Origin: Actinomycetes bacterium
Lineage (GTDB): Bacteria > Actinomycetota > Acidimicrobiia > Acidimicrobiales > JAMCPL01
Reading direction: 5' to 3'
DNA: 64,000 nt
Assembly: GCA_021816935.1 (NCBI GenBank)
Contig: JAKAWR010000005.1
Coordinates: 10,256-74,255, forward strand
Shown here: positions 1-64,000 of the stretch, piece after piece
How positions within the stretch are numbered: the first letter of the stretch is position 1
How the letters are laid out: the number at the start of each line of letters is the position of its first letter
Made by a program: the position numbers and the translations under genes
The notes under the pieces: generated by a model
Database searches by the model: none
What the model was told of the DNA's origin: nothing
Seen by the model: only the letters and a program-made list of their open reading frames with translations

Positions 1-135
1 TCCGGCCGGGCTTTGCGTGGCTTCGCCCCTGTCCTGTACTCGAACGTCCACCGGACGTTCTCGTTCCTCCGCCTTGCGCTGCCCGCCTGGATGAACGACT
101 CCCTGATCCAACCTCCCTATCCGCTGAGGCTCTTA
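1..135. repeat. MITE-like repeat, copy A (window starts inside it; right end present)
   Basis: nt 64-132 align with 41347-41417 with about 7 mismatches. It ends in TCCCTATCCGCTGAGGCTC followed by TTA, the reverse complement of the element ends at 41253 and 47590. Confidence 0.55.
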
Positions 136-162
136 CCTCCCACCGGTCGGTATGCTTGTCAG

Positions 163-930
163 GTGATTTCCGGCGACTCCCGAAAGAAGAACCCGCCTCA
201 GGCCGGTCCCGTGCCGATTCCGGCCAGACCTGGCGGGGGACATCGGCTGCACCTTGCGGCAACCTGGGACCGCCGTGCGCCGTCGTGGGACCATGGGGCA
301 TTGCCGGGCCTGCAGGTGGTGGTCGATCGTGTTATCGAGACTGCCGGGCCAGCTGCAGGTGCTGTCGTCCTCGATCTTGGTTGCGGGACGGGTTCGCTGG
401 CCCTGCCGCTCGCGGGCTCCGCCCGGCGGGTGGTGGCCGTCGACCTGAGCCGGGGGATGCTTGACGAGCTCCGGGCCAAGGCCGAGTCAGGTGGGATCGC
501 CAATATCGAGGTGGTGCGGTCTTCCATCGAGGAGTTACAGGCGGAACCCGAGAGCATGGACCTCGTCGTCTCCAACTATGCCCTACATCATCTTCGCGAT
601 ACTGCGAAACAGGCTGTCGTGCGGCGGGCATTCGGGTGGCTGCGGCCGGGAGGACGTATCGTTATCGGAGATATGATGTTCGGCCGGGGAGCAACTGGGA
701 GGGACCGGCAGATCATCGCTTCGAAGCTCGTAGCGTTCGCGAAGAAGGGGCCGGCAGGTTGGTGGCGCATCGTCAAGAACGTGGCGCGCTTCACGCTGCG
801 CTTTCAGGAACGGCCCGCGCCCGTTGAAAGGTGGACTACCTGGCTGGGGGAGGCCGGGTTCGAGCAGGTGAAGTCCATCGAGGTTCATGCCGAGGCGGCT
901 GTTGTCGTAGGAGTGAAGCCGCGGCACTGA
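163..930 (+). CDS. class I SAM-dependent methyltransferase (start uncertain)
   Basis: Has the VLDLGCGTGSLALPLA glycine-rich SAM motif and an AATWD N-terminal motif. The track ORF 13..930 reads through the repeat at 1-135, so the true start must lie downstream. In-frame GTGs occur at 163 and 211. Confidence 0.75.
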   Translation: MISGDSRKKNPPQAGPVPIPARPGGGHRLHLAATWDRRAPSWDHGALPGLQVVVDRVIETAGPAAGAVVLDLGCGTGSLALPLAGSARRVVAVDLSRGMLDELRAKAESGGIANIEVVRSSIEELQAEPESMDLVVSNYALHHLRDTAKQAVVRRAFGWLRPGGRIVIGDMMFGRGATGRDRQIIASKLVAFAKKGPAGWWRIVKNVARFTLRFQERPAPVERWTTWLGEAGFEQVKSIEVHAEAAVVVGVKPRH

Positions 931-1019
931 ACTGCCGCACCTAACCAGCGCACCGGATTGCCTCATCGAACCCCGCGCGCCCGGTCGCACGATACGGGAA
1001 GTCGGATACAATGGTCGGC

Positions 1020-1111
1020 GGAGAGGTGCGAGAGCGGCCGAATCGGACTCACTGCTAATGAGTTGACCTCGTAATAGGGGTCCGAGGGTTCAAATCCCTC
1101 CCTCTCCGCCA
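1020..1111 (+). tRNA. tRNA-Ser (anticodon GCT), CCA encoded
   Basis: Hand-folded cloverleaf: acceptor GGAGAGG/CCTCTCC, anticodon loop CTGCTAA, long variable arm, T-loop TTCAAAT, 3' GCCA. Confidence 0.9.
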
Positions 1112-1239
1112 AGTGGCCTGGCGCAGCGAAGGCATCAACGGCAGCTTCGGTTGCCGATATTGTGCCGTACCGGCAGGGACCTGCGATACGCCGTCGGGGG
1201 CCTCGTCTATCATGATGCGGTGTACTACCGGCAAGTGCC

Positions 1240-3549
1240 ATGACTGTCTCGAAGGAAGGCCCGAGGCCTTTCGGTCCGGGGCGCCCCGCTCCAGCGGAGA
1301 TCCTCGGCAGGTTCACGGCCAGGCTCGGTGTTGCTGAGGACCGTCCGGGTCAGAGGCAGCTGGCCGGAGCGGTGGGCCGTTTGGTCGAAGCCGGCGGGGT
1401 GCTGGTGGCGCAGGCCGGCACCGGGGTAGGGAAATCATTTGCGTACCTGTCGGGGATAGTGTCAGGGGGCCGCAAGGCCGTGATAGCCACAGCGACCCTG
1501 GCTCTCCAGGACCAGTTGATGAAGAAGGACCTTCCGGTAGTGTCCAGCGCCGCGCCAGGCCTCAGCTTCGCATCGGTGAAGGGCCGCTCGAACTACCTGT
1601 GTTTGGCAAAGTTCGAGGAGCTTCAGGACGATCTCGTGGTCGACCGGGAAAGCCGTGTGTCGCCGCAGGCAGTCATTACCGACCTCTCGCCCGTGCCTGC
1701 TCGGGAGCACGCCAGGGAGTCTGGTACCGGTTCTGAGCGCCGAGGTAGATGGCACCGGACCGATGCGGCAGAGATATCGCACCTGAGCTCCTGGGTCGGA
1801 TCGACGGCCACGGGGGATCGTGACGAGATCGAGGGGATCGGCTGGGAACTGTGGAGCCGTGTTTCCGTGTCGCCCAACGAATGCCCGGGAGCGAGATTGT
1901 GCAAGTCCGGGCGTCGATGTTTTGCCGAGCGGGCCCGCCGTGATGCCGAAGATGCGGACATCGTGGTGACCAACCTGTATGTCTATGCCTACCACCTACT
2001 AACGGACGCAGGTAGCCTGCTTCCGGCTCACGACGTGCTGGTGGTGGACGAAGCCCATGAGCTCCCGGATGTCGTGAGCCGCGTTTTCGGGGTGTCGTCC
2101 TCTACGGTCGAGTTGGTCCGCCTTGCCGACATGGCGCACCGGGCGGCACGGCGAAGGCGAGGGGCGGTTGAAATGGTCGTGGGTGCGGCCCAGCGTGTTC
2201 GCGATTCGGCGGTCAACCTTGCACTCGCGCTGGATTCGTTCATGGAGGGCGCTGAGGCAGCGCGGGGCCGATCGGCGTTCCTGCTGCCAGGCACGAAGAT
2301 GTGGCCGGTCGCGGTCAGCGCTCTGGAGGATGCGAAAACATCCGTAGAAGGGCTGCTGCTTGCTCTCGGTGAGGTTACCGGCAGCGAGGCGCAGGGAACC
2401 ATCGGCACCGTTGCGCCGCGTGGAGACTTGGAGGACGGGCGCTACGAGCGAGTCCGCGTCATGGCAGAAGCCCAGCGCAGCGCCCTGGGGGAACTATCGA
2501 GAGCGGATATTGGTGAGAACGAGGTGGCCGTTGCCGAGTTGGCGGCTAGCGGCGCCGGGGGCACCGTCTACCGTCAAACTGTCGATCCGGGGGAGGTGCT
2601 TCAAAGGTGGTTCTGGCCTGCGGTCACGGAACGGGGAGAGCGGGACAGCGGCCAGTCGCAGGAAGGGGCGGAGCCGGGCCGAGCCGGTATGTTCGCCGCA
2701 GAGCCGGAGAGCGGTCCCGGGGAGCGGACCGACGGCTCGCGTGGCGGGGAGGGCGAACAGCACGTCCCGCGATCGGTGGTGCTGACGTCGGCTACGATAC
2801 CGCTGGACTTGGCAGCGCGCTTGGCACTACCCGACCCGGCGCACATCGATGCCGGCTCGCCGTTCGACTACTCCCGCCAGATGCTCCTGTACGTGCCCGG
2901 AGCACCATTCCCCATCCCGAGCGGTCACAGCAGGGATGCGTGGACAGGGGCTATCAAGGACGAGATCGCAGCGCTGCTGGCGGCTTCAGAAGGCAGGGCC
3001 CTCGCGCTGTTTACCTCGAAGGCGGTGATGCAGTTGGCAGGTGAGCACCTGAAACGCAACTTACCCCGTGCAGTCTCCGTCTACCTTCAAGGAGATAGCG
3101 GCAGGGCGAGCCTCGTGAAGAGATTCGCGGACGAGGAGCATTCCGTGCTTCTGGGAACGCGCAGCTTCTTCCAGGGGATTGACGTGCCGGGGCCGTCATT
3201 GTCGCTTGTGGTCCTTGACAAGCTGCCGTTCCCCCGGATCGGGGATCCTCTGGTGGAGGCACGTGGTCGGCGTGCCGAGAAAGCCGGAGGCAGTGCATTC
3301 GCACAGGTGAGCCTACCCGACGCAGCCACTACGCTAGCCCAGGCCATTGGCAGGCTGGTGCGTTCGGCGTCAGACTCCGGAGTGGCTTGCGTGCTCGACC
3401 GGAGGCTGTGCGATTCTTCCTACGGCAAGCGGCTGCTCGGTATGCTGCCCTTTCCCGGCCTTCCCGTCAGCCGCGACCGGGCGGCGGTTGTGTCGAGGCT
3501 CAGGCTCTCCTTGTCAGGCGACCCGAACCGTGCCGGCAAACCAGACTAG
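1240..3549 (+). CDS. dinG: ATP-dependent DNA helicase, DinG/XPD family
   Basis: Walker A AQAGTGVGKSFAYL and DEAH box VVDEAHEL. The 769-aa size fits, with a C-terminal helicase domain (LFTSKAVM, FFQGIDVPG). Confidence 0.85.
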   Translation: MTVSKEGPRPFGPGRPAPAEILGRFTARLGVAEDRPGQRQLAGAVGRLVEAGGVLVAQAGTGVGKSFAYLSGIVSGGRKAVIATATLALQDQLMKKDLPVVSSAAPGLSFASVKGRSNYLCLAKFEELQDDLVVDRESRVSPQAVITDLSPVPAREHARESGTGSERRGRWHRTDAAEISHLSSWVGSTATGDRDEIEGIGWELWSRVSVSPNECPGARLCKSGRRCFAERARRDAEDADIVVTNLYVYAYHLLTDAGSLLPAHDVLVVDEAHELPDVVSRVFGVSSSTVELVRLADMAHRAARRRRGAVEMVVGAAQRVRDSAVNLALALDSFMEGAEAARGRSAFLLPGTKMWPVAVSALEDAKTSVEGLLLALGEVTGSEAQGTIGTVAPRGDLEDGRYERVRVMAEAQRSALGELSRADIGENEVAVAELAASGAGGTVYRQTVDPGEVLQRWFWPAVTERGERDSGQSQEGAEPGRAGMFAAEPESGPGERTDGSRGGEGEQHVPRSVVLTSATIPLDLAARLALPDPAHIDAGSPFDYSRQMLLYVPGAPFPIPSGHSRDAWTGAIKDEIAALLAASEGRALALFTSKAVMQLAGEHLKRNLPRAVSVYLQGDSGRASLVKRFADEEHSVLLGTRSFFQGIDVPGPSLSLVVLDKLPFPRIGDPLVEARGRRAEKAGGSAFAQVSLPDAATTLAQAIGRLVRSASDSGVACVLDRRLCDSSYGKRLLGMLPFPGLPVSRDRAAVVSRLRLSLSGDPNRAGKPD

Positions 3550-3598
3550 CGGGCACATGCTACGGCCGGTCACGTAGCGGAATGACCTATATGCAACG

Positions 3599-3647
3599 GG
3601 TGAAATTACCTGTAGCATTTCACCGCTTGTAGCGGTAGGCTTTTTTT
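3599..3647 (+). terminator. candidate intrinsic terminator after dinG
   Basis: An 8-bp hairpin GGTGAAAT/ATTTCACC (3599-3624) and a 5-bp hairpin CCGCT/AGCGG (3623-3635) are followed by a T7 run (3641-3647). Confidence 0.5.
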
Positions 3648-4012
3648 GGAACCAGGTGGCGACGCTGAGAACAACTGACACGGAATGGGGTGCCGTGGTC
3701 AGATGATTCCATAATGAGCACTGCAGTGGCAGTGCTAACGGAACGGGTTGCTGAGTTGATGGGACGAGGAGGGCGTTGTGGCGGGACCGGGGTTGGTGAA
3801 AGGGGTGAGGCGGGGCGGCGTGGGCGTAGCGCGGAGGTTGCGAGCGTCGGTACCCCCTTTCACCGGCCACGTCCGGAATCCCCATTCGTTGATGCTTTCG
3901 ATTGGTCCGTTCAGGCACTGACGCGGCCACAACGCGGCGGACCGGAGCTGGTCGCTCGTCCTGGTAGTGTTGGTTCGCAGGGAACCGCCGTATACGCTGT
4001 GGTGGCCCATCA

Positions 4013-4085
4013 GGTCAGGTAGCTCAGTTGGCAGAGCGCGCGGCTGAAAACCGCGAGGTCACCGGATCGATGCCGGTCCTGACCA
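4013..4085 (+). tRNA. tRNA-Phe (anticodon GAA), no encoded CCA, atypical T-loop
   Basis: Acceptor GGTCAGG/CCTGACC, D-arm GCTC/GAGC, anticodon stem CGCGG/CCGCG with loop CTGAAAA. The T-stem is ACCGG/CCGGT, but the loop is ATCGATG rather than TTCGA-type. Confidence 0.8.
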
Positions 4086-4172
4086 CGTGGCGGTCTGATG
4101 CTGACCGCACCATGCGGCAGCCCCGAGCCCGGAGTCCGGAGCCCGGAGCCCCTACTCGCCGAGCCGTTTAGC

Positions 4173-4826
4173 TCAGTCGTTGGGACTGAAGCCGAGGTCG
4201 GCAGCGGTGAGTAGCGCTTCGAACGGCACTCCTACGGCAGCGAGCAGGCCGGCCGCCGTGCCGCCCCTGTCGACCACTGCGAGAGCAAGGATAGGTAACG
4301 CTCCGATAGCCCGGACTACCCTCACCGCCTCTAGAAGCGAGGTCCCCCTGGTCGCGACATCTTCTACGACCACCACCCGGTCATCGGCTTCCAGAACCCC
4401 CGCGATGCGGCCTCCCGGACCGTGGTCCTTCTCCTCCTTCCGGACGCTGAAGACCTTGAGTCCGAAACCCCGGCCGGCGGCGAGCGCAGCTGTTGTAAAG
4501 GCCACCGGATCGGCCCCCATCGTGAGGCCTCCGATACTGTCTACGCCCCCCTCGATGCCGGCCAGCCTGTCCAGAACCAAGCCCGCTGCGATGAGCAGAC
4601 CAGGTGGCCTGCACAGGGACTGCTTCGCGTCGATAAACCAGGACGAAGCGCGGCTGGACTTGAGGACGAAGCTCCCTCGCCTGACCGAGCGGAGGAGAAG
4701 ATCCTCCTTCAACTGATCAAGAGCTGCAACAGTGTAGCCGCCCGTGCCGCCCGTGCCGCCCGTGCCGGCTTCAGCTGCAGCGTGACCAGCCTTGGTGGTG
4801 CTCTCGCCGTCATATTCCGGGCTCAC
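4173..4826 (-). CDS. pyrE: orotate phosphoribosyltransferase
   Basis: PRPP-binding motif VVVVEDVATRGTSLLEAV and FVLKSSRASSWFIDAK, typical of OPRTases. The N-terminus has a GTGGTGGTGG tract from a 9-bp x3 repeat (4741-4767). Confidence 0.85.
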   Translation of the reverse strand: MSPEYDGESTTKAGHAAAEAGTGGTGGTGGYTVAALDQLKEDLLLRSVRRGSFVLKSSRASSWFIDAKQSLCRPPGLLIAAGLVLDRLAGIEGGVDSIGGLTMGADPVAFTTAALAAGRGFGLKVFSVRKEEKDHGPGGRIAGVLEADDRVVVVEDVATRGTSLLEAVRVVRAIGALPILALAVVDRGGTAAGLLAAVGVPFEALLTAADLGFSPND

Positions 4827-4893
4827 GATCAGCGGAGTCCCCTTCCGGCGAATGTCTCCGCAGAAACGCCGCCTCGGACGGCACCTATGTCAC

Positions 4894-6195
4894 TTAGGCC
4901 CATCGGATCGCTCTTTCGAAGCGCACGGCACCGCTGCCAGGTGTCACGACTCCCACGGCGCGGGCGCCAAGGGAGTGGCGCTGTGCGATCGAAACGACCG
5001 TTTCGACCTCTCCCGGGTCCACGGACAGGATCATTCCGATCCCGAGGTTGAAGACGCGCAGCATCTCTTGATCCGCTACGCTGCCAAGCCGGCGTATCTC
5101 AGTGAAGATCCGCGGCACTTCCCAGGAGTTGAGGTCGATGGTGGCATCGCAGCCGGACGGCAGCGCTCGCGGCACGTTGCCGGGTATGCCCCCTCCCGTT
5201 ATGTGGGCTGCAGCATGTACGGCGCCGGATCGCCCCAGCTCGAGCAGCGCCGGAGCGTAGATCACCGATGGCAGGAGAAGTTCGTCGGCAAGGCTCCGGC
5301 GAGCCCCGGGGAAAGCCGGATCATCGAGTGACATACCGGCGAGGCCGAAGAAAACGTGGCGGGCCAGTGAATAGCCGTTGGAACGAAGGCCGGGGGACTC
5401 CAGCCCTACAAGAGCGTCGCCGGGCATGACTTTGTCCGGACCGAGGACTCTTGAACGATCGGCGATTCCGACGGCGAAGCCGGCCATGTCAAGCAGCTCC
5501 GGATGCCGTGCGGTACCGCCGTCGCCAGCGTCCGGATCCGCCCCGATTCCATGGTCTTCCCGCACTGCCCGCCTCGCCGGTGCACCATAGCCTTCGCCCG
5601 CTCCCGTTTCCGCCCCGCGCTCTCTGCCCACCCGGGTTTCACCCGGGTGCTCTGCGGTCTCGCCGCCCACCAGCGTGCAGCCACAAGTTCTGCATCCCTC
5701 GGCGATGCCGCCAACAACCTCTTCGACAAGACCGGGGTCGAGCTTCGAAACGGAGATGTAGTCAAGGAAAAAGAGCGGTTCCGCCCCGGCGCAGGCGAGG
5801 TCGTCGACGCACATCGCGACCAGATCTATCCCCAGTGTTCCGTACTTGCCGGCAGCAGCCGCAACGGCCAGTTTCGTACCGACGCCGTCGGTGCTCGACA
5901 GGATGACCGGCTCGGCGATGCCGGTGAGGTTCGGTAGGAACGCACTGGCAAAGCCTCCTATGGGTCCGCTGCGTCCCTGCCTTCCATTCGGCAGTACAGC
6001 GGATTGCCTCACGCTGCCGATCCGGGACGTGGACTCGGCGAGGGCCGCTATGCGGCGGACAACCTCATCGGCGGCATCGAGGCTGACACCCGCGGCCTCG
6101 TAGGTAGCGCGACCGGCGGGCACGGCTGGGGTTGGTGCGGTCGGGGTTGGTGCACGCTGGCTGGGCCCCGTCGGGGGTAACGCAGGCGAAGCCAT
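4894..6195 (-). CDS. purM: phosphoribosylformylglycinamidine cyclo-ligase (AIR synthetase) with internal insertion
   Basis: Motifs GGFASAF, DGVGTKL and GGETAEHPG. I place the start at the ATG overlapping the purF stop (TGATG at 6193-6197), not at the track start 6312. Confidence 0.9.
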   Translation of the reverse strand: MASPALPPTGPSQRAPTPTAPTPAVPAGRATYEAAGVSLDAADEVVRRIAALAESTSRIGSVRQSAVLPNGRQGRSGPIGGFASAFLPNLTGIAEPVILSSTDGVGTKLAVAAAAGKYGTLGIDLVAMCVDDLACAGAEPLFFLDYISVSKLDPGLVEEVVGGIAEGCRTCGCTLVGGETAEHPGETRVGRERGAETGAGEGYGAPARRAVREDHGIGADPDAGDGGTARHPELLDMAGFAVGIADRSRVLGPDKVMPGDALVGLESPGLRSNGYSLARHVFFGLAGMSLDDPAFPGARRSLADELLLPSVIYAPALLELGRSGAVHAAAHITGGGIPGNVPRALPSGCDATIDLNSWEVPRIFTEIRRLGSVADQEMLRVFNLGIGMILSVDPGEVETVVSIAQRHSLGARAVGVVTPGSGAVRFERAIRWA

Positions 6196-7856
6196 CAGGA
6201 AGTCCGGAGGGTGTCCGGCTGGGCCCCGAGTCGCTGCAGCTGCATCCCAGGCGCCGGATGGGCGTTCGCGGGCACCGTCGGTGGGGATGTCGCCTTCCCG
6301 GTGCCTTCCCACTTACCGGCCTGGGAGCCGGCCGTGTCCCTCACTGCAACCGGGTAGGAGCCGGTCAGGCACGCCGCGCAGAAACCGGAGGCGGTGGACC
6401 CCACGCCAATAGCGTTGACCAGCGCCTCCAGACTGAGGTAGGCCAGCGAATCGACGCCGAGGTACTCCTCTATCTCTTCGATGCTCATTCTCGAAGCCAG
6501 TAACTCGTTGAAGTCCGGCGTGTCGATGCCGTAGAAGCAGGGCCATCTGAACGGCGGTGACGAGATCCGCAGGTGCAGCTCCGCTGCGCCTGCGTCCCGG
6601 AGCATCCTCATGATCTGCTTGGTGGTGGTTCCGCGCACGATGGAGTCGTCCACCACCACGAGGCGTTTCCCTGCGATCGAGCTCTTGAGCGGGTTCAGCT
6701 TCCTCCGGACGCCTATCGACCTGGCCTGCTGGCCCGGAGTGATGAACGTCCGGCCAATGTAACGGTTCTTCACGAGTCCCTGACCGTAGGGTATCCCGCT
6801 CGCTCTCGAAAAACCTTCGGCGGCGGGAAGGCCGGAATCGGGGACGCCCATTACCATGTCGCCGTCCACTGCTCGCTCGCCGGCCAGCAGTTCGCCCATC
6901 CGTCTCCGCGTGCCATGCACCTCGGAACCGAGGAGAATACTGTCCGGGCGGGCAAAGTAGACGAACTCGAAAATGCAGAGGCGGGGATCGTGCCTATCGC
7001 CGGCGAACGGGTAGACCGATCGGGTTCCGGTGGCATCGATCACGACCACCTCCCCGGGCTCGATCTCGCGCACGAAGTCGGCTCCGACCACATCCAGGGC
7101 CGGTGTTTCCGAAGCCACTACGAAAGAGGGGGAAAGGTCGCCGGCCCCTTCCAGGCGCCCGAGGCAGAGAGGCCGGAATCCGTTGGGATCCCGGACCGCA
7201 AAGAGACGCTGAGCGTCCATGGCCACCAGCGAGAAGGCTCCCTCGAGGGAGGGCAGGACTTCGAGCAACGCCTCCTCCAGGGGAGAAGGTGTGTCCCCTG
7301 TCTCGGGGGCGTTGCCGGTGGAGTCCGCGTATCCCGCCCCCGATCTCTTGATGGCCAGTTCCAGCATCTCAGCAACCAGGTCCGAATCGGATGTGACGAT
7401 CCCGGGAATCATACCGATATCCGATGAGAGCTTCTCGGTATTAGTGAGGTTGCCATTGTGTGCAAGCGCCAGGTTTACAGATCCGGGGGAGCGGAACACC
7501 GGTTGAGCGTTGCGCCACGTGGATGCGCCGGCCGTTGAATAGCGCGTATGGCCGATCGCAAGGCTTCCTGTCAGGGCAGTGAGAGTGCGCTCGTCGAAAA
7601 CGGATGCGACCAGCCCCATGTCCTTGACGACCGTCACAAGGTCCCCGTCGCTCACCGCCATTCCCGCGGACTCCTGGCCCCGGTGCTGCAGTGCGAAAAG
7701 CCCGTCAAAGGTGAGCCGGGCCACGGGTCTACCGGGCGCGTAGACTCCGAATATGCCGCAAGCGTCTTTCACGTGGTCCGGCGCCATGTGGTCCGGCGCC
7801 ATGTGGTCCGGCTTCACCTGCTCTGGACCGGCTGCCGTCTCACGGCCGCGCCGCAC
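6195..7856 (-). CDS. purF: amidophosphoribosyltransferase
   Basis: Ntn catalytic Cys in CGIFGVYAP after a propeptide, and PRPP motif VVVDDSIVRGTT. The N-terminus contains the PDHMAPDHMAPDH repeat, so the start is ambiguous. Confidence 0.9.
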   Translation of the reverse strand: MRRGRETAAGPEQVKPDHMAPDHMAPDHVKDACGIFGVYAPGRPVARLTFDGLFALQHRGQESAGMAVSDGDLVTVVKDMGLVASVFDERTLTALTGSLAIGHTRYSTAGASTWRNAQPVFRSPGSVNLALAHNGNLTNTEKLSSDIGMIPGIVTSDSDLVAEMLELAIKRSGAGYADSTGNAPETGDTPSPLEEALLEVLPSLEGAFSLVAMDAQRLFAVRDPNGFRPLCLGRLEGAGDLSPSFVVASETPALDVVGADFVREIEPGEVVVIDATGTRSVYPFAGDRHDPRLCIFEFVYFARPDSILLGSEVHGTRRRMGELLAGERAVDGDMVMGVPDSGLPAAEGFSRASGIPYGQGLVKNRYIGRTFITPGQQARSIGVRRKLNPLKSSIAGKRLVVVDDSIVRGTTTKQIMRMLRDAGAAELHLRISSPPFRWPCFYGIDTPDFNELLASRMSIEEIEEYLGVDSLAYLSLEALVNAIGVGSTASGFCAACLTGSYPVAVRDTAGSQAGKWEGTGKATSPPTVPANAHPAPGMQLQRLGAQPDTLRTS

Positions 7857-7942
7857 CTTGATCCGTTCCGTGGCCGGTCGCCGGAGCCTCCCGGCAGCAA
7901 ATCATGAGGCACCACGCTCCATGATAGCGGGCAGGCGCCAAG

Positions 7943-8974
7943 ATGCCGAGCCTCGTGGCGGCTGAAGGGCTGATGATCGACCTCCACCTGCATTCGCGCT
8001 TTTCGGATGGTTCCGAGGAGCCCGAGCGCGTGGTCGAACTCGCGGCCGAGGCAGGCTGTTCCGCCATTGCGCTTACCGATCACGATACCCTCGCGGGCAT
8101 ATCGAGGGCGCAATCCAGAGCCTCAGAGCTGGGGGTCGGCTTCGTATCAGGATGTGAGATCACGTGCAATTTCCCGCTGGGCGCTCTCAGCGTGGGGCCG
8201 CCGGCCGTAGAGGCAGCGATAGCGGCGACTCCTGTCGCGAGAATGCAGCCCGCGTACCCGACGATCGAACACTGCAGGGCGAGCAACGTCCACGTCCTTG
8301 CCTACTTCGTCGCTCCGGACTGCCGCCTGGCCGGGGAGCTCGTGAGTATCCTTTCTTCGCGGACCACTCGCAACCTGGAGCTCGTCGACAGGCTGGACTC
8401 TTTGGGAGTCCCGGTGCCCTACGACGACGTTCTCGAAGAGGCGGGAGGTTCCGAGAGTGTAGGCCGGCCGCATTTCGCTGCGGTCATGGCGAGAAGGGGG
8501 TATGTCGCAGACATTGACGAAGCGTTCGACAGGTGGCTCGGAGCGGGACGGCCAGCCTATGTACCTCGCAGGACACTCGGTTGTGATGAGTTGGCGCTGA
8601 TCGCCAGGGAGTCTGCAGTGGTGCTGTCGCTTGCACACCCCTTGCGCTACGGGTTCGGCCGGACCGAGCTCGAGGCCCTTGTTGGGTATCTTGCGGATAC
8701 GGGCTTTGCGGCCCTGGAAGCGGTCTACTCGGCGCATTCACCCGCGGAACAGGCCTTTGTGGAGGCGTTGGCTGCGAGGTATTCCATGGTCGTGACCGGC
8801 GGCTCCGACTTCCACGGAACCTACAAGGAGGGGATATCCCCGGGCACGGGGACGGGAGGGCTGGAAGCCCCCGATACGATCCTGGCCAACCTGGTGCGCC
8901 TTCGGGACGGGTTGCAGCCCCCGACGGAGGGGGTCTCTCCGGTGATCGTGCCCTCTTCGCCAGATGGGGGCTGA
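7943..8974 (+). CDS. PHP-domain metal-dependent phosphoesterase (TrpH/YciV-like)
   Basis: Motifs IDLHLHSRFSDGS, ALTDHDT and GGSDFHG. The real start may be the Met of MIDLHLHS at 7973. Confidence 0.8.
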   Translation: MPSLVAAEGLMIDLHLHSRFSDGSEEPERVVELAAEAGCSAIALTDHDTLAGISRAQSRASELGVGFVSGCEITCNFPLGALSVGPPAVEAAIAATPVARMQPAYPTIEHCRASNVHVLAYFVAPDCRLAGELVSILSSRTTRNLELVDRLDSLGVPVPYDDVLEEAGGSESVGRPHFAAVMARRGYVADIDEAFDRWLGAGRPAYVPRRTLGCDELALIARESAVVLSLAHPLRYGFGRTELEALVGYLADTGFAALEAVYSAHSPAEQAFVEALAARYSMVVTGGSDFHGTYKEGISPGTGTGGLEAPDTILANLVRLRDGLQPPTEGVSPVIVPSSPDGG

Positions 8975-9016
8975 AGCCGCCCTTTATATCCAACGCCGCC
9001 CGGCCTGCCGCGCCGT

Positions 9017-11242
9017 TCAGGCGGTGAGCTGTCCCTGCAGGCGGGAGCGCCTAGTGTGCGCTGCATCTTCGAGATCGAGGTCGACAGAGCCCCCGATTCT
9101 TATCCGGCCTCCTTCGGCCTGCCCGATAATCCGGCAGGGGACCCCGCTGTCCTCGGCATGAACCTGGAGAGAGCCGATGTCGTTCGTAGCCACGATCACG
9201 CGTGAGAAGCTCTCGCCGAAAAGGGCCATCTTGTTATCCGCAATCCCATTGGCGGTGACGCCCACCCCTGAAAAGAGCGCGATCTCGGCCAGGGCCACCG
9301 CCAGCCCGCCGTCCGAGACGTCCTGGAGATACGAAACCGATCCCATACCGGCGATTGCCAAGGCCACGGTAAGCCTGACCAGCCTGGCATGGAACTCGAG
9401 ATCCAGCGAGGGCGGCCTTCCTCCCCGCTTGCCGTGCAGGTCCACAGCCCAGCGGGATCCGCCGAGTTGTGGTGCATCGTTCCCTAGTAGCGCCAGATGA
9501 TCGCCCTCCCTCATGGACCACGGTTGCGATCCCGCCGCTGGAGCCACTTCCCGGAGTCCCAGCATGGTCACAACCGGAGTGGGATCGATGTCGCGGCCCG
9601 CGGATTCGTTGTAGAAGCTCACGTTGCCACCGACCACGGGTACCGAGAGGGCGTTGCAGGCTTCGGTGATTCCGTCGACGGTTTCGGAGAACTGCCACAT
9701 CACCTCCGGGTGCTCAGGGTTGCCGAAGTTGAGGCAGTCGACCAGTGCCCACGGTACGGCCCCCACGCATGCGACGTTGAGAGCCGATTCCGCTACGACA
9801 TGCCTGGCGCCAAGCCTCGGGTCGAGAGCGCACAGCCGGTGATTGGAGTCGGCCGAGAGGGCTATTGCCTTGGCCGTAGGGGGCTTTCCGGGGACGGCGA
9901 GCCTCAGGAGGGCAGCTCCGGATCCCGGGCCGGCAATCGTGGAGTGGAAGAGCATGTAGTCGTACTGCTCGTATACGTACGACGCGTCCTGGAGCATCGC
10001 CAGGAGATCCCCGCCCGGATCGGGCGGCTCAGGTAGCTCATCGGGGTCTTCGCCAGCCTCAGGCCGGGCCGTGGCCGGCGGAGCCACCGGCCGGTCGTAG
10101 AGGGGCGCACCGTCTGCGAGCGAGGCGGCCGGGACGTCCACAACCCGTTCCCCCGGCTCCCCTACTTGAACCCGCAAACGGCCCACTGCATCCGGAGCGG
10201 GTGGCACTACCCTTCCCACAACGGAGTGCCTCACCTCATGGCGATCGCAGACCTGCTTCACCTCGCCCAGGCGGTCGGGTGAGACTATTGCGAGCATCCT
10301 CTCCTGGCTCTCCGACACGAGGATCTCCATCGGGTCCATGCCCGGCTCGCGAAGTGGCACGGCGGTTACATCCACCTCCATGCCCATGCCGCCTTTCGAA
10401 GCCGTCTCGCACGTGGCGCAAGAGAGCCCCGCCCCCCCGAGATCCTGCAAGCCAAGGATCAATCCACGATCCGCCAGCTCGAGGCAGGCTTCTATCAGGC
10501 GCTTTCCTTCGAAGGGGTCACCCACCTGAACGCTCGGGCGCTTGTCCTCCACAACATCTCCGAATCCGGCGGAAGCGAGCACGCTGACCCCCCCTATGCC
10601 GTCGCGTCCCGTCAGGGAACCGAGGAGTACTGCGAGACTACCGGGCCGCGATGCCGTCGCGTGGATGATCCGATTCTTTTCCACGACTCCCACGCATACG
10701 ACGTTCACCAGAGGGTTCCGTTCGTAGCAGGGATCAAAGGTGAGTTCTCCCCCGACGGTGGGTACGCCGACCGAGTTGCCATAGGACGAGATCCCCCGTA
10801 TGACCCCATCGAAGATGAGCCGCGAATGCGCCGAGGTGAGGGGTCCGAAGAACAGCGGGTCGAGGAGGGCCACAGGACGTGCACCCACTGAAAGGATGTC
10901 GCGAATTATCCCGCCAACGCCGGTTGCGGCACCCTGCTTAGGCTCGATTGCCGATGGATGGTTGTGACTCTCCATCCTTATGGCGACGGCGAGCCCGTCG
11001 CCGGCGTCGACGATGCCGGCATTCTCACCGGGTCCCATGATCACCTGTGGCGCATTGGTTGGGAAGCGCCTCAGGTGAGTTCGGGACGACTTGTACGAAC
11101 AATGTTCGCTCCACATGACCGAGTACATTGCAAGTTCCGCAGAGCTGGGACTGCGCCCGAGCGTGCGGCAGACCGCTTCATATTCGGCATTGGTCATTCC
11201 AAGGTCTTCATGTGCCGAACTTGCGCCTGAGGCTGTTGCCAT
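9017..11242 (-). CDS. purL: phosphoribosylformylglycinamidine synthase subunit II
   Basis: Motifs EHCSYKSS and HNHPSAIEPKQGAATGVGGIIRD, 741 aa. An alternative start at 11197 gives MTNAEYEAV. Confidence 0.9.
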   Translation of the reverse strand: MATASGASSAHEDLGMTNAEYEAVCRTLGRSPSSAELAMYSVMWSEHCSYKSSRTHLRRFPTNAPQVIMGPGENAGIVDAGDGLAVAIRMESHNHPSAIEPKQGAATGVGGIIRDILSVGARPVALLDPLFFGPLTSAHSRLIFDGVIRGISSYGNSVGVPTVGGELTFDPCYERNPLVNVVCVGVVEKNRIIHATASRPGSLAVLLGSLTGRDGIGGVSVLASAGFGDVVEDKRPSVQVGDPFEGKRLIEACLELADRGLILGLQDLGGAGLSCATCETASKGGMGMEVDVTAVPLREPGMDPMEILVSESQERMLAIVSPDRLGEVKQVCDRHEVRHSVVGRVVPPAPDAVGRLRVQVGEPGERVVDVPAASLADGAPLYDRPVAPPATARPEAGEDPDELPEPPDPGGDLLAMLQDASYVYEQYDYMLFHSTIAGPGSGAALLRLAVPGKPPTAKAIALSADSNHRLCALDPRLGARHVVAESALNVACVGAVPWALVDCLNFGNPEHPEVMWQFSETVDGITEACNALSVPVVGGNVSFYNESAGRDIDPTPVVTMLGLREVAPAAGSQPWSMREGDHLALLGNDAPQLGGSRWAVDLHGKRGGRPPSLDLEFHARLVRLTVALAIAGMGSVSYLQDVSDGGLAVALAEIALFSGVGVTANGIADNKMALFGESFSRVIVATNDIGSLQVHAEDSGVPCRIIGQAEGGRIRIGGSVDLDLEDAAHTRRSRLQGQLTA

Positions 11243-11248
11243 GCAATA

Positions 11249-11683
11249 ATGTTACGCATGACACCAGCACGGAAATCAAGCCAGGCACCCTTGAGCAGGG
11301 AGCACAAAGCAGCGCTCGCCAGAGGCCGTTCGGAAAGTGCCATAATCCGCCGGTATCTGGACGAATTGGGCAGTTCTCGCGGCCAACGCGGTAGGACTGT
11401 GACTGTCGCATCGGTGAAGAACAAGCTCGCCAAGGTGGAAGAGCGCGCCAAGACCGCCAGCTCGCTGGCCAAGGTTCACCTGTACGAAGAGCGGAAGGCG
11501 TTGAAGGCCAAGCTCAGACAACTGGAGTCGGCAAGTAAGGTGGACTCGCACGAAAAGGAGTTCATCAACGTGGTAAAGGGTTATTCGGAGCGGAAGAAGC
11601 TCGGTTACGCCGCGTGGCGCGCCGCCAAGGTTCCGGCCGACGTTCTTGCAAAAGCTGGCATTACCAGGGGTACGAAGAGGTAG
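11249..11683 (+). CDS. hypothetical Lys/Ala-rich protein, opposite strand inside the pur cluster
   Basis: 144-aa ORF with lower GC than its neighbours and a predicted helical or coiled-coil character. The C-terminal GYAAWRAAKVPADVLAKAGI is reminiscent of Lsr2/H-NS-type DNA-binding tails, but the similarity is weak. Confidence 0.55.
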   Translation: MLRMTPARKSSQAPLSREHKAALARGRSESAIIRRYLDELGSSRGQRGRTVTVASVKNKLAKVEERAKTASSLAKVHLYEERKALKAKLRQLESASKVDSHEKEFINVVKGYSERKKLGYAAWRAAKVPADVLAKAGITRGTKR

Positions 11684-11731
11684 ATCCGAGCGCCCGCCAG
11701 CGGGGATGGGGAGGGCTCAACTCCGAGGCAT

Positions 11732-12400
<669 letters not shown>

Positions 12401-12497
12401 GCGCGTCGCCCCCGAACGCGTATCACAGCGGCATCACCAGGCTGATGGGTCGGTGTCGGGTCGGTCGCGGGAGACGGGAAAGAAAAAGGAACCCGCA

Positions 12498-12812
12498 TCA
12501 CTCCGGAGATTCCAGGCTGATGTGTCCCTCTTCAATGACGGGGTTGACGAGCAGTTTCCCGGCGATCTCCTGGGCCGTCTCACGGCAGGCCTCTTCCGAA
12601 GCAGCCGCGATCCGGAGCTTGAACACCTTACCGGCACGCACCGTCGCAACGTCGAAGCCGAGGGCTGCCAGCGCTCCGGCAATCGTGGCTCCTTCGGGAT
12701 CTGCGATCTGAGGTTTCGGGAGCACCTCGACCGACACGTCGTAATGGCCCGGCGGAAGGGCGCCATCGTCTCCCCCAGCTTCGTCCTCCTCGCCGCGTGG
12801 AAGGTGCCCCAT
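12498..12812 (-). CDS. purS: phosphoribosylformylglycinamidine synthase subunit PurS
   Basis: The C-terminal ~80 aa of track ORF 12498..13457 (VSVEVLPKPQIADPEGATIAGALAALGFDVATVRAGKVFKL) matches the PurS pattern. The start is at ATG 12812 or an internal GTG a few codons upstream of VEVLPKP. Confidence 0.8.
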   Translation of the reverse strand: MGHLPRGEEDEAGGDDGALPPGHYDVSVEVLPKPQIADPEGATIAGALAALGFDVATVRAGKVFKLRIAAASEEACRETAQEIAGKLLVNPVIEEGHISLESPE

Positions 12813-12883
12813 GCCCGCACCACCACTGCTCGTGCCGACGCTCCCGTTTGTCGCCGGAAAGCGTTCCTTATTCCCGCCCACGG

Positions 12884-13804
12884 TCACGCCCCGTACCAGT
12901 CGGTGAGGTGACGGCCGGAAATGATCTCGTAGGCGGTGGTGTACCTGCGGGTCGTCTCCTCTACGACCTCGGGAGGAAGGTCGGGCGGAGGAGGTAACTT
13001 GTCCCAGCCGACAGCTTCCAGCCAATCCCTGACCGGCTGCTTGTCGTAGGCGGGAGGATCCTCCCCTTCTGTCCAGTTCTCTTGCATCCAGAGGCGGGAA
13101 GAGTCGGGCGTGACCACCTCGTCTGCGAGGCAGAGGTCGCCGCCGATGAAACCCAGCTCGAACTTCGTGTCGGCAAGGATAAAGCCCTTCTGCGCGGTCA
13201 CGTCCGCGGCCTGGCTGTAGGCCGCAAGACTCAGGTCGCGGGCGAGTGCCGCAACCTCGCTGCCGACCATGTTCGCCGCCTCGTCGAAGGTGATGTTCTG
13301 GTCGTGGCCCACCTCCGCTTTGGTCGTAGGGGTGAACATCGGCTCGGGAAGCCGGCTTCCCAGGACTAGGCCTTCTGGCATCGGCGTTCTGTTGATAGTG
13401 CCTTCGCAGACGTACTCCTTCCATGCGGATCCGGCCAGATATCCCCTCACGATACATTCGATGGGGAGCATCCCGGCACGCTTGACGAGCATCATGCGGC
13501 CCGCGGCGTCCGAGAACGGGTTGCCTCCTCCGCCGCTCTCCTTTGCCGGGGAACGGCTGGCTGCGCCCGCGAGCACCTTTGCGATGAACTGCGGATCGGC
13601 TGAGACGAAATGGTTCGGGGCGAGGTCCGCGAGGGTCTCGAACCAGAAGACGCTCATGGCGGTGAGCACCCTACCCTTGTCCGGTACGGGTTGAGGAAGG
13701 ATGACGTCGAACGCTGATATCCGATCAGATGCCACCATCGCCAGGAGATCGTCTCCGAGGTCGTACATGTCCCGGACCTTGCCGCTGTGAAACGGTTTCA
13801 GCAC
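12884..13804 (-). CDS. purC: SAICAR synthetase
   Basis: Motifs GKVRDMYDL and SDRISAFD. I chose the GTG at 13804 because it is preceded by GGAAGGA 8 nt upstream, which avoids overlap with purB. The track ORF extends to 13939. Confidence 0.88.
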   Translation of the reverse strand: MLKPFHSGKVRDMYDLGDDLLAMVASDRISAFDVILPQPVPDKGRVLTAMSVFWFETLADLAPNHFVSADPQFIAKVLAGAASRSPAKESGGGGNPFSDAAGRMMLVKRAGMLPIECIVRGYLAGSAWKEYVCEGTINRTPMPEGLVLGSRLPEPMFTPTTKAEVGHDQNITFDEAANMVGSEVAALARDLSLAAYSQAADVTAQKGFILADTKFELGFIGGDLCLADEVVTPDSSRLWMQENWTEGEDPPAYDKQPVRDWLEAVGWDKLPPPPDLPPEVVEETTRRYTTAYEIISGRHLTDWYGA

Positions 13805-13853
13805 TTTGTCAATCCTTCCATGCTGCCACTTCGCTTGGCAACAGAGTGGGCCT

Positions 13854-15164
13854 TCACCCCTCCACCTCTTCGAGTGCTTCCGCGAACCGACCCACATTGG
13901 CGAGCACCCTTTCGAGGGAGAAAACCCGTGCAAGCTCATCAGGTGCCAGTCTCACGTCGGGATCCTTGGCAGCGACCTCCGAGAGGCACCTCCCGTCGCC
14001 GAGTGCTGCCACGCTGTCGCGCTGGACGATGCGGTACGCCTTGTCACGCTCCGTACCCGCCTCGATCATGGCCAGCAGGAGCGATTGACTGAATACCAGC
14101 TGCGAAGACCCCGACGTGAGGTTCTCGAGCATGCGCTCGGAGTGAACGTCGAGCCCTGCTACCAGCTCCATGCACTTGACTAGGGAGTAGTACGCCAGCT
14201 GGAGGGCATCGGCGAGTACGATCCTTTCGACCGAGCTGTGGGAGATGTCCCGCTCGTGCCACAGCGCTACGTTCTCGAGCGCCGGCACCGCGTAGCCTCT
14301 CAGCATCCGTGCGATCCCGCAGAGTCGTTCCGACAGTATGGGGTTTCGTTTGTGCGGCATGGCCGAGGAGCCCTTGGCTCCCGCTGCGAAGTGCTCGGAC
14401 ACCTCCCCCACCTCGCTCGCCGACAGTAGCCTCACCTCCGTGGCGATCGCTTCCACGGTGGTAGCCGCCTGCGCAGCCGCGAGCACGAGGTCCGCGTGGC
14501 GATCCCTGGCTACGACCTGGCTCGCAGGGACCGCAACGAGCCCCAATCTCTTGCAGACATAAGCCTCTACCCGGGGATCGATGTTCGAGTAGGTTCCGAC
14601 CGCACCCGAGAGCTTTCCGGCGGCAATAGTCGAGACTGCACGCTGTAGGCGGTGTCGATCTCGATCAGCCTGGAGGCAGAAGAGCGCCAATTTGGCCCCA
14701 AAAGTGGTCGGCTCGGCGAACATCCCATGTGTGCGGCCCGCTATGGGCGTAGACATGTGCTCGAGTGCACGTGCTTTGAGGATCGAGACGAGACCCGAAG
14801 ACGCCGACACGAGCAGTTCGCCAGCACGCTTCAGGACGGTGGCGAGTGCGGTGTCGACCACGTCGGACGAAGTGAGCCCGTAGTGGAGCCATCTGGCCGA
14901 CGGATGGTCGATCCGGCTCTGGAGGACATCGACGAACGCAGCAAGGTCGTGGTTCGTAACCGTCTCCCGCTCGCCGACAGCCGCGACGAATTCGGAGTCG
15001 ATCTCGGGTGCGCGTTGCCGCACGGCGGCAGCATCCTCCGAGCTTATCCTACCGATCGCAGCCCATCCCTCGAGGGCAAGGATCTCTACCTCGAGCCACG
15101 CAACGAAGCGGGCTCTGTCGGTGAACACGGAGGCCATTTCGGGTAGCTCGTATCTTGGTATCAT
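13854..15164 (-). CDS. purB: adenylosuccinate lyase
   Basis: N-terminus MIPRYELPEMASVF and signature GSSAMPHKRNP. Confidence 0.9.
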   Translation of the reverse strand: MIPRYELPEMASVFTDRARFVAWLEVEILALEGWAAIGRISSEDAAAVRQRAPEIDSEFVAAVGERETVTNHDLAAFVDVLQSRIDHPSARWLHYGLTSSDVVDTALATVLKRAGELLVSASSGLVSILKARALEHMSTPIAGRTHGMFAEPTTFGAKLALFCLQADRDRHRLQRAVSTIAAGKLSGAVGTYSNIDPRVEAYVCKRLGLVAVPASQVVARDRHADLVLAAAQAATTVEAIATEVRLLSASEVGEVSEHFAAGAKGSSAMPHKRNPILSERLCGIARMLRGYAVPALENVALWHERDISHSSVERIVLADALQLAYYSLVKCMELVAGLDVHSERMLENLTSGSSQLVFSQSLLLAMIEAGTERDKAYRIVQRDSVAALGDGRCLSEVAAKDPDVRLAPDELARVFSLERVLANVGRFAEALEEVEG

Positions 15165-16501
15165 CCGTCGATTCCTCTACGGGCAACGGCCGGTCCGTCC
15201 TCGCCCGCGAGCTCCGGCGGCACACCGGCCGCGAGGTCGGTACGGAAGTGCATGCCGTCGAAGCCGATCGCAGCCACGCCCCTATAGGCCCTTTCCCGTG
15301 CCCCCTCACGGGTCGGGCCGGTGGCCACCACGTTGAGCACGCGCCCTCCGTCCACCACAAAGTCGCCTTCCTCGGTTGCCGTGCCCGCGTGCAGGACCGT
15401 CACACCGTCAAGCTCGGCGGCCTCTGCGAGCCCCTGGATGCGCGCTCCCGCCTGCGGAGCCGATGGGTACCCTTTAGCGGCAAGAACCACGCACACGGCA
15501 GACGCCGTCTGGAATTTCGGTTCCAGGCGGAGGCGTCCATGTGCCGCCTCTGAGAAGAGCGCCACCGCATCCTCTGCAAGGAGGGCGAGTAGTACCTGGG
15601 CCTCGGGGTCTCCGAAGCGAACGTTGTACTCGAGCACTCTCGGCCCGTCGTCCGTGAGCATCAGCCCGGCATAGAGTACTCCCCGGTAGTCGATGCCGCG
15701 GCGCCGCAATGCCCCTACGAGAGGCTCGACGGCCTCGTCCATTACCCTGTCGACCAAGCGGTGGCTCACTTCGCCAAGTGGAGAGTAGGACCCCATCCCG
15801 CCGGTGTTCGGGCCAGCATCGCCGTCGGCGACGCGCTTGTAGTCCCTCGCCGCCTGGAATGGAACGACACGCCGCCCGTCGCAGAGCACCATCAGTGAGA
15901 GCTCGCTTCCGATGAGCCCTTCTTCGATTACGATCCTCCTCCCCGCATCCCCGAAGGCATCTCCCGAGAGCTTGGCGCGGACATCCGCCGCGGCCTCTCC
16001 GATGTCCCAGGTGACGAGCACCCCTTTGCCCGAGGCCAGACCATCGGTCTTGACCACATAAGGCGGCTCGAGACTGTCCAGCCAGGCGAGAGCCGCCGCC
16101 TCCTCGTCCTCGCCGAAGGTTGCGAACCGGGCTGTAGGCACGCGGGCCTCTTGAAGGAGCTCTTTCATGAACACCTTCGAGCCTTCGAGCATCGCGCCGT
16201 CGGCACCGGGGCCGAGCACGAGCTTCCCCTGACCCCGCAGCTTGCCCGCAAGGTCGGCAACCAGCGGCCCTTCCGGCCCGATGACGAAAAGATCGGCTTC
16301 GATATCCACCGGGGGAAGCGTGGATATCTCGATGCCGTTCGATGCCGTTCGGCACGGGGCCGTGACGCCCAGGGGATCGCCGGTTGCCGGTACCGTCGCC
16401 ATGCCGGCTCTCCCCGGAGACAGCACGACGGGCGCCGTGCGGGCGCAGGCAAGGGCAAGGGCATGCTCTCGCCCCCCGCTTCCCACCACGCAGACCTTCA
16501 C
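15161..16501 (-). CDS. purD: phosphoribosylamine-glycine ligase
   Basis: Motif VKVCVVGSGGREHALA. The stop overlaps the purB start by 4 nt. I favour the GTG at 16501 with AAGGGG upstream. The track ORF starts at 16543. Confidence 0.88.
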   Translation of the reverse strand: MKVCVVGSGGREHALALACARTAPVVLSPGRAGMATVPATGDPLGVTAPCRTASNGIEISTLPPVDIEADLFVIGPEGPLVADLAGKLRGQGKLVLGPGADGAMLEGSKVFMKELLQEARVPTARFATFGEDEEAAALAWLDSLEPPYVVKTDGLASGKGVLVTWDIGEAAADVRAKLSGDAFGDAGRRIVIEEGLIGSELSLMVLCDGRRVVPFQAARDYKRVADGDAGPNTGGMGSYSPLGEVSHRLVDRVMDEAVEPLVGALRRRGIDYRGVLYAGLMLTDDGPRVLEYNVRFGDPEAQVLLALLAEDAVALFSEAAHGRLRLEPKFQTASAVCVVLAAKGYPSAPQAGARIQGLAEAAELDGVTVLHAGTATEEGDFVVDGGRVLNVVATGPTREGARERAYRGVAAIGFDGMHFRTDLAAGVPPELAGEDGPAVARRGIDG

Positions 16502-16598
16502 TGAGCGCCCCTTGGCCCGACGGGCGAGCATGCGAAGCGGCAAACCGCGAAACGTTGTTCGGAGCCGCCGCGTGGGTAGCCGGCAGAAGTCGTGCTCA

Positions 16599-17876
16599 TC
16601 AGGAGAAATGCACGAACTGGTCCCTGCCCGGACCGACGCCGACCAGCTTGACCGGGACTCCGATCTGCCCGGAGAGGAACGAGAGGTATTCGCACGCCTC
16701 GCCGGGGAGGCCGGACAGCTCGGTCACTCCCGAGAGGTCCTGCGACCAGCCGGACAGCTCTTCGTAGATCGGGATGGCCTTGTGCAGGGCCGACTGGTGG
16801 TAGGGAGGGTAGGTGTACTTCTCGCCGTCTACCTCGTAGGCCGTGCATACCTTCAACCGGTTGAACGTGTCGAGGACGTCCAGCTTGGTGACCGCGACCT
16901 CGTCCAGGGAGTTGAGCCGCACGGCTTGGCGCAGCATCACTGCGTCGAACCAGCCAGTACGGCGCCTCCGGCCCGTTACCGTGCCGAACTCGTTACCTCG
17001 TTCTACAAGCAAGTCCCCGTCCGGGCCAGTGTCCTCGGTGGGGAACGGACCCGAGCCGACCCTCGTTATGTAGGCTTTTGCGACGCCGATGACGCGGTCG
17101 ATGTGTCTCGGGCCAAGACCTGACCCGGTGCATGCCCCGCTTGCCACCGGGTTCGACGAGGTGACGAAGGGGTAGGTCCCGTGGTCCAGGTCGAGAAAGG
17201 TGGCCTGTGCTCCCTCCAAGAGGATTTGGTCGCCACGCGCCCGCGCGTTGTGGACAAGGCTCACGGTATCCGCAACCCGGCGCGATATCTCGGGCGCGTA
17301 CTCGTTGAGGTACTTGTCACAGATCTCTGCCGCCGAGAGCGGGAGCCTGTTGTAGGCCTTGGCCAGAAGAGCGTTCTTCTCCTTCAGGACGAGCTCCAAC
17401 TTCTCCGAGAAGATCTTCCCGTCGAGAAGGTCCTGGATACGGAGTCCCACCCGCGCGGCTTTGTCGGCGTATGCGGGCCCGATGCCCCGCTTCGTCGTGC
17501 CGAGCGCGGACTTGCCGAGATAGCGCTCTGTCAACATGTCGATCTCCTGGTGATACGGCATGATCAGGTGCGCGTTCCCGGAAACCACGACCCGGCTCGT
17601 ATCTACACCCCGAGACTCGAGCTCCCTGAGTTCGGCGATGAGCGTCGCGGGATCGACTACGACGCCATTGCCGATCACCGGAGTGATGTGGGGATAAAGA
17701 ACCCCGCTCGGGACCAGCTGGAGAGCGAAATGCTCCTTCCCGACGACAACGGTGTGCCCCGCATTGTGGCCCCCCTGATAGCGGACGACCATGTTCATCT
17801 CCCTGGCCAGAAGATCGGTCAGTTTGCCCTTGCCCTCGTCGCCCCACTGGGCACCTACTACTACGGTTGCCGGCAC
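16599..17876 (-). CDS. purA: adenylosuccinate synthetase
   Basis: P-loop [11 protein letters not shown], plus GGHNAGHT and TKRGIGPAY. Confidence 0.92.
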
Positions 17877-17981
17877 AGTCTTTCCTCGATTATGGGTCGT
17901 TCGACGTCCACATCCACGACGCCAGCCTACTGCTCAGCTGGTAGATTTCCAACTCTAAGTCCAGAACGGCGGCGGGCCGGT

Positions 17982-20480
17982 TCAGTGGCAGGAGAGGCCC
18001 TGCCCTGTGCCGTCTACGTCCACCCTTACCGTGTCGCCGGACAGGTACTTCCCTTCGAGAAGAGCCGTCGCCAGAGGGTTCTCCAGGGAGCGCTGCACCA
18101 CCCGGCGAAGCGGCCTTGCTCCGTAGGCGGGGTCGTAGCCGGCTTCGGCAAGCCAGTCCCGGGCGGCCGGAGTGACCTCCAGGGTGAGGCGGCGCTCTGT
18201 TGCAAGCCTGCTGGCCACCTTCTCCAGGTATACGTCGACGATGGAGCGGATGTCCTCCCGGGACAGCGGGTCGAAACGTACCACTTCGTCGATACGGTTG
18301 TAGAACTCCGGCTTGAAGAACTGCGAGGGATCTACTGTCAGGTTGGAGGTCATGATCAGCACCGTGTTGGTGAAATCGACCGTGCGCCCCTGGCCGTCGG
18401 TGAGGCGTCCGTCATCCAGTACCTGCAGCAGCACATTGAAAACGTCCGAATGGGCCTTCTCGATCTCGTCGAGTAGGATCACCGAATAGGGTCTCCGACG
18501 CACTGCCTCGGTGAGCTGGCCGCCCTCGCCGTAGCCCACGTATCCGGGAGGCGATCCGATCAGGCGCGACACCGTGTGCTTCTCCTGGTACTCGCCCATG
18601 TCGATCCGGACCATCGCCCTTTCGTCGTCGAAGAGGAACCAGGCGAGTGTCCTGGCGAGCTCGGTCTTGCCGACTCCCGTGGGTCCCATGAACAGGAAGG
18701 ATCCTATGGGCCTGAACGGGTCCGACAACCCCGCCCGCGACCTGCGAATCGCGTTCGATACGACGGTGACGGCACCGTCCTGGCCGACGACTCGCCTGTG
18801 CAGCTCGCTCTCCATTCGCACGAGCTTCTGCATCTCTGCTTCCATCAGGCGGGAGACGGGTATGCCGGTCCAGCGGCTCACCACCTCCGCCACGTCCTCG
18901 GCGTCGACCTCCTCCTTGAGCATGGCCCCGCCGGCCTGCAGTTTCTGGAGCTCCCGGCCGGCAGCTTCGATACGGGCCTCTGCTTCCGGGATGCGTCCGT
19001 AGCGGATGGCGGAGGCCTCTTCGAGATGACCGTCGCGGATCGCACGATCCTCGTCGAGCTTCAGGTTCTCGAGATTCTCCTTGAGCTTCCTGATCGACGT
19101 GATGGAGTCTTTCTCACCTTGCCAGTGCGTCTGCATCGAATCGGCCTGCTCGTTAAGGTTGGCCAGTTCGGCCGCGAGCTCGTCGAGGCGCTCGCGGGAT
19201 GCCGCATCGGTTTCCTTCCCGAGCGCGACCTTTTCCATCTCGAGCTGGCGGATGCGCCGGGCGACGACGTCTATCTCCGTCGGCATGGAGTCGATCTCCA
19301 TCCGCAGCCGGCTTGCCGCCTCGTCGACGAGGTCGATCGCCTTGTCCGGAAGGAACCTCCCGGTCACGTACCGGTCGGACAGCACGGCGGCTGCTACCAG
19401 GGCCGCATCCTGGATACGGACTCCGTGGTGGACCTCGTAGCGCTCCTTCAGGCCTCTCAGTATGGCTACCGTGTCCTCGACGGAGGGTTGGCCCACGTAG
19501 ACGGGTTGGAACCGCCTTTCCAGGGCGGCATCCCTCTCTATCTTTTCCCGGTACTCGTCGAGCGTCGTCGCGCCGATCATCCGCAACTCGCCGCGGGCCA
19601 ACATCGGCTTGATCATGTTGCCCGCGTCCATGGCGCCCTCTGCGGCACCCGCGCCCACGATCGTGTGGAGCTCGTCGATGAAGGTGACGACCTCGCCTCC
19701 GGAGTCGCTGATCTCCTTCAGTACCGCCTTCAGTCTCTCCTCGAACTCCCCCCTGTACTTCGCTCCCGCAACCATCGCGCCGAGATCGAGCGATACAACC
19801 CGTTTGTTGCGGAGCGACTCGGGTATGTCGCCGTCGACTATCCGCCTGGCCAGGCCTTCGACGATGGCGGTCTTGCCCACACCCGGCTCGCCGATCAGGA
19901 CTGGGTTGTTCTTCGTCCTGCGGGAGAGCACCTGGATCACCCGGCGAATCTCCTCGTCCCTGCCCACCACGGGGTCGAGCTTCTGTTCCCTGGCGAGCTG
20001 GGTGAGATCCCTCCCGTAACGTTCGAGGGCCCGGTAGGTCTCCTCCGGGTTGTTCGAGGTGATCCTGTGGCCACCCCGCACGTTCTTCAGCGCTTCGAGC
20101 AGCGTCGAGTGGTCGACACCCACGAGATCGTGAAGCGCCAGAAGGATGTGCTCCACCGAGAGGTACTCGTCTCCCATATCCCTCTGGGTTGTGGCGGCGG
20201 TCTCGAGCGTTTCGCGAGCCTCTCGGCTGAGAGCCGGCGAGGAAGTTCCGTAAGAGCGGGCCATCCCGTCGATCTTTTCGTCGATCCGCCTGGCGAGTGC
20301 CGGCTGATCGATGCCGAGCTGCGCCAGCAAAGGGACCGTTATTCCCTCCTTCTGTTCGATAAGTGCGGACAGCAGGTGGTAGGGGGTCACCTCCGCGTTG
20401 TGCCGGCTTGCCGCTTTCGCCACCGCAGCCTGGAGGGCCTCCTCGACCTTGAGGGTCAGCCGGTCGGGTTGGAGCGGCAT
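17982..20480 (-). CDS. clpB: ATP-dependent chaperone ClpB
   Basis: Two AAA+ modules ([15 protein letters not shown] and [11 protein letters not shown]) with a coiled-coil middle domain. The start ATG overlaps the hspR stop (TAATG at 20478-20482). Confidence 0.92.
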
Positions 20481-20890
20481 TACGGCCTCCTCCTCTTCCA
20501 GGGAACGGTCTCCTGGCGGAGCGGCACGAGGTCGCGCCTGTAGCTGCGTTCCAGCCTCTCGAGCCGGGCGCGCGACTCTTCGTTCAGCCTGCCTATCTCC
20601 GCCTCCAGGCGGGCCACCTCCGCCTCGAGTGCGAGCACCCTCTTCACGCCTTCGAGGTTCAGCCCTTCGCAGGTCAGCTCCTGGATGCGCTTGACGAGGG
20701 CCATGTCCGCGTCGGAATAGCGCCTGGCGCCGCCTGGCACTCTGTAGGGGTCCAGGAGCCTCTTGCGTTCGTACATGCGCAGCGTCTGGGGATGCACGCC
20801 CGCCATTTCGGCTGCAACCGAGATCACGTAGACGGCTCGCTGCCCGTCAGGCGTCGCCACGGGTCGTCTCCCTGGCGTGCCCGTCGCCAT
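20480..20890 (-). CDS. hspR: MerR-family heat-shock repressor HspR
   Basis: Motif [26 protein letters not shown]...RRYSDAD, and the gene sits after dnaJ. Confidence 0.85.
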
Positions 20891-22220
20891 CCCGTCCCGT
20901 CTGGTCGGCCATGCCCCCGGAGCGGGGGATGGCCGAGCTTGCGGTGGGTGGTCCGGTGCCGGAGCCGCCGCCGCGGGTGCGGCCGGAGCCGCCGCCGCCC
21001 GCGTTGGAGCCGGTGGCCGGGCCGGAGCCGGAGCCGGCAGCGCCGGACGCCCTTGATCTGCCGCTTGCCGGTCCGGGAGTGCCGCCCGCTTGCCGGTCCG
21101 GGCCTGCCTCCTCGGAACCGAGCGGAGGCAGGACCCTTCCCAGTGTCTCGACGGCTCGCCTCTGCTCGGGGGTCAGCTGGTTCGGAACGTCGACTTCGAC
21201 GGTCACCAGCAGATCGCCGGCGGGCTTGAGCCTGCCGGCTGGTACGCCCCATCCTTTCACCCTGAAAACCCGGCCTGACTTCGTACTAGGGGGTATTTTC
21301 AAGGTGACGGGCCGTAGCGGCGTGGGGACGGTGAGGGATGTGCCCAGCACTGCGTCACTGAACCTTATCGGCACGGTAAGGGTTACGTTACGCCCCGATC
21401 GGCCGAATGCCGAATGCCTTGCCACCCGTACGGCTACGTAAAGATCGCCTGGAGGCCCTCCGTTCGCACCGGGAGAACCCCTGCCCTTGACCCTTATCCG
21501 GCTGCCGTCTTCGACTCCGGCCGGGACCCGTACGTTTACCCGCCTGCTGGAAGCCAACTTGGCGGATCCTTGGCAGGACGGGCAGGGCTGCTCGACGACG
21601 GTGCCCCTCCCGCTGCAAGCGGGGCAGATCTGGGAAAGGGAGAACATGCCCTGGTTCTCGGCGAGCACGCCCGTTCCCGAGCACCGTTTGCAGCTCTTCG
21701 GCTGGGTGCCCGGGGCGGATCCGGTTCCCCGGCAGGTCGTGCACGGCATGTTGCTCGGGATGTTGACGGCGGTCGTGATGCCCTTGAAGGCATCGTCGAA
21801 CGATAAATGTAGCTGTGTCTCGATGTCCGCGCCCTTCCGGGGCCCGGTAGCCCGCTTCCCACCGCGCTGGCCGAAAAGCCCACCGAATACGTCTCCGAGG
21901 ATGCTCTGGAAATCCCCCCCCTCCTCGACCCGGTAGGTCCCGGCCCGCCCCTGGTTGCCGAACGGGAATCCGTAACCACCCCGTCCGGCTCCGACAAGCT
22001 TGCGGGTATCGTCGTACTCCTTGCGCTTGGCAGGATCTCCGAGCACGTCGTAGGCGGCGCTGATCTCCTTGAACTTGTCCTCGCTGCCGGGATTGGCATC
22101 CGGGTGGCATTGCTTGGCGAGCCGCCGGTAGGCCTTCGTAATATCCTTGTCAGAGGCGCTGCCGCCTACGCCGAGGATCTTGTAGTAGTCCTTCTCGAAC
22201 CACTCCCTCTGAACGGCCAC
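20847..22220 (-). CDS. dnaJ: chaperone DnaJ with Gly/Ser-rich C-terminal tail
   Basis: J-domain with DYYKILGV and HPD, and four CxxCxGxG zinc motifs ([31 protein letters not shown]). It overlaps the hspR start by 44 nt. Confidence 0.9.
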
Positions 22221-22236
22221 CGGCTTTGTACCCCTC

Positions 22237-23163
22237 TCAGCCCTGGACCCTGACCATCGCGGGCCGGAGCGTCCTTCCCTGGAAGCGATACCCGACCCGG
22301 AGCACCGCGGTTACGATCGCACCGTCGCCCCCCTGCGTCCCCCCGTCGCCGGAGATCCTCTCGTCGGCAACCGCCACGTCTGCCAGCGCCAGGGTAGCGG
22401 CGAACCCGGCTTCCATGCCCTCTGGATTCGCCGGGTCTGAGCTCGTCTGCGCTCCCGGCTCTCCGGCGGGAACGTGCTCGATAGCGTCGTGGCATACCGG
22501 ATCGAAGGCCACCCCGGCCCGGTCTATCCTTTCCAGACCTTCTCGCGCGAGCAGGTCGAAAAGCATTGCGCCGGCCTGGAGGAGCGCCTTCACATCACCG
22601 TTCCGGTCGGCAGATCCACCGAGATGCGTTGCCGCCATATCGAAGGTGTCTACGATGGGCAGGAGCTTCTCCACGAGTCCGGAGACGGCGTTGCTCGCCG
22701 TCTCGGCCTGCTGGCGCGCCGTACGCTTCCGGTAGTTCTCGAAATCGGCAGTCACGTGCCGAGCCATATCCAGGTAGCCGTCACGCTCCTCGGTGAGCTT
22801 CTTTACCTCCGAGACGAGGTCCGGAACCATGGTGCCTTCTCCTGGCGATTCGGACTGGCCGATCTCGGCCGGAGACGCGCCTTCTGAGGCGGGAGCGCCG
22901 GTTGCGCCTTGATGAGCGTCACATGGTGGCTCGTAGGTCTGCGCGGCGCGCCGGACCTTTCTCAGTGTAGGCGATGCGGTCGAGTCAGGCGCTTTCCCGG
23001 CACCTTTATCCGGCGAGGGGTATACGGGCGCCGGGACGCCCAGGCCGCCGGCCGATCCGGGGATGGCGTCCGGGTCTGGAGTCCCTGCAGTCGGAGAGAG
23101 GCCGTGGGTGGCCGTTGCTCGCGCGCCGTCGGCGCGTTTCGAGTGGGGATCTCGAGGGCTCAT
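22237..23163 (-). CDS. grpE: nucleotide exchange factor GrpE with long disordered N-terminus
   Basis: Motif [15 protein letters not shown], a C-terminal beta domain, and position between dnaK and dnaJ. Confidence 0.88.
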
Positions 23164-23168
23164 CGATC

Positions 23169-25028
23169 TTATGCACCGCCTTCGTCGACTATCTCGGCAT
23201 CGACCACCTCTTCGTCGCCCGGGGCCACCGTGGCGGTGTCCGGGGAAGAACTCCCGTCATATCCGGCGCCCTGAGCCTGAGCCTGGCGTGACGCCTCTTC
23301 GTAGAGACGTTGAGTGAAGGTGTGCGAAGCAGTTACGAGTTCCTCGGTCGCCTCCTTTATCCGGTCGATGTCCGAGCCCTCGAGCGCCTTCTCGAGAGTG
23401 GAGAGCTTGGCAGAGACGTTCTCGCGTTCCTCGCCCTGAAGCTTGTCCTGCTGCTCGGAGAGGAGCTTCTTCGTCTGGTACACAAGGTTGTCTGCGTTGT
23501 TGCGGGTCTCCGCCTCTTCGCGGCGCTTTCGATCGTCGGCCTCGTGGGATTCGGCGTCCCGGACCATCTTGTCGATCTCGTCCTTGCCGAGAGCTGACTG
23601 GCCCGTGATCGTCATCGACTGCTCCTTCGAGGTGGCAAGGTCCTTTGCCGACACGTGTACGATACCGTTTGCGTCGATGTCGAATGCCACCTCAATCTGG
23701 GGTATGCCCCGGGGCGCGGGCGGAAGGTCGACGAGCTGGAACTTGCCCAGCGTCTTGTTGTACATCGCCATCTCGCGCTCACCTTGAAGGACGTGTATCT
23801 CGACCGAAGGCTGGTTGTCATCCGCTGTGGTGAAAACCTCGGACCGCCGCGTAGGTATGGTGGTGTTCCGCTCGATGAGCCGGTGCATCACGCCACCCTT
23901 CGTCTCGATACCGAGCGAGAGGGGAGTTACGTCGAGAAGGAGGATGTCCTTCACGTCACCCTTGAGGACGCCAGCCTGGATGGCCGCTCCGACCGCGACG
24001 ACCTCGTCCGGGTTGACTCCCTTGTGCGCCTCCTTGCCGGTCAGCTGTTGCACCAGATCGGAGATGGCGGGCATCCGGGTGGATCCGCCAACGAGGATTA
24101 CGTGGTCCAAGTCCTCCTTCTTGAGGGCGGCGTCCTTTATCGCCTGCTCGAACGGACCTTTGCATTTCTCGACGAGATCCTCGGTCAGCTCCTGGAACTT
24201 GGATCTTGTGAGCTTCAGGTCGAGGTGCTTCGGCCCTTCGGAGGTCGCTGTGATGAACGGTAGGTTAATCTGGGTCTCCTGGACCGTCGAGAGCTCGATC
24301 TTGGCCTTCTCCCCCGCCTCCTTGAGGCGCTGCATCGCCATCTTGTCGGTAGAGAGGTCGACGCCCTCGGTGTCCTTGAATGTCTTCACCATCCAGTCGA
24401 TCACACGCTGGTCCCAGTCGTCCCCGCCAAGGTTGGTGTTGCCCGATGTGGACTTTACCTCGAAGACGCCCTCGCCTATCTCGAGAATTGACACGTCGAA
24501 GGTCCCGCCGCCCAGGTCGAACACGAGGATGGTCTGGTCCTTGCCCTCCTTGTCGAGGCCGTAGGCGAGCGCCGCAGCGGTCGGTTCGTTGATAATCCGC
24601 AAGACCTCGAGGCCGGCGATCTGCCCCGCCTCCTTCGTGGCCGTGCGCTGCGCGTCGTCGAAGTAGGCCGGAGTGGTGATGACCGCCTGGGTCACCGTAT
24701 CGCCGAGGTACGACTCCGCGTCCCGCTTCAACTTTTGCAGGATCCGGGCGGAGATCTCCTGAGGGGTGTACTTCTTCCCGTCGATATCGATGTTCCAGCT
24801 CGTCGAGCCCATGTGGCGCTTCACGGATCGGACCGTTCGATCCGGGTTGGTGATCACCTGGCGTTTTGCTACCTCGCCGACGAGCACCTCGCCGGTCTTG
24901 GAGAATCCGACAATCGAGGGAGTCGTCCTGCCCCCCTCGGCGTTCGTTATGACCACCGGCTCACCGCCTTCGAGCACGCTCACCACCGAGTTGGTGGTCC
25001 CGAGGTCGATTCCTACTGCTTTCGACAT
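23169..25028 (-). CDS. dnaK: chaperone DnaK (Hsp70)
   Basis: [16 protein letters not shown] and [10 protein letters not shown]. The start ATG at 25028 is preceded by GGAGGAAATCAA. The track ORF extends to 25127. Confidence 0.95.
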
Positions 25029-25147
25029 TTGATTTCCTCCGTAGTCTGCGTTCGCGGTGTCTCGTGTCTCTCTATCGCCCGCCCTGGCCGTCGCCGGTCG
25101 TGCGTTCGTAGCTGCGCCCGGCGGCATTGGTCAGGTTACCTCTCCCT

Positions 25148-25176
25148 ACTATAGCACAGCTCAGCAAGTGTGTCAA
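25148..25176 (-). promoter_or_regulatory. sigma-70-type promoter for the dnaK operon
   Basis: On the minus strand: TTGACA (25176-25171), a 17-nt spacer, then TATAGT (25153-25148), about 120 nt upstream of the dnaK ATG. An imperfect inverted repeat GCTCAAC...GCTGAGC brackets the -35. Confidence 0.6.
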
Positions 25177-25280
25177 TCGGCAGGAAGGATAGTTGAGCGT
25201 AATGTTATCATGCACGGCGCCATATGCGTTGACGGTCCGCAAGTGGTCGGGAGGATGTCGGATGGCGGTGGCGCTACGGG

Positions 25281-26045
25281 ATGGGACGGCGTAGTATCGG
25301 CCTTGTGCTGGAACTGACCCTGTTGAGGCATGGCGAATCGGCTTGGAACGCCGAGAACCGCTTCACCGGTTGGACCGATGTGGACCTATCGACGGAGGGC
25401 GAGGAGGAGGCGCGCCGGGCCGGACAGCTCATGCGCGAGGCGGGTATCGAGCCAACCGTGGTTCACACCTCAGTGCTTACGAGGGCTGTGCGGACCGCCA
25501 ATTTGGCTCTTGACGAGATGGGCCTCGCGTGGCTGCCCGTGAGGCGCCACTGGCGGCTGAACGAGCGGCATTACGGCGCGCTACAGGGGCTGAACAAGTT
25601 GGAGACCGCGCAGCGTTACGGATCGGAGCAGGTGAAGGAGTGGCGCCGGAGCTATGCGGTCCCGCCACCGCCGCTCGAGCCATCCGACGAGCGCCATCCG
25701 GTTCACGATCCACGCTACCGTGAGGTGCTACCCGAGGCACTTCCGGCGACGGAGTGCCTCAAAGACGTCGTGGGGAGGATGCTTCCATACTACGAGGACG
25801 CGATCGTGCCGGACCTCATACGCCTGCGCTCGGTTCTCGTCGTGGCCCATGGCAACTCACTGCGGGCTCTCGTCAAGCACCTCGATGCAATATCGGACTC
25901 AGATGTGGTCGAGTTGAACATTCCCACAGGCGTTCCCAGGCGCTACGTGCTGGGTGATGATTTGTCGGTCGGCGAGGTTGCCTACCTCGGCGATCGGGCC
26001 GATATCGAAAGGGCTACCGAGAGCGTGGCCCGCCAGGCCGGTTGA
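25281..26045 (+). CDS. gpmA: 2,3-bisphosphoglycerate-dependent phosphoglycerate mutase
   Basis: Motifs [33 protein letters not shown] and HGNSLRAL. An alternative GTG start lies at 25305. Confidence 0.9.
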
Positions 26046-26112
26046 TCGGCTCTTCGTAGGGAGCCGGGTGGCCCTGCCAGGGCATGCCGGCCGATCGGCT
26101 GGCACCGGGGAG

Positions 26113-26183
26113 AGCGGGCGACGGGAATCGAACCCGCGCCATCAGCTTGGGAAGCTGGAGTTCTACCACTGAACTACGCCCGC
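26113..26183 (-). tRNA. tRNA-Gly (anticodon CCC)
   Basis: Minus-strand fold: acceptor GCGGGCG/CGCCCGC, anticodon stem CCAGC/GCTGA with loop TTCCCAA, T-loop TTCGATT, discriminator T, no encoded CCA. Confidence 0.9.
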
Positions 26184-26208
26184 AAGGTGAACTCATACTA
26201 TCGTAGCG

Positions 26209-26799
26209 GTGATGGTCTTGTCCGACGTTTCGATCAAAGAGGAGATGGCCGCGGGGCGGATCGTGATAGAGCCACTACATGTTGGTTGCATCCAACCTTC
26301 CTCGGTGGACCTTCACGTGGACCGCTTCTTCCGGCTTTTCCGCAACCACACGATGAAGGTAATAGACGTGGCCGAGTCCCAGGAGGACCTGACGGAGCTG
26401 GTGAAGATAGAAGGTGCCGATCCTCTGATCCTGCATCCCGGAGAGTTCGTCCTCGGATCGACGCTGGAGAAGGTGACGCTGCCGGACGATCTAGTTGCCC
26501 GGCTCGAAGGCAAATCCTCACTCGGGCGCCTGGGGCTCCTGATCCATTCGACGGCCGGGTTCGTTGACGCAGGATGGGACGGACACCTCACCCTCGAGCT
26601 GTCGAACGTGGCAAATCTCCCTATCACGGTCTATCCTGGCATGGCGATCGGCCAGATCAGCTTTCTCAGGATGACCACCCCCGCCGAGAACCCCTACGGG
26701 TCTGCGGTACTCGGCTCGAAATACCACGGGCAGCTCGGGCCGACCCCGAGCCGTTACTACGAGAACTTTGCAAGTCCGCGGACGACTGGGAAGGAGTAG
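26209..26799 (+). CDS. dcd: dCTP deaminase
   Basis: [19 protein letters not shown], and [17 protein letters not shown], typical of the Dcd/dUTPase fold. Confidence 0.88.
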
Positions 26800-26802
26800 A
26801 CG

Positions 26803-28953
26803 ATGCATAACCTGGCCACCCTGGAGGGTCCCGGAGGCCCGATAGCCGTTCGTGAGGTGATAGGGCTTGTGGTGACCGCGGTCGCTCTCGGGATCGCGGG
26901 GCGGCGATTGGTATTCCTGGGACGCCTCGTTTCGCGAGGTAAGGCGGACCAGTACGGCCGGCTGAAGAACATCCCCAAGCGCATTTGGGCAGAGCTGTCA
27001 GAAGTGATCGGTCAGCGGAAGCTCCTCCAGCGCAAAGTGCCCGGCATATCCCACGCAGCGACGTTCTGGGGCTTTATCATCCTGCTGTTCACCATCATCG
27101 AGGCGTACGGCGACCTGTTCTCCAAGACGTTCTCCATCCCGGGCATAGGCCACGCTGCGGTACTGGGCTTCCTGGAAGATCTCTTTTCGGTCGCCATCCT
27201 TGTCGCCCTCTGCGTTTTCGGCGTCATAAGGTTTGTCGCCTCGCCCAAACGGAGGGATCGCCAGTCGCGTTTCTTCGGTTCCCACTTGACGGCAGCCTGG
27301 ATCACCCTTGTGATGATCGCCCTCGTGGTCATCTCACTTCTTCTCTACCGTGCCGCCCAGACGAACGTTGGCGAGTTTCCCTACGGGTGGTGGGCCTTCG
27401 CAAGCCACGGGATCGGGAGGGCCCTGTCGGGATTGGGTAAGACCGTCAACGGTGACCTGGTTACCGTATTTGTGCTGCTCAACATCGCGGTGATCATGAG
27501 CTTCCTCGTGCTGGTCGTCCATTCGAAGCACCTGCACATTTTCGCGGCTCCGGTGAACGTGCTCACCTCCCGGCGCCCCCGGGCACTTGGCGCGCTTTAC
27601 TCGACGCCTTCGATGGACATGGAGGCGGTCGACGAGGACACGGTATTCGGTGCCGGCCATATCGAGGACCTAAGCTGGAAGCAGCTTCTTGACACGCTCA
27701 CTTGCACGGAATGCGGGAGGTGCCAGGCCGTCTGTCCGGCATGGAACACAGGCAAGCCCCTGTCGCCAAAGCTCCTTGTCATGTCGTTGAGGGACAGCCT
27801 GCTTGCTTCTGCGCCGCGCCTTCTGGCCGGGAACGGGCACGGGAAGGCCGGAGGGGGCGCTGTAGATGGCGGGGAACGGGGGACCGGCGGAGATGTAGCA
27901 AGTGCCGCAAGCTCCGGGAGTGCCGGCACCGCCGAAGTGCCCACGCTGGTCCCATCGACTATAGAGCCTGACGTGCTGTGGTCCTGCCTTACGTGCGGCG
28001 CCTGCGTGGAGGAGTGCCCGGTCGACATCGAGCACGTGGATGCCATAGTCGACATGCGGCGGTACGAGGTGTTGATGGAGTCCCGGTTCCCGAGCGAGGC
28101 GGGTACGATGCTGCGCAACATCGAGAACCAGGGCGACCCCTGGGGTCTCGGCTCCTCGAAAAGGACCGAGTGGACAGCCCAGCTCGATTTCGAGGTGCCG
28201 GTGGTCGACGGCGAGATCGCAGAGGACATCGAGTACCTTTACTGGGTGGGATGTGCCGGCGCCCTCGACGAGAGGGCGAGGAAGTCTACCCTGGCAACTG
28301 CCCGCATACTGCACGAGGCGGGGGTGAAGTTCGCCATTCTCGGGCCGAGGGAGAGTTGCACAGGCGATCCGGCCCGCAGGATCGGGAACGAGTACCTTTA
28401 CCAGGAGCAGGCTAAGACCAACATAGAGACCCTCAAGGCTGCCGGTGCGAGGAAGATCGTCACAACGTGCCCGCACTGCTTCAACTCGATCGCGAACGAG
28501 TACCCGTTTCTCGGGGGCGAGTTCGAGGTGATCCACCACAGCCAGTTGCTTGACCACTTGGTCGCCGCCGGCCGGCTGTCACCCGGCACCGGGTTGCATG
28601 CTACGGTCGCATATCACGATCCGTGTTACCTGGGGCGCCACAACAGGGTTTTCGACGAGCCGAGGAACGTCCTGTCTGCCATACCAGGCGTTACCAGCGT
28701 CGAGATGCATCGCCACCGGGAGCGGAGCTTCTGCTGTGGTGCCGGGGGGGCGAGGATGTGGCTGGAGGAGGGCATAGGCAAGCGGGTGAACATGGAGCGC
28801 ACCGGCGAGGCCCTGGCGACCGGAGCCGATGTGGTTTCCACCGCGTGCCCATACTGCCTTATCATGATTGACGACGCGGTGAAGGCCAATCAGAAGGAGG
28901 ACGAGGTGAAGGTGCTCGACCTCTCCCAAGTCATGGAGGCCTCGCGGGACTGA
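26803..28953 (+). CDS. membrane-anchored Fe-S oxidoreductase (HdrD/GlpC-like, two CCG domains)
   Basis: N-terminal multi-TM region, two 4Fe-4S motifs (CTECGRCQAVCP and CLTCGACVEECP), and C-terminal Cys-rich CPHC...CCGAGG motifs. Confidence 0.8.
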   Translation: MHNLATLEGPGGPIAVREVIGLVVTAVALGIAGRRLVFLGRLVSRGKADQYGRLKNIPKRIWAELSEVIGQRKLLQRKVPGISHAATFWGFIILLFTIIEAYGDLFSKTFSIPGIGHAAVLGFLEDLFSVAILVALCVFGVIRFVASPKRRDRQSRFFGSHLTAAWITLVMIALVVISLLLYRAAQTNVGEFPYGWWAFASHGIGRALSGLGKTVNGDLVTVFVLLNIAVIMSFLVLVVHSKHLHIFAAPVNVLTSRRPRALGALYSTPSMDMEAVDEDTVFGAGHIEDLSWKQLLDTLTCTECGRCQAVCPAWNTGKPLSPKLLVMSLRDSLLASAPRLLAGNGHGKAGGGAVDGGERGTGGDVASAASSGSAGTAEVPTLVPSTIEPDVLWSCLTCGACVEECPVDIEHVDAIVDMRRYEVLMESRFPSEAGTMLRNIENQGDPWGLGSSKRTEWTAQLDFEVPVVDGEIAEDIEYLYWVGCAGALDERARKSTLATARILHEAGVKFAILGPRESCTGDPARRIGNEYLYQEQAKTNIETLKAAGARKIVTTCPHCFNSIANEYPFLGGEFEVIHHSQLLDHLVAAGRLSPGTGLHATVAYHDPCYLGRHNRVFDEPRNVLSAIPGVTSVEMHRHRERSFCCGAGGARMWLEEGIGKRVNMERTGEALATGADVVSTACPYCLIMIDDAVKANQKEDEVKVLDLSQVMEASRD

Positions 28954-28960
28954 CCTGTTA

Positions 28961-29389
28961 TCAGGAGTTGGCGAACGCCTTGGCGTCGGCCCCGCGCAGG
29001 CGCACGGCCATTGCGGAGAGGAGACGGGTGGCGATCGAAGGCATCTCGTCGAGGATCCCGTGGAAGCGGCGGTACTCCATTACGAGCAGGTGCATCTCCG
29101 TGTCCGCCACCACCGATGCCGATCTCGGCTGCTTATCCAGCAGGGACAGCTCGCCGAAGTACTGGCCGGGCCCGAGCGTGGCAATCTTGCGTCCGCGCCT
29201 CACGACCGACGCACGGCCCCGCAGTATCAGGAAGAACTCCTTGCCCATCGACGCTTCACTGCACAGCTCCCTTCCCGCCGGCACGGTCACCTCCTCCACG
29301 GCCTTGCGGATGCGGCGAAGCTCGTTCGGCCTGCAGGCCGAGAAAAGCCAGATGTTGCCGAGATCCGTGTCCTTTACTGAACTGTCCAT
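28961..29389 (-). CDS. cyclic-nucleotide-binding domain protein
   Basis: cNMP-binding signature GKEFFLILRGRASV...GPGQYFGELSLLD...RSASV. 142 aa, a stand-alone domain. Confidence 0.75.
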   Translation of the reverse strand: MDSSVKDTDLGNIWLFSACRPNELRRIRKAVEEVTVPAGRELCSEASMGKEFFLILRGRASVVRRGRKIATLGPGQYFGELSLLDKQPRSASVVADTEMHLLVMEYRRFHGILDEMPSIATRLLSAMAVRLRGADAKAFANS

Positions 29390-29510
29390 GCAGTGAGGAT
29401 ATCATGGCTGCGCCGGGGATACCATGGCCGGAGGTGCGCTGATCGGTATCGGGGTCCCCTATTCGGTGCACACCCGCGGCGTACGATACCGATATGGGCC
29501 GGTGCGCAAG

Positions 29511-29530
29511 TTTTCCACAGCTTATCCAGA
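29511..29530 (+). promoter_or_regulatory. two adjacent DnaA-box-like 9-mers upstream of dnaB
   Basis: TTTTCCACA (29511-29519) and TTATCCAGA (29522-29530) each differ by 1 nt from TTATCCACA. They lie 70-90 nt upstream of the dnaB ORF. Confidence 0.3.
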
Positions 29531-29600
29531 GAAGCGGCTGCAATTTCCACCGGTTTTCAGCAGATAGCCACGTAGCGGATCCCCAGGCAGATCGTTCAAG

Positions 29601-30977
29601 GTGGTAGGGATGGCACAGCTCCTCGACACGCGAACCCGATCGAACGTACGCCCTATCGGCGGCCGAGTGCCTCCGCACAACCTCGAGGCCGAGGAGTCGC
29701 TGCTCGGTGCGATGCTGCTCTCCAAGGAGGCGGCGGGCTCCGCTGTCGATCGCGTGAGCCCCGAAGACTTCTACAAGCCCGCTCATTCGGCGATCTTCTC
29801 CGCAGTTCGTGCGCTGTACCTGCGCGGCGAACCGGTGGACGCCGTAACCGTCTACGAAGAGGTTACCAGGTCGGGAGCGGGAGACTTCGTCGCGGACGCC
29901 TCAGTTCTCGTGTCACTCCAGGTTGCTACCCCGACCGCAGGAGGCGTCGAGAGCTACGCGAGGATCGTGGAAGAGTATGCCCTCCTCCGGCGAATGATCG
30001 CGGCTGCCGGACAGATAGCGGATCTCGGCTATGAGGCTCCCGCGGACGTTACCGCTGCGCTGGACCAGGCTGAGTCCCTCATATTCGAGGTGGCGGAGCG
30101 GAGGGTCATTGACTCCCTGCAGGGCATCAAGGACCTGTTGCAGGGTAGTGTCAATGCCCTCGAGGAGATCGCAGCAAACGGGCGATCCGTCACGGGGACG
30201 CCGACCGGCTACCGCGATCTGGACGAGCATCTCTCGGGCCTGCAACCCTCCAACCTGGTGATCGTGGGTGCTCGCCCGTCCGCAGGCAAGACATCTTTCG
30301 CTCTTGGCGCCGTCTCGCATGTGGCCATCCACGAAGCGAAGCCCGTTCTCCTGTTCTCCCTGGAGATGAACCACATGGAGATCACCCAGCGTCTCATCGC
30401 CGCCGAGGCCAGGATCGACGTGACCAAGTTGCGCAGCGGTCGCCTTACCAATGCCGACTGGTCGAACGTCTGGACCGCCATAGCCCGGCTGGAGACTGCC
30501 CCCATCTGGATCGACGACAACCCGTCAGTCACAGTCATGGACATACGGGCGAAGGCCCGCCGCTTCATGGCCACCCAAAAGGGGCTTGGGCTCGTGGTTG
30601 TCGACTACATGCAGCTCATGACCGGTCGGGCGGGTGCCGAGAACCGCCAGGTAGAAGTGTCAGAGATATCGAGAGGCCTGAAGATTCTCGCTCGCGAGCT
30701 GAACGTACCCGTGCTCGCCCTCTCTCAGCTCTCCCGGGGTCTCGAGATGCGATCGGACAAGCGCCCGATGCTTGCGGACCTGAGGGAGTCCGGCTCCCTC
30801 GAACAGGACGCCGACGTCGTGCTCTTCATATACAGAGACGAGCTGTACAACCCGGAGTCGCCCGACCGCGGCACTGCCGAGATAATGGTTGCCAAGCACC
30901 GCAACGGACCTATAGGTGTGGTCAAGCTGGCTTTCGTGGAACGGTATGCCCGTTTTACCAACTATGCCCGGATGTGA
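29601..30977 (+). CDS. dnaB: replicative DNA helicase DnaB (no intein)
   Basis: N-terminal PPHNLEAEESLLGAMLL, Walker A GARPSAGKTSFAL, and LSQLSRGLE. Confidence 0.93.
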   Translation: MVGMAQLLDTRTRSNVRPIGGRVPPHNLEAEESLLGAMLLSKEAAGSAVDRVSPEDFYKPAHSAIFSAVRALYLRGEPVDAVTVYEEVTRSGAGDFVADASVLVSLQVATPTAGGVESYARIVEEYALLRRMIAAAGQIADLGYEAPADVTAALDQAESLIFEVAERRVIDSLQGIKDLLQGSVNALEEIAANGRSVTGTPTGYRDLDEHLSGLQPSNLVIVGARPSAGKTSFALGAVSHVAIHEAKPVLLFSLEMNHMEITQRLIAAEARIDVTKLRSGRLTNADWSNVWTAIARLETAPIWIDDNPSVTVMDIRAKARRFMATQKGLGLVVVDYMQLMTGRAGAENRQVEVSEISRGLKILARELNVPVLALSQLSRGLEMRSDKRPMLADLRESGSLEQDADVVLFIYRDELYNPESPDRGTAEIMVAKHRNGPIGVVKLAFVERYARFTNYARM

Positions 30978-31063
30978 TGCTTGAGTGGCGAGTCCCGCCT
31001 GCACCACGCTCCGGACGCCATCCCGGATCTTCGCTCTTGGCGTGACCGGACTGCGAGCGTTCC

Positions 31064-33010
31064 GTGTTGCCTTCTCGCAACGGGACCGCCGATAATGGGA
31101 CGATGACTGCCCGGGGTCCTGGCAAAGGCAACCTAATCGATACCCTGGCCGAATGGGTACATGGACTCGATGTGCGGGATATCCCTGCGGACGTGCTGGA
31201 CCTGGCTCGCGCGCAGAAGCGCTCCGTCATCGCGGGAGCCGTCGCGTCCATGGACGATGAGGCATCCCGAAGGGTTCTTTCCGCAGTGGGCGGTTGGGCG
31301 GCCCCCGGCCCGGCACCCCTGATCGGATCCGGCCTCCACGTTCGGGTGGAGGATGCGCTCTACGCCGCAGCCGCGCTATCTGTCGCGCTGGACTTCGACG
31401 ACTATCTCTGTTTCGCCCATACCGGCCATTCCGCAGTATGGCTGCCCCTGATGCTGGCGACCGAAACCGGCTCCCCGGTTGCCGATCAGCTCGCCGCCCA
31501 GGTCGTCGCCAACGAGATCGGGGGCAGGATCGGCGGGGCGTGCCTGATCGGCCCCCAGAACGGGCAGATGTGGTCGTTCGTCCATGCCCTGGAGGGGGCC
31601 GCCGCCGCCGCAAGGATCCTGGGCCTGAGTAGAACCGAGACCGCCCACGCGATGGCGATCTCCCTGTCCGCTCCTCCGAGAGCGACCGCCCCGGGCTTCT
31701 TCATGCCGGACTCCAAGCTCCTCACGGCGGCCGAACCACTGTGCCTTGGGCTACGGGCGGCAAGGCTCGCATCAGCGGGGGCAACCGGACCACTCGACAT
31801 CCTCGATGGCGCAAGCGGCTTCCTCGGAGCCTTCTCCGCAGCACCCCTCCGGGGGGCGTTGGCCGGACTGGGCGAGGCCTGGACGACGCGAACGATTTCG
31901 ATCAAACCCTATCCGGGATGCGCCTACATTGACACCGCCGTAGACGCGTTGCTGTCCCTCGGCAGTATCGCGGTACAAGATATAGAGGCAATCGCGGTGG
32001 AGACGAACGTGCTCAGCTTCATGATGGACATACTTTCCCGCCAGTACACGGGCGTTCCGGCGACCGAGGCCGGCGGCGGCAAACTGGTGGAGTCCACCTC
32101 AGCGCACGCAGGCGACGGGGGCAGCTTGGCAACCAGCCGCACTGGGGTAGGGACGGGTTTCGCTAGATCTGCTGTCCGTCAAGCTGGGGGAACTGGCCCG
32201 GCCGTCCCGACTCCGGTCGCAATCAACTTCTCTCTCTCGTGGAGCCTCGCCGTTGCCGCCCTAAACGGCGCCCTCACGCCGGCAACCCTACGAGGCGACG
32301 TTCTTACCCGCGATGCCCCGGCCCTGAACGGCCTTGTCGCAAAGACGGAGATTCGTCACGACTGGGCGCTTACCAACCAGGCCATAGCCTCCTTCGACCG
32401 TATAGTGCCGAGGCTCCGGGTTCTTCGCGAAGCAGGACTATCCGGCCTCGTGCGCGCCGGGATTACGATGGGCCCGGCCACCCCCCGGGGAGCGAGTCCC
32501 ATGGACCTTGCCCAGGGGATCTGGCCGATCGTCCAGGGTCTTGTGTCCACTACGGCCCGGATGCGCCTGCAACGCCTGGGCGGACTTGCTACGGTAGGCA
32601 GTCTCTTGGGGCTGGGCCGACGGGGCGGCCAGAGTGCGAAGGATGCTCGTGCCACAGAAGTGGGGTGGGGCGGGGAAGATACTCGAGACAAGCCGGACCC
32701 TGGGGGGAGGGAAGCGCAGCAGGGCAGCGGGGGCGGGCGGGACTCCTGGTGGGATCCTTCCGCGATAGAGCGGTTCGCCATGGTATTCCCGACTCGAATC
32801 GAAGTGCGGCTGACAGACGGCAGCCGCCTGAAGGCCGAGTCGTCTACCCCGAAGGGTGCGGCAGGGATGCAGGGCGACGCCGGGCCACAGGGCGTCGCTA
32901 GCCGCAAGCTGGCCGAGTCCGTTGGAAGCCGGTGGGGAGAGGTCAAGGCTGCACTTATCGAGCAGGCCATAGCAGGCGACGATCCCCGGCTCGCCGGCCT
33001 TCTCGGCTGA
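31064..33010 (+). CDS. MmgE/PrpD-family protein with large insertions
   Basis: The N-terminal LIDTLAEWVHGLDVRDIPADVLDLAR and IKPYPGCAYIDTAVDA are typical of the family. At 648 aa it is much longer than usual because of Gly/Ala/Arg-rich inserts. The start may be at 31103. Confidence 0.7.
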   Translation: MLPSRNGTADNGTMTARGPGKGNLIDTLAEWVHGLDVRDIPADVLDLARAQKRSVIAGAVASMDDEASRRVLSAVGGWAAPGPAPLIGSGLHVRVEDALYAAAALSVALDFDDYLCFAHTGHSAVWLPLMLATETGSPVADQLAAQVVANEIGGRIGGACLIGPQNGQMWSFVHALEGAAAAARILGLSRTETAHAMAISLSAPPRATAPGFFMPDSKLLTAAEPLCLGLRAARLASAGATGPLDILDGASGFLGAFSAAPLRGALAGLGEAWTTRTISIKPYPGCAYIDTAVDALLSLGSIAVQDIEAIAVETNVLSFMMDILSRQYTGVPATEAGGGKLVESTSAHAGDGGSLATSRTGVGTGFARSAVRQAGGTGPAVPTPVAINFSLSWSLAVAALNGALTPATLRGDVLTRDAPALNGLVAKTEIRHDWALTNQAIASFDRIVPRLRVLREAGLSGLVRAGITMGPATPRGASPMDLAQGIWPIVQGLVSTTARMRLQRLGGLATVGSLLGLGRRGGQSAKDARATEVGWGGEDTRDKPDPGGREAQQGSGGGRDSWWDPSAIERFAMVFPTRIEVRLTDGSRLKAESSTPKGAAGMQGDAGPQGVASRKLAESVGSRWGEVKAALIEQAIAGDDPRLAGLLG

Positions 33011-33085
33011 ACCCGCAAAGAACTCTCCCCACGCCCCGATATTTGCCTCGACCGTGGCCAGCCGGCGGCTTAGCCACCCTGCGGG

Positions 33086-34441
33086 TCAGAGCCGGGTAAG
33101 CTTCCAGCCGAACGACGGTGGCGGTACCCCGCGAAGAACGACAATGTTAACGGTCTTCACCTGGTATCCAGCTGTGATTGTTATCGACCCGATCACCTGA
33201 TTCGCCACCACGGTGGTCCCGAGCGGCCGCCGGACGACGGAGGTCGACACCTTCATGCCCGGAAAGCCTGTGAAGTCGACGGCAATTTCCGTAACGGCGG
33301 GATCATTCGAGATCCAGGGGGCAGAAACATGACCCAGCACCGTCCCGGCCGGCACGCCCGCCGTTCCAAGGTGGTATCCGGAAACCGCGTTGACCAGATT
33401 GTAGGCATCCGCCTCGGCAACATCGACCGGCGACTGAGGGTCATTGGCCTGCGGAGGCATTGGCAACGGGTAGGTGGTCGCAGTCGGCTCGCCGACAATC
33501 ACACCCATGATCAGCCGTGAGCGGCCAGCCACGACCTTCTGGGCGGCAAAGGCAAACGACCCGGTGACGTCTGCGGGTGACGTTCCAGACGATCCCGTCT
33601 TACCACCGAGGAAGCCGTCGTGGCCTATCAGGTAGGCGTAGTTGTACTGAGTCCCGGCCACGGGTAGGTTGACGGAGGGCATTTCCATGATGTGCCGGAG
33701 CGCGGCAATCGCCCATGCCTTCTTGAAAATGATCATCTGATCCGCAGCGGTCGAAACGGTATTCGGGTCAACGCCGCTGGCATCGGTGTAGTGCGTATGG
33801 TTCATGTTCAGAGCGCGGGCCGTAGCGTTCATTTTCCGAGCGAAGGTCCCGATATTACCCGCATCCCAGTTGCCCAGCATCTCGGCGATGTTGTTCCCTG
33901 ACGGAACGAGCATCGCCTCGAGCGCGGTACGCTCGCTCATCGCCTCACCGGCCTGCACCGCCACGACCGACTCTTTCTGGGCGATGTCTGAGTTGTACAC
34001 CGATACATCGGATGGCGTTACGTTTATGGACGGACCGCCCGAGCCGGACCGTAGCGGGTGGTCCTCGAAAACCACGTAAGCAGTCATCAACTTGGCTACA
34101 CTCCAGATCGGCAGCTCGTTGTTGTCTCCCGTGCTTCCCACCAACCCGACGCCGCCTATCGACAGTGCCGCGGTACCTCGGGAGGGCCACGGCAGGCTGG
34201 GCTCCACCCCTTTGAAGCCGAGCTGGACGGTCGGCGCAATTGTCGCCACCGGCCGCCCGGTACTCCTCGTCAACTGTATAACCCCCAGCGCAACTACCAC
34301 TACGAGAATGACGATCCCTATTACGGGCTTCCGGGCGGGGCCCACCACGCCCGACACCTTCCCAATAGAACGCCCGCTCACCGGATGAGGAGGGTCGGAG
34401 GGGGAGCCAAACGACGGACCTTGTTTGGCATGCTGGGGCAT
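33086..34441 (-). CDS. D-alanyl-D-alanine carboxypeptidase (S11 penicillin-binding protein)
   Basis: N-terminal TM segment, SxxK (SVAKLMT), SxN (PSGNN) and KTG (GGKTGSS) motifs. Confidence 0.82.
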   Translation of the reverse strand: MPQHAKQGPSFGSPSDPPHPVSGRSIGKVSGVVGPARKPVIGIVILVVVVALGVIQLTRSTGRPVATIAPTVQLGFKGVEPSLPWPSRGTAALSIGGVGLVGSTGDNNELPIWSVAKLMTAYVVFEDHPLRSGSGGPSINVTPSDVSVYNSDIAQKESVVAVQAGEAMSERTALEAMLVPSGNNIAEMLGNWDAGNIGTFARKMNATARALNMNHTHYTDASGVDPNTVSTAADQMIIFKKAWAIAALRHIMEMPSVNLPVAGTQYNYAYLIGHDGFLGGKTGSSGTSPADVTGSFAFAAQKVVAGRSRLIMGVIVGEPTATTYPLPMPPQANDPQSPVDVAEADAYNLVNAVSGYHLGTAGVPAGTVLGHVSAPWISNDPAVTEIAVDFTGFPGMKVSTSVVRRPLGTTVVANQVIGSITITAGYQVKTVNIVVLRGVPPPSFGWKLTRL

Positions 34442-34572
34442 GGCGCCACACTACACCGCGCGCTACAGCGAGACCCGGCACCTTCCGATCGATCGCAGGG
34501 TCGGAACTACGATCCACACCGTTACGATCCTCGTGTCGGCTTTCCCCGTGGGCTGCAGGCAACGGGGACCTG

Positions 34573-34887
34573 TCATCGGCGCCCACCCGTACCGGTAGCG
34601 CCGTGGTCGAGGAGAACCCGGACCACCGGTTCCGGCGATGACCACCCCACCACCTCGATCACCTTCGAACGCGACCGCTCACCGGAGACAATCCGTACCG
34701 CGGATCGCCGGATCCCGAGATAGCCGGCCAGAAAGGAAACGAGCTGATCGTTGGCCTTGCCCTCAACTGCGGGCGCCGTGAGGCGCACCTTGACCCCATC
34801 ACGGAAAGGACCGGCAATCGAAACGGTGCTCGACCCTGGCTGCACACGAACCGCCACACGCCCGGTTGCCGGTCGATCCGTGATCAA
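34573..34887 (-). CDS. DUF167/YggU-family protein
   Basis: RVQPGSS...VRLTAPAVEGKANDQLVSFLA...VRIVSGERSRSKVIEV matches the UPF0235 pattern. Confidence 0.75.
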   Translation of the reverse strand: MITDRPATGRVAVRVQPGSSTVSIAGPFRDGVKVRLTAPAVEGKANDQLVSFLAGYLGIRRSAVRIVSGERSRSKVIEVVGWSSPEPVVRVLLDHGATGTGGRR

Positions 34888-34932
34888 AGCCGGTACCGCC
34901 GCCGTTCGCCGGTGATAGATCGCACCGGTAGC

Positions 34933-35577
34933 TCAGATCGCAAAGGAAGTCGAGTGGACCGCCGCGACGACCTCCTCTGGTCCTTCCAGCACGATCCGCG
35001 CAACAGCGCCTCTTCCCATGAGATAGAGGAGAATCTCCGACGGCCTGCCCTCCAGGACTGCCGCCGGCGAACCTCTCTTTGCAGTGATTCTCTCCCGGCC
35101 GGCACTGTGCAGCTCCAGTCCTACCGGCACTCTGCGGGCGAGTACCTTGGAGAGGAATCGCATCTCCCTCCAAAGGCCGTCTTCCAGCCCTCCCATTTCA
35201 CCGGAAGACCGTAGCTCGAACGTGCCCTCGCCTCCGGCGCGGCGCACGTCCTCGTGATGAACGAAATACTCGTGAAGGAAGTACCTGTCGAAAGGCCTGG
35301 CCGCCAGAGGCGGCCCGCTGCGCAGCCTTCCCACCAGCCGGTCGTACGCCAAGGCTCCCCTGGTCCGCTCGGAGGTGTACTTGAGGAGTGCCGCCGGCGG
35401 TCCCGGAACGAGAATCCCCAAGGCGGCAAGGGGCCGTCGCTCGCGAACGTAAAGATGGATCGCGAGGTCGTGCGTCGTCCAGCCCTCACACAACGTCGGG
35501 GCACCCGGGCCCTTCTCGGCCAGAAGATTGCACAGCTGTGCCCGTTCCGTCAAATGAGGTCCCGCGACCACGATCAA
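34933..35577 (-). CDS. TIGR03085-like mycothiol-dependent maleylpyruvate-isomerase-family (DinB-fold) protein
   Basis: ERAQLCNLL...PTLCEGWTTHDLAIHLYVRERRP, the typical N-terminal pattern of this actinobacterial family. Confidence 0.65.
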   Translation of the reverse strand: MIVVAGPHLTERAQLCNLLAEKGPGAPTLCEGWTTHDLAIHLYVRERRPLAALGILVPGPPAALLKYTSERTRGALAYDRLVGRLRSGPPLAARPFDRYFLHEYFVHHEDVRRAGGEGTFELRSSGEMGGLEDGLWREMRFLSKVLARRVPVGLELHSAGRERITAKRGSPAAVLEGRPSEILLYLMGRGAVARIVLEGPEEVVAAVHSTSFAI

Positions 35578-35801
35578 ATCCTACTACGGATTCGCCGGGG
35601 GCGACTGGTGTGGCTCGAGGGGATTATTTCGACAACCCCGGCCATCGCCGCAATGCCGGGACCGGCGCGTCAAGACCGGGGCACAGGCAGTACGGGACGA
35701 GATTTCATCAGCGAGATACCCGCAGTGGGCAACCAGCACCGGGACGCGAATAGCGGGATTTTAGGATGGAACTTCAGTAGCGAGGTACCGGCAGGTTGAT
35801 G

Positions 35802-36254
35802 TCAGGACTGGAACGGTTCCACCTCTATGACGATCTCGGCGTCGAGGTCGTGGAAAAGTTGGACCCTGACGTGATGCATGCCGACCGCCTTGATGGGTTC
35901 GGAGATCAGGATGCTCTTCCTGTCGATCTCGGGCCCCAACTGTGCTCGCACGGCCGTCGCGATGTCGGAACCGGTGACCGAGCCGAACAGCCTTCCGCCC
36001 GGACCGGACTTGGCGGTGATCTTGAGAGGGCCTTTCGTCAGGAGCGCCTGGATCGCCTCAGCCGACTCGCGGTCCCGAGCCTCTTTCAAATCGCGTGACC
36101 GGCGCATAGCAGCCGCCTGGTCGGCCAGGCCCGGGGTCAACCCCATCGCCAGGCCCCTGGGGAAAAGCAGGTTACGTGCGTACCCGTCGGCTACTGTGAC
36201 GATGTCACCTTTCTTGCCGAGTTTGTCGACGTCTGTTCGGAGTAGTACCTTCAT
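35802..36254 (-). CDS. rplI: 50S ribosomal protein L9
   Basis: [42 protein letters not shown] lies 8 nt upstream of the ATG, inside the end of rpsR. Confidence 0.95.
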
Positions 36255-36255
36255 C

Positions 36256-37059
36256 TCAGCCTACCTCCGGTCCGTTGTCGGCGCTGTCGGAAGCGGGCGC
36301 AACGGAAGGGGTCGGGGGCCCCGCATCCGCCGGTGCGGTCACGGCGGGATCAGCGGAGACAGGCTCCTCCACCAGGAGCGATTTCGTTGAGGCGGGTTTC
36401 TCTCCGGACGCTCCCCTCGAAGCCGTTCCCTCCACCTCGGGAACACCAAGCGCACCTTCGCCTCCACGCGCCCGCCCGCCTCCGGCACCAGGCATGCTTC
36501 GGTCTCCACGTTGGGATCCGCCCCTCCGCTCCCTGCCTGCCGCCGGCCTGCCTCGATCCGTGTTCCGATCCGTCCTTCCCCGCTCGCCATCCTGCCGGGG
36601 TGCCTCTCTCGTGGCAGCGTCCCGGGGTTGGTCGCCTTCCTCGCGGCGGGGGCGATTGTCCCGGTCCTCGCGGCCCTCGTAGCCGTGGTGCCCGTCCGGG
36701 CCGGCGTAGCGACCCTCGCGATTCTCGTAACGACTCGAAGGCGCAGTATCACCATTTGCGGAATAGCCTCGCCTGTTCGAGGTTCGCTCCGTCACGGGTC
36801 TCTGGGTGTAGGGAAGGAGGGCCAGTTCCCGAGCGGTCTTGACCGCGTTTGCGATCGCTTTTTGGTGGCGCTGGCAATTTCCGGTAACCCTCTTGGAACG
36901 GATCTTGCCCCTGTCGCTGACGTACCGCCTCAGGAGCTCGACGTCTTTGTAGTCGACCCACTTGACACTTGCAGCACAAAGCTGGCACGACCTTTGCTTG
37001 AACCTCCGGCCGGAATCCCTCGGCTGGGTCCGGGTGGATCTCTTGACGCTCCTTCCCAT
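36256..37059 (-). CDS. rpsR: 30S ribosomal protein S18 with ~180-aa C-terminal extension
   Basis: Canonical core [26 protein letters not shown]...[10 protein letters not shown] in the first ~85 aa. The frame then stays open to a TGA 1 nt before the rplI ATG. Confidence 0.85.
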
Positions 37060-37061
37060 GA

Positions 37062-37610
37062 TCAGAATGGCTCCTCGTCGTAGATTGGCGGGTAATCGGC
37101 TCCTTCGCCGCCCGCGTCCTTCAGTTCGTGATCCGGCGCAGGACGGCTCGCCCTGGGAGTGGCTGCGTATCCTTCACCGCCGCCATGTGTCGCCCCTGTG
37201 CCTCCCCGGCCACCCCCGGCAGCGCCTCCGTATTCGCCGGCCCCCCGGCGCTCGTTCTTCGTTACCTGGGCAGAGGCCCACCTAAGCGACGGGCCCACCT
37301 CGTCGGCAACGATCTCCACCTTGGATCGGTACTCGCCCTCCGGCGTCTCCCAGGAGCGCTGATCGAGACGCCCGGTGACCACCACTCGCGTGCCTTTTAC
37401 CAATGACTCGGAGGCGTTCTCCGCAAGCTCGCGCCAGCAGACCACATCAAAAAAAGAGGTCGCCTCCTCCCACTCGTTCGTCTGGCGGTTCTGCCAGCGC
37501 CGGTTGACGGCCAAGCCGAAAGTGAGCCTGGCCTGCCCGGTTGGCGTGTATCGCATCTCGGGGTCGCGCGTGACGTTGCCCACGAGCACAACTGTATTTC
37601 CATTGGACAT
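37062..37610 (-). CDS. ssb: single-stranded DNA-binding protein
   Basis: OB-fold N-terminus [23 protein letters not shown], Gly-rich linker, acidic tail IYDEEPF. Confidence 0.95.
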
Positions 37611-37676
37611 TCCTAAACGCTCCTTTGGATTTCGGGGGCCGCGTCCATCACGATAGCGTCTCTTCGACTCCAGGTT

Positions 37677-38408
37677 TCACTCGATCGCGTCCTGCGGATG
37701 GCCTTGCTCGCCGGCCCCGCCATCGTCAAGGCCTGAAGGTGTCGATTCGCTGCCACCCCTCGGATCGCTGCCGCTCCTCGAATAATCCCTCCGCCTCTCC
37801 CCCTCGCCGCCGCCCCCAGGTCCCCGGTACCCCCTGGCCTCGCCGCCCCTGCCAGGTCCCCGGTACCCCCTGGCCTCGCCGCCCCTGCCAGGTCCCCGGT
37901 ACCCCCTGGCCTCGCCGCCGCTCCCTGGCTCCCTTTCACCCCTCGAGTCTCTGTCGCCTCCTGCCTCCCTGCCCCTGATGGAGTCACCTCGCTGCCTCCC
38001 TGGGCGCTCCTGCGAACCATCAGGCGCTGCAGCGTCGCGTGGTGTCGTAATCGGGGAGCCGTCCTCGTCGCGTTCGGGCAATTTCAGGGCAGTTCGCCTG
38101 GTTACTCCCGGCTCGATACCCTCGGGAAGCCTGGTGATCCGGTGCCGGACCACTGCATCGGTCAGGTGGAAATGCCGGTCAAGCTCGGTCACGTTCCCGG
38201 TGTCCATATCGAAGCCCATGACAAGGTAGTAACCCTCGTCCTGATGCTTGATCTTGTAGGCAAGGGATCGCTTACCCCAGCGGTCGATTCCTCTTGGGGT
38301 GCCACCGGCCTTGACGATGACCTCTTTCGTCCGGTTGATCAGTGCGGTGCGCTCTTCTTCGCCAAGGGCCACGTCCGCGATGACCATTGCCTCATACGTT
38401 GCGATCAC
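37677..38408 (-). CDS. rpsF: 30S ribosomal protein S6 with ~145-aa RGG-repeat C-terminal extension
   Basis: The core (YEAMVIAD...DRWGKRSLAYKIKHQDEGYY...VVRHRITRL) occupies the first ~97 aa. It is followed by an R/G/E/D-rich tail that includes GGEARGYRGPGR x3. Confidence 0.88.
   Translation of the reverse strand: MIATYEAMVIADVALGEEERTALINRTKEVIVKAGGTPRGIDRWGKRSLAYKIKHQDEGYYLVMGFDMDTGNVTELDRHFHLTDAVVRHRITRLPEGIEPGVTRRTALKLPERDEDGSPITTPRDAAAPDGSQERPGRQRGDSIRGREAGGDRDSRGEREPGSGGEARGYRGPGRGGEARGYRGPGRGGEARGYRGPGGGGEGERRRDYSRSGSDPRGGSESTPSGLDDGGAGEQGHPQDAIE
37816..37920. repeat. 36-bp tandem repeat x ~2.9 inside the rpsF tail
   Basis: CCAGGTCCCCGGTACCCCCTGGCCTCGCCGCCCCTG at 37816-37851 and 37852-37887 (identical), with a third unit that diverges near its end. 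Confidence 0.9.
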
Positions 38409-38571
38409 GAAAACTCTTTTCCTTCGGTTCCGGGGCTAGTGTGCACCGGAGCCCCGGGCGTTCTGCCGGGGGCAGGTTCGTCGCTGCGTTCCGGCAGCGC
38501 TGCGGTCGCCCGGCCTGCGTAGCGGTGCCGGACCGGGTAAGTATAGCGCGTCCGGCCAGGCGCCAGGACGT

Positions 38572-39414
38572 TCACCCGCCGTACGACTCGCCATCCGAAG
38601 GGTAGTTGCCCTCTCTGACATCGGACGCCCAACGTGCGACGCCGTCGCGGGCCACCTTCTCCAGGTCTGCGTACTTTCTCACGAACTTGGGCACGCGGCC
38701 CGAGAGGCCGAGCAGGTCGTGGAAGACTATCACCTGACCGTCGCAGGCCGGACCGGCCCCGATACCGATCGTAGGGACCGGAACTTCAGAGGTGATCCTT
38801 CCGGCCAGGCTGTTCGGGACTGCTTCGAGGACGATAGCAAAGCAGCCCGCATCGGCGAGCGCAATCGCCTCCTCCACGATCCTCGCCGCGACACTGGCCT
38901 CTCGCCCCTGGACCTTGTAGCCTCCGAACGCATTAACGGACTGGGGAGTGAGGCCGAGGTGACCCATCACCGGTATCTCCGTTTCGATTAGAGCGCGAAT
39001 CATCGGGATCCTGGCAAGGCCGCCTTCCAGCTTCACGGCCTGAGCTCCGGCGCGCACGAAGCGAGCCCCATTCCTGATGGTCTCGGCGGTGTCCAGGTGG
39101 TAGGAGAGCCAGGGCATGTCCGCGACGACAAGGGGCCGTGGCTGCGTGCCCGCCACGGCGGCGACGTGGCTCACCATTTGATCCATGGTGATGTGAAGGG
39201 TGTCGGGCTGGCCGTGTACCGTGCTTGCAGCGCTGTCCCCGACGAGGATGATATCCACTCCCGCCGTATCGGCGATCCTGGCGCTCGGTGCGTCGTATGC
39301 CGTGATCATCACAAGGGGGACCTCTCCGTGGCCAGCCTTGCGGTTGCGCAACTCGGGTACTGTCACCGGTGTTGCCACGGGTACGTCCTGAAGGTCAGCC
39401 GGCTGCCCGAGCAC
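38572..39414 (-). CDS. panB: 3-methyl-2-oxobutanoate hydroxymethyltransferase
   Basis: MITAYDAPSARIADTAGVDIILVGDSAA, GAQAVKLEGG, and GHLGLTPQS. Confidence 0.9.
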   Translation of the reverse strand: MLGQPADLQDVPVATPVTVPELRNRKAGHGEVPLVMITAYDAPSARIADTAGVDIILVGDSAASTVHGQPDTLHITMDQMVSHVAAVAGTQPRPLVVADMPWLSYHLDTAETIRNGARFVRAGAQAVKLEGGLARIPMIRALIETEIPVMGHLGLTPQSVNAFGGYKVQGREASVAARIVEEAIALADAGCFAIVLEAVPNSLAGRITSEVPVPTIGIGAGPACDGQVIVFHDLLGLSGRVPKFVRKYADLEKVARDGVARWASDVREGNYPSDGESYGG

Positions 39415-39820
39415 CGGGCCAGTAGGCCTTCACCAGGTGGTTCCAGGCACAGCCGGTACAGACCTCGACGACGTAGCAGGTCACGCTCCGGCCGTTCCCG
39501 GAGAGTTTCTCCAGCTCTCCCTCCGTCGACACGCATCGGCCACCCCGTGGGAGCGAACGGCCGAAGACGTAGGTGATGTTAACGAGGTCGACTTGCCGGC
39601 AGACCGGGCATGCCCTGCCCGTGGGCGTACCCAGGTTTCGGGCGGCCCGGAGAAGCTCGGGGTGCGCATCGCAGACGTCCTGGCGTTGGAGGGCGCCGCC
39701 GTGCAGGCGCTGGAGAATAGAACGTCTAGTGAGCCCGTACTCCACATCGGCCATCGTCCCGTTGCCCGCTGGAGTAGCCTCGCTTTCGTTGCGGGGCTCT
39801 ACCAAGTCACCGTCCATCAC
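39395..39820 (-). CDS. DUF5318-like conserved actinobacterial protein (4-Cys)
   Basis: DVCDAHPELLRAA...CPVCR...VTCYVVEVCTGCAWNHL pattern. Its end overlaps the panB start by 20 nt. Confidence 0.65.
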   Translation of the reverse strand: MMDGDLVEPRNESEATPAGNGTMADVEYGLTRRSILQRLHGGALQRQDVCDAHPELLRAARNLGTPTGRACPVCRQVDLVNITYVFGRSLPRGGRCVSTEGELEKLSGNGRSVTCYVVEVCTGCAWNHLVKAYWPGARAAG

Positions 39821-39876
39821 AACCAGGCTACAGCAACGGTCACGCGGCTTTGCTCAGATGTTGCAGGCGCGGCCCG

Positions 39877-40317
39877 TCAGGGATACGCGACCTTGCCTTG
39901 CATGTAGACGCCGTTGTGGATGAGAAAGCTGCGGATCCTGTTGCCGGCTACGGCGGCATCTCTTCCCGCAAGCCCTAGCGACTCCACGTAACCGTCGATC
40001 TGTGCCGTGATCTCCCGCCGGCCCTTGGCGCTGATGGCCAGGTCGCCGAATTTCGTCTTCCGGAAACAGCTCTCCAGAACCTCTTTCGGTCCCGACCCGG
40101 CGAACCGGCAAAAGGCCGCCAAGTCCCGCACGTATCCGGCCCGCTCAGCCTCGTGGCCCTTGCCAGCGAGGCCCACTTCCTCGATCCAGAGCTTGACCGG
40201 TGCCACCCTTGCGATGGCCTTCTCGTCGGGGACCGGAGCGTTCCCGGTACCTCCGCCGCCCGTTCCGCCTGCCCCGGCCGAGCCGCCCCGGCCACCGGTA
40301 ACCTTGCTATCTGCCAT
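39877..40317 (-). CDS. hypothetical protein (Gly-rich N-terminus)
   Basis: 146-aa ORF, tightly packed between the nitroreductase and DUF5318 genes. The segment ERAGYVRDLAAFCRFAG weakly resembles the SAM-like core-binding domain of tyrosine recombinases. Confidence 0.5.
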   Translation of the reverse strand: MADSKVTGGRGGSAGAGGTGGGGTGNAPVPDEKAIARVAPVKLWIEEVGLAGKGHEAERAGYVRDLAAFCRFAGSGPKEVLESCFRKTKFGDLAISAKGRREITAQIDGYVESLGLAGRDAAVAGNRIRSFLIHNGVYMQGKVAYP

Positions 40318-40332
40318 CCCGGGCCTCCTTCC

Positions 40333-41118
40333 TCATTCCGGCAGCCCGAACATCCGGGTGAGCATCTTCACCTCCTGCTCCCTCCAGGGGAGCGGCCCGG
40401 GCTCCTGTATCATTCCGTCCCGCTGCAATTGCCCGGTCACCTCGGGGTCTTCGCGCCAGGGCTTGTCGCAACTTCCTTCGAAGTACATGTCACCCATTGC
40501 TGACCTCGGGCGCTGGCCACCGGCTTCCGGGTCCTCGAGGGGATAGCCGACGAGCTGCATCCACACCGGGATCCATGTCGGCGGCACGCCGAGCACTTTC
40601 TGCAGCTCGCTCGAGTTGATGAACGAATGCAGGCAGGTGCCGAGGCCCTGGTCGACGGCTGCGTTCAGCGCGTTGCATATCGCGATGCCGGTCTCTGTGG
40701 CCCCCATGAACATGAGGGCTATGGGCTCCTCCGCGATCTGCTTCAGTACCTGCGGCCACAAGTGGTTGTCGATATACGCGTACGACCAGCCGTGCGATGC
40801 CGACAGGGCATGCTGATCGACCAGCTGCTTCAGGCGATCCTGGACGCCATTCACGTACTCCATGTCGAAGTACCAGAAAATGTACACGGGAGCGAGGTCG
40901 ACGTCGGCAGCGGTCGTCGGGTTGTGCAGGGCTTCGAGTACTTCGGCAGGCAGCTCATCGCGCATGACCACGACCGCTCTCGGGTAATCGGCGTTCATCG
41001 AGCGGGACGCCCATCTCGCCGCCTGAAGGATCACCTCGATCTTCTCCCGCTCGACCGGCTTCCACGGCTTGAACCACCTGACGGAGCGCCTTGTCCCCAC
41101 CACTTTCTTGAAGTCCAT
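40333..41118 (-). CDS. nitroreductase-family protein
   Basis: N-terminal VGTRRSVRWFKPWKPVEREKIEVILQAARWASRSMN, typical of the nitroreductase fold. Confidence 0.75.
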   Translation of the reverse strand: MDFKKVVGTRRSVRWFKPWKPVEREKIEVILQAARWASRSMNADYPRAVVVMRDELPAEVLEALHNPTTAADVDLAPVYIFWYFDMEYVNGVQDRLKQLVDQHALSASHGWSYAYIDNHLWPQVLKQIAEEPIALMFMGATETGIAICNALNAAVDQGLGTCLHSFINSSELQKVLGVPPTWIPVWMQLVGYPLEDPEAGGQRPRSAMGDMYFEGSCDKPWREDPEVTGQLQRDGMIQEPGPLPWREQEVKMLTRMFGLPE

Positions 41119-41252
41119 GTCTATCCGACCTCCTTCGTCTTTCCCGGTTCGCCGTCCCTACGACTGCCCGGCCGTACCGGGCCTACCATAGTGCCCACCG
41201 GCAGTGCCACGCAGTTTGAAGCCATGCCAGCGGGTCAGGCTGTGCCGGGTAA

Positions 41253-41420
41253 TAAGAGGCTCAGCGGATAGGGATGCCGGGCTCGCCGGCCCCCAGACGT
41301 CGCATCGCGGCGTTGTTGTCGTCGCCCAGGCACTCCAGCCTGGGCTTCCTCCTCCGCCTTGCGCTACTCGCCTGGATGACCGGCTCCCTTCTCCAACCTC
41401 CCTATCCGCTGAGCCTCTAA
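41253..41420. mobile_element. MITE-like non-autonomous element, copy B (complete, 168 bp)
   Basis: Terminal inverted repeats TAAGAGGCTCAGCGGATAGGGA (41253-41274) and TCCCTATCCGCTGAGCCTCTAA (41399-41420) match at 21/22 positions. TAA flanks both sides of the GAGGCTC...GAGCCTC core. There is no ORF inside. An extra partial end, CCTCAGCGGAT at 41422-41432, forms a 10-bp hairpin with the right repeat. Confidence 0.65.
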
Positions 41421-41431
41421 GCCTCAGCGGA

Positions 41432-42982
41432 TCAGGCCGTCGTGCGATCCCACGTTTGCGTGGTGACACCGCGATCCTTCAGTTCCTGGTACCGGACCCG
41501 GTGGGTCGGGGTCTTGGGTATTTCCGCCATGATCTCGATGTAGCGGGGTACCGCATATCGCGCGACTCGACCCTCGAGGAAGGAACCCAGCTCGACAGGA
41601 TCCACGCTTTCGCCGGGTTTCTCCACTACGCAGAGCTTCACCTCGTCCTCACCGAGCTCGGAGGGGACGGCGTGGGCGGCCGATTCCAGGACCTTCGGGT
41701 GCTGGTTGGCTACGGTTTCTATCTCCCATGCCGATATGTTCTCGCCGAGGCGCCTGATCGACTCCTTCTTACGGCCTTTGTAGTAGTAAAAGCCCTCAAC
41801 GTCACGCGCCGCCAAGTCACCGGTGTGGAACCAGCCATCGCGCCAGGCGCTTTCGGTCGCCTCGGGCAGGTTGTGGTACTCGCTGAGCTGCCCGGCGGGG
41901 TGCTTGAAGACCACCTCGCCAACCTCGTCCGAACCGAGCAACTCGCCACCATCCGACATGACGGCGAACTCGCATTCGCCGATCGGCCTGCCCATGGAAC
42001 CGACTCTTCCGCTGTCGTTCAGGAGCAGGCCGGGTGCGTCTACGAGACCGTAGAACTCGACCAGCTTCACGCCGAAACGCTCTTCGAACTCCACCCAGCG
42101 CTCAGCGGGGCATCCGGCCGAGAGGACCACTCTCACGGGATTGTCCCTGTCGTCGTCGCGCGGAGGCTGTTTGAGAAGGATCGTGATCATACCGCCTAGA
42201 GCGTTGAACTCGACGGCGCCGTACTTTCTCGTCTCGTCGAAGAGCCTCGAAGCGCTGAATCGGCGACCCAGGGCCAACCTCGCGTCGAGTACCATCGAGC
42301 CCGTTGTGGAGATGAGGAGTGCGTTCCCGTGAAAGAGGGGAAGGGCAGTATAGATAGTCTCACCCGGCTGGATGCCCAGAGAAGAGATAAGCGGGAGAAA
42401 GCCGCTCGCCCCCGCGGCTGCTCCTTTCTGTACAACGCCCTTTGGTGGTCCCGTGGTCCCCGACGTGTAGAGCATTGCCGCACCGGTCGGAGCCTCGGTC
42501 ACGTCGATCGAGGGTTCGCGGTCATCCCCATCGAGCAGGTGGTCGAAATCCGTTTCGAAGCCGTCTCCCGCTTTCCCTCCCACGACGACGGCATGGGCGA
42601 GCCCCGCAGCTTCCTTCCGGACGGCCGAGACGACGTCGCGCAGTTCGTCGTCCACGATGGCGCAGGCGGCTCCAGAGTCGGCGAGGATGTGGCTGAGCGC
42701 CGGCCCACGCTGGGAAATGTTGACCGGTACAGTGGACGCTCCTATGAAGCCGGCGGCAAAGTGTGCCCAAAGGAACTCGGGCTTGTTGCCCATCATCAGG
42801 GCGATCCGATCACCGGGCCGTATCCCGAGTCCCAGCAACCCGTTCGCCACCCTTTGGATTGCCGAGAGCGCTGTGGCCCACGAGACCTCCTCGTCCTCCC
42901 ACAGGAGCCAGGTTGAGTCGGGGTGCTCGGCCGCTCTCGAACGGATCAGCAGCTCAAAGATGCCTTGTGCCCGATCGGTCAT
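41432..42982 (-). CDS. AMP-dependent acyl-CoA synthetase/ligase
   Basis: AMP-binding motif MLYTSGTTGPPKGV plus WFHTGDLA. I place the start at the ATG giving MTDRAQGIFELL (42982). The track ORF extends to 43420 through an Arg/Ser-rich non-homologous stretch. Confidence 0.85.
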   Translation of the reverse strand: MTDRAQGIFELLIRSRAAEHPDSTWLLWEDEEVSWATALSAIQRVANGLLGLGIRPGDRIALMMGNKPEFLWAHFAAGFIGASTVPVNISQRGPALSHILADSGAACAIVDDELRDVVSAVRKEAAGLAHAVVVGGKAGDGFETDFDHLLDGDDREPSIDVTEAPTGAAMLYTSGTTGPPKGVVQKGAAAGASGFLPLISSLGIQPGETIYTALPLFHGNALLISTTGSMVLDARLALGRRFSASRLFDETRKYGAVEFNALGGMITILLKQPPRDDDRDNPVRVVLSAGCPAERWVEFEERFGVKLVEFYGLVDAPGLLLNDSGRVGSMGRPIGECEFAVMSDGGELLGSDEVGEVVFKHPAGQLSEYHNLPEATESAWRDGWFHTGDLAARDVEGFYYYKGRKKESIRRLGENISAWEIETVANQHPKVLESAAHAVPSELGEDEVKLCVVEKPGESVDPVELGSFLEGRVARYAVPRYIEIMAEIPKTPTHRVRYQELKDRGVTTQTWDRTTA

Positions 42983-43115
42983 CAGGCCGTCTCCTTCCCC
43001 CGCCCTCGGTGCCGACGTGCTGCAACTCTCGACGCTGCGATGGGTTGCCGCAAGGGCATTGTTACTGTTTCCTGCTCCACCGTGCGATCGGGCGCGGATG
43101 GCACTTCGGCGCCCG

Positions 43116-44408
43116 TCACCCGAACGAGAGGTCCATCGAGAATCCCGCCTCGCCGTAGGAGTCGACAAGGTGCCGGGCAGCCACGAGGCCGAGGAACTCG
43201 TTGACCCCATCTTCGATCGTGGAGGCGCGGGCATCCCGGTAGAGCTTTTCCACGAGGGTGCCCTTTGCCAACCCCATCCCTCCGAAGATCTGGACGGCGT
43301 CGTTCGCCACAGAAAGGGCCGCTTCGGTTCCCGCGACCTTGGCAGCGATGGCTCTGGCGACCGCGGGAGCCTGCGAGTTCTGGAGCAGCATCCCGCGGGC
43401 CATCGCTCTCGCCTGTTCAACCTTCACGTACATGTTGAAAAGCTTGGTTTGGATCATCTGGTGTTCGGCAATGACCTTGCCTCCCTGGACGCGCTGGCCG
43501 GCATAGTCGAGCGCCTCCTCGAAGGCCGCTCTGGCAACACCGGTGAAGAGCAGGGACATCCCCGTATTGGCGGTGACGAGGGTGATGTCGAGGAGATCCC
43601 TGTAGAAGTCCGGGCCGATCATCATGAGCTCGGCGGGGAGGTGCACCTCGTCAAAGAAGATCTCCCCCTGGTTGAGTGCTCGCTGGCCCAGCTTGTCGAG
43701 CGGTGGTCCCTTCGAGACGCCGGGAAGGTCGAGCGGCACTATGGCGACGCCGCCGCCGCCCATGCCCTTCTCGGCATCGACCGTGCAGAAAAGCAGGGCA
43801 TGGGTTGCGATCGTGCCGTTCGAGACCCAGGCTGACTTCTGCCCGGTGATGACCCATTCGTCGCCTTTCTGGTAGGCGCGGCACGATCCGGCGCTCCCCG
43901 TCGAGGCGAACGCCTCGGTGCCCGCACCCAGCTCGTCGGATCCGTGCGTCGGCTCGGTGATTGCCCAACAGCCGATCATCTTGGCCTCGGTGTCCTCGAC
44001 GAAGGGTTTCACTATTTCGTTGATCAGGGTCGTGTTGCCAAGCATCGTGCCGATGTGCGCGGCGAAGAAGAAGGGTAAAGCGGCCACGCCGAAGCTGACC
44101 GCGAGGTCGGATGCACCCCAACCGAGCTCCTCCTGCACGAGGGTACGGGCGAGGGGATCCAGATCGGCGCCGCCGACGCTCTCCGGCAGCATCATGAGGT
44201 GGTGGCCTGCCTGATACCACTTGCGCATAGCGGGCCATAACGGGGACCCCGCGGCGATCACCTCCGAAGGCGGAAGGTTGTCAAGCTCCAACGACACAGG
44301 CCGGAGCACCTCGGCGGCGAACTGGTGAGCCTCTTCCATGAGGGAAACGTGCTCGTCGTCCAAGTCGAAAGTTCGCTCGAAGTGGCGTGGCCGGCGTGTA
44401 GAGCTCAT
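43116..44408 (-). CDS. acyl-CoA dehydrogenase family protein
   Basis: 430 aa with an ACAD-like layout: GCWAITEPTHGSD, a middle beta domain, and C-terminal IFGGMG...YRDARASTIEDG. Confidence 0.8.
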   Translation of the reverse strand: MSSTRRPRHFERTFDLDDEHVSLMEEAHQFAAEVLRPVSLELDNLPPSEVIAAGSPLWPAMRKWYQAGHHLMMLPESVGGADLDPLARTLVQEELGWGASDLAVSFGVAALPFFFAAHIGTMLGNTTLINEIVKPFVEDTEAKMIGCWAITEPTHGSDELGAGTEAFASTGSAGSCRAYQKGDEWVITGQKSAWVSNGTIATHALLFCTVDAEKGMGGGGVAIVPLDLPGVSKGPPLDKLGQRALNQGEIFFDEVHLPAELMMIGPDFYRDLLDITLVTANTGMSLLFTGVARAAFEEALDYAGQRVQGGKVIAEHQMIQTKLFNMYVKVEQARAMARGMLLQNSQAPAVARAIAAKVAGTEAALSVANDAVQIFGGMGLAKGTLVEKLYRDARASTIEDGVNEFLGLVAARHLVDSYGEAGFSMDLSFG

Positions 44409-44458
44409 ACCTGTAACCTACGCCCTTATTGACACACATGTCAATAAGACAAGGCCAC

Positions 44459-45802
44459 TTACGGGTGTGACGAAAGTCCCACACTGGCCGGCGCCGTGGA
44501 AAGGGTGGTGGGAGCCGGGGGAGCCGGTTGCGCGAGGCCCTGCAGCGTGGCGAAGGAAGGCAATGCGCCAGGCGACGTGAGCTTCTCGAGAGCGCTCTGG
44601 TTGCCCTCCAGCTCGGCCTCGAAGAAGGCGGTCGTCACCTCGGCGGTGACCATCTCGAACTGGTCCCGGTGCATATAGGGGGAATAGTGGCCTGCGCCGC
44701 CGAGCTGCAGGTCATACTTCGTGCCTGTTGCCGCGTCGTATATGCGCTGCGAATCCGATGGGGGGTTGATGGTGTCGAACGTGCCCTGGACCACGAGGAG
44801 CGGAGGTCCAGGCGTGGTGAAGTAGCTGCCGGTGCCCGTTTCGAGCTCCTCGCCCGACAGGACTGCCGCCGCCTTCACGGCGCCGATGGCGCAGCAGGAG
44901 TCGTATGTGGCTGCGACGGTGGTGTCTCCCCCGTCGGAATGGCCCGCGAGCCCGATCTCGTCCGGGTCTATGAGACCTGAGAGGATATTGTCGGGCTGGG
45001 CGTCCAGCGAGAGGAGCCGGCCAAGGACGAAGCTCACGTCCTGTGGCTGGTTGACCATGTCATTCTCGTAGAGCCCACCGGGAGCGGCCGGGTTCGTGAG
45101 GGGAAATACAGGTGTGGCAACGACGAATCCGGCTCTTACCCAGGCGTCGAGAAGCGGCTGGTACTCCCATGGCCATACGTCGTATCCATGCGAGAAGACC
45201 ACAAGGGGGAGTTCCCGGGTCCCGAACGCACGAGGGAGGTGGTTCACGAGGGAAGGGCCGTAGCCGGCGGTGTCCCTCTTGGCGAAGGGGACGCCGGGTG
45301 ATTCGGTGCTGCCGGCGTGGGCGGAGACGGCCGGATACCAGACGTATGTCTCAATGATCCGCGGCTCGGGCGCTCCTGTCGGCGAATGTGGCGGGTAGAT
45401 GAACCTGCTCTGATCGACGAACTGGAATGATGCGACCCCTATTGCGTTTGCCTTTCTTCCGGGCTTCCGCGTGGTGGTAGAGGTGGGGGTCGTTGGAGGC
45501 AGGGGCAGCGGCGGGCAGGTCCTGTGCGACCGTGTGGCGCCCGTCGGGGCAGGCTTTGAGGGGGAGTTGCAGGGTCGCCGACTCTGGGGCTTCCACAGGC
45601 TCTCCAGGTTGCGGACGTCTCTTGCCGGCCCGGTAACGCCGATGGCGGTACCGGCAGCGAGTATGGCCAGCAACGTGATCGTCACGTGGCGGCGTCTCGG
45701 GCGTCCGTGGCGCGACCTGTGGGCCTCGACCGGACTGCGGGCGGGCGAGTGCTTCGATCTCTTCTTCGAGGCCCGTGGGACGGATCTTTTCCTGGTGGTC
45801 AA
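44459..45802 (-). CDS. secreted/anchored alpha/beta hydrolase (PAF-acetylhydrolase / dienelactone-hydrolase-like)
   Basis: N-terminal basic region plus a TM segment (VTITLLAILAAGTAIGV), a Pro/Thr linker, and the nucleophile elbow GLAGHSDGG. Confidence 0.65.
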   Translation of the reverse strand: MTTRKRSVPRASKKRSKHSPARSPVEAHRSRHGRPRRRHVTITLLAILAAGTAIGVTGPARDVRNLESLWKPQSRRPCNSPSKPAPTGATRSHRTCPPLPLPPTTPTSTTTRKPGRKANAIGVASFQFVDQSRFIYPPHSPTGAPEPRIIETYVWYPAVSAHAGSTESPGVPFAKRDTAGYGPSLVNHLPRAFGTRELPLVVFSHGYDVWPWEYQPLLDAWVRAGFVVATPVFPLTNPAAPGGLYENDMVNQPQDVSFVLGRLLSLDAQPDNILSGLIDPDEIGLAGHSDGGDTTVAATYDSCCAIGAVKAAAVLSGEELETGTGSYFTTPGPPLLVVQGTFDTINPPSDSQRIYDAATGTKYDLQLGGAGHYSPYMHRDQFEMVTAEVTTAFFEAELEGNQSALEKLTSPGALPSFATLQGLAQPAPPAPTTLSTAPASVGLSSHP

Positions 45803-45864
45803 GCGGGAGCGACTCTACCACCGGCGGGTGAAGAGGGGGCGTATGGGGCGGAGCGCCTCACTGG

Positions 45865-47592
45865 ATGTATGCTCGCAGAGTGCCAGGATCCGGACGGTTG
45901 GTGGCGTGGACGCGGCGACGAGATCGCAGGGTTCCCCGGATACTCGTGCTTACCGGACTCGTAGCGGTCGTGGCACTCGGTCTCCTTGTCGGGATCGGGC
46001 TGGCACCGGGAGGCTCATCTCGCAAGCAGGCCCGCGTGCCGTCCGGGCATCACCACCACCGGGGCAGGCAGGCGCTGGGAAGGGGCGCTCCCGCGGCTAC
46101 GCCTGCTGTCTACGAAACCTCTCATGGGCCGGTGGCGAGCTGGGTGGTGGCCGAGAACAAGCTCCCGGGTACCGAGGCGTGGAAGATCACCGGGGCCCAG
46201 CAGGAGGGGGGGATCATGGGTTACGCGAACCGCGTGCAGGCGCGGGAGGGCCAGTCCGTAGCCCTGTACGTGTCCACGACTGCGAGCACCTTCCGGGTCG
46301 AGGCTTTCCGGATGGGTTGGTACCAGGGCAAGGGGGGGCGCCTCGTGTGGGAGTCTTCCACTCTTCATGGAGCGGTGCAGCCACAGTGCCCCGTCACTCC
46401 CGGGATCAACATGGTGGAGTGCAGCTGGTCACCGTCGGTCACCTTCACGGTGACGAGCGCCTGGGTGCAGGGTCAGTACCTTCTCAAACTGGTCGGCGAT
46501 GGTGGACAGCAGAGCTACGTGCCGCTCACTGTCTGGGACCCGGCCAGCCACGCTGCCTACGTGATCATGGCGGGCGTGCTCACCGACCAGGTATTCAACC
46601 CGTACGGAGGCTATGACCTCTACCAGGGGGCAACGCCGTGCGCTCCGAATCACTATCCCTGTTCAACGCGGGCAAGGGTCGTCTCCTTCGACAGGCCGTA
46701 CACGACCGGCTTCGAGAACGGTGCCGGTGGGTACTTCAATGCGGTATACCCTGTCACGCGCCTGGCCGAAAAGTACGGTCTCGATGTCACCTACTGGACC
46801 GATATCACCCTTGCCGAGCACGGGAACATGCTTGCCAACCACAAGGTGCTGATATCGCCGGGGCACGATGAGGAGTGGTCGGCAAGCATGAGGCAGGCGC
46901 TGGTCGCAGCGCTCGGGAAAGGTGTCAACGTCATTTTCTTCGGGGCGAGCCCGATACTCCGCAAGGTGCGCCTCCAGCCCTCGCTGCTCGGGGCCGATAT
47001 GGAGATCGTCAACTACAGGGACCCGGCGAAGGACCCCCTGTACGGCAAGGACAATGCCCGCGTGAGCCAGAACTGGTGGGGCCAGCCGCCAGCGTCCTCG
47101 CCGGCCAGTCCCATCGTCGGAGCCGACTACATCGGCTACAACAACTCGCAAAGCTTTCCGCTCGTGGCGACCGACCCGTCTTCCTGGTTCTACAAGGGGA
47201 CGGGCCTTGCGGCGGGCGGGACCGTGCCAGGGGTACTTACCACGGACTTCCAGCAGTTCGACCCGACCCGTTCGGGCAACCCGCCCGATCTCGAGATCCT
47301 TGCCCACTCCCCTGTTGCCGTGGAGGGGAAGAGCGGTTCATGGTATGCCGACACGACGTACTACACGATGGCGTCATCGGGGGCCGGAGTTTTCTCCAGC
47401 GGTGCGAACTCTTGGGTGTCCTCGCTCTGGGCATGCAGCGAGGTGCCCGGATCCTGCTCGGGTGCGCCAGTTTCGTCTGTAGCGACGTCGCTGATGGACG
47501 CGATGACGGGGAACCTTCTTGCGCTCTTCGGCCAGGGTCCGGCCGGGCTCACCCAGCCGTCCGTAGCCAACTTCCAGCAGTTCTACGGCTAA
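45865..47592 (+). CDS. membrane-anchored protein resembling the N,N-dimethylformamidase beta-subunit-like family
   Basis: N-terminal TM segment (ILVLTGLVAVVALGLLVGIGLA). GYANRVQAREGQSVALYVSTTASTFRVEAFRMGWYQGKGGRLVW and VLISPGHDEEWSASMRQAL...VNVIFFGA resemble that family as I remember it. Confidence 0.5.
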   Translation: MYARRVPGSGRLVAWTRRRDRRVPRILVLTGLVAVVALGLLVGIGLAPGGSSRKQARVPSGHHHHRGRQALGRGAPAATPAVYETSHGPVASWVVAENKLPGTEAWKITGAQQEGGIMGYANRVQAREGQSVALYVSTTASTFRVEAFRMGWYQGKGGRLVWESSTLHGAVQPQCPVTPGINMVECSWSPSVTFTVTSAWVQGQYLLKLVGDGGQQSYVPLTVWDPASHAAYVIMAGVLTDQVFNPYGGYDLYQGATPCAPNHYPCSTRARVVSFDRPYTTGFENGAGGYFNAVYPVTRLAEKYGLDVTYWTDITLAEHGNMLANHKVLISPGHDEEWSASMRQALVAALGKGVNVIFFGASPILRKVRLQPSLLGADMEIVNYRDPAKDPLYGKDNARVSQNWWGQPPASSPASPIVGADYIGYNNSQSFPLVATDPSSWFYKGTGLAAGGTVPGVLTTDFQQFDPTRSGNPPDLEILAHSPVAVEGKSGSWYADTTYYTMASSGAGVFSSGANSWVSSLWACSEVPGSCSGAPVSSVATSLMDAMTGNLLALFGQGPAGLTQPSVANFQQFYG

Positions 47593-47609
47593 GAGCCTCA
47601 GCGGATAGG
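47590..47609. repeat. solo terminal repeat of the MITE-like family, copy C
   Basis: TAAGAGCCTCAGCGGATAGG begins on the TAA stop codon of the 45865..47592 gene. No matching opposite end was seen nearby. Confidence 0.5.
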
Positions 47610-47664
47610 TGACGGAGTGGGGGGCGAGCCGGGGGCGTGCGCCCCGCTGGTATCGTATGTGGCT

Positions 47665-49005
47665 ATGCGGGCGATCCTTGATGCAATCAACGCCGGAGCC
47701 TCTGGGGCGGACATCGCGGCGACTGCCATCCCCGAGTCGTACCGAGCCGCCTTCGTGAGAAGGGAGGACGTGGCGATGTTCGAGGGCCTGAGCTCTTCGG
47801 AGAAGGACCCGCGCCTCTCGATCCACGTGGGCGATGTGGCAGTCCCGGATCTGGCTCCAGACGAGGTCTACGTTGCCGTCATGGCGTCGTCGGTCAACTT
47901 CAACACGGTGTGGTCGTCGATCTTCGAGCCAATGCCGACCTTCACCTTCCTCGACCGGCTTGCGAAGACCTCGATCTACGGCCGGCGGCACGCAACGGAT
48001 CGCCACGTCATGGGTTCGGACGCGGCCGGAGTGGTCCTGCGGGCAGGCCCGGCGGTTGACAATTTCAAGCCGGGCGACAGGGTGGTGATCCACTGCAACT
48101 ACGTCGATGATCAGGACCCGAGTGCACACGACGATTCGATGCTTGCCTCGAACCAACTCATCTGGGGCTTCGAGACCAACTTCGGCGGGCTCGGCGAGCT
48201 CGCGGTGGTACGGGCGAACCAGCTCATGCCGAAACCGGCGCACCTCACCTGGGAGGAGTCGGCGGTCAACGCCCTGGTCAACTCGACCGCGTACCGGATG
48301 ATCGTCTCGAAGAACGGAGCGGATATGAGGCAGGGCCAGCGGGTCCTCATCTGGGGCGCCACCGGGGGACTCGGCGGGTACGCCGTGCAGCACGTCCTGA
48401 ATGGCGGGGGTATCCCTATCGGGGTGGTGTCCTCGCAGAAGAGGGCGTCCATTCTGGCCGATATGGGGGTAGAGGCCATCGTGGATAGGAACGCGGCGGG
48501 TTACAAGTTCTGGAAGGACGAGTTCACCCAGGACGAGTCGGAGTGGCGGCGGTTCGGGAAGGACCTGAGGGCGGTTGCCGGCGACGACCCGGACATCGTC
48601 TTCGAGCATCCCGGGCGGGAGACGATGGGGGCGTCGGTATTCGCCTGCAAGCGGGGCGGGATGATTATCACCTGCGCGGCAACGTCCGGTTACGTGATCC
48701 AGTACGACAACAGGCACCTGTGGATGAAGCTGAAGACGATCAAGGGCTCTCACTTCGCGAACTACCGGGAGGCCTGGGAGGCGAACGATCTCGTGCGGTC
48801 GGGCAAGGTCGTACCTGTGCTCTCCCGGGTTTTCAGCCTTGACGATGTTGGTGAGGCAGTCTGGCAGGTGCAGCGGAACCTTCATGAAGGAAAGATCGGC
48901 GTGCTGTGCCTCGCCGAGGGGGAGGGAGGCGGGATCGAGGATCCCGAGCTGCGCGAGCGGGTGGGAGAGCAGAGGCTCAACCTGTTCCGGCGCTACGATA
49001 CGTGA
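47665..49005 (+). CDS. ccr: crotonyl-CoA carboxylase/reductase
   Basis: The N-terminus MRAILDAINAG...IPESYRAAFV and SVNFNTVWSSIFEP...IWGFETNFGGLGELAVV are characteristic of Ccr within the MDR superfamily. Confidence 0.82.
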   Translation: MRAILDAINAGASGADIAATAIPESYRAAFVRREDVAMFEGLSSSEKDPRLSIHVGDVAVPDLAPDEVYVAVMASSVNFNTVWSSIFEPMPTFTFLDRLAKTSIYGRRHATDRHVMGSDAAGVVLRAGPAVDNFKPGDRVVIHCNYVDDQDPSAHDDSMLASNQLIWGFETNFGGLGELAVVRANQLMPKPAHLTWEESAVNALVNSTAYRMIVSKNGADMRQGQRVLIWGATGGLGGYAVQHVLNGGGIPIGVVSSQKRASILADMGVEAIVDRNAAGYKFWKDEFTQDESEWRRFGKDLRAVAGDDPDIVFEHPGRETMGASVFACKRGGMIITCAATSGYVIQYDNRHLWMKLKTIKGSHFANYREAWEANDLVRSGKVVPVLSRVFSLDDVGEAVWQVQRNLHEGKIGVLCLAEGEGGGIEDPELRERVGEQRLNLFRRYDT

Positions 49006-49007
49006 TT

Positions 49008-49433
49008 ATGCCGGACTCGGACACGCGATCAATGCTGACGGAGATCGACCACGTGGCGATCGCGGTCGGCAATATCGAAGAGGCGGTCGCCTTCTATCGC
49101 AGGGTTTTCGCTGCCGAGGTGGTTCACAGGGAGCGAATAGAGGCCGACCAGGTAGAGGAGGCACTGATCCGAGTTGCCGACTCCTACATACAGCTCATTG
49201 CCGCTACCTCTCCCGAGTCCACGGTTGCGCGGTTCCTGGCAAAGCACGGCGAGGGCCTGCACCACGTTGGTTACAGGGTCCAGGATGCTGGTGCGGCTGT
49301 GAAAAGCCTGAAGGCCGAGGGGGTAAAGATGATCGACGAGGTCCCGCGCCCCGGGTCGCGCGGGACCACCGTAGCGTTCGTGCATCCCGGTGGCGCTCTG
49401 GGAACGCTGATCGAACTGGTGGAGGAGCCGTGA
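49008..49433 (+). CDS. mce: methylmalonyl-CoA epimerase (VOC/glyoxalase fold)
   Basis: IDHVAIAVGNIEEAVAFY...GEGLHHVGYRV...AFVHPGGALGTLIELVE. The ATG lies 2 nt after the ccr stop. Confidence 0.82.
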   Translation: MPDSDTRSMLTEIDHVAIAVGNIEEAVAFYRRVFAAEVVHRERIEADQVEEALIRVADSYIQLIAATSPESTVARFLAKHGEGLHHVGYRVQDAGAAVKSLKAEGVKMIDEVPRPGSRGTTVAFVHPGGALGTLIELVEEP

Positions 49434-49444
49434 CACTTCATTCG

Positions 49445-50989
49445 ATGCAGGACAGGGTGGCCGAGCTCCGGGAGAGGAAGGACGAAGCGCTTCACGCCGG
49501 GTCCCAGCGGGCTGTCCAGCGCCAGCACGAGAAGGGCAAGATGACGGCCAGGGAGCGGATCGACTACCTTCTCGACGAGGGGTCCTTTTGCGAGCTCGAC
49601 ATGCTTGCCAGGCACCGGGCCCACGGCATGGGTATCGACCACTCGCGGCCTTACACCGACGGGGTCATCACAGGATATGGAACGATAGACGGGCGCCGGG
49701 TCTGCGTTTTTAGCCAGGATTTCACCGTGTTCGGCGGGGCGCTCGGCGAGGCTTTCGCCGAGAAAATCCACAAGATCATGGACCTTTCGCTCTCGCTTGG
49801 CGTGCCGATGATTGGCCTCAACGACGGTGCGGGGGCCCGGATCCAGGAAGGCGTCGTGTCGCTGAACGGCTACGGAGGGATTTTCCACCGCAATGTTGCG
49901 GCATCGGGTGTCATTCCGCAGGTCAGCGTCATTATGGGTCCGTGTGCCGGCGGGGCCGTGTACTCGCCTGCGATGACCGATCTCGTGTTCATGGTTGACT
50001 CGACCAGTCACATGTTCATCACCGGTCCTGACGTCGTGAAGGCCGTCACCGGTGAAGACGTGACGCTCGAGGAGCTCGGTGGCGCGATGACGCATGCCAC
50101 GAAGTCGGGTGTGGCCACCTTCGTGTCCACTGACGAGAAGGCATGCCTGGACGAGGTCCGCTACGTGCTCTCCTTCCTGCCGGCGAACAACCTGGAGGAG
50201 CCGCCGTGCGTGCAGTCGGAAGACGACCCGGATCGTCTGGCGCCCGAGCTGACCGACCTGATGCCCCGATCGGCGAACCAGCCTTATGACATGAAGAAGG
50301 TCATAGCGTCGGTCGTCGATGATGGCGACTACGTGGAGTTCCACGCTCACTGGGCTCAGTCGGTGACGTGCGGGCTGGCGAGGATTGGCGGGTACGTCGT
50401 CGGGATAGTCGGCAACCAGCCGGCGGTGCTGGCCGGCGTGCTGGACATATCGTCATCCGAGAAGGCTTCCCGGTTCGTGCGGACGTGCGACGCCTTCAAC
50501 ATCCCCCTCGTCACCTTCGTTGACGTTCCCGGGTTCATGCCGGGTACTGACCAGGAGTACGGCGGGATCATCAGGCATGGAGCGAAGCTTCTGTATGCGT
50601 ACTGCGAGTCGACGGTCCCGCGTATCCAGGTCATCACCCGCAAGGCATACGGTGGCGCTTACGTCGTCATGAACTCGAAGTCGATCGGTGCGGACCTTGC
50701 CTACGCATGGCCGTCAGCGGAGCTTGCTGTCATGGGCCCGGAGGGTGCGGTCGAGATCGTCTACCGGCGGGATCTGAAGGAGGCTGCCGACGGAGCATCC
50801 AGGCGAATGGAGCTGGTAGACGAGTACAGGGAGCGGTATGCAAACCCGTATATCGCAGCGGAGCGGGGCTACGTCGACGATGTGATCGATCCGGCGGAGA
50901 CGCGCCGGGTGCTTGCCGGCGCGCTCTCCATGCTGCGGACCAAGCGGGAAGAGCTCCCCCGGCGCAAGCACGGCAATGTCCCGCTCTAG
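49445..50989 (+). CDS. pccB: acyl-CoA (propionyl-CoA) carboxylase carboxyltransferase beta subunit
   Basis: KGKMTARERIDYLLDEGSF and two carboxyltransferase halves. An alternative GTG start at 49430 overlaps the mce stop (GTGA). The track ORF start at 48839 is an artefact. Confidence 0.88.
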   Translation: MQDRVAELRERKDEALHAGSQRAVQRQHEKGKMTARERIDYLLDEGSFCELDMLARHRAHGMGIDHSRPYTDGVITGYGTIDGRRVCVFSQDFTVFGGALGEAFAEKIHKIMDLSLSLGVPMIGLNDGAGARIQEGVVSLNGYGGIFHRNVAASGVIPQVSVIMGPCAGGAVYSPAMTDLVFMVDSTSHMFITGPDVVKAVTGEDVTLEELGGAMTHATKSGVATFVSTDEKACLDEVRYVLSFLPANNLEEPPCVQSEDDPDRLAPELTDLMPRSANQPYDMKKVIASVVDDGDYVEFHAHWAQSVTCGLARIGGYVVGIVGNQPAVLAGVLDISSSEKASRFVRTCDAFNIPLVTFVDVPGFMPGTDQEYGGIIRHGAKLLYAYCESTVPRIQVITRKAYGGAYVVMNSKSIGADLAYAWPSAELAVMGPEGAVEIVYRRDLKEAADGASRRMELVDEYRERYANPYIAAERGYVDDVIDPAETRRVLAGALSMLRTKREELPRRKHGNVPL

Positions 50990-51281
50990 CTCTAGCGAGC
51001 TCCACGGCGGCGGGCCGGCCGGCGGCGGATCTGGTTCAGGGGGGGCGGGCTCCGGGGGGCCGGGCGGCGGCGGATCGGCGGGGATGGGGCATCCGACGGA
51101 TGATGAGGCGGTTGCGATCATTCGTACGGCAGTGGAGATGGTCTGGCGCAGGTACGCCGCGCCGGCGGGGCAGGCGGGAGATGAGCGGGTAGCCGGCGGC
51201 GATCCTGCATCGTGGAGGTTCTCGGGGCGCTGGTGGGCCGCGCCCCATCCCTTCCATGGGAACCGGCCGGTGAGTCCGTGA
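50976..51281 (+). CDS. acyl-CoA carboxylase epsilon subunit (putative)
   Basis: Small ORF whose ATG lies 14 nt inside the end of pccB. After a Gly-rich tract comes PTDDEAVAIIRTAVEMVW...WRFSGRWW, which resembles the actinobacterial epsilon subunit pattern and position. Confidence 0.6.
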   Translation: MSRSSSSELHGGGPAGGGSGSGGAGSGGPGGGGSAGMGHPTDDEAVAIIRTAVEMVWRRYAAPAGQAGDERVAGGDPASWRFSGRWWAAPHPFHGNRPVSP

Positions 51282-51360
51282 GGTTCCGGGCAGTGGGCGT
51301 CCGGGGCAGCGAGGGTGTCCGGTTCGCCGGCGAGCCTGCGGGTTGTGAGGTTGTGAGAGG

Positions 51361-53070
51361 TTGAAACTGGCCCTTTGCCAGTTCAACCCGGTGGTTGGCG
51401 ACATTGACGGCAACGCCGCGAGGATCGTGGAGCTTTACCGGCAGGCAGAGAACTCCGGGTGCGATCTGGCCGTCTTTCCCGAGCTCGCCGTGACGGGGTA
51501 CCCGCCGGAGGACCTCGTCCTGAAGGAGTCGTTCGTCGCCGACAACCTGGCTGCACTCGCAGGTATCGCACGTGCAACGGGCGAGTGCCGTCTCCTTGTC
51601 GGATTCGTGGACCGGGTGGATGGGCAGGCGCCTGCAGGCAGGAACGCAGCGGCGATGTGCGCGGGTGGTGAGGTGATCGGCGTCTACCATAAGCGGTTGC
51701 TGCCGAACTACGGGGTTTTCGATGAGGAACGGCTCTTCCAGCCGGGATCCGGACCGTACATGATCCACGAGATCGGCGGCGTGCGTGTCGGGACGTCCAT
51801 CTGCGAAGATCTCTGGTTCGCGGGCGGCCCCGTTCTCGACCAGGCCCTCGCAGGAGCATCTCTCATCGTCACCATCAACGCGTCGCCCTACTCGGTCGGC
51901 AAGTTCGGCGAGCGCCTGTCTGTCATGCGGGAGCGTCTCGATGAGATCGCCGGGTCCGGAGGGGAGAGGCCGGTACTCGCCTACGTCAATCAGGTCGGCG
52001 GCCAGGACGAGCTGGTGTTCGACGGACGTTCGCTGGTGATGGGTCCCGGCGGGGAGATCCGGGCCATGGGTGCCTGTTTCGAGGAGGATCTGGTCGTGGT
52101 CGATCTGGCCGGGCCCGCGGAGGAGATCGGAGGCGAGCCAGGGGACGAGGTGGGAGAGGTGTACGAGGCTCTCGTGACGGGGACGCGCGATTACCTGCGC
52201 AAGAACGGTTTCGGGGAAGTCGTGATCGGTCTTTCGGGAGGGATCGATTCATCGCTGGTTGCGGTCGTAGCCGCGGACGCCATCGGTGCCGAGCACGTGC
52301 ACGGGATCGCGATGCCGTCCAGGTACTCGAGCGACGGGTCGGTGTCTGATGCAAGGGAACTGGCCTCGAACCTCGGGATCGACTTATCGGTGGTCCCCAT
52401 AGAGGAGGCGCACCGGGTCTTCTCGGCGATCACCTCTCCTGTCCTGGGGCACGATCCGGAAGGGCTGGCGGACGAGAACCTGCAGTCCCGCATACGGGGA
52501 GTGATTCTCATGGTCGTGTCGAATGCCACCGGATGGCTGGTTCTGACTACCGGCAACAAGAGCGAGCTGGCGGTCGGGTACTCGACGCTGTACGGCGACA
52601 CGGCAGGCGGCTTCGGGGTGATCAAAGACGTGCCCAAGACCCTGGTATACGAGCTCTCCCGGTACTGCAACTTGGCGGCGGGCCGGGAGCTCATACCCGA
52701 GACGGTCATCGAGAAGCCGCCCTCGGCGGAGCTGAGACCGGATCAGCGGGACGACCAGTCGCTGCCGCCCTACGACGTTCTCGATCCCATCGTCAAGAGC
52801 TTCGTCGAAGAGAACAAGTCCATTGACGATATTGTTGCGTCAGGAGGCCGGCTGGAGGAGGTGAGCCGGATTGCCAGGTTGCTCGATACGGCCGAGTACA
52901 AGCGACGCCAGTACCCCCCCGGGGTGAAGATCACGGCACGGGCATTCGGCAAGGATTGGCGGGTTCCCATAACCAACCGGTACCGGCCGCACGCCCGCCG
53001 TGGGCCGGCGCCTGGCGGGAATGGCACGGGAGGACCCGGCAGTGACGGGACCGGTGCGGAGATCGACTGA
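51361..53070 (+). CDS. nadE: glutamine-dependent NAD+ synthetase
   Basis: N-terminal CN-hydrolase domain (MKLALCQFNP...FPELAVTGY...CEDLW) and a synthetase domain with GLSGGIDSS. TTG start. Confidence 0.9.
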   Translation: MKLALCQFNPVVGDIDGNAARIVELYRQAENSGCDLAVFPELAVTGYPPEDLVLKESFVADNLAALAGIARATGECRLLVGFVDRVDGQAPAGRNAAAMCAGGEVIGVYHKRLLPNYGVFDEERLFQPGSGPYMIHEIGGVRVGTSICEDLWFAGGPVLDQALAGASLIVTINASPYSVGKFGERLSVMRERLDEIAGSGGERPVLAYVNQVGGQDELVFDGRSLVMGPGGEIRAMGACFEEDLVVVDLAGPAEEIGGEPGDEVGEVYEALVTGTRDYLRKNGFGEVVIGLSGGIDSSLVAVVAADAIGAEHVHGIAMPSRYSSDGSVSDARELASNLGIDLSVVPIEEAHRVFSAITSPVLGHDPEGLADENLQSRIRGVILMVVSNATGWLVLTTGNKSELAVGYSTLYGDTAGGFGVIKDVPKTLVYELSRYCNLAAGRELIPETVIEKPPSAELRPDQRDDQSLPPYDVLDPIVKSFVEENKSIDDIVASGGRLEEVSRIARLLDTAEYKRRQYPPGVKITARAFGKDWRVPITNRYRPHARRGPAPGGNGTGGPGSDGTGAEID

Positions 53071-53072
53071 AC

Positions 53073-53858
53073 ATGCCGGCGCACCTTGATGCCCACTTTC
53101 GCCAGGCACTGCTCCGGCTGGGCGCGGGCGCGCCCGGAGCGGGCATTGCCGGCGGCCTGATCGGAGAGAGCGCAGCCGGTGGTGCTGATGGAACCGGCGG
53201 CACCGGCGCTGTCCGTCACGGGTTTGCCGGTACCGGCGGGGAACGCGGCCCGATCACCCTCGTTGAGTCGGTGCCAGCGCTGGCGGCCTGCGCGTGGATC
53301 GAGAGGCGGCTCTTCGAATTGGTTGGGGCGTGGGCGAGAGAGGCCGAAGAGCCGGAGGCGGCCCTGCTGTTCGATGCCGAGAGCAGGTCGCACGGTTGGA
53401 GCTCGAGCATGCTCGCCGCCGAGCTCCCGCTGGAAGGGTCCATGCGTGCGGCCGGCTCCGATCCGAGTGGTGATCTGCTGCGGAGCGGCGCCGTGCCCTC
53501 TCTCGTAAGCGACGGAGCCCGGAGCGCGCTCGCCACGTTGGAGGAGAAGGCGAGCAGCACACGCCGCGCCGGTTCCCTGTGCAGGGTCCTCCTTCCGAGG
53601 TTGCAGATTACCTACCGCTCCTTTGCCCTGCGCCTGCCCGACGTGGCGGCAGCCTCGATGTCACGAGCGGTTGCCGTGGTTGCGGCCGAGACGTCAGACC
53701 TGCGTGACGCAGCGGAAGTTATCTTTCAGGCGCTGCTTGGCCGGGCGGCTGGCGGCACCGCTCATCAGACAGCCGAGTTGGCTGAGACAGTCGCGACCTT
53801 GGAAGCGGCGCTGGCCGCTCAGCCTCGCACTGCGACAGCGAGTGATCCGGCCCCGTAG
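53073..53858 (+). CDS. hypothetical protein, start 2 nt after the nadE stop
   Basis: 261-aa Ala/Gly-rich ORF with plausible codon usage and no motif I recognise. Confidence 0.45.
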   Translation: MPAHLDAHFRQALLRLGAGAPGAGIAGGLIGESAAGGADGTGGTGAVRHGFAGTGGERGPITLVESVPALAACAWIERRLFELVGAWAREAEEPEAALLFDAESRSHGWSSSMLAAELPLEGSMRAAGSDPSGDLLRSGAVPSLVSDGARSALATLEEKASSTRRAGSLCRVLLPRLQITYRSFALRLPDVAAASMSRAVAVVAAETSDLRDAAEVIFQALLGRAAGGTAHQTAELAETVATLEAALAAQPRTATASDPAP

Positions 53859-54101
53859 CCGAAGACCTTCGTTGCCTCCCGGTTATCCCGGGATAGTGAC
53901 CGCGGGGGCAGCTAGTGCATGCATCCGGAGAACCTTCAGGCGCAACCGGTGGAGTGCTGCGCGGTAGACTCGCCGGGAGATGTAGAGGCACTTTCCCCGG
54001 GCCGTGGGTACGCCGGGAGCGTCAGGGTGCCGGGGCGGCATTGCCCGTCGACCGGAAAGTGCTTGCAAAGAAGGACAGGTTCGGCAGTGATCGGCAAGTC
54101 A

Positions 54102-55367
54102 ATGAGTTCCATCAAGACCCCGAGGGGCAACGTGGCGGTAATCGGGCAGGGTCACGTCGGGCTCAGGGTCGCCCTGCGGGCTGCCGAGGTCGGGTGGCAG
54201 GTTGCCGGCTACGACGTCGACGAGGGCCGGGTGAAAGAGCTGCGCGCTGCGTCGGGATCGATGGACGGCATCGACCGCGAGAGGCTCCGTGGCGTCGTTG
54301 AAGGCGGGAGCTACATGCCGACCGCTCGCGCGGCGGACGTCGCAGGGTTCGATGTTGCGGTCATTGCCGTTCCCACGCCGGTCGATGCCGGCGCCATCCG
54401 GCCGGACATGTCCCACGTCGAGGATGCAGCCCGCCTAGCCGGGGCCCACTTGAGAGCTGGGGCCGTCGTGTCCGTCGAGTCGACCGTCTATCCGGGTGCA
54501 ACCGAGGAGGTCGTAAGGCCGCTTCTCGAGGCAGCTTCGGGGCTTGCTGCGGGGACGGATTTCCATCTTGGCCACAGCCCCGAGCGCATCGACACGGGGA
54601 ACTCGGTCTACACTTTCGAGAACACCCCGAAGCTTGTTTCGGGAGTGAGCGCCGGCTCTCTCGAGGCGCTGGCCGGTTTCTACTCCACCCTCGTCGAGAG
54701 CGTAGTGAAGGTGCCCGGTGTTGCCGAGGCCGAGCTGGCAAAAATCATCGAGAACACCTTCCGCGAGGTGAACGTCGCGTTCGTCAACGAGATCGCGGCC
54801 GCGGCTGCGGCGCTCGGGATCGATGCAGGCGAAGCTTTTGCCGCCGCCGCCACGAAGCCCTTCGGCTTCCTGCCCTTTACGCCGGGGCCGGGTGCTGGAG
54901 GCCATTGCCTCGTCGGAGCTGCAACCTATCTGGCCTGGATGGGCCGTGAGCGCGCCGGATCGCCGCTGCAGGTGGTGGAGGCGTCGCTTGCGGCGAACCG
55001 CCGGATGACCGCCGGAATGGTACAGAGGATCCATGAAGGGATCAGGTTGCGGGGCGGTGATCTCGCGGGGTCCAGGGTGCTCCTTCTCGGCCTCGCGTAC
55101 AAGGCGGGCGTGTCGCAGACCGAGAGCTCACCGGCAGTTGCACTTGCCAACGCGCTCGTGGAAACGGGAGCAGAGGTGATGGCCGCGGACCCCTATGTCG
55201 GGGAGTGCCGCGAGCTGTCGCCTGCAGTGGCGAGGGTAGAGGCTAGCGGTGCGCTTGCCCGCCAGGTGGACGCCGTCGTCCTGCTGGTCGACCACCCCGG
55301 CTTCGACCTGCGCGAGTTGTTCGATACACCGGCGTTCGTGCTCAATATGCGACCCACGGCCAGCTGA
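54102..55367 (+). CDS. nucleotide-sugar (UDP-glucose/GDP-mannose family) dehydrogenase
   Basis: Rossmann motif VAVIGQGHVGL and a catalytic-region GGHCL. I place the start at the ATG giving MSSIKTPRGN. The track ORF starts at 53919. Confidence 0.82.
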   Translation: MSSIKTPRGNVAVIGQGHVGLRVALRAAEVGWQVAGYDVDEGRVKELRAASGSMDGIDRERLRGVVEGGSYMPTARAADVAGFDVAVIAVPTPVDAGAIRPDMSHVEDAARLAGAHLRAGAVVSVESTVYPGATEEVVRPLLEAASGLAAGTDFHLGHSPERIDTGNSVYTFENTPKLVSGVSAGSLEALAGFYSTLVESVVKVPGVAEAELAKIIENTFREVNVAFVNEIAAAAAALGIDAGEAFAAAATKPFGFLPFTPGPGAGGHCLVGAATYLAWMGRERAGSPLQVVEASLAANRRMTAGMVQRIHEGIRLRGGDLAGSRVLLLGLAYKAGVSQTESSPAVALANALVETGAEVMAADPYVGECRELSPAVARVEASGALARQVDAVVLLVDHPGFDLRELFDTPAFVLNMRPTAS

Positions 55368-55374
55368 GCCGCCA

Positions 55375-56724
55375 GTGGCAGAAGGGGCCCCGGCTGCCGT
55401 AAGGGTCGTCCAGCTTGCCACCCGGCTGAATATAGGCGGGCCGGCGCGAGCCATCATCGAGCTTGCGAAAGGGCTTCCACGCCTAGGCGTAGGCGGGGCC
55501 GGAGTGGGCAGTTCCGGAGAAGGTGGGTCCCGCTTCGAGGTGACTGTTGCCGCCGGGACGGCGGCCGTGAGCGAGGGCGAGATGTCTGATCCGGAGGTTC
55601 CTGTCGAGGGGCTTCCCCTTGCAAGGCGGATTGATCCGATCACCGATGTACAGGCTCTGGCGGCTGTTCGTTGGCTCATTGCAGGGCATACGGCCGGTAC
55701 CGGCAGGGAGAGCGGGGCTGAATCGGCGGCGGGGCGGCAGGTATTTCGTGCCCGCCGGTTTCCCGGACGCGAAGCCGCGGTATTCGACGTCGTTCACACT
55801 CATATGGCAAAAGCAGGCGCCCTGGGACGCCTGGCTGCGCGCAGCTTCCGTCCCCGTCCAGTCACGGTACACACCTTTCACGGCCATGTGCTGGAGGGGT
55901 ACTTCAGTCGCCCGGCTGAGCGGGTTCTTGTCGCGGCCGAGAGGGTGCTCGCTGCTATGTCCGATGCGCTGGTCGCCGTCAGTGCCGAAATCAGGGACGA
56001 GCTGCTCTCGATGAGGATCGGCCGGCCGGGACAGTGGCACGTGATCCCGCTCGGTCTCGACCTCGACGGGTACCTGGCGGTTCCTGCTCCCGGCGAAGCG
56101 GTTCCAGCCTCCGGCGAACAAGAGCGGGGTTCATCCACCCGGCCGGACGTTGCCATGCGGGAGAGCCTGGACATTCCTTCCGGAGCGCCAGTCGTGGGGA
56201 TGATCGGCCGCCTGGTTCCCGTGAAGGACCATCACACTGCGTTTACGGCCATCGCCCGGACACCAGGCGTTCACTTGCTGGTGGTCGGTGACGGCGACGA
56301 GCGCGGCCGTCTCGAGTCGTACGCCGGCTCGCTCGGGATTGCGGACCGGGTGCGTTTCCTCGGGTGGCGCCATGACCTTCCCGAGCTTCTTGCGGCAATT
56401 GACGTGGTCGTGCTCACCAGTACCAACGAAGGGACCCCCGCCGCTCTCATCGAGGCTTCGGCGGCAGCGAGGCCCGTCGTGGCCACCCGGGCCGGCGGTG
56501 TGCCGGATGTCGTGATCGACGGCACCAGCGGGTTACTCGTGCCGCCCGGAGCCCCCGAGGCCCTTGCCGGCGCGCTGGCACGCCTCATCTCCGATCCCGC
56601 TGCCCGCCGGGATATGGGTATTGCGGGACGGGATCACGTAGCCTCGCGTTATGGCGCAGGCCGGTTCGTTGCCGGTACCGCTGCTCTTTACGAGGAGCTA
56701 CTGGAGGCCCGCCGGCACCGGTGA
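55375..56724 (+). CDS. GT4-family glycosyltransferase
   Basis: The C-terminal EGTPAALIEASAAARPVVATRAGGVPDVV (E-x7-E type) and N-terminal QLATRLNIGGPA. The GTG start at 55375 lies just after the upstream stop. Confidence 0.8.
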   Translation: MAEGAPAAVRVVQLATRLNIGGPARAIIELAKGLPRLGVGGAGVGSSGEGGSRFEVTVAAGTAAVSEGEMSDPEVPVEGLPLARRIDPITDVQALAAVRWLIAGHTAGTGRESGAESAAGRQVFRARRFPGREAAVFDVVHTHMAKAGALGRLAARSFRPRPVTVHTFHGHVLEGYFSRPAERVLVAAERVLAAMSDALVAVSAEIRDELLSMRIGRPGQWHVIPLGLDLDGYLAVPAPGEAVPASGEQERGSSTRPDVAMRESLDIPSGAPVVGMIGRLVPVKDHHTAFTAIARTPGVHLLVVGDGDERGRLESYAGSLGIADRVRFLGWRHDLPELLAAIDVVVLTSTNEGTPAALIEASAAARPVVATRAGGVPDVVIDGTSGLLVPPGAPEALAGALARLISDPAARRDMGIAGRDHVASRYGAGRFVAGTAALYEELLEARRHR

Positions 56725-58277
56725 CGGAGTATCCTTTGCAGAGCGCCGATTCCGGTAACGGTAATCCGGTCGTCGTGATCGGTGCCGGGCCGGCCGGCCT
56801 GACGGCCGCGTACGAGCTTGGCAAGCGGGGCCGGGGTGCCGTCGTCCTGGAGTCAGACGGTGTTGTGGGTGGTCTTTCGAGGACTGTCGTGAGCGACGGA
56901 TGGCGCTTCGATCTCGGCGGGCACCGCTTCTTTACCAAGGTTCCGGCGGTCGAGGCTCTCTGGCGGGAGATCCTCCCAGGCGGGGATTTCGTCACCAGGC
57001 GGCGTATGAGCCGTATCTACTACGAGGGCAGGTTCTACGATTACCCCCTGAAGGCTGCAAATGTCTTGGCCAACCTCGGTCCACTGGAGGCGGCCAGATG
57101 CGTGGCGTCCTATGCGTGGGCGAAGGTGCATCCGCCGGGCGATCTCGATTCGTTCGAGGGCTGGGTGGCGGCGCGCTTCGGCAGGCGCCTCTACGGCAAA
57201 TTCTTCAAGGACTATACCGAGAAGGTGTGGGGGGTCCCCGCTACTTCGATCGGCGCGGACTGGGCAGCCCAGAGGATCAGGAACCTGTCGCTCGGAAGAG
57301 CAGCGGTGCGGGCGCTCCTACCAGGGTTAAGGGATCGGCGTGACGTGGCAAGCCTCATCGAGACCTTCGAGTACCCGCGGCTCGGACCGGGGATGATGTG
57401 GGAGGCGTGCGCACGCAGGATCACGGCGATGGGGGGAAGGATCCTGCTTGGGAGCCCCGTTGAGCGCGTGGCCTGTGAAGCCGGCCGCCTGAGGTCGGTC
57501 GTCTACCGGACCCGGCGGGGGCACGCCGAGATCGCGGCGCCGGCCCTGATCTCCTCGATGCCGCTTGGCGAGCTCGCGCGGGCACTCGATCCTTCGCCGC
57601 CCGAGAACGTGCTCCAGGCGGCAGGATCGCTTTCGTACAGGGCTCATCTGACGGTGGCACTCGTGGTCCCGTCCGGCGCCGGCTTCCCGGACAACTGGAT
57701 CTACGTCCACGATCCCAGGGTCAAGGTGGGGCGCATCCAGAACTTCGGCTCGTGGTCTCCCTGGATGGTCAGGGATGGCCAGACCTGCCTCGGTATGGAG
57801 TATTTCCTTTTCGAGGGGGACGATCTGTGGCGGGACAGCGATGCGGATCTCGTCGAGATGGCGATAGGCGAGCTTCGCATGATCGGACTAGCCGGGAGCG
57901 CTGATGTCGAGTCAGGTTATGCCGTCCGCATGGCCAAGGCTTATCCCGTGTACGACGAGGCCTACGCCGATGCGGTCGATTCAATTCGGGACTGGATAGA
58001 GCGGCATGCCGCCGGCGTCCATCCCGTCGGGCGCAACGGCATGCATAGGTACAACAACCAGGATCACTCCATGCTTACTGCGATGCTGGCGGTGGAGAAC
58101 ATAGTGGATGGCACCTGCCACGACATCTGGTCGGTCAATGTGGAGGCGGAATACCTCGAGGAGCACCGGGCCGGGGGCGTATGCTGTAGTGGGGCCACGG
58201 CTGGTGCCAACGGATCGAGCATGCGGGAAGCGGGTGAAACGGGCCGCGCGGCACCGGTCGTTCGCCTGCGGGCATGA
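56721..58277 (+). CDS. FAD-dependent oxidoreductase (amine-oxidase / UDP-galactopyranose-mutase-like)
   Basis: Dinucleotide motif VVVIGAGPAGLTAAYEL, VLESDGVVGGLSRT, and FDLGGHRFF. The GTG start overlaps the GT4 stop (GTGA). Confidence 0.78.
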   Translation: MTEYPLQSADSGNGNPVVVIGAGPAGLTAAYELGKRGRGAVVLESDGVVGGLSRTVVSDGWRFDLGGHRFFTKVPAVEALWREILPGGDFVTRRRMSRIYYEGRFYDYPLKAANVLANLGPLEAARCVASYAWAKVHPPGDLDSFEGWVAARFGRRLYGKFFKDYTEKVWGVPATSIGADWAAQRIRNLSLGRAAVRALLPGLRDRRDVASLIETFEYPRLGPGMMWEACARRITAMGGRILLGSPVERVACEAGRLRSVVYRTRRGHAEIAAPALISSMPLGELARALDPSPPENVLQAAGSLSYRAHLTVALVVPSGAGFPDNWIYVHDPRVKVGRIQNFGSWSPWMVRDGQTCLGMEYFLFEGDDLWRDSDADLVEMAIGELRMIGLAGSADVESGYAVRMAKAYPVYDEAYADAVDSIRDWIERHAAGVHPVGRNGMHRYNNQDHSMLTAMLAVENIVDGTCHDIWSVNVEAEYLEEHRAGGVCCSGATAGANGSSMREAGETGRAAPVVRLRA

Positions 58278-58480
58278 ACCCTGGGGGACTGCTGTCGCCG
58301 GCCGCCCGGATCGCCAGTCTCATTATCAGGCATTTCTATACCAGCATACTTTTACGCCATGGCCTCTGACCTGCATAACTACATGTATGTCATTTCTTAT
58401 GTGTTAGCCGTTATCACCCGTAGAAGGCACGTTTGTAGGCACGACATATCGTGATGCAATGTTATGTTGCGATGCCAAGA

Positions 58481-58540
58481 CGGGACGTGGCGGGACGGTG
58501 CGGGACGGGACGTGGCGGCGCGGGACGGGGGGAGACGGAG
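58481..58540. repeat. degenerate 10-bp tandem repeat CGGGACGKKG
   Basis: cgggacgtgg cgggacggtg cgggacggga cgtggcggcg cgggacgggg, immediately after an AT-rich stretch (58320-58470). Confidence 0.7.
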
Positions 58541-58704
58541 GTACAAGCGGGGCACCGGGTGCTCCTGGCGTCCTTGTGCCCGTGTGCCGTGGCAGGGGCC
58601 AGGGGTGGACCTGGCGGGCCGAGCGGGCCTGGGGTGCCCGGGATTCGTCAGACGTGCCAGTCATCCGCCGTCGCAGACCAGATCCCCGTCGGCCCCGGGG
58701 GGTG

Positions 58705-58933
58705 CCCTAGCATCACGCAACGTCACGTGACGCAATATCGCTCCGAGCAGGGCGAACGTCACGTGCGCCGATTGGGGCGTCATATGCGTGACGTACTATC
58801 GCAACACGACCAACAATAACGTCACGTGACGCACCAGCGCCCTTACCAGAGACAACGTCACGTGCCAACGCTCTGAGTAGGGCGAACGTCACGGCCGTCA
58901 CAGAACTATCGTAACACGACCAGAAACCCTAGG
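58705..58933. promoter_or_regulatory. array of CGTCACGTGACG palindromes / CGTCA half-sites (candidate protein-binding array)
   Basis: Perfect 12-bp palindromes at 58721-58732 and 58820-58831. Related sites at 58757, 58778-58793, 58856 and 58887-58901. All sit within an imperfect ~100-130 bp direct duplication flanked by CCCTAG. Confidence 0.55.
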
Positions 58934-58954
58934 TGCATCGGTGGCGACCGCCTG

Positions 58955-59131
58955 ACCCACTCTCCCCTCCCCAACCTCTCACCCCCTCCCCAAACCTCTC
59001 TTTTGCTCTCTCTTTCCCTACCCCAACCTCTCTCTTCCACCCAACCTCTCACACCTCCCCACCACCCTCCTTACCACCCTCCTTACCACACCTCTCCCTA
59101 CCACCCACCTACCACCTACCACCTACCCTTC
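58955..59131 (+). repeat. 177-nt C/T/A-only (virtually G-free) low-complexity tract
   Basis: There is a single G (59005) in 177 nt. Internal sub-repeats are CCAACCTCTC, CACCCTCCTTAC x2 and CACCTAC x3. The complementary strand is G-rich and C-free. Confidence 0.9.
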
Positions 59132-59386
59132 GATATTCGATTTCCAGTAATGATCCCCCCCAACGTTATTGTGGTTGTATCGCAGTGCACGTGAGAACGC
59201 CGGACACCTGCGCTGCCTGATGCGCGCTTGGAATGGTGGGCGGGAGCGGTCGGGGCGGGAGCGGTCGGGCGATCGCTCGTCGGTGGTCGTGGTGGCTCCC
59301 CCGCAGGGGCTCTCGCTCATACATGTCGACTACTGACGCGGCTAGTGCTTGGCCGTATCGGTCCGCGGCCACCAACTACAAATCGT

Positions 59387-59422
59387 TTGCATTAATTGCC
59401 GTGGCGTGCTACACTGACGTCA
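59387..59422 (+). promoter_or_regulatory. candidate promoter plus TGACGTCA palindrome upstream of the surface-protein gene
   Basis: TTGCAT (59387-59392), a 17-nt spacer, TACACT (59410-59415), then TGACGTCA (59415-59422), followed by GCGCAAGGGAC x2 (59430-59451). Confidence 0.45.
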
Positions 59423-59556
59423 TCTTGGCGCGCAAGGGACGCGCAAGGGACGGTTGCAGATGGCTAGATCGTCTAGGTAAGTCATACGGTTGGATACCGA
59501 GGAGCGCAACGGGGAAGGAACCGGGTTGCCGGCCTCCAGAGGGGTGCGGGCGGTCA

Positions 59557-61197
59557 GTGCAAGTGTGCTCGCACTTCTCATGTTCATCGACGCTCGGACT
59601 CGTGCTGGCAACAGGCGCGCCTGCCTCGGCTTCCACGCCGGTACTCCCGGTACTGAACTGGACCCAGGTTTGTACGAGCTCCTGTACGAGCCCTCCCGCC
59701 CGCGACCTCGCCACCATGGCCTATGACCCGGCAACGGGGAACATGGTGCTCTTCGGGGGCGACGGCAGCAGCGGCTACCTCGCCGACACCTGGAGTTTCT
59801 ATCAGGTAGTAGTCCCACCTTCTAAGCCCACACAAAGCCCGCCATCTGTGACAGCCGGATCGGTAACTGTGAACTGGACGGCCCTATCGCTCGACGGCGG
59901 ATCTCCAATCACCGGATATGACGTCTACATGAGCACATCATCCGGCGGTGAGAACTACGGCGGATCTCCCGCCTGCACAGGGGGAGCCTCGGCAACGAGC
60001 TGTAGCGTGTCAGGGCTTACGAACGGCACCACCTACTACTTCACGGTAGAGGCGACAAACGCGGCCGGAAGCTCCTCTCCTTCGAACGAGGAGCAGGCAA
60101 CCCCTGTGAACCCCCCGCCTGCACCTGCCCCACCGGTTGTCTCCTCTGTGGCGCCTTCTTCCGGGCCCGAGCAGGGCGGCACCTCTGTCGTGATCACCGG
60201 TACGAACTTCACCTCGGGGGCAACTGTGGACTTCGGAACTTCTGGAGCAACAGATGTGGCGGTCGTCTCTGCTACGAAGATCACGGCCACCTCGCCTGGC
60301 GGAACTGGAGTGGTAGACGTGACCGTAACAACTGGTGCCGGCACCTCTGCCAAGTCCCGAGCAGACGACTTCAGCTACCAAAGCCCTCCCGTCATACCTC
60401 CTGGATCGCTCTACACTGCGGTTTCTCCAGCAAGGATATGTGACACGAGACCAGCTAACCCCTCGAACCTCTCTGGGCCAGCCTCCCAGTGCAACGGCCA
60501 CACCCTATCTCCGGGCACGCCCCTTTCTGTCCAAGTGGCAGGTGCCGGCCCGGTACCTTCAACCGGTGTGTCAGCGGTGGTGCTTGCCGTAACCGCCACG
60601 GGGTTCTCTTCGGCCGGCTACCTCAGCGTCTATCCAGCCGGAGGACCAGCACCGATTGCGTCCAACCTGAACTTCTACCCAGGTAAGGACGATGTCGGAA
60701 ATACGGTGGTGGTCCCCCTCGGTGGGAAAGGAGCCGTCTACCTCGTCTCCAATGCGGCTACAGACGTCGTTCTCGACGTGGTCGGCTACTACTCTTCGTC
60801 TGGTCCTGGAAGCCGTTTTAGCGCCGAGGCTTCCCCGGTTCGCATATGTGACACGAGACCAGCTAACCCCTCGAACCTCTCTGGTACCGCCTCCCAGTGC
60901 AACGGAGCCACCATGGGGAAAGGATCGGAGATGACCGTCTCTGTGGCCGGGCTTGCTGGTGTTCCCATGACCGCTACAGCGGTTGTTGTAAACGTGACAG
61001 CAATACCAACCCAAGGACCGGGCTACCTCACGATCTGGCCGGGCGGCACGAGGCCCACGGTATCGAACCTCAGCTGGGACACCGGCCAAATCGTGGCAGA
61101 GACCACCGTGGCCACCTTGGCCACATCGGGCACGATCACCATCTACGCGTCCGCCTCGACAGATGTCATCGTCGACGTAGAGGGCTGGTACTCCTGA
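59557..61197 (+). CDS. secreted multidomain surface protein (Kelch-like motif, FN3, IPT/TIG, two copies of an uncharacterised beta domain)
   Basis: Hydrophobic TLGLVLATGAPASAS; Kelch-like MAYDPATGNMVLFGGDG...DTWSF; FN3 (VTVNWTA...ITGYDVY...TYYFTVEATNAAG); IPT (GGTSVVITGTNFTSGATVDFG). These are followed by two repeats starting RICDTRPANPSNLSG.ASQCNG and ending DV..GYYS/GWYS. The start is uncertain: the track ORF begins at 59233 inside the non-coding island. Confidence 0.75.
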   Translation: MQVCSHFSCSSTLGLVLATGAPASASTPVLPVLNWTQVCTSSCTSPPARDLATMAYDPATGNMVLFGGDGSSGYLADTWSFYQVVVPPSKPTQSPPSVTAGSVTVNWTALSLDGGSPITGYDVYMSTSSGGENYGGSPACTGGASATSCSVSGLTNGTTYYFTVEATNAAGSSSPSNEEQATPVNPPPAPAPPVVSSVAPSSGPEQGGTSVVITGTNFTSGATVDFGTSGATDVAVVSATKITATSPGGTGVVDVTVTTGAGTSAKSRADDFSYQSPPVIPPGSLYTAVSPARICDTRPANPSNLSGPASQCNGHTLSPGTPLSVQVAGAGPVPSTGVSAVVLAVTATGFSSAGYLSVYPAGGPAPIASNLNFYPGKDDVGNTVVVPLGGKGAVYLVSNAATDVVLDVVGYYSSSGPGSRFSAEASPVRICDTRPANPSNLSGTASQCNGATMGKGSEMTVSVAGLAGVPMTATAVVVNVTAIPTQGPGYLTIWPGGTRPTVSNLSWDTGQIVAETTVATLATSGTITIYASASTDVIVDVEGWYS

Positions 61198-61359
61198 GAC
61201 CGTAGGGCGCTCCTGGCCCTGAGCCGGATCCCAGGTTCTGCCTGGCGGTGGGATTGGCCAGGAGCGCCCCGGCACCGCGCCACGGCGACCGGCATGCCAA
61301 CCGGCACATCGAGCGTCGTAACCGAGACGACCTCGCGAGCCGACCGGACAAAGGAGTCG

Positions 61360-61494
61360 ATGTACGTGCTACAGGCGAGGCGTACGATCACAGGGCCTGA
61401 TTCGGTCCAGCGATTCACGTGGACCGGTTCCGGCGTACCGGTTGGTGGAGGCGGCCTCGAATGGGACGTCATCCTGTATCATTATTGGAGGTAG
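61360..61494 (+). CDS. possible small ORF (44 aa) immediately upstream of 61498
   Basis: The ATG is preceded by AAGGAG with only a 3-nt spacing, and the stop TAG lies 3 nt before the next ATG. No recognisable motif. Confidence 0.2.
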   Translation: MYVLQARRTITGPDSVQRFTWTGSGVPVGGGGLEWDVILYHYWR

Positions 61495-61497
61495 GTA

Positions 61498-62226
61498 ATG
61501 ACGATGGCGATGAACGCACACGACATGATCACGGCTATGAGGGCCGATCCGGCGCTCGCCGAGGAGATGCGCGCGGTCGTACTCGACGAGGAGTTGCGCA
61601 GCCTGCCCGAGATCGTAAGGAATCTTGCCGTCCAGGTCGCTGCGAACACGAAGGCTATTGCCGAGCTGACCGTCCAGGTCGCTGCGAACACGAAGGCTAT
61701 TGCCGAGCTGACCGTCCAGGTCGCTGCGAACACGAAGGCTATTGCCGAGCTTGTAGAGGTGACGAAGCTACACGGTATGCGTCTGGACAGAATAGACGGC
61801 CGGATCTCGAACTTGATGGGTTGGCGCTACGAGGAGCAGGTGGACAAGCAGCTCCGGGCGATTATGGGCCGGGTAGGTCCGGGGTTCAGACGTGTTGCTC
61901 CCTCGGACAGGAACGAGTTTGCCGACCGGATGGATGAGGCCGTGGAGGCGGGGCGGGTGAGTGCTGACGAGGCCGGCGCAGTGCTGGAGGCCAACTCCGT
62001 TGCGACTGCGCAGGCGAAAGACGACGGCCGCGAGGTGTACCTGGTCGTGGAATCGTCGATCACTGTGGCCCAGGATGACGTGGAGCGAGCCCGGACTCGA
62101 GCCGCCATCATCGCTCAGGCGCTCGATGTGGATACGAAGGCCGTTGTCGTCGGCTCGATCCTGCCCGATGGCGTGGACTACGGCGGTGTGTTGCCGGTGC
62201 GTTTCACGGGCAAGCATATAGCCTGA
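61498..62226 (+). CDS. coiled-coil protein with C-terminal domain resembling a degenerate PD-(D/E)xK-like fold family
   Basis: Strong RBS (GGAGG 7 nt upstream). The N-terminus has VQVAANTKAIAELT x3. The C-terminal DGREVYLVVESSITVAQDDVERARTRAAIIAQAL resembles a widespread actinobacterial/cyanobacterial hypothetical family as I remember it. Confidence 0.7.
   Translation: MTMAMNAHDMITAMRADPALAEEMRAVVLDEELRSLPEIVRNLAVQVAANTKAIAELTVQVAANTKAIAELTVQVAANTKAIAELVEVTKLHGMRLDRIDGRISNLMGWRYEEQVDKQLRAIMGRVGPGFRRVAPSDRNEFADRMDEAVEAGRVSADEAGAVLEANSVATAQAKDDGREVYLVVESSITVAQDDVERARTRAAIIAQALDVDTKAVVVGSILPDGVDYGGVLPVRFTGKHIA
61630..61751. repeat. perfect 42-bp tandem repeat x ~2.9
   Basis: GTCCAGGTCGCTGCGAACACGAAGGCTATTGCCGAGCTGACC at 61630-61671 and 61672-61713 (identical), with a third copy that diverges after ~38 nt. 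Confidence 0.92.
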
Positions 62227-62427
62227 CCGGTTGTGGTGCCGGGCCGGCACCGCGCCGGCGAGGTGTATCTCCCTCCATGGTCCTTATCCGGAGCGGGACG
62301 CGGGCCTCACGAAGTGGCAGGGGCAGCGTTGGATCGTGAGCTTGCATTGTCCGGCCGGCGATAGAGTATCAGACGTCAATACCGGTCAGTTCCTGCCGCA
62401 GGATTCAACACCTACACAGCGGCCCGG

Positions 62428-63406
62428 GTGGAAGCGAGGAATAGCATTTCTACATCCGAAGACTTGGGAGAGTTCGTAGCTTGGGCGGTGATCGCGGATG
62501 ACCACGAGGTTCTTCGCGAAGCCGGGGCGCTTGCGCAAAGAACGAGAGAATTGGTGCCATACCCGGGCTGGCATTTCGGCATCGAAGAAGAAGCGCCAGA
62601 CGACGCCCTGCTCAGAAGGTTGATGTTATGGAGCGTCGGCGGGCATCGCAAGCTGGAGGAGCCTGTAGTGGTGCCATGGGCGAACGGATTGCGCCTTCCC
62701 CTGTGGCTCGGCGACGAGATAAGCAGGTGCCTCTTCGTTGGGACGTGCCTGGAACCGAATGAGATGGCTTATGTCAGATCGATTCTCAGACCCGGCATGG
62801 GTCGTTCTCGACGGTGGTGCGAATCAGGGCCTGTACACACTCCTGGCTGCAAGTGTCGTCGGTCCGGCGGGGCGGGTCCTAGCGGTGGAGCCGAGTTCGC
62901 GGGAGCTGGGGCGATTGGCAACCGCCATCAGGATCAACAAGCTGGCAAACGTGACCGTGGTGCCAGTGGCTCTCAGCGATGCCGCGGGCGAGGGTGATTT
63001 GCTGGTGGCGGAGTCCGAGCACGGAGGGCATAACGCGTTCGGGAAACTGCGTTACGCGGAGGTGCGTGTGGTGGACACCGTCAGGGTCCGGATGAGGACA
63101 ATCGACGAGATCAGTGATGAATGCAAGCTCGAACGTCTCGATTTCGTCAAGCTCGATCTCGAGGGATACGAGGCAAAGGCGTTACGTGGTGCTGGGCAGA
63201 CGCTCGAAAGATTCCGGCCGACCCTGCTGATCGAGTGGCCGACAGGGGAAGGGGGTCCGGAAGTGGAGCAGGACTGCCAGGAGCTACTTGATCTTCTGGA
63301 ACAGTTCAGATATGTGGCGCTCGCAATCGACCCCGGCACCGGCCTACCCTCCGAGCGGCAGATGGCGATCGGGCCCTCCGAAAACGTGATCGCCGTTCCG
63401 GAATGA
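62428..63406 (+). pseudogene. FkbM-family methyltransferase interrupted by a +1 frameshift near 62799-62801
   Basis: The N-terminal part (...CLEPNEMAYVRSILRPGM) is in the frame of ORF 62428..62997. The SAM-binding part (VVLDGGANQGLYTL...LDFVKLDLEGYE) is in the frame of ORF 62738..63406. Removing one G from the GGG run restores RPGMVVLDGGANQG. Confidence 0.7.
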
Positions 63407-63712
63407 CAGGTTCATAGCCAATCGGGGGCGGCATAGCCGAGCCAAGCATACTGCTCCCACGCTTTGTCCGATACGACGCGCCGCACCACCTCCCTCTGCC
63501 AGCCGGCCAACAAGTGACGGGTGGGTCCGGGCGTGGTGTGCGTATTGAGCGCCGGTGTCTGTATCCGACGTAGGTCGCGGCGCAGGGTGTGGTAGCGATA
63601 CCGGTAAGAGCAACGTAATCCTGGCCGTTGCGATGGGCCGCCCCTGCGAGGGCAAGCGCGTAGACACCCGCTACCGAACCGGACAGCTCGTCGGCGCTGG
63701 TACACTCTTGCG

Positions 63713-64000
63713 GTGATCTCGGTCGTCACCTACGGGCGGAACGACAACTACGGCTACAACCTGGCAAAGCGGGCCGCTATCAGCTTCAATGCGATAGCAG
63801 CGGTGCTCGACCGGGAGGACGACGAGATAATCTTCGTCGACTGCAACACCCCTGACGATATGCCGACGTTCCCCGAGGCGATACGGGACACCCTCACACC
63901 GGAGGCGACGCGGCTGCTCCGCGTCCTCAGGGTCAGGCCCGTTCTGTACGGCAGGTACAAGGGGGGCTCGCCGCTCCCAGCGCTGGAGCCGCTCTGCCGC
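63713..64000 (+). CDS. GT-A-fold glycosyltransferase-like protein (5' part, runs off the window)
   Basis: An open frame from GTG 63713 to the window end translates as VISVVTYGRNDNYGYN...DDEIIFVDCNTPDD (GT2-like N-terminus with a DxD-like motif). It is not in the track because no stop is reached. Confidence 0.5.
   Translation, partial: MISVVTYGRNDNYGYNLAKRAAISFNAIAAVLDREDDEIIFVDCNTPDDMPTFPEAIRDTLTPEATRLLRVLRVRPVLYGRYKGGSPLPALEPLCR

Follow-up and report, generated by a model that had tools for sequence, protein, structure and literature searches.

The closest described counterpart of the array presented here is sps, the spdA palindromic sequence CGTCACGTGACG of Streptomyces plasmids (Thoma et al. 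2014, PMC4170104). One to three copies lie within or beside spdA on many of these plasmids, and the sequence was described as 'always associated' with that gene; in EMSA it is bound by SpdA2 of plasmid pIJ101 (PMC4170104). Removal of sps lowers plasmid stability, the sequence being required for full segregational stability of pIJ303, and it is dispensable for transfer and pock formation (PMC4170104). A single copy is present on the chromosome of S. coelicolor (PMC4170104). SpdA of plasmid pSVH1 interacts with TraB, SpdB2, SpdB3 and Spd79, and the authors suggested that SpdA couples the transported DNA to the translocation machinery (Thoma et al. 2015, PMC4447253). An explanation of what SpdA and sps do has been awaited since the 1990s; mutants display mild defects in stability or spreading.

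The window considered here, that is, the whole stretch of 64 kb that was analysed, belongs to the core chromosome of a metagenomic genome that resembles Acidimicrobiales. It contained a 230-base non-coding array (58705-58932) inside a 1.25-kb gap between exopolysaccharide genes and the gene of a secreted fn3/TIG protein. Two copies of a 12-bp palindrome, CGTCACGTGACG, were found in this array (58721-58732 and 58820-58831) and none in the remainder of the window. Compared by sequence, this 12-mer is identical, letter for letter, to the SpdA2-bound sps palindrome of pIJ101 (PMC4170104). The motif itself is known; new is the context in which it occurs, namely an orphan array on a chromosome, expanded and non-coding, present twice and found outside Streptomyces.

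The array was bracketed by CCCTAG in direct orientation (58705 and 58927) and was laid out as two tandem super-units of one palindrome unit, one half-site unit and one terminal unit each. Unit P (36 nt) consisted of AACGTCACGTGACGYA followed by 20 nt, unit H (31 nt) of AACGTCACGTGCC...CGCTCYGAGYAGGGCG, and unit T (63 nt) of AACGTCACGTGCG...GCGTCATATGCGTGACGT and then ACTATCGCAACACGACCA; the order in the window copy was P1-T1-P2-H2-T2'. Site P1 (58719-58734) displayed the 16-mer AACGTCACGTGACGCA, with a full sps palindrome; its left flank, AA, agreed with sps, whereas CA stood on the right where TT/AT would be expected. The half-site AACGTCACGTG (58755-58765, plus strand; CGTCACGTG at 58757) opened the 63-nt terminal unit T1. 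It was followed by the split inverted site CGTCA-TATGCG-TGACGT (58778-58794; CGTCA-N6-TGACG at 58778-58793), whose right half is the sole minus-strand ACGTCACG of the array, and by the conserved 18-mer ACTATCGCAACACGACCA (58795-58812, plus strand), which ended the first super-unit. Site P2 (58818-58833) repeated AACGTCACGTGACGCA with its full palindrome and ended in ...GACGTA in a second genomic copy described below. The 31-nt unit H2 carried another half-site AACGTCACGTG (58854-58864, plus strand; CGTCACGTG at 58856), which was lost in that second copy by changes in five of 11 bases. The shortened terminal unit displayed two tandem GTCAC half-sites in AACGTCACGGCCGTCAC (58885-58901, plus strand; it includes CGTCACGGCCGTCAC at 58887-58901), and a second copy of the 18-mer, ACTATCGTAACACGACCA (58905-58922, plus strand), ended the second super-unit. 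Beyond the array, a right-hand extension common to the second genomic copy (58933-59003) formed the start of a C/T-rich low-complexity tract.

In total, the array comprised six sites, of which two were full CGTCACGTGACG palindromes and four were half-sites or split sites, with half-site spacings of 0, 2 and 6 nt; its AACGTCAC cores followed each other at 36, 63, 36 and 31 bp, start to start. Both palindromes within their 16-mers, as well as the half-sites, the split and tandem sites and the CCCTAG bracket, were present as the original prediction had listed them. The imperfect direct duplication that it described was also recovered, the 25-mers at 58739 and 58869 being 92% identical and both 18-mers being present; the second of these begins at 58905 and not at 58904. 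Other low-complexity repeats flanked the array. TRF did not call it as a tandem repeat, since good conservation between units is confined to the site cores. The array lacked terminal inverted repeats, homology to the second genomic copy passed the right-hand CCCTAG, and only two array copies at least 80% alike were detected in metagenomes; an origin as a MITE or other IS-derived dispersed repeat was not supported.

Clustering of these sites exceeds chance. The 8-mer ACGTCACG occurred nine times in 64 kb, six of them inside 174 bp of the array (58720-58893; five of the six on the plus strand) and three elsewhere. When one mismatch to the 12-mer was allowed, 0.31 occurrences were expected in the window and three were observed, a number reached by none of 100 shuffles. 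No look-alike of the array was found elsewhere in the window. A near-match to the 12-mer at 45680 lay within a coding signal peptide.

Genomes of 185,579 species (one per species) were scanned with the pattern AACGTCACGTG-N18-30-AACGTCACG, which describes two sites 29-41 bp apart. This yielded 20 loci, roughly the chance number, and the only clear arrays among them were those of Streptomyces spdA genes (L010, L012, L017, L018 and L020). L017, a pSVH1-like Streptomyces plasmid, displayed four AACGTCACGTGACGTT sites 33 bp apart; the four other Streptomyces loci (chromosomal or contig) displayed two sites each. At all of these loci the sites occupied the 3'-terminal half of a short gene whose product begins with a zinc finger, C..C...PRRYCSRNCRQRAYEARK, and sps copies inside spdA genes translate as (T)SRD(V/D). 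The consensus of 24 spdA-borne sites from ten loci was S-A-A/T-CGTCACGTGACG-T/A-T-S, its left-flank statistics being partly biased by the search pattern, and spacing was 33 or 36 bp (L010, L012, L017, L018, L020, L059, L061, L067 and L086). The window sites matched sps at 12 of 12 positions, or at 14 of 16 when the flanks of spdA genes were included. Their right flank was CA, in contrast to the outer T that was invariant in the 24 spdA-borne sites; the second genomic copy displayed TA at P2. The number of sites in the array was higher than in any spdA gene seen. The sps sequence is rare by chance, and none was detected in ~100 kb of Acidimicrobiales DNA examined. Loci L006 (Solirubrobacterales) and L016 (Actinophytocola) were discarded, as they displayed half-sites only, in housekeeping contexts and in about the chance number. 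L062 and other low-GC metagenome matches abounded in (GT)n microsatellites and assorted satellites and were of eukaryotic appearance, and their resemblance was treated as convergent. An MtrA-like direct repeat, GTCACGGCCGTCACAG, at 58888 was set aside, the other sites being inverted repeats; MtrA-type boxes read GTCACAgcg.

The gap harboring the array was preceded by an FAD-dependent oxidoreductase gene (56721-58277), which closes a UDP-glucose dehydrogenase/glycosyltransferase cluster, and followed by the gene of a secreted fn3/TIG/Kelch protein (ORF 59233-61197), for which GTG at 59557 is the probable start, followed by a signal peptide. The array starts ~430 bp past the upstream stop codon and ends ~460 bp before a promoter-like site, TTGCAT-N17-TACACT (59388-59414). 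The latter was overlapped by TGACGTCA at 59415, which the original prediction had linked to the array; the 8-mer is real, but a single occurrence is what chance provides (0.93 expected), and this link lacks statistical support. Pfam annotation also revealed purine-synthesis genes, clpB, dnaJ-grpE-dnaK, acyl-CoA metabolism genes and an NAD synthase gene. The gene content rpsF-ssb-rpsR-rplI-dnaB noticed before was present, except that dnaB (29601-30977, plus strand) was not contiguous with the ribosomal-protein genes (rplI-rpsR-ssb-rpsF, 35802-38408, minus strand). The same annotation detected no integrase, Rep, Tra, ParAB, phage or other plasmid or integrative-element genes in the window. No compositional island was found in the window either, and a mobile-element context was rejected on these two grounds. 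The array was not accompanied by a switch in GC skew, and oriC and dnaA did not lie within the window.

The closest relatives of the flanking protein were 57-66% identical, and the named ones came from Acidimicrobiales metagenomic genomes. Public runs containing this DNA were exclusively mine-drainage and sediment metagenomes, all of them DNA runs. A fragment of 40-59 nt common to other organisms (58633-58691) abuts the array, and stretches of 44-47% GC (58300-58450) form an AT-rich flank of the gap. Extended homology to plasmids or phages was rejected, as distant blastn of 58690-58950 retrieved nothing from PLSDB or INPHARED; the 18-mer and the unit junction were likewise absent from IMG/VR. 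A structured RNA was also discarded: no Rfam family was found in the gap, where miRNA matches were at chance level only, and the RNA fold of 58440-59140 was no better than that of shuffles (z = -0.57). The DNA fold of the array (z = -3.2) merely reflects its palindromes.

In Logan contigs from four runs and more than one study, an alternative path uncovered a second, diverged copy of the array, here called copy B. Its left flank was unrelated up to 58704 (...GGTGGGGCGGGGGCGGGGCA|CCCTAG), homology beginning at 58705. Copy B contained an extra H unit, with 35 nt in place of the 4 nt at 58735-58738 (net +31 nt), was near-identical to the window copy up to 58831, displayed 25-28 substitutions over 58832-58921 and was again nearly identical over 58922-58960, the shared sequence extending to at least 59003. 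The depth of copy B followed that of this genome in each of the four runs (56/60, 6.7/11, 5/6.5 and 6.5/6.4). The simplest reading, beyond what contig graphs can prove, is that of a second locus in the same genome and not a strain allele. The original prediction had named alignment to a known repeat as speaking against it, and this was borne out in part, the array being a two-copy repeat in this genome. Both full palindromes were retained in copy B. Where the two copies had diverged, ~30% of core sites and 28% of spacers were changed; cores and spacers having changed alike, the comparison displays no sign of selection on the sites. The perfect 14-mer AACGTCACGTGACG nevertheless occurred four times across the two copies, beside spacers diverged by up to 50%.

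The array is non-coding, as shown by the 31-nt unit by which its two copies differ. The earlier statement that all frames are open and none codes was too broad in its first half, as two frames run into stop codons (TAG, 58708; TGA, 58728); the second half held. ORFs in the gap had no Pfam or PHROG match, and together with the 31-nt indel this led to rejection of a coding sequence. A minus-strand ORF (58713-58901) displayed four sites in one frame, read ASRDV, ARDV, SRDV and ARDV. The inferred ancestral super-unit of 36+31+63 = 130 nt is not divisible by three, and the in-frame arrangement in the window copy stems from the loss of one 31-nt unit. This 'SRDV' ORF was not retained as a gene, being best explained by the palindrome itself and by chance loss of a unit.

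An spdA-type domain, C..C...YCS..CRQRAYE, was absent from all six frames of the 64 kb, both by regular expression and by a profile HMM of six SpdA domains (best E 0.59). As the window lacks such a domain as well as any context of a plasmid or integrative element, the array qualifies as an orphan. A search with the SpdA-domain profile retrieved 93 proteins. Beyond Streptomyces SpdA, these included chromosomal 'FCS-type' proteins of 100-140 aa in Corynebacterium, Rhodococcus, Labedaea and Acidimicrobiales. One protein of the last group, P0185, contains ...PRRYCKRSCRQRAYELR..., and its relatives displayed a conserved neighbourhood, adjoining genes for a 5'-3' exonuclease and for an ArsR-type regulator. 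This bacterial class thus does possess a candidate reader. FCS-type genes on Acidimicrobiales, Rhodococcus and Labedaea chromosomes had no sps-like palindromes nearby; sps as an auto-operator of such genes was rejected, none occurring within 400 bp upstream or within 10 kb on either side (L091-L094 and L105-L111). An AlphaFold (AF2) model of SpdA, based on a 33-sequence alignment (mean pLDDT 80), displayed a zinc knuckle followed by one long helix starting at CRQRAYE, and neither sequence nor fold had a significant neighbour in the PDB. On the pSVH1-like plasmid L017, spdA and sps are located directly upstream of parA on the same strand. Sister plasmids carry the same ParA, a ribbon-helix-helix partner and GCTAGC repeats without spdA, so that the proximity of sps to parA was dismissed as incidental.

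Judged from these comparisons, the array is probably either a docking array used in trans or a plasmid relic. We tentatively favour the former, namely orphan sps-type sites loading an SpdA/FCS-type zinc-finger protein supplied in trans, with a probability of roughly 0.45. SpdA-like dimers would read the ACGT-core palindrome through the basic helix of the protein and would load side by side, the two full and four partial sites nucleating a multi-dimer, multi-protein complex. With no such gene beside the array, the protein would have to act in trans, and could be provided by a conjugative plasmid or integrative element or by a chromosomal FCS-type paralogue carried by Acidimicrobiales. By analogy with pIJ101 and pSVH1, the complex might offer a handle in cis by which DNA is maintained, positioned or coupled to a translocase, and would not be a promoter operator of the classical kind. 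No promoter-like site lies closer than ~460 bp. Binding by the SpdA family at this locus, use of the array and the role of the complex are what we infer from identity of the 12-mer to sps, clustering, spacing within the sps range, matching left flanks, occurrence of the SpdA DNA-binding domain in Acidimicrobiales chromosomes, and retention of both palindromes in a copy B of equal depth. Weighing against them are the lack of an spdA-type zinc finger or of plasmid, integrative or phage genes in the 64 kb, the association of sps with spdA described for other cases, the missing right-hand TT/AT flank of both palindromes, the half-site lost in copy B, the lack of a sign of selection, and chromosomal FCS-type genes that have no sps nearby. 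SpdA alone has been shown by experiment to read the exact 12-mer, but other readers are conceivable, as the GTCACGTGAC core also serves as iterons in phage replisome-organizer genes.

The array might instead be a dead relic, that is, the decayed 3' part of an spdA gene or some other piece of a conjugative plasmid or integrative element that had once inserted there, later duplicated in the chromosome and bound by nothing now. Real spdA genes carry sps in their 3' half with the (T)SRD(V/D) reading that the four in-frame minus-strand sites resemble, the half-sites are degenerate (one being lost in copy B), cores are no better conserved than spacers, and the fragment at 58633-58691 could be att-like or a gene remnant. 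We nevertheless regard this as rather unlikely: neither gap nor window displayed a remnant of a zinc-finger or mobile-element gene, the in-frame layout arose by unit loss from a super-unit that is not a multiple of three, four perfect 14-mers persist beside strongly diverged spacers, and the sites outnumber those of any spdA gene seen. That the array simply is an inert minisatellite or dispersed repeat without binding function, grown by slippage and unequal crossing-over, would agree with copies that differ by one 31-nt unit and heavy substitution, with the low-complexity repeats around it and with eukaryote-like satellites that share a 10-mer (L062, L027 and L066). It appears improbable, as TRF made no call and as an exact match of 14-16 nt to a known binding site, present four times in two copies, is unexpected of a random satellite.

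Among the readings that keep a binding function, an array of operator or enhancer-like type that is bound by an unrelated transcription factor, controls the fn3/TIG/Kelch gene or the exopolysaccharide genes and resembles sps by convergence on an ACGT-core palindrome would fit the intergenic position, with a polysaccharide cluster on one side and the gene of a cell-surface protein on the other, the plausible downstream promoter with its overlapping TGACGTCA, and the variable half-site spacings, as in flexible dimeric regulators. We hold it to be unlikely in view of the distances to promoter-like site and upstream stop codon, the chance rate of TGACGTCA, the absence of an adjacent regulator gene and of single sites upstream of other window genes (the match at 45680 being coding), and the different left flank of the second copy. 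A phage or plasmid origin of the iteron type, either a remnant or an active copy, was suggested by metagenome and viral scans, in which GTCACG/GTCACGTGAC repeats were embedded in phage O-like initiator genes beside primase and DnaB-type helicase genes (for example L050 4595-5740, phrog_16167, E 9e-12, and L099, L098, L082 and L047), where they read as 'SRD'; the AT-rich stretches flanking the gap would also suit an origin. Phage repeats recur every 8-20 bp and not every 31-36 bp, no initiator, helicase or primase gene or remnant was found nearby when gap ORFs were compared with PHROG and Pfam, and GC skew does not switch at the site, which makes this reading very unlikely. Least credible is the variant centromere for a ParB/Noc/KorB-like protein of altered specificity that the original prediction had put forward. 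The central TCACGTGA is indeed the parS core, rpsF-ssb-rpsR-rplI and dnaB are often origin-proximal in actinobacteria, and the array is present twice per genome. The match to parS is limited to ten of 16 positions with both flanks different, against 12 of 12 for sps, an experimentally defined site; no parS with up to three mismatches and no ParA or ParB gene were seen in the window, and the sps next to parA on the pSVH1-like plasmid is incidental. A variant parS was accordingly rejected. The broader part of that prediction fared better: with a core identical to the EMSA-bound SpdA2/sps site (PMC4170104), the locus is very probably a protein-binding array; its derivation from ParB/Noc is given up. 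'Centromere-like' was not far off in spirit, since sps affects plasmid segregational stability.

A wider and decidedly speculative reading, which we consider improbable, is that sps is the target of a partly chromosomal FCS-type family extending from Streptomyces SpdA to Corynebacterium, Rhodococcus, Labedaea and Acidimicrobiales. Chromosomal arrays would then be host loading sites for DNA positioning or translocation, copied by conjugative plasmids to hitch onto host machinery; or the SpdA of a resident element might tether to, or mobilise, the chromosome via such arrays. If true, this would explain the striking conservation of sps among otherwise unrelated plasmids and would extend Streptomyces-type transfer of double-stranded DNA to a deep-branching, non-mycelial actinobacterial class.

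To our knowledge, sps has so far been reported solely from Streptomyces plasmids, in or next to spdA, and two-hybrid data tie SpdA to the TraB/Spd DNA-translocation complex. An array in Acidimicrobiales that is expanded, has no such gene and is present in two chromosomal copies would be the first separation of site and gene. If in use, it points to a trans-acting and possibly host-encoded reader and offers a natural substrate for testing the sps-protein complex. Should it be a relic, it testifies that conjugative elements of the Streptomyces type once reached a remote, uncultured lineage of acid mine drainage. The parS-variant idea can be dropped under either outcome.

Compared with other known systems, the array shares with parS (TGTTNCACGTGAAACA), the site of ParB, the central 8 bp TCACGTGA; both are palindromic, multi-copy and may bear on segregation or stability. 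The left flank is AACG versus TGTT in parS (all four positions different) and two of four positions differ on the right; individual parS 16-mers are spread across tens of kb, whereas the window displays a tandem array with sites typically 31-36 bp apart. Iterons of phage replisome organizers (lambda O-like, DnaD-like) are likewise clustered GTCACG/GTCACGTGAC repeats reading 'SRD' and lie in mobile elements of high-GC bacteria, but they are located inside the initiator gene beside primase and helicase genes at closer spacing, in contrast to the window, which lacks such a gene. The clt/TRS loci of Streptomyces plasmids consist of 8-bp GACCCGGA repeats bound by TraB, and clt-like chromosomal copies were proposed to permit chromosome mobilisation. 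In these loci a plasmid-encoded protein takes hold of double-stranded DNA through clustered short repeats acting in cis, as might be the case for the array; motif and protein family differ. Centromeres of type Ib plasmids (ribbon-helix-helix proteins of the ParG/omega type) are also arrays of short sites, and they nucleate a higher-order complex affecting plasmid stability, much as proposed for sps-type sites; they need a ParA ATPase and a ribbon-helix-helix partner, and in the plasmids examined GCTAGC-type repeats, not sps, fill the centromere role. From the sps/SpdA systems of pIJ101, pJV1, pSN22, pSVH1 and others (PMC4170104, PMC4447253), the array differs by lacking an spdA gene in it, next to it or in 64 kb, by a context of chromosomal housekeeping and exopolysaccharide genes instead of a plasmid, by an Acidimicrobiales-like host instead of Streptomyces, by six sites, mostly half-sites, instead of one to four full ones, by a right flank CA instead of TT/AT, and by being non-coding and present in two diverged copies per genome. 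With these systems it nonetheless has in common the same 12-bp palindrome with an AA left flank, directly repeated sites at about 33-36 bp, and a host within the Actinomycetota.

Copy B, a second and diverged version of the segment that holds the array of sps-type palindromes and half-sites (58705-58932), is the counterpart of window positions 58705 to about 59003. It was seen only in run contigs, and its depth equalled that of this genome in four metagenomic runs. Compared with the window copy, it had a different left flank and one additional 31-nt unit, and diverged by about 30% across 58832-58921. To the right of the array, a low-complexity C/T-rich tract (58950-59125), with G-runs on the minus strand, was partly common to copy B; a similar tract was also present on a third contig of equal depth. 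Left of the array, G-rich repeats (GGGACG...) with periods of 5, 10 and 25 nt occupied 58479-58540 and are capable of forming G-quadruplexes on the + strand.

The stretch directly left of the array (58633-58691) displayed 88-95% identity, over 40-59 nt, to parts of several other contigs from the same metagenomes. Depth varied widely among these contigs, at 632x, 26x, 14x and 2.6x where this genome has 56x; their flanks were unrelated. Translation of the minus strand gave ...ADGDLVCDGG*, followed through an ATGA overlap by MTGTSDE.... The flanks could pair in both versions with differing letters. The stretch matched no Rfam family and lacked a significant fold energy. Candidate readings are the relic of a gene junction, an att-like remnant and an unknown small RNA.

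Further downstream, a promoter-like TTGCAT-N17-TACACT was found at 59388-59414, and TGACGTCA (59415-59422) coincided with the transcription start expected from it. Next came, at 59429-59450, two copies of CGCGCAAGGGA, a perfect 11-nt tandem repeat upstream of the fn3/TIG gene, whose probable start is the GTG at 59557.

Among the loci recovered in other genomes, Acidimicrobiales (L091 10001-10348, L105 and L109) displayed a conserved chromosomal protein family of 113-140 aa with an SpdA-like zinc finger (C.WCG...PRRYC.RSCRQRAYE.R). The genes lay close to those of a 5'-3' exonuclease and an ArsR-type regulator, and 'FCS-type' relatives occurred in Corynebacterium, Rhodococcus and Labedaea.

Dense GTCACG/GTCACGTGAC repeats were encountered inside phage replisome-organizer (O-like) genes (L050 4595-5740, L099 500-1714, L098, L082, L047 and L072). 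They were located in the linker following a basic '...ERAKAYRERKR...' stretch, were translated as SRD/VTR runs, and probably represent origins that lie within the initiator gene itself. A 35-nt satellite, AACGTCACGTGACGCAGCGCTCTGATTTGTGACGC (14.5 copies), occupied positions 1-506 and 8195-8331 of locus L062 and had one 20-mer and a CGCTCTGA box in common with the array units of the window. (GT)n/(CA)n microsatellites abounded on its contig; the satellite is therefore probably eukaryotic and the likeness convergent.

Two loci belonged to Streptomyces plasmids. On the pSVH1-like plasmid NZ_CP191270.1 (L017 700-1300), the 3' half of spdA (1213..797, minus strand) contained four sps sites at intervals of 33 bp. 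The gene was followed by GCTAGC-type repeats and then, on the same strand, by parA (start ~714), so that two stability modules stand back to back. Plasmid NZ_CP107876.1 of Streptomyces virginiae (L089 3300-3700) displayed, upstream of parA, a long run of GGACCGCCGGACCGGGGGA-type tandem repeats of ~20 nt, which by eye resembled clt/TRS arrays.

Follow-up and report, generated by a model that had tools for sequence, protein, structure and literature searches.

A G-free, C-rich tract beside sps-type boxes in a noncoding gap of an Acidimicrobiales-like actinobacterium: a candidate arm of an orphan origin-like module

The DNA analyzed here, a stretch of 64,000 nt which we refer to as the window, comes from a mine-drainage actinobacterium that is Acidimicrobiales-like and high in GC. 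The best relatives of the flanking genes are found in Acidimicrobiales metagenome-assembled genomes (MAGs), at 55 to 66% identity; in the search for orthologous loci, no relative of a flanking protein above ~66% identity was detected, and exact-protein look-ups for the genes of the window returned nothing on record. The feature under study, a tract almost devoid of G, sits in a noncoding gap of ~1.26 kb. On its upstream side, a plus-strand cluster encodes an NAD synthase, a UDP-glucose dehydrogenase, a glycosyltransferase, and an FAD oxidoreductase (ends 58277), and a carboxyltransferase is also encoded among the neighboring genes, while the downstream neighbor is a plus-strand gene encoding an fn3/TIG surface-type protein. 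Among the neighbors of the tract we found ordinary chromosomal genes only and no plasmid or phage genes, and BLAST searches of the whole gap against plasmids and phages gave a single trivial 36-nt match. No promoter or terminator consensus stands out in the gap, no Rfam family was identified at the locus, and the metatranscriptomes of the same study barely sample the host organism. The features of the region are as follows.

58317..58467, unstranded: the most AT-rich segment of the window (GC of 0.38 to 0.42 vs 0.644; lowest GC at the 60-, 100-, and 150-nt scales), in the same noncoding gap
58479..58538, plus strand: G-rich tandem repeat with a 5/10/15-nt period (GGGACGG-like), its skew opposite to that of the tract
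58633..58691, unstranded: short interspersed repeat, similar copies of which occur with other flanks on other contigs, one of them at ~11-fold higher depth
58705..59180, plus strand: repeated module of ~480 bp, comprising the box array, a conserved 70 nt, the G-free tract, and a conserved AT-rich 50 nt; beyond these limits, the matching unitigs of other copies diverge into unlike sequence
58719..58922, plus strand: tandem duplication of ~100 nt with four ACGTCACGTG boxes, at 58720, 58756, 58819, and 58855, and with ACTATCGYAACACGACCA twice
58721..58732, unstranded: exact 12-bp palindrome CGTCACGTGACG, known from Streptomyces plasmids as the sps site (PMC4170104) and carried by pIJ101
58820..58831, unstranded: second exact CGTCACGTGACG palindrome, by sequence match
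58884..58954, plus strand: left flank of the tract, conserved (93% identity with copy A of the module)
58887..58901, plus strand: degenerate double box CGTCACGGCCGTCAC, with a near-identical GAACGTCACGGACCGTCAC in the box array of the viral locus L148
58955..59131, plus strand: G-free, C-rich tract made of degenerate 7- to 18-nt sub-repeats, with no predicted secondary structure on either strand
59132..59180, plus strand: conserved AT-rich right flank, which includes ACGTTATTGT, an inverted repeat of 58813-58822
59188..59195, minus strand: further CACGTG box GCACGTGA, inverted relative to the left-hand TCACGTGC

The tract (58955 to 59131, plus strand) is 177 nt long and consists of 104 C (59%), 41 T, 31 A, and one G, at 59005, which splits it into two G-free runs of 50 and 126 nt; its borders are the G residues at 58954 and 59132. 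The counts thus bear out a preliminary description of this DNA, which reported a nearly G-free tract with a lone G. That description held the asymmetry to be beyond chance, and we agree, since the probability of finding at most one G in 177 nt is ~3e-29 per position, given the G content of the window (32.7%), and the next G-free run elsewhere in the 64 kb reaches only 24 nt (the longest C-free run of the window is 27 nt). Related actinobacterial loci totaling 1.34 Mb yielded no run of at least 35 nt without G or without C in high-GC DNA, and none of the loci fetched for distant homologues contains such a tract. The short sub-repeats named earlier are likewise present: CCAACCTCTC in three exact copies plus one with a single mismatch, the 12-nt unit ACCACCCTCCTT in ~4.5 copies with indels, and the 7-nt unit CCACCTA in 3.3 copies. 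Logan unitigs, assembled from runs of three mine-drainage/sediment metagenome studies, span both borders and the interior of the tract with 0 differences and at the depth of the flanks. Because the unitigs of independent runs are identical and the depth equals that of the flanks, the tract is not an assembly artifact, a possibility that the preliminary description had left to be checked. The copy in the window was identical in all runs, and the variability in tract length that had also been envisaged was therefore not seen. Our literature search for natural G-free tracts of a comparable kind in bacteria yielded only the synthetic G-less cassette, and a pattern scan of metagenomes (CCAACCTCTC twice plus 40 non-G positions) recovered 56 unrelated minisatellites, largely of low to mid GC, the tract's own locus not being among them.

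Since A is present at its genomic frequency (17.5% in the tract vs 17.0%), the tract is to be regarded as G-excluded and C-enriched rather than as polypyrimidine, that is, as DNA in which G is swapped for C and some T; its G+C content is 59%, that of the window 64.4%. This matters for the structural and regulatory features formerly ascribed to the tract, which we compared with 2,000 shuffles of its own composition. G-quadruplex (G4) motifs, proposed as a special feature of the minus strand, are depleted, with 0 observed vs 8.7 expected for loops of up to 7 nt and 5 vs 16.8 for loops of up to 12 nt. C-runs of at least 3, on which an i-motif would depend, number 14 vs 14.8 expected, and CCTCC, described as an anti-Shine-Dalgarno mimic, occurs five times vs 4.7 expected and is thus at chance level. 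TCC, which corresponds to the GGA motif of the opposite strand, falls below composition (9 vs 14), and the longest pure pyrimidine run, relevant for the suggested H-DNA, measures 14 nt vs 19 nt expected. Since none of them is enriched over the shuffles, the G4, i-motif, H-DNA, anti-Shine-Dalgarno, and GGA features are deemed by-products of base composition. Scoring by G4Hunter, which had been recommended as a check, gave a divided answer: the strongest score of the window does fall in the tract (-2.48), but it does not come with an excess of G4 motifs over composition.

The one extreme physical property of the tract is, according to the folding predictions, its lack of structure. The predicted fold of either strand, as RNA or as DNA, amounts to 0 to -0.8 kcal/mol, vs a minimum free energy (MFE) of -67.7 ± 8.7 kcal/mol (range, -101 to -42) for 177-nt windows drawn at random from the same sequence. 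When the gap was folded as RNA, z-scores were near 0, except for -1.97 at the palindrome array. The tract is not protein coding, as the preliminary description had already judged: codon periodicity is absent over 58150-59600, and the other copies of the tract differ from that of the window by indels of 1 to 2 nt (+1, +2, and -1). Moreover, no codon of the tract contains G, vs a genomic GC3 of ~0.77, stops lie between the boxes and the tract and occur in all frames, and protein searches with six-frame translations of the tract, which would pick up spurious ORF calls at other copies, gave no matches.

What the preliminary description missed is that the tract belongs to a repeated module and adjoins an array of sps-type initiator/SpdA boxes. 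It starts 55 to 65 nt downstream of the CGTCACGTG box array, in which the 10-mer ACGTCACGTG occurs in four copies within 145 bp vs 0.12 expected in the window. Each spacing between these copies (36, 63, and 36 nt) is divisible by 3, a regularity which points to the trace of a former reading frame. Two of the boxes lie within exact copies of the CGTCACGTGACG 12-mer, known as sps, which is conserved on many Streptomyces conjugative plasmids, where SpdA, a small protein, binds it (Thoma et al. 2014, PMC4170104). According to the same source, which describes sps only on Streptomyces plasmids and reports it to be rare on chromosomes, the site lies in or beside spdA, and spdA/sps were not found to play a role in replication or copy number (PMC4170104). 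In pIJ101, we located CGTCACGTGACG at 8140 and 8173, 33 nt apart, and the exact 12-mer was not found in the 1.34 Mb of related chromosomal loci. A tblastn search of the window with pIJ101 SpdA2 returned low-complexity noise only, and the motifs CxxC...YCxxxCRxxAY and ERxxxYRxRK are absent from every frame of the window. Neither PHROG nor Pfam gave a match in the six frames of 58101-59600, no initiator- or SpdA-like domain was detected there, and tblastn of the locus with 59 box-containing viral ORFs gave compositional matches only; nor does the rest of the window encode a protein of either type.

When contigs of four runs were placed on the region at 80% likeness, at least two further diverged versions of the module came to light in the four samples, 82 to 90% identical and carrying indels. 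The outer limits of the module were stitched from the unitigs of these other copies, each of which covers only a part. One of them, copy A, runs alongside 58802-59071 and differs there by 43 substitutions and 6 gap letters; over 58748-58831 and 59041-59071, it has nodes in common with the window copy, identical in sequence. In the other, copy B, homology extends over 58928-59070 (15 substitutions, 3 gap letters), and the sequence upstream of it is different. The depths of the window copy and of copy-A-type unitigs were 40 and 47 in run X1, 8 and 9 in X2, 3.2 and 5.6 in X4, and 3.5 and 3.4 in X6. Such ratios near 1:1 across samples and studies apparently fit paralogues within one genome better than co-occurring strains. 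The reconstructed tracts contain 0 G in 121 nt (A) and 0 G in 119 nt (B), and the lone G of the window copy, at 59005, is T in A and A in B. At most 1 of ~19 substitutions in the tract involves G, compared with 2 of 5 in the 70-nt left flank, which is suggestive of a modest constraint against G in the tract (p ~0.03 at an expected 25%). The right half of the tract, with its CCTACCA repeats, is specific to the window copy. At the right end of the tract, the segment 59121-59180 ranks third in AT-richness among the 60-mers of the window. As for the hallmarks of a MITE, the module has a 10-nt inverted repeat (58813-58822/59163-59172) and at least three copies, and a target-site duplication is not visible at its ends.

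Further information on the boxes came from IMG/VR, where a scan for two boxes within 10 to 40 nt identified 33 viral contigs with paired boxes, vs ~1 contig expected by chance, a rough estimate derived from pattern information and collection size. The viral form of the box is CGTCACGTG(ACG). The boxes fall inside ORFs, where they are read as SRD, VTR/VTRD, or NVT repeats, and the arrays follow a basic stretch of the AERxKRYRERK type (e.g., AERQKRYRERK) and directly precede a slippage-prone, low-complexity linker. Seven of the eight box ORFs tested matched PHROG families annotated as replication initiation protein, O-like, DnaD-like helicase loader, or primosomal protein, and two of the tested box-containing viral ORFs matched DUF1376. 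We encountered no earlier description of sps boxes inside phage initiator genes in the literature. By analogy with phage lambda, the in-gene box arrays of actinophages would be origins.

The linkers that follow the viral boxes are variable. In L175 and L164 the linker is (CCAAAA)n, coding for Asn-Gln repeats; in L153 and L156 it is a CT-rich strand of which the opposite strand codes for Glu/Lys; in L148 a 40-nt C-rich, G-free run, similar in style to the tract and coding for Pro/Ser/Leu, lies just downstream of the boxes. What is asymmetric in the phage genes is thus a linker that codes for protein, and it can be of either polarity. Of 31 high-GC contigs, 11 carry the longest run without G or without C of their locus at most 100 nt from the boxes (Fisher combined p of 1.5e-5, which is optimistic since several of the loci are related), and the lowest-GC 40-mer within 150 nt of the boxes has a median rank in the lowest 0.7% of the viral locus. 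Strand asymmetry near phage boxes may itself be a by-product of slippage. The link between the module and these phage loci is at the level of motif and architecture only: extended homology to phage origins was not found, local alignment of the module with L148 gave only the 20-nt box match, which is not significant, and viral scans with words from the conserved flanks gave no matches.

Starting from the anatomy of the module, its copies, the identity of its boxes, and the phage-gene context in which these boxes occur, all of which can be read directly from the data above, we tentatively favor an interpretation of the tract, drawn by analogy, as the slippage-expanded, low-complexity, structure-free arm of an iteron- or origin-like module that is orphaned and descends from a mobile element. 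At the locus, the AT-richest DNA of the window comes first, followed by the array of boxes, then by the low-complexity tract, and finally by an AT-rich flank; this is the order of the phage layout, with the difference that there is no initiator gene. A lambda-O-type origin would have an adjacent AT-rich or low-complexity segment; here, the lowest GC of the window is reached 250 nt to the left, and an AT-rich 60-mer sits where the tract ends on the right, the tract itself having the 59% G+C already mentioned. Read in the frame that gives TSRD at the boxes, the tract would be rich in Pro/Ser/Leu/Thr, like the phage linkers, and this, together with the box spacings, points to descent from a gene of the phage initiator type.

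Following this orphan-origin interpretation, short G-free units would have been expanded by replication slippage into the present tract. An initiator encoded elsewhere, on a prophage, a plasmid, or an incoming phage, would bind the boxes, and the DNA flanking them would serve as the zone of opening and loading. Once the duplex opened, the exclusion of G would keep both strands from folding on themselves, something for which AT-richness alone would be insufficient in a high-GC genome. Alternatively, the module might be the remnant of such an origin. Binding of an initiator at this locus, unwinding, and present activity are the steps that we infer. Among the points that speak against an origin, with 59% G+C the tract is not an AT-rich unwinding element, and no initiator gene, plasmid genes, or phage genes were found nearby. 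An iteron- or origin-type module, or its relic, is a known kind of element, and what is new here is the G-less arm, the orphan multicopy state, and the host. A bolder version, which we consider quite improbable, is that chromosomal orphan origins are a working device, with several copies of an iteron array and a fold-free, G-less loading zone acting in trans with the initiators of actinobacterial phages or plasmids. They could then be the origins of noncoding satellite replicons, or natural decoys that titrate the initiator of an incoming phage, and being free of G would, in high-GC DNA, take the place of an AT-rich unwinding element, since it removes all intrastrand G:C pairing from both strands.

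The same descent, minus any present role, is assumed if the gap is considered decayed mobile-element DNA and the tract a functionless, cryptically simple sequence that slipped from a G-free seed, perhaps one coding for a Pro/Ser/Leu-rich linker, and has not yet acquired G. We regard such a relic as a somewhat less probable explanation. The sub-repeats are degenerate and belong to several unit families, the copies diverge by indels and by 10 to 17%, stops occur in all frames without any domain remnant having been found, and similar G-free minisatellites are common in other metagenome contigs, all of which a relic would readily accommodate. In addition, an 84-nt stretch is identical between copies, which suggests recent duplication or gene conversion, and for this reason conservation among the copies carries little information. 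Decay alone, however, sits less easily with the fact that, despite several sub-repeat families, all three known copies are G-free while their flanks change G normally, with the scarcity of G among the tract substitutions, with the retention of perfect palindromes, and with a gap that is long for a compact genome. A role in transcription deserves to be weighed as well, namely that of a Rho loading (rut) site, where rightward transcripts, coming out of the upstream operon or started at a promoter within the gap, would expose unstructured C-rich RNA and Rho would terminate them before the surface-protein gene, as an insulator or attenuator. All neighboring genes are on the plus strand, so the sense RNA would be the C-rich one, and it is predicted to be unpaired. 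RhoTermPredict looks for 78-nt windows with a C/G ratio above 1 and a C every 11 to 13 nt (PMC6407284), and such spacing is present in every 78-nt window of the tract, where the ratio rises to 48 vs at most 3.3 elsewhere on the plus strand. A rut site would be followed by a pause site no more than 150 nt downstream; GC-rich hairpins are predicted 45 to 160 nt downstream (~59176-59224 and 59268-59290), intrinsic-terminator-like sites are not enriched in the window (33 vs ~30 expected), and the actinobacterial Rho prefers poly(C) (PMC4167861). Against these points, the stop codon of the upstream gene lies 678 nt before the start of the tract, the number of YC dimers falls short of that expected from composition (77 vs 84.5), and the box array, the repeated module, and the association of phage boxes with low-complexity DNA are left unexplained. 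We deem Rho loading unlikely.

That the tract adopts a non-B structure (a G-quadruplex on the minus strand, an i-motif on the plus strand, or H-DNA) and acts as a barrier or recombination hotspot near the surface-protein gene is in our opinion highly improbable: besides the G4Hunter maximum, there is one G4 motif with loops of up to 12 nt at 58960-58990, but absolute G4Hunter scores of 2.0 to 2.3 are reached elsewhere in the window, C-runs vary between the copies, neither the G4 motifs, the C-runs, nor the pyrimidine run departs from composition in the required direction, and A is present at its genomic frequency. Hardly credible is a transcribed sponge or small RNA (sRNA), whose plus-strand CCUCC would pair with Shine-Dalgarno sequences or whose GGAGG/GGA-rich minus-strand RNA would bind ribosomes or CsrA-like proteins. 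The five CCTCC and the two AAGGAGG on the opposite strand, together with a mild enrichment of the repeat-borne ACCTC/CACCT (18 vs 9.5; p of 0.03), might be cited for it, but CCTCC does not exceed chance, GGA is depleted, and an Rfam family, a promoter or terminator call, and a fold signal are all missing. We attach next to no credence to a Pro-rich protein encoded by the ORF 58933-59220 or 59003-59194. One ORF is indeed open across the tract, and the TSRD frame of the boxes runs on as a Pro/Ser/Leu-rich stretch resembling the linkers of phage initiators; the missing codon periodicity, the G-less codons, the frame-disrupting indels of the other copies, the stops between boxes and tract, and the lack of any match to a protein family or in protein databases all count against it.

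If the orphan-origin interpretation were correct, sps, known only from Streptomyces plasmids, would turn out to be a widespread box within the replication-initiator genes of high-GC phages. The exclusion of G would gain a physical rationale, as it would provide unfoldable single strands where ordinary DNA folds with about -68 kcal/mol per 177 nt, and orphan origins in chromosomes, as satellites or as antiphage decoys, would become conceivable. Should the module be a relic only, the tract would still help to mark DNA of decayed mobile elements, and it would warn against deducing G4 or anti-Shine-Dalgarno function from what is a mere effect of base composition.

Several known systems resemble the locus in part. 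With the SpdA/sps system it shares the identical CGTCACGTGACG, repeated two to three times at spacings of ~33 to 36 nt. However, that system always includes the spdA gene (117 to 163 amino acids, with a conserved N-terminal DNA-binding part), of which no homologue is present in the window, and it resides on conjugative plasmids with rep, traB, and spd genes, whereas the neighbors here are chromosomal genes; its host is Streptomyces, whereas the present one is Acidimicrobiales-like. Unlike our locus, pIJ101 has no strand-asymmetric tract, its longest run being 17 nt. The likeness to rut sites lies in the sense strand, which is C-rich, G-poor, and predicted to be unstructured over at least 78 nt, with regularly spaced C. 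Yet the tract is far more extreme than natural rut sites, given that in Escherichia coli a C/G ratio of at least 3 is found in only 37 of ~4,500 validated predictions (PMC6407284). It further differs from rut sites in that it belongs to a repeated module with boxes of the protein-binding type.

Simple-sequence or VNTR tracts made by slippage are exemplified by the CTCTT repeats of the neisserial opa genes. The tract is like them in its short pyrimidine-rich units, in its intergenic position upstream of a surface-protein gene, and in the indels between its copies. It differs in that its units are degenerate, with at most 3 to 4 copies each, in that the window copy shows no length variation across runs, and, as regards VNTRs of the opa type, in that it lies outside a promoter spacer and a reading frame. 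In the origin of phage lambda, iterons and an adjacent, easily opened AT-rich segment are located in the linker-coding part of the initiator gene O. In the viral contigs, similarly, the boxes separate an N-terminal from a C-terminal part of ORFs that match PHROG replication-initiation families, an O-like one included. Our locus differs from the lambda origin in having no surrounding initiator gene, in that its segment is G-free and C-rich and measures 177 nt vs ~40 nt, and in existing as at least three diverged copies; it is like it in that an initiator-type box array stands directly before low-complexity DNA and, as in lambda-O-type origins, in having at least three boxes, here the four ACGTCACGTG and CGTCACGGCCGTCAC. 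Finally, in the phage-encoded resistance (Per) of lactococci, iteron arrays are cloned as decoys of phage origins. Per is an engineered situation; in both, sites of the origin type occur without their initiator, and by analogy those of the module could titrate a phage replication protein.

The number of boxes in the array upstream of the G-free tract differs from copy to copy of the module, since another copy carries an extra 35-nt box unit inserted between positions 58734 and 58739. At position 58779, within 58748-58831, the window has G; the sole unitig covering it from metagenome run X1 has A.

A self-contained cassette, in which a basic stretch is followed directly by CGTCACGTGACG boxes within one ORF, is recurrent among the viral loci L143-L175, of which four examples are listed here, and in plasmid pIJ101:

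L175, 1042-1833, viral cassette
L164, 7368-8135, viral cassette
L156, 7445-8629, viral cassette
L148, 1544-2692, viral cassette
pIJ101 (L142), 7973-8482, cassette with SpdA2

The basic stretch reads AERxKRYRERK in the phage initiators and RQRAYEARRQRE in SpdA2, and the boxes translate as SRD/VTRD/NVT. This arrangement points to the basic stretch as the putative sps-binding part of the protein, and to a protein that may bind its own coding sequence.

Downstream of the tract, the start of the fn3/TIG gene (59490-59650) appears frameshifted: one frame gives ...VRAVSASVLALLMFIDA, and that of the long ORF goes on as LGLVLATGAPASA|STP. Joined, the two would form one normal signal peptide. The apparent frameshift could reflect a pseudogene, an error common to all runs or a different start.

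Elsewhere in the window, three 42-nt tandem repeats (61628-61753; 100%, 100% and 95% identical) encode a 14-residue repeat (TKAIAELTVQVAAN) within ORF 61498-62226, the protein of which has no Pfam match. A 69-nt direct repeat, with 90% identity and 41 kb between copies, includes a 24-nt G-free run, which ranks second in length within the window:

65-133, first copy, in methyltransferase ORF 13-930
41350-41418, second copy, in ORF 41204-42199

In the non-coding gap, 58633-58691 is a short interspersed repeat, of which segments of 40-59 nt recur on several other contigs at ~88-93% identity with unrelated flanks, one of them at ~11-fold higher depth (632 versus 56). At 59238-59267, GGGCGGGAGCGGTCG occurs twice as a perfect tandem of a 15-nt unit, and these metagenomes contain near-identical 32-nt pieces in three or more further contexts. 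Finally, the G-rich repeat at 58479-58538, with a period of 5/10/15 nt (GACGGGACGTGGCGGGACGG...), translates in one frame as RD-x3-4 repeats (WRDGAGRDVAARDGG) that resemble the RD-rich repeats seen in the phage initiators.
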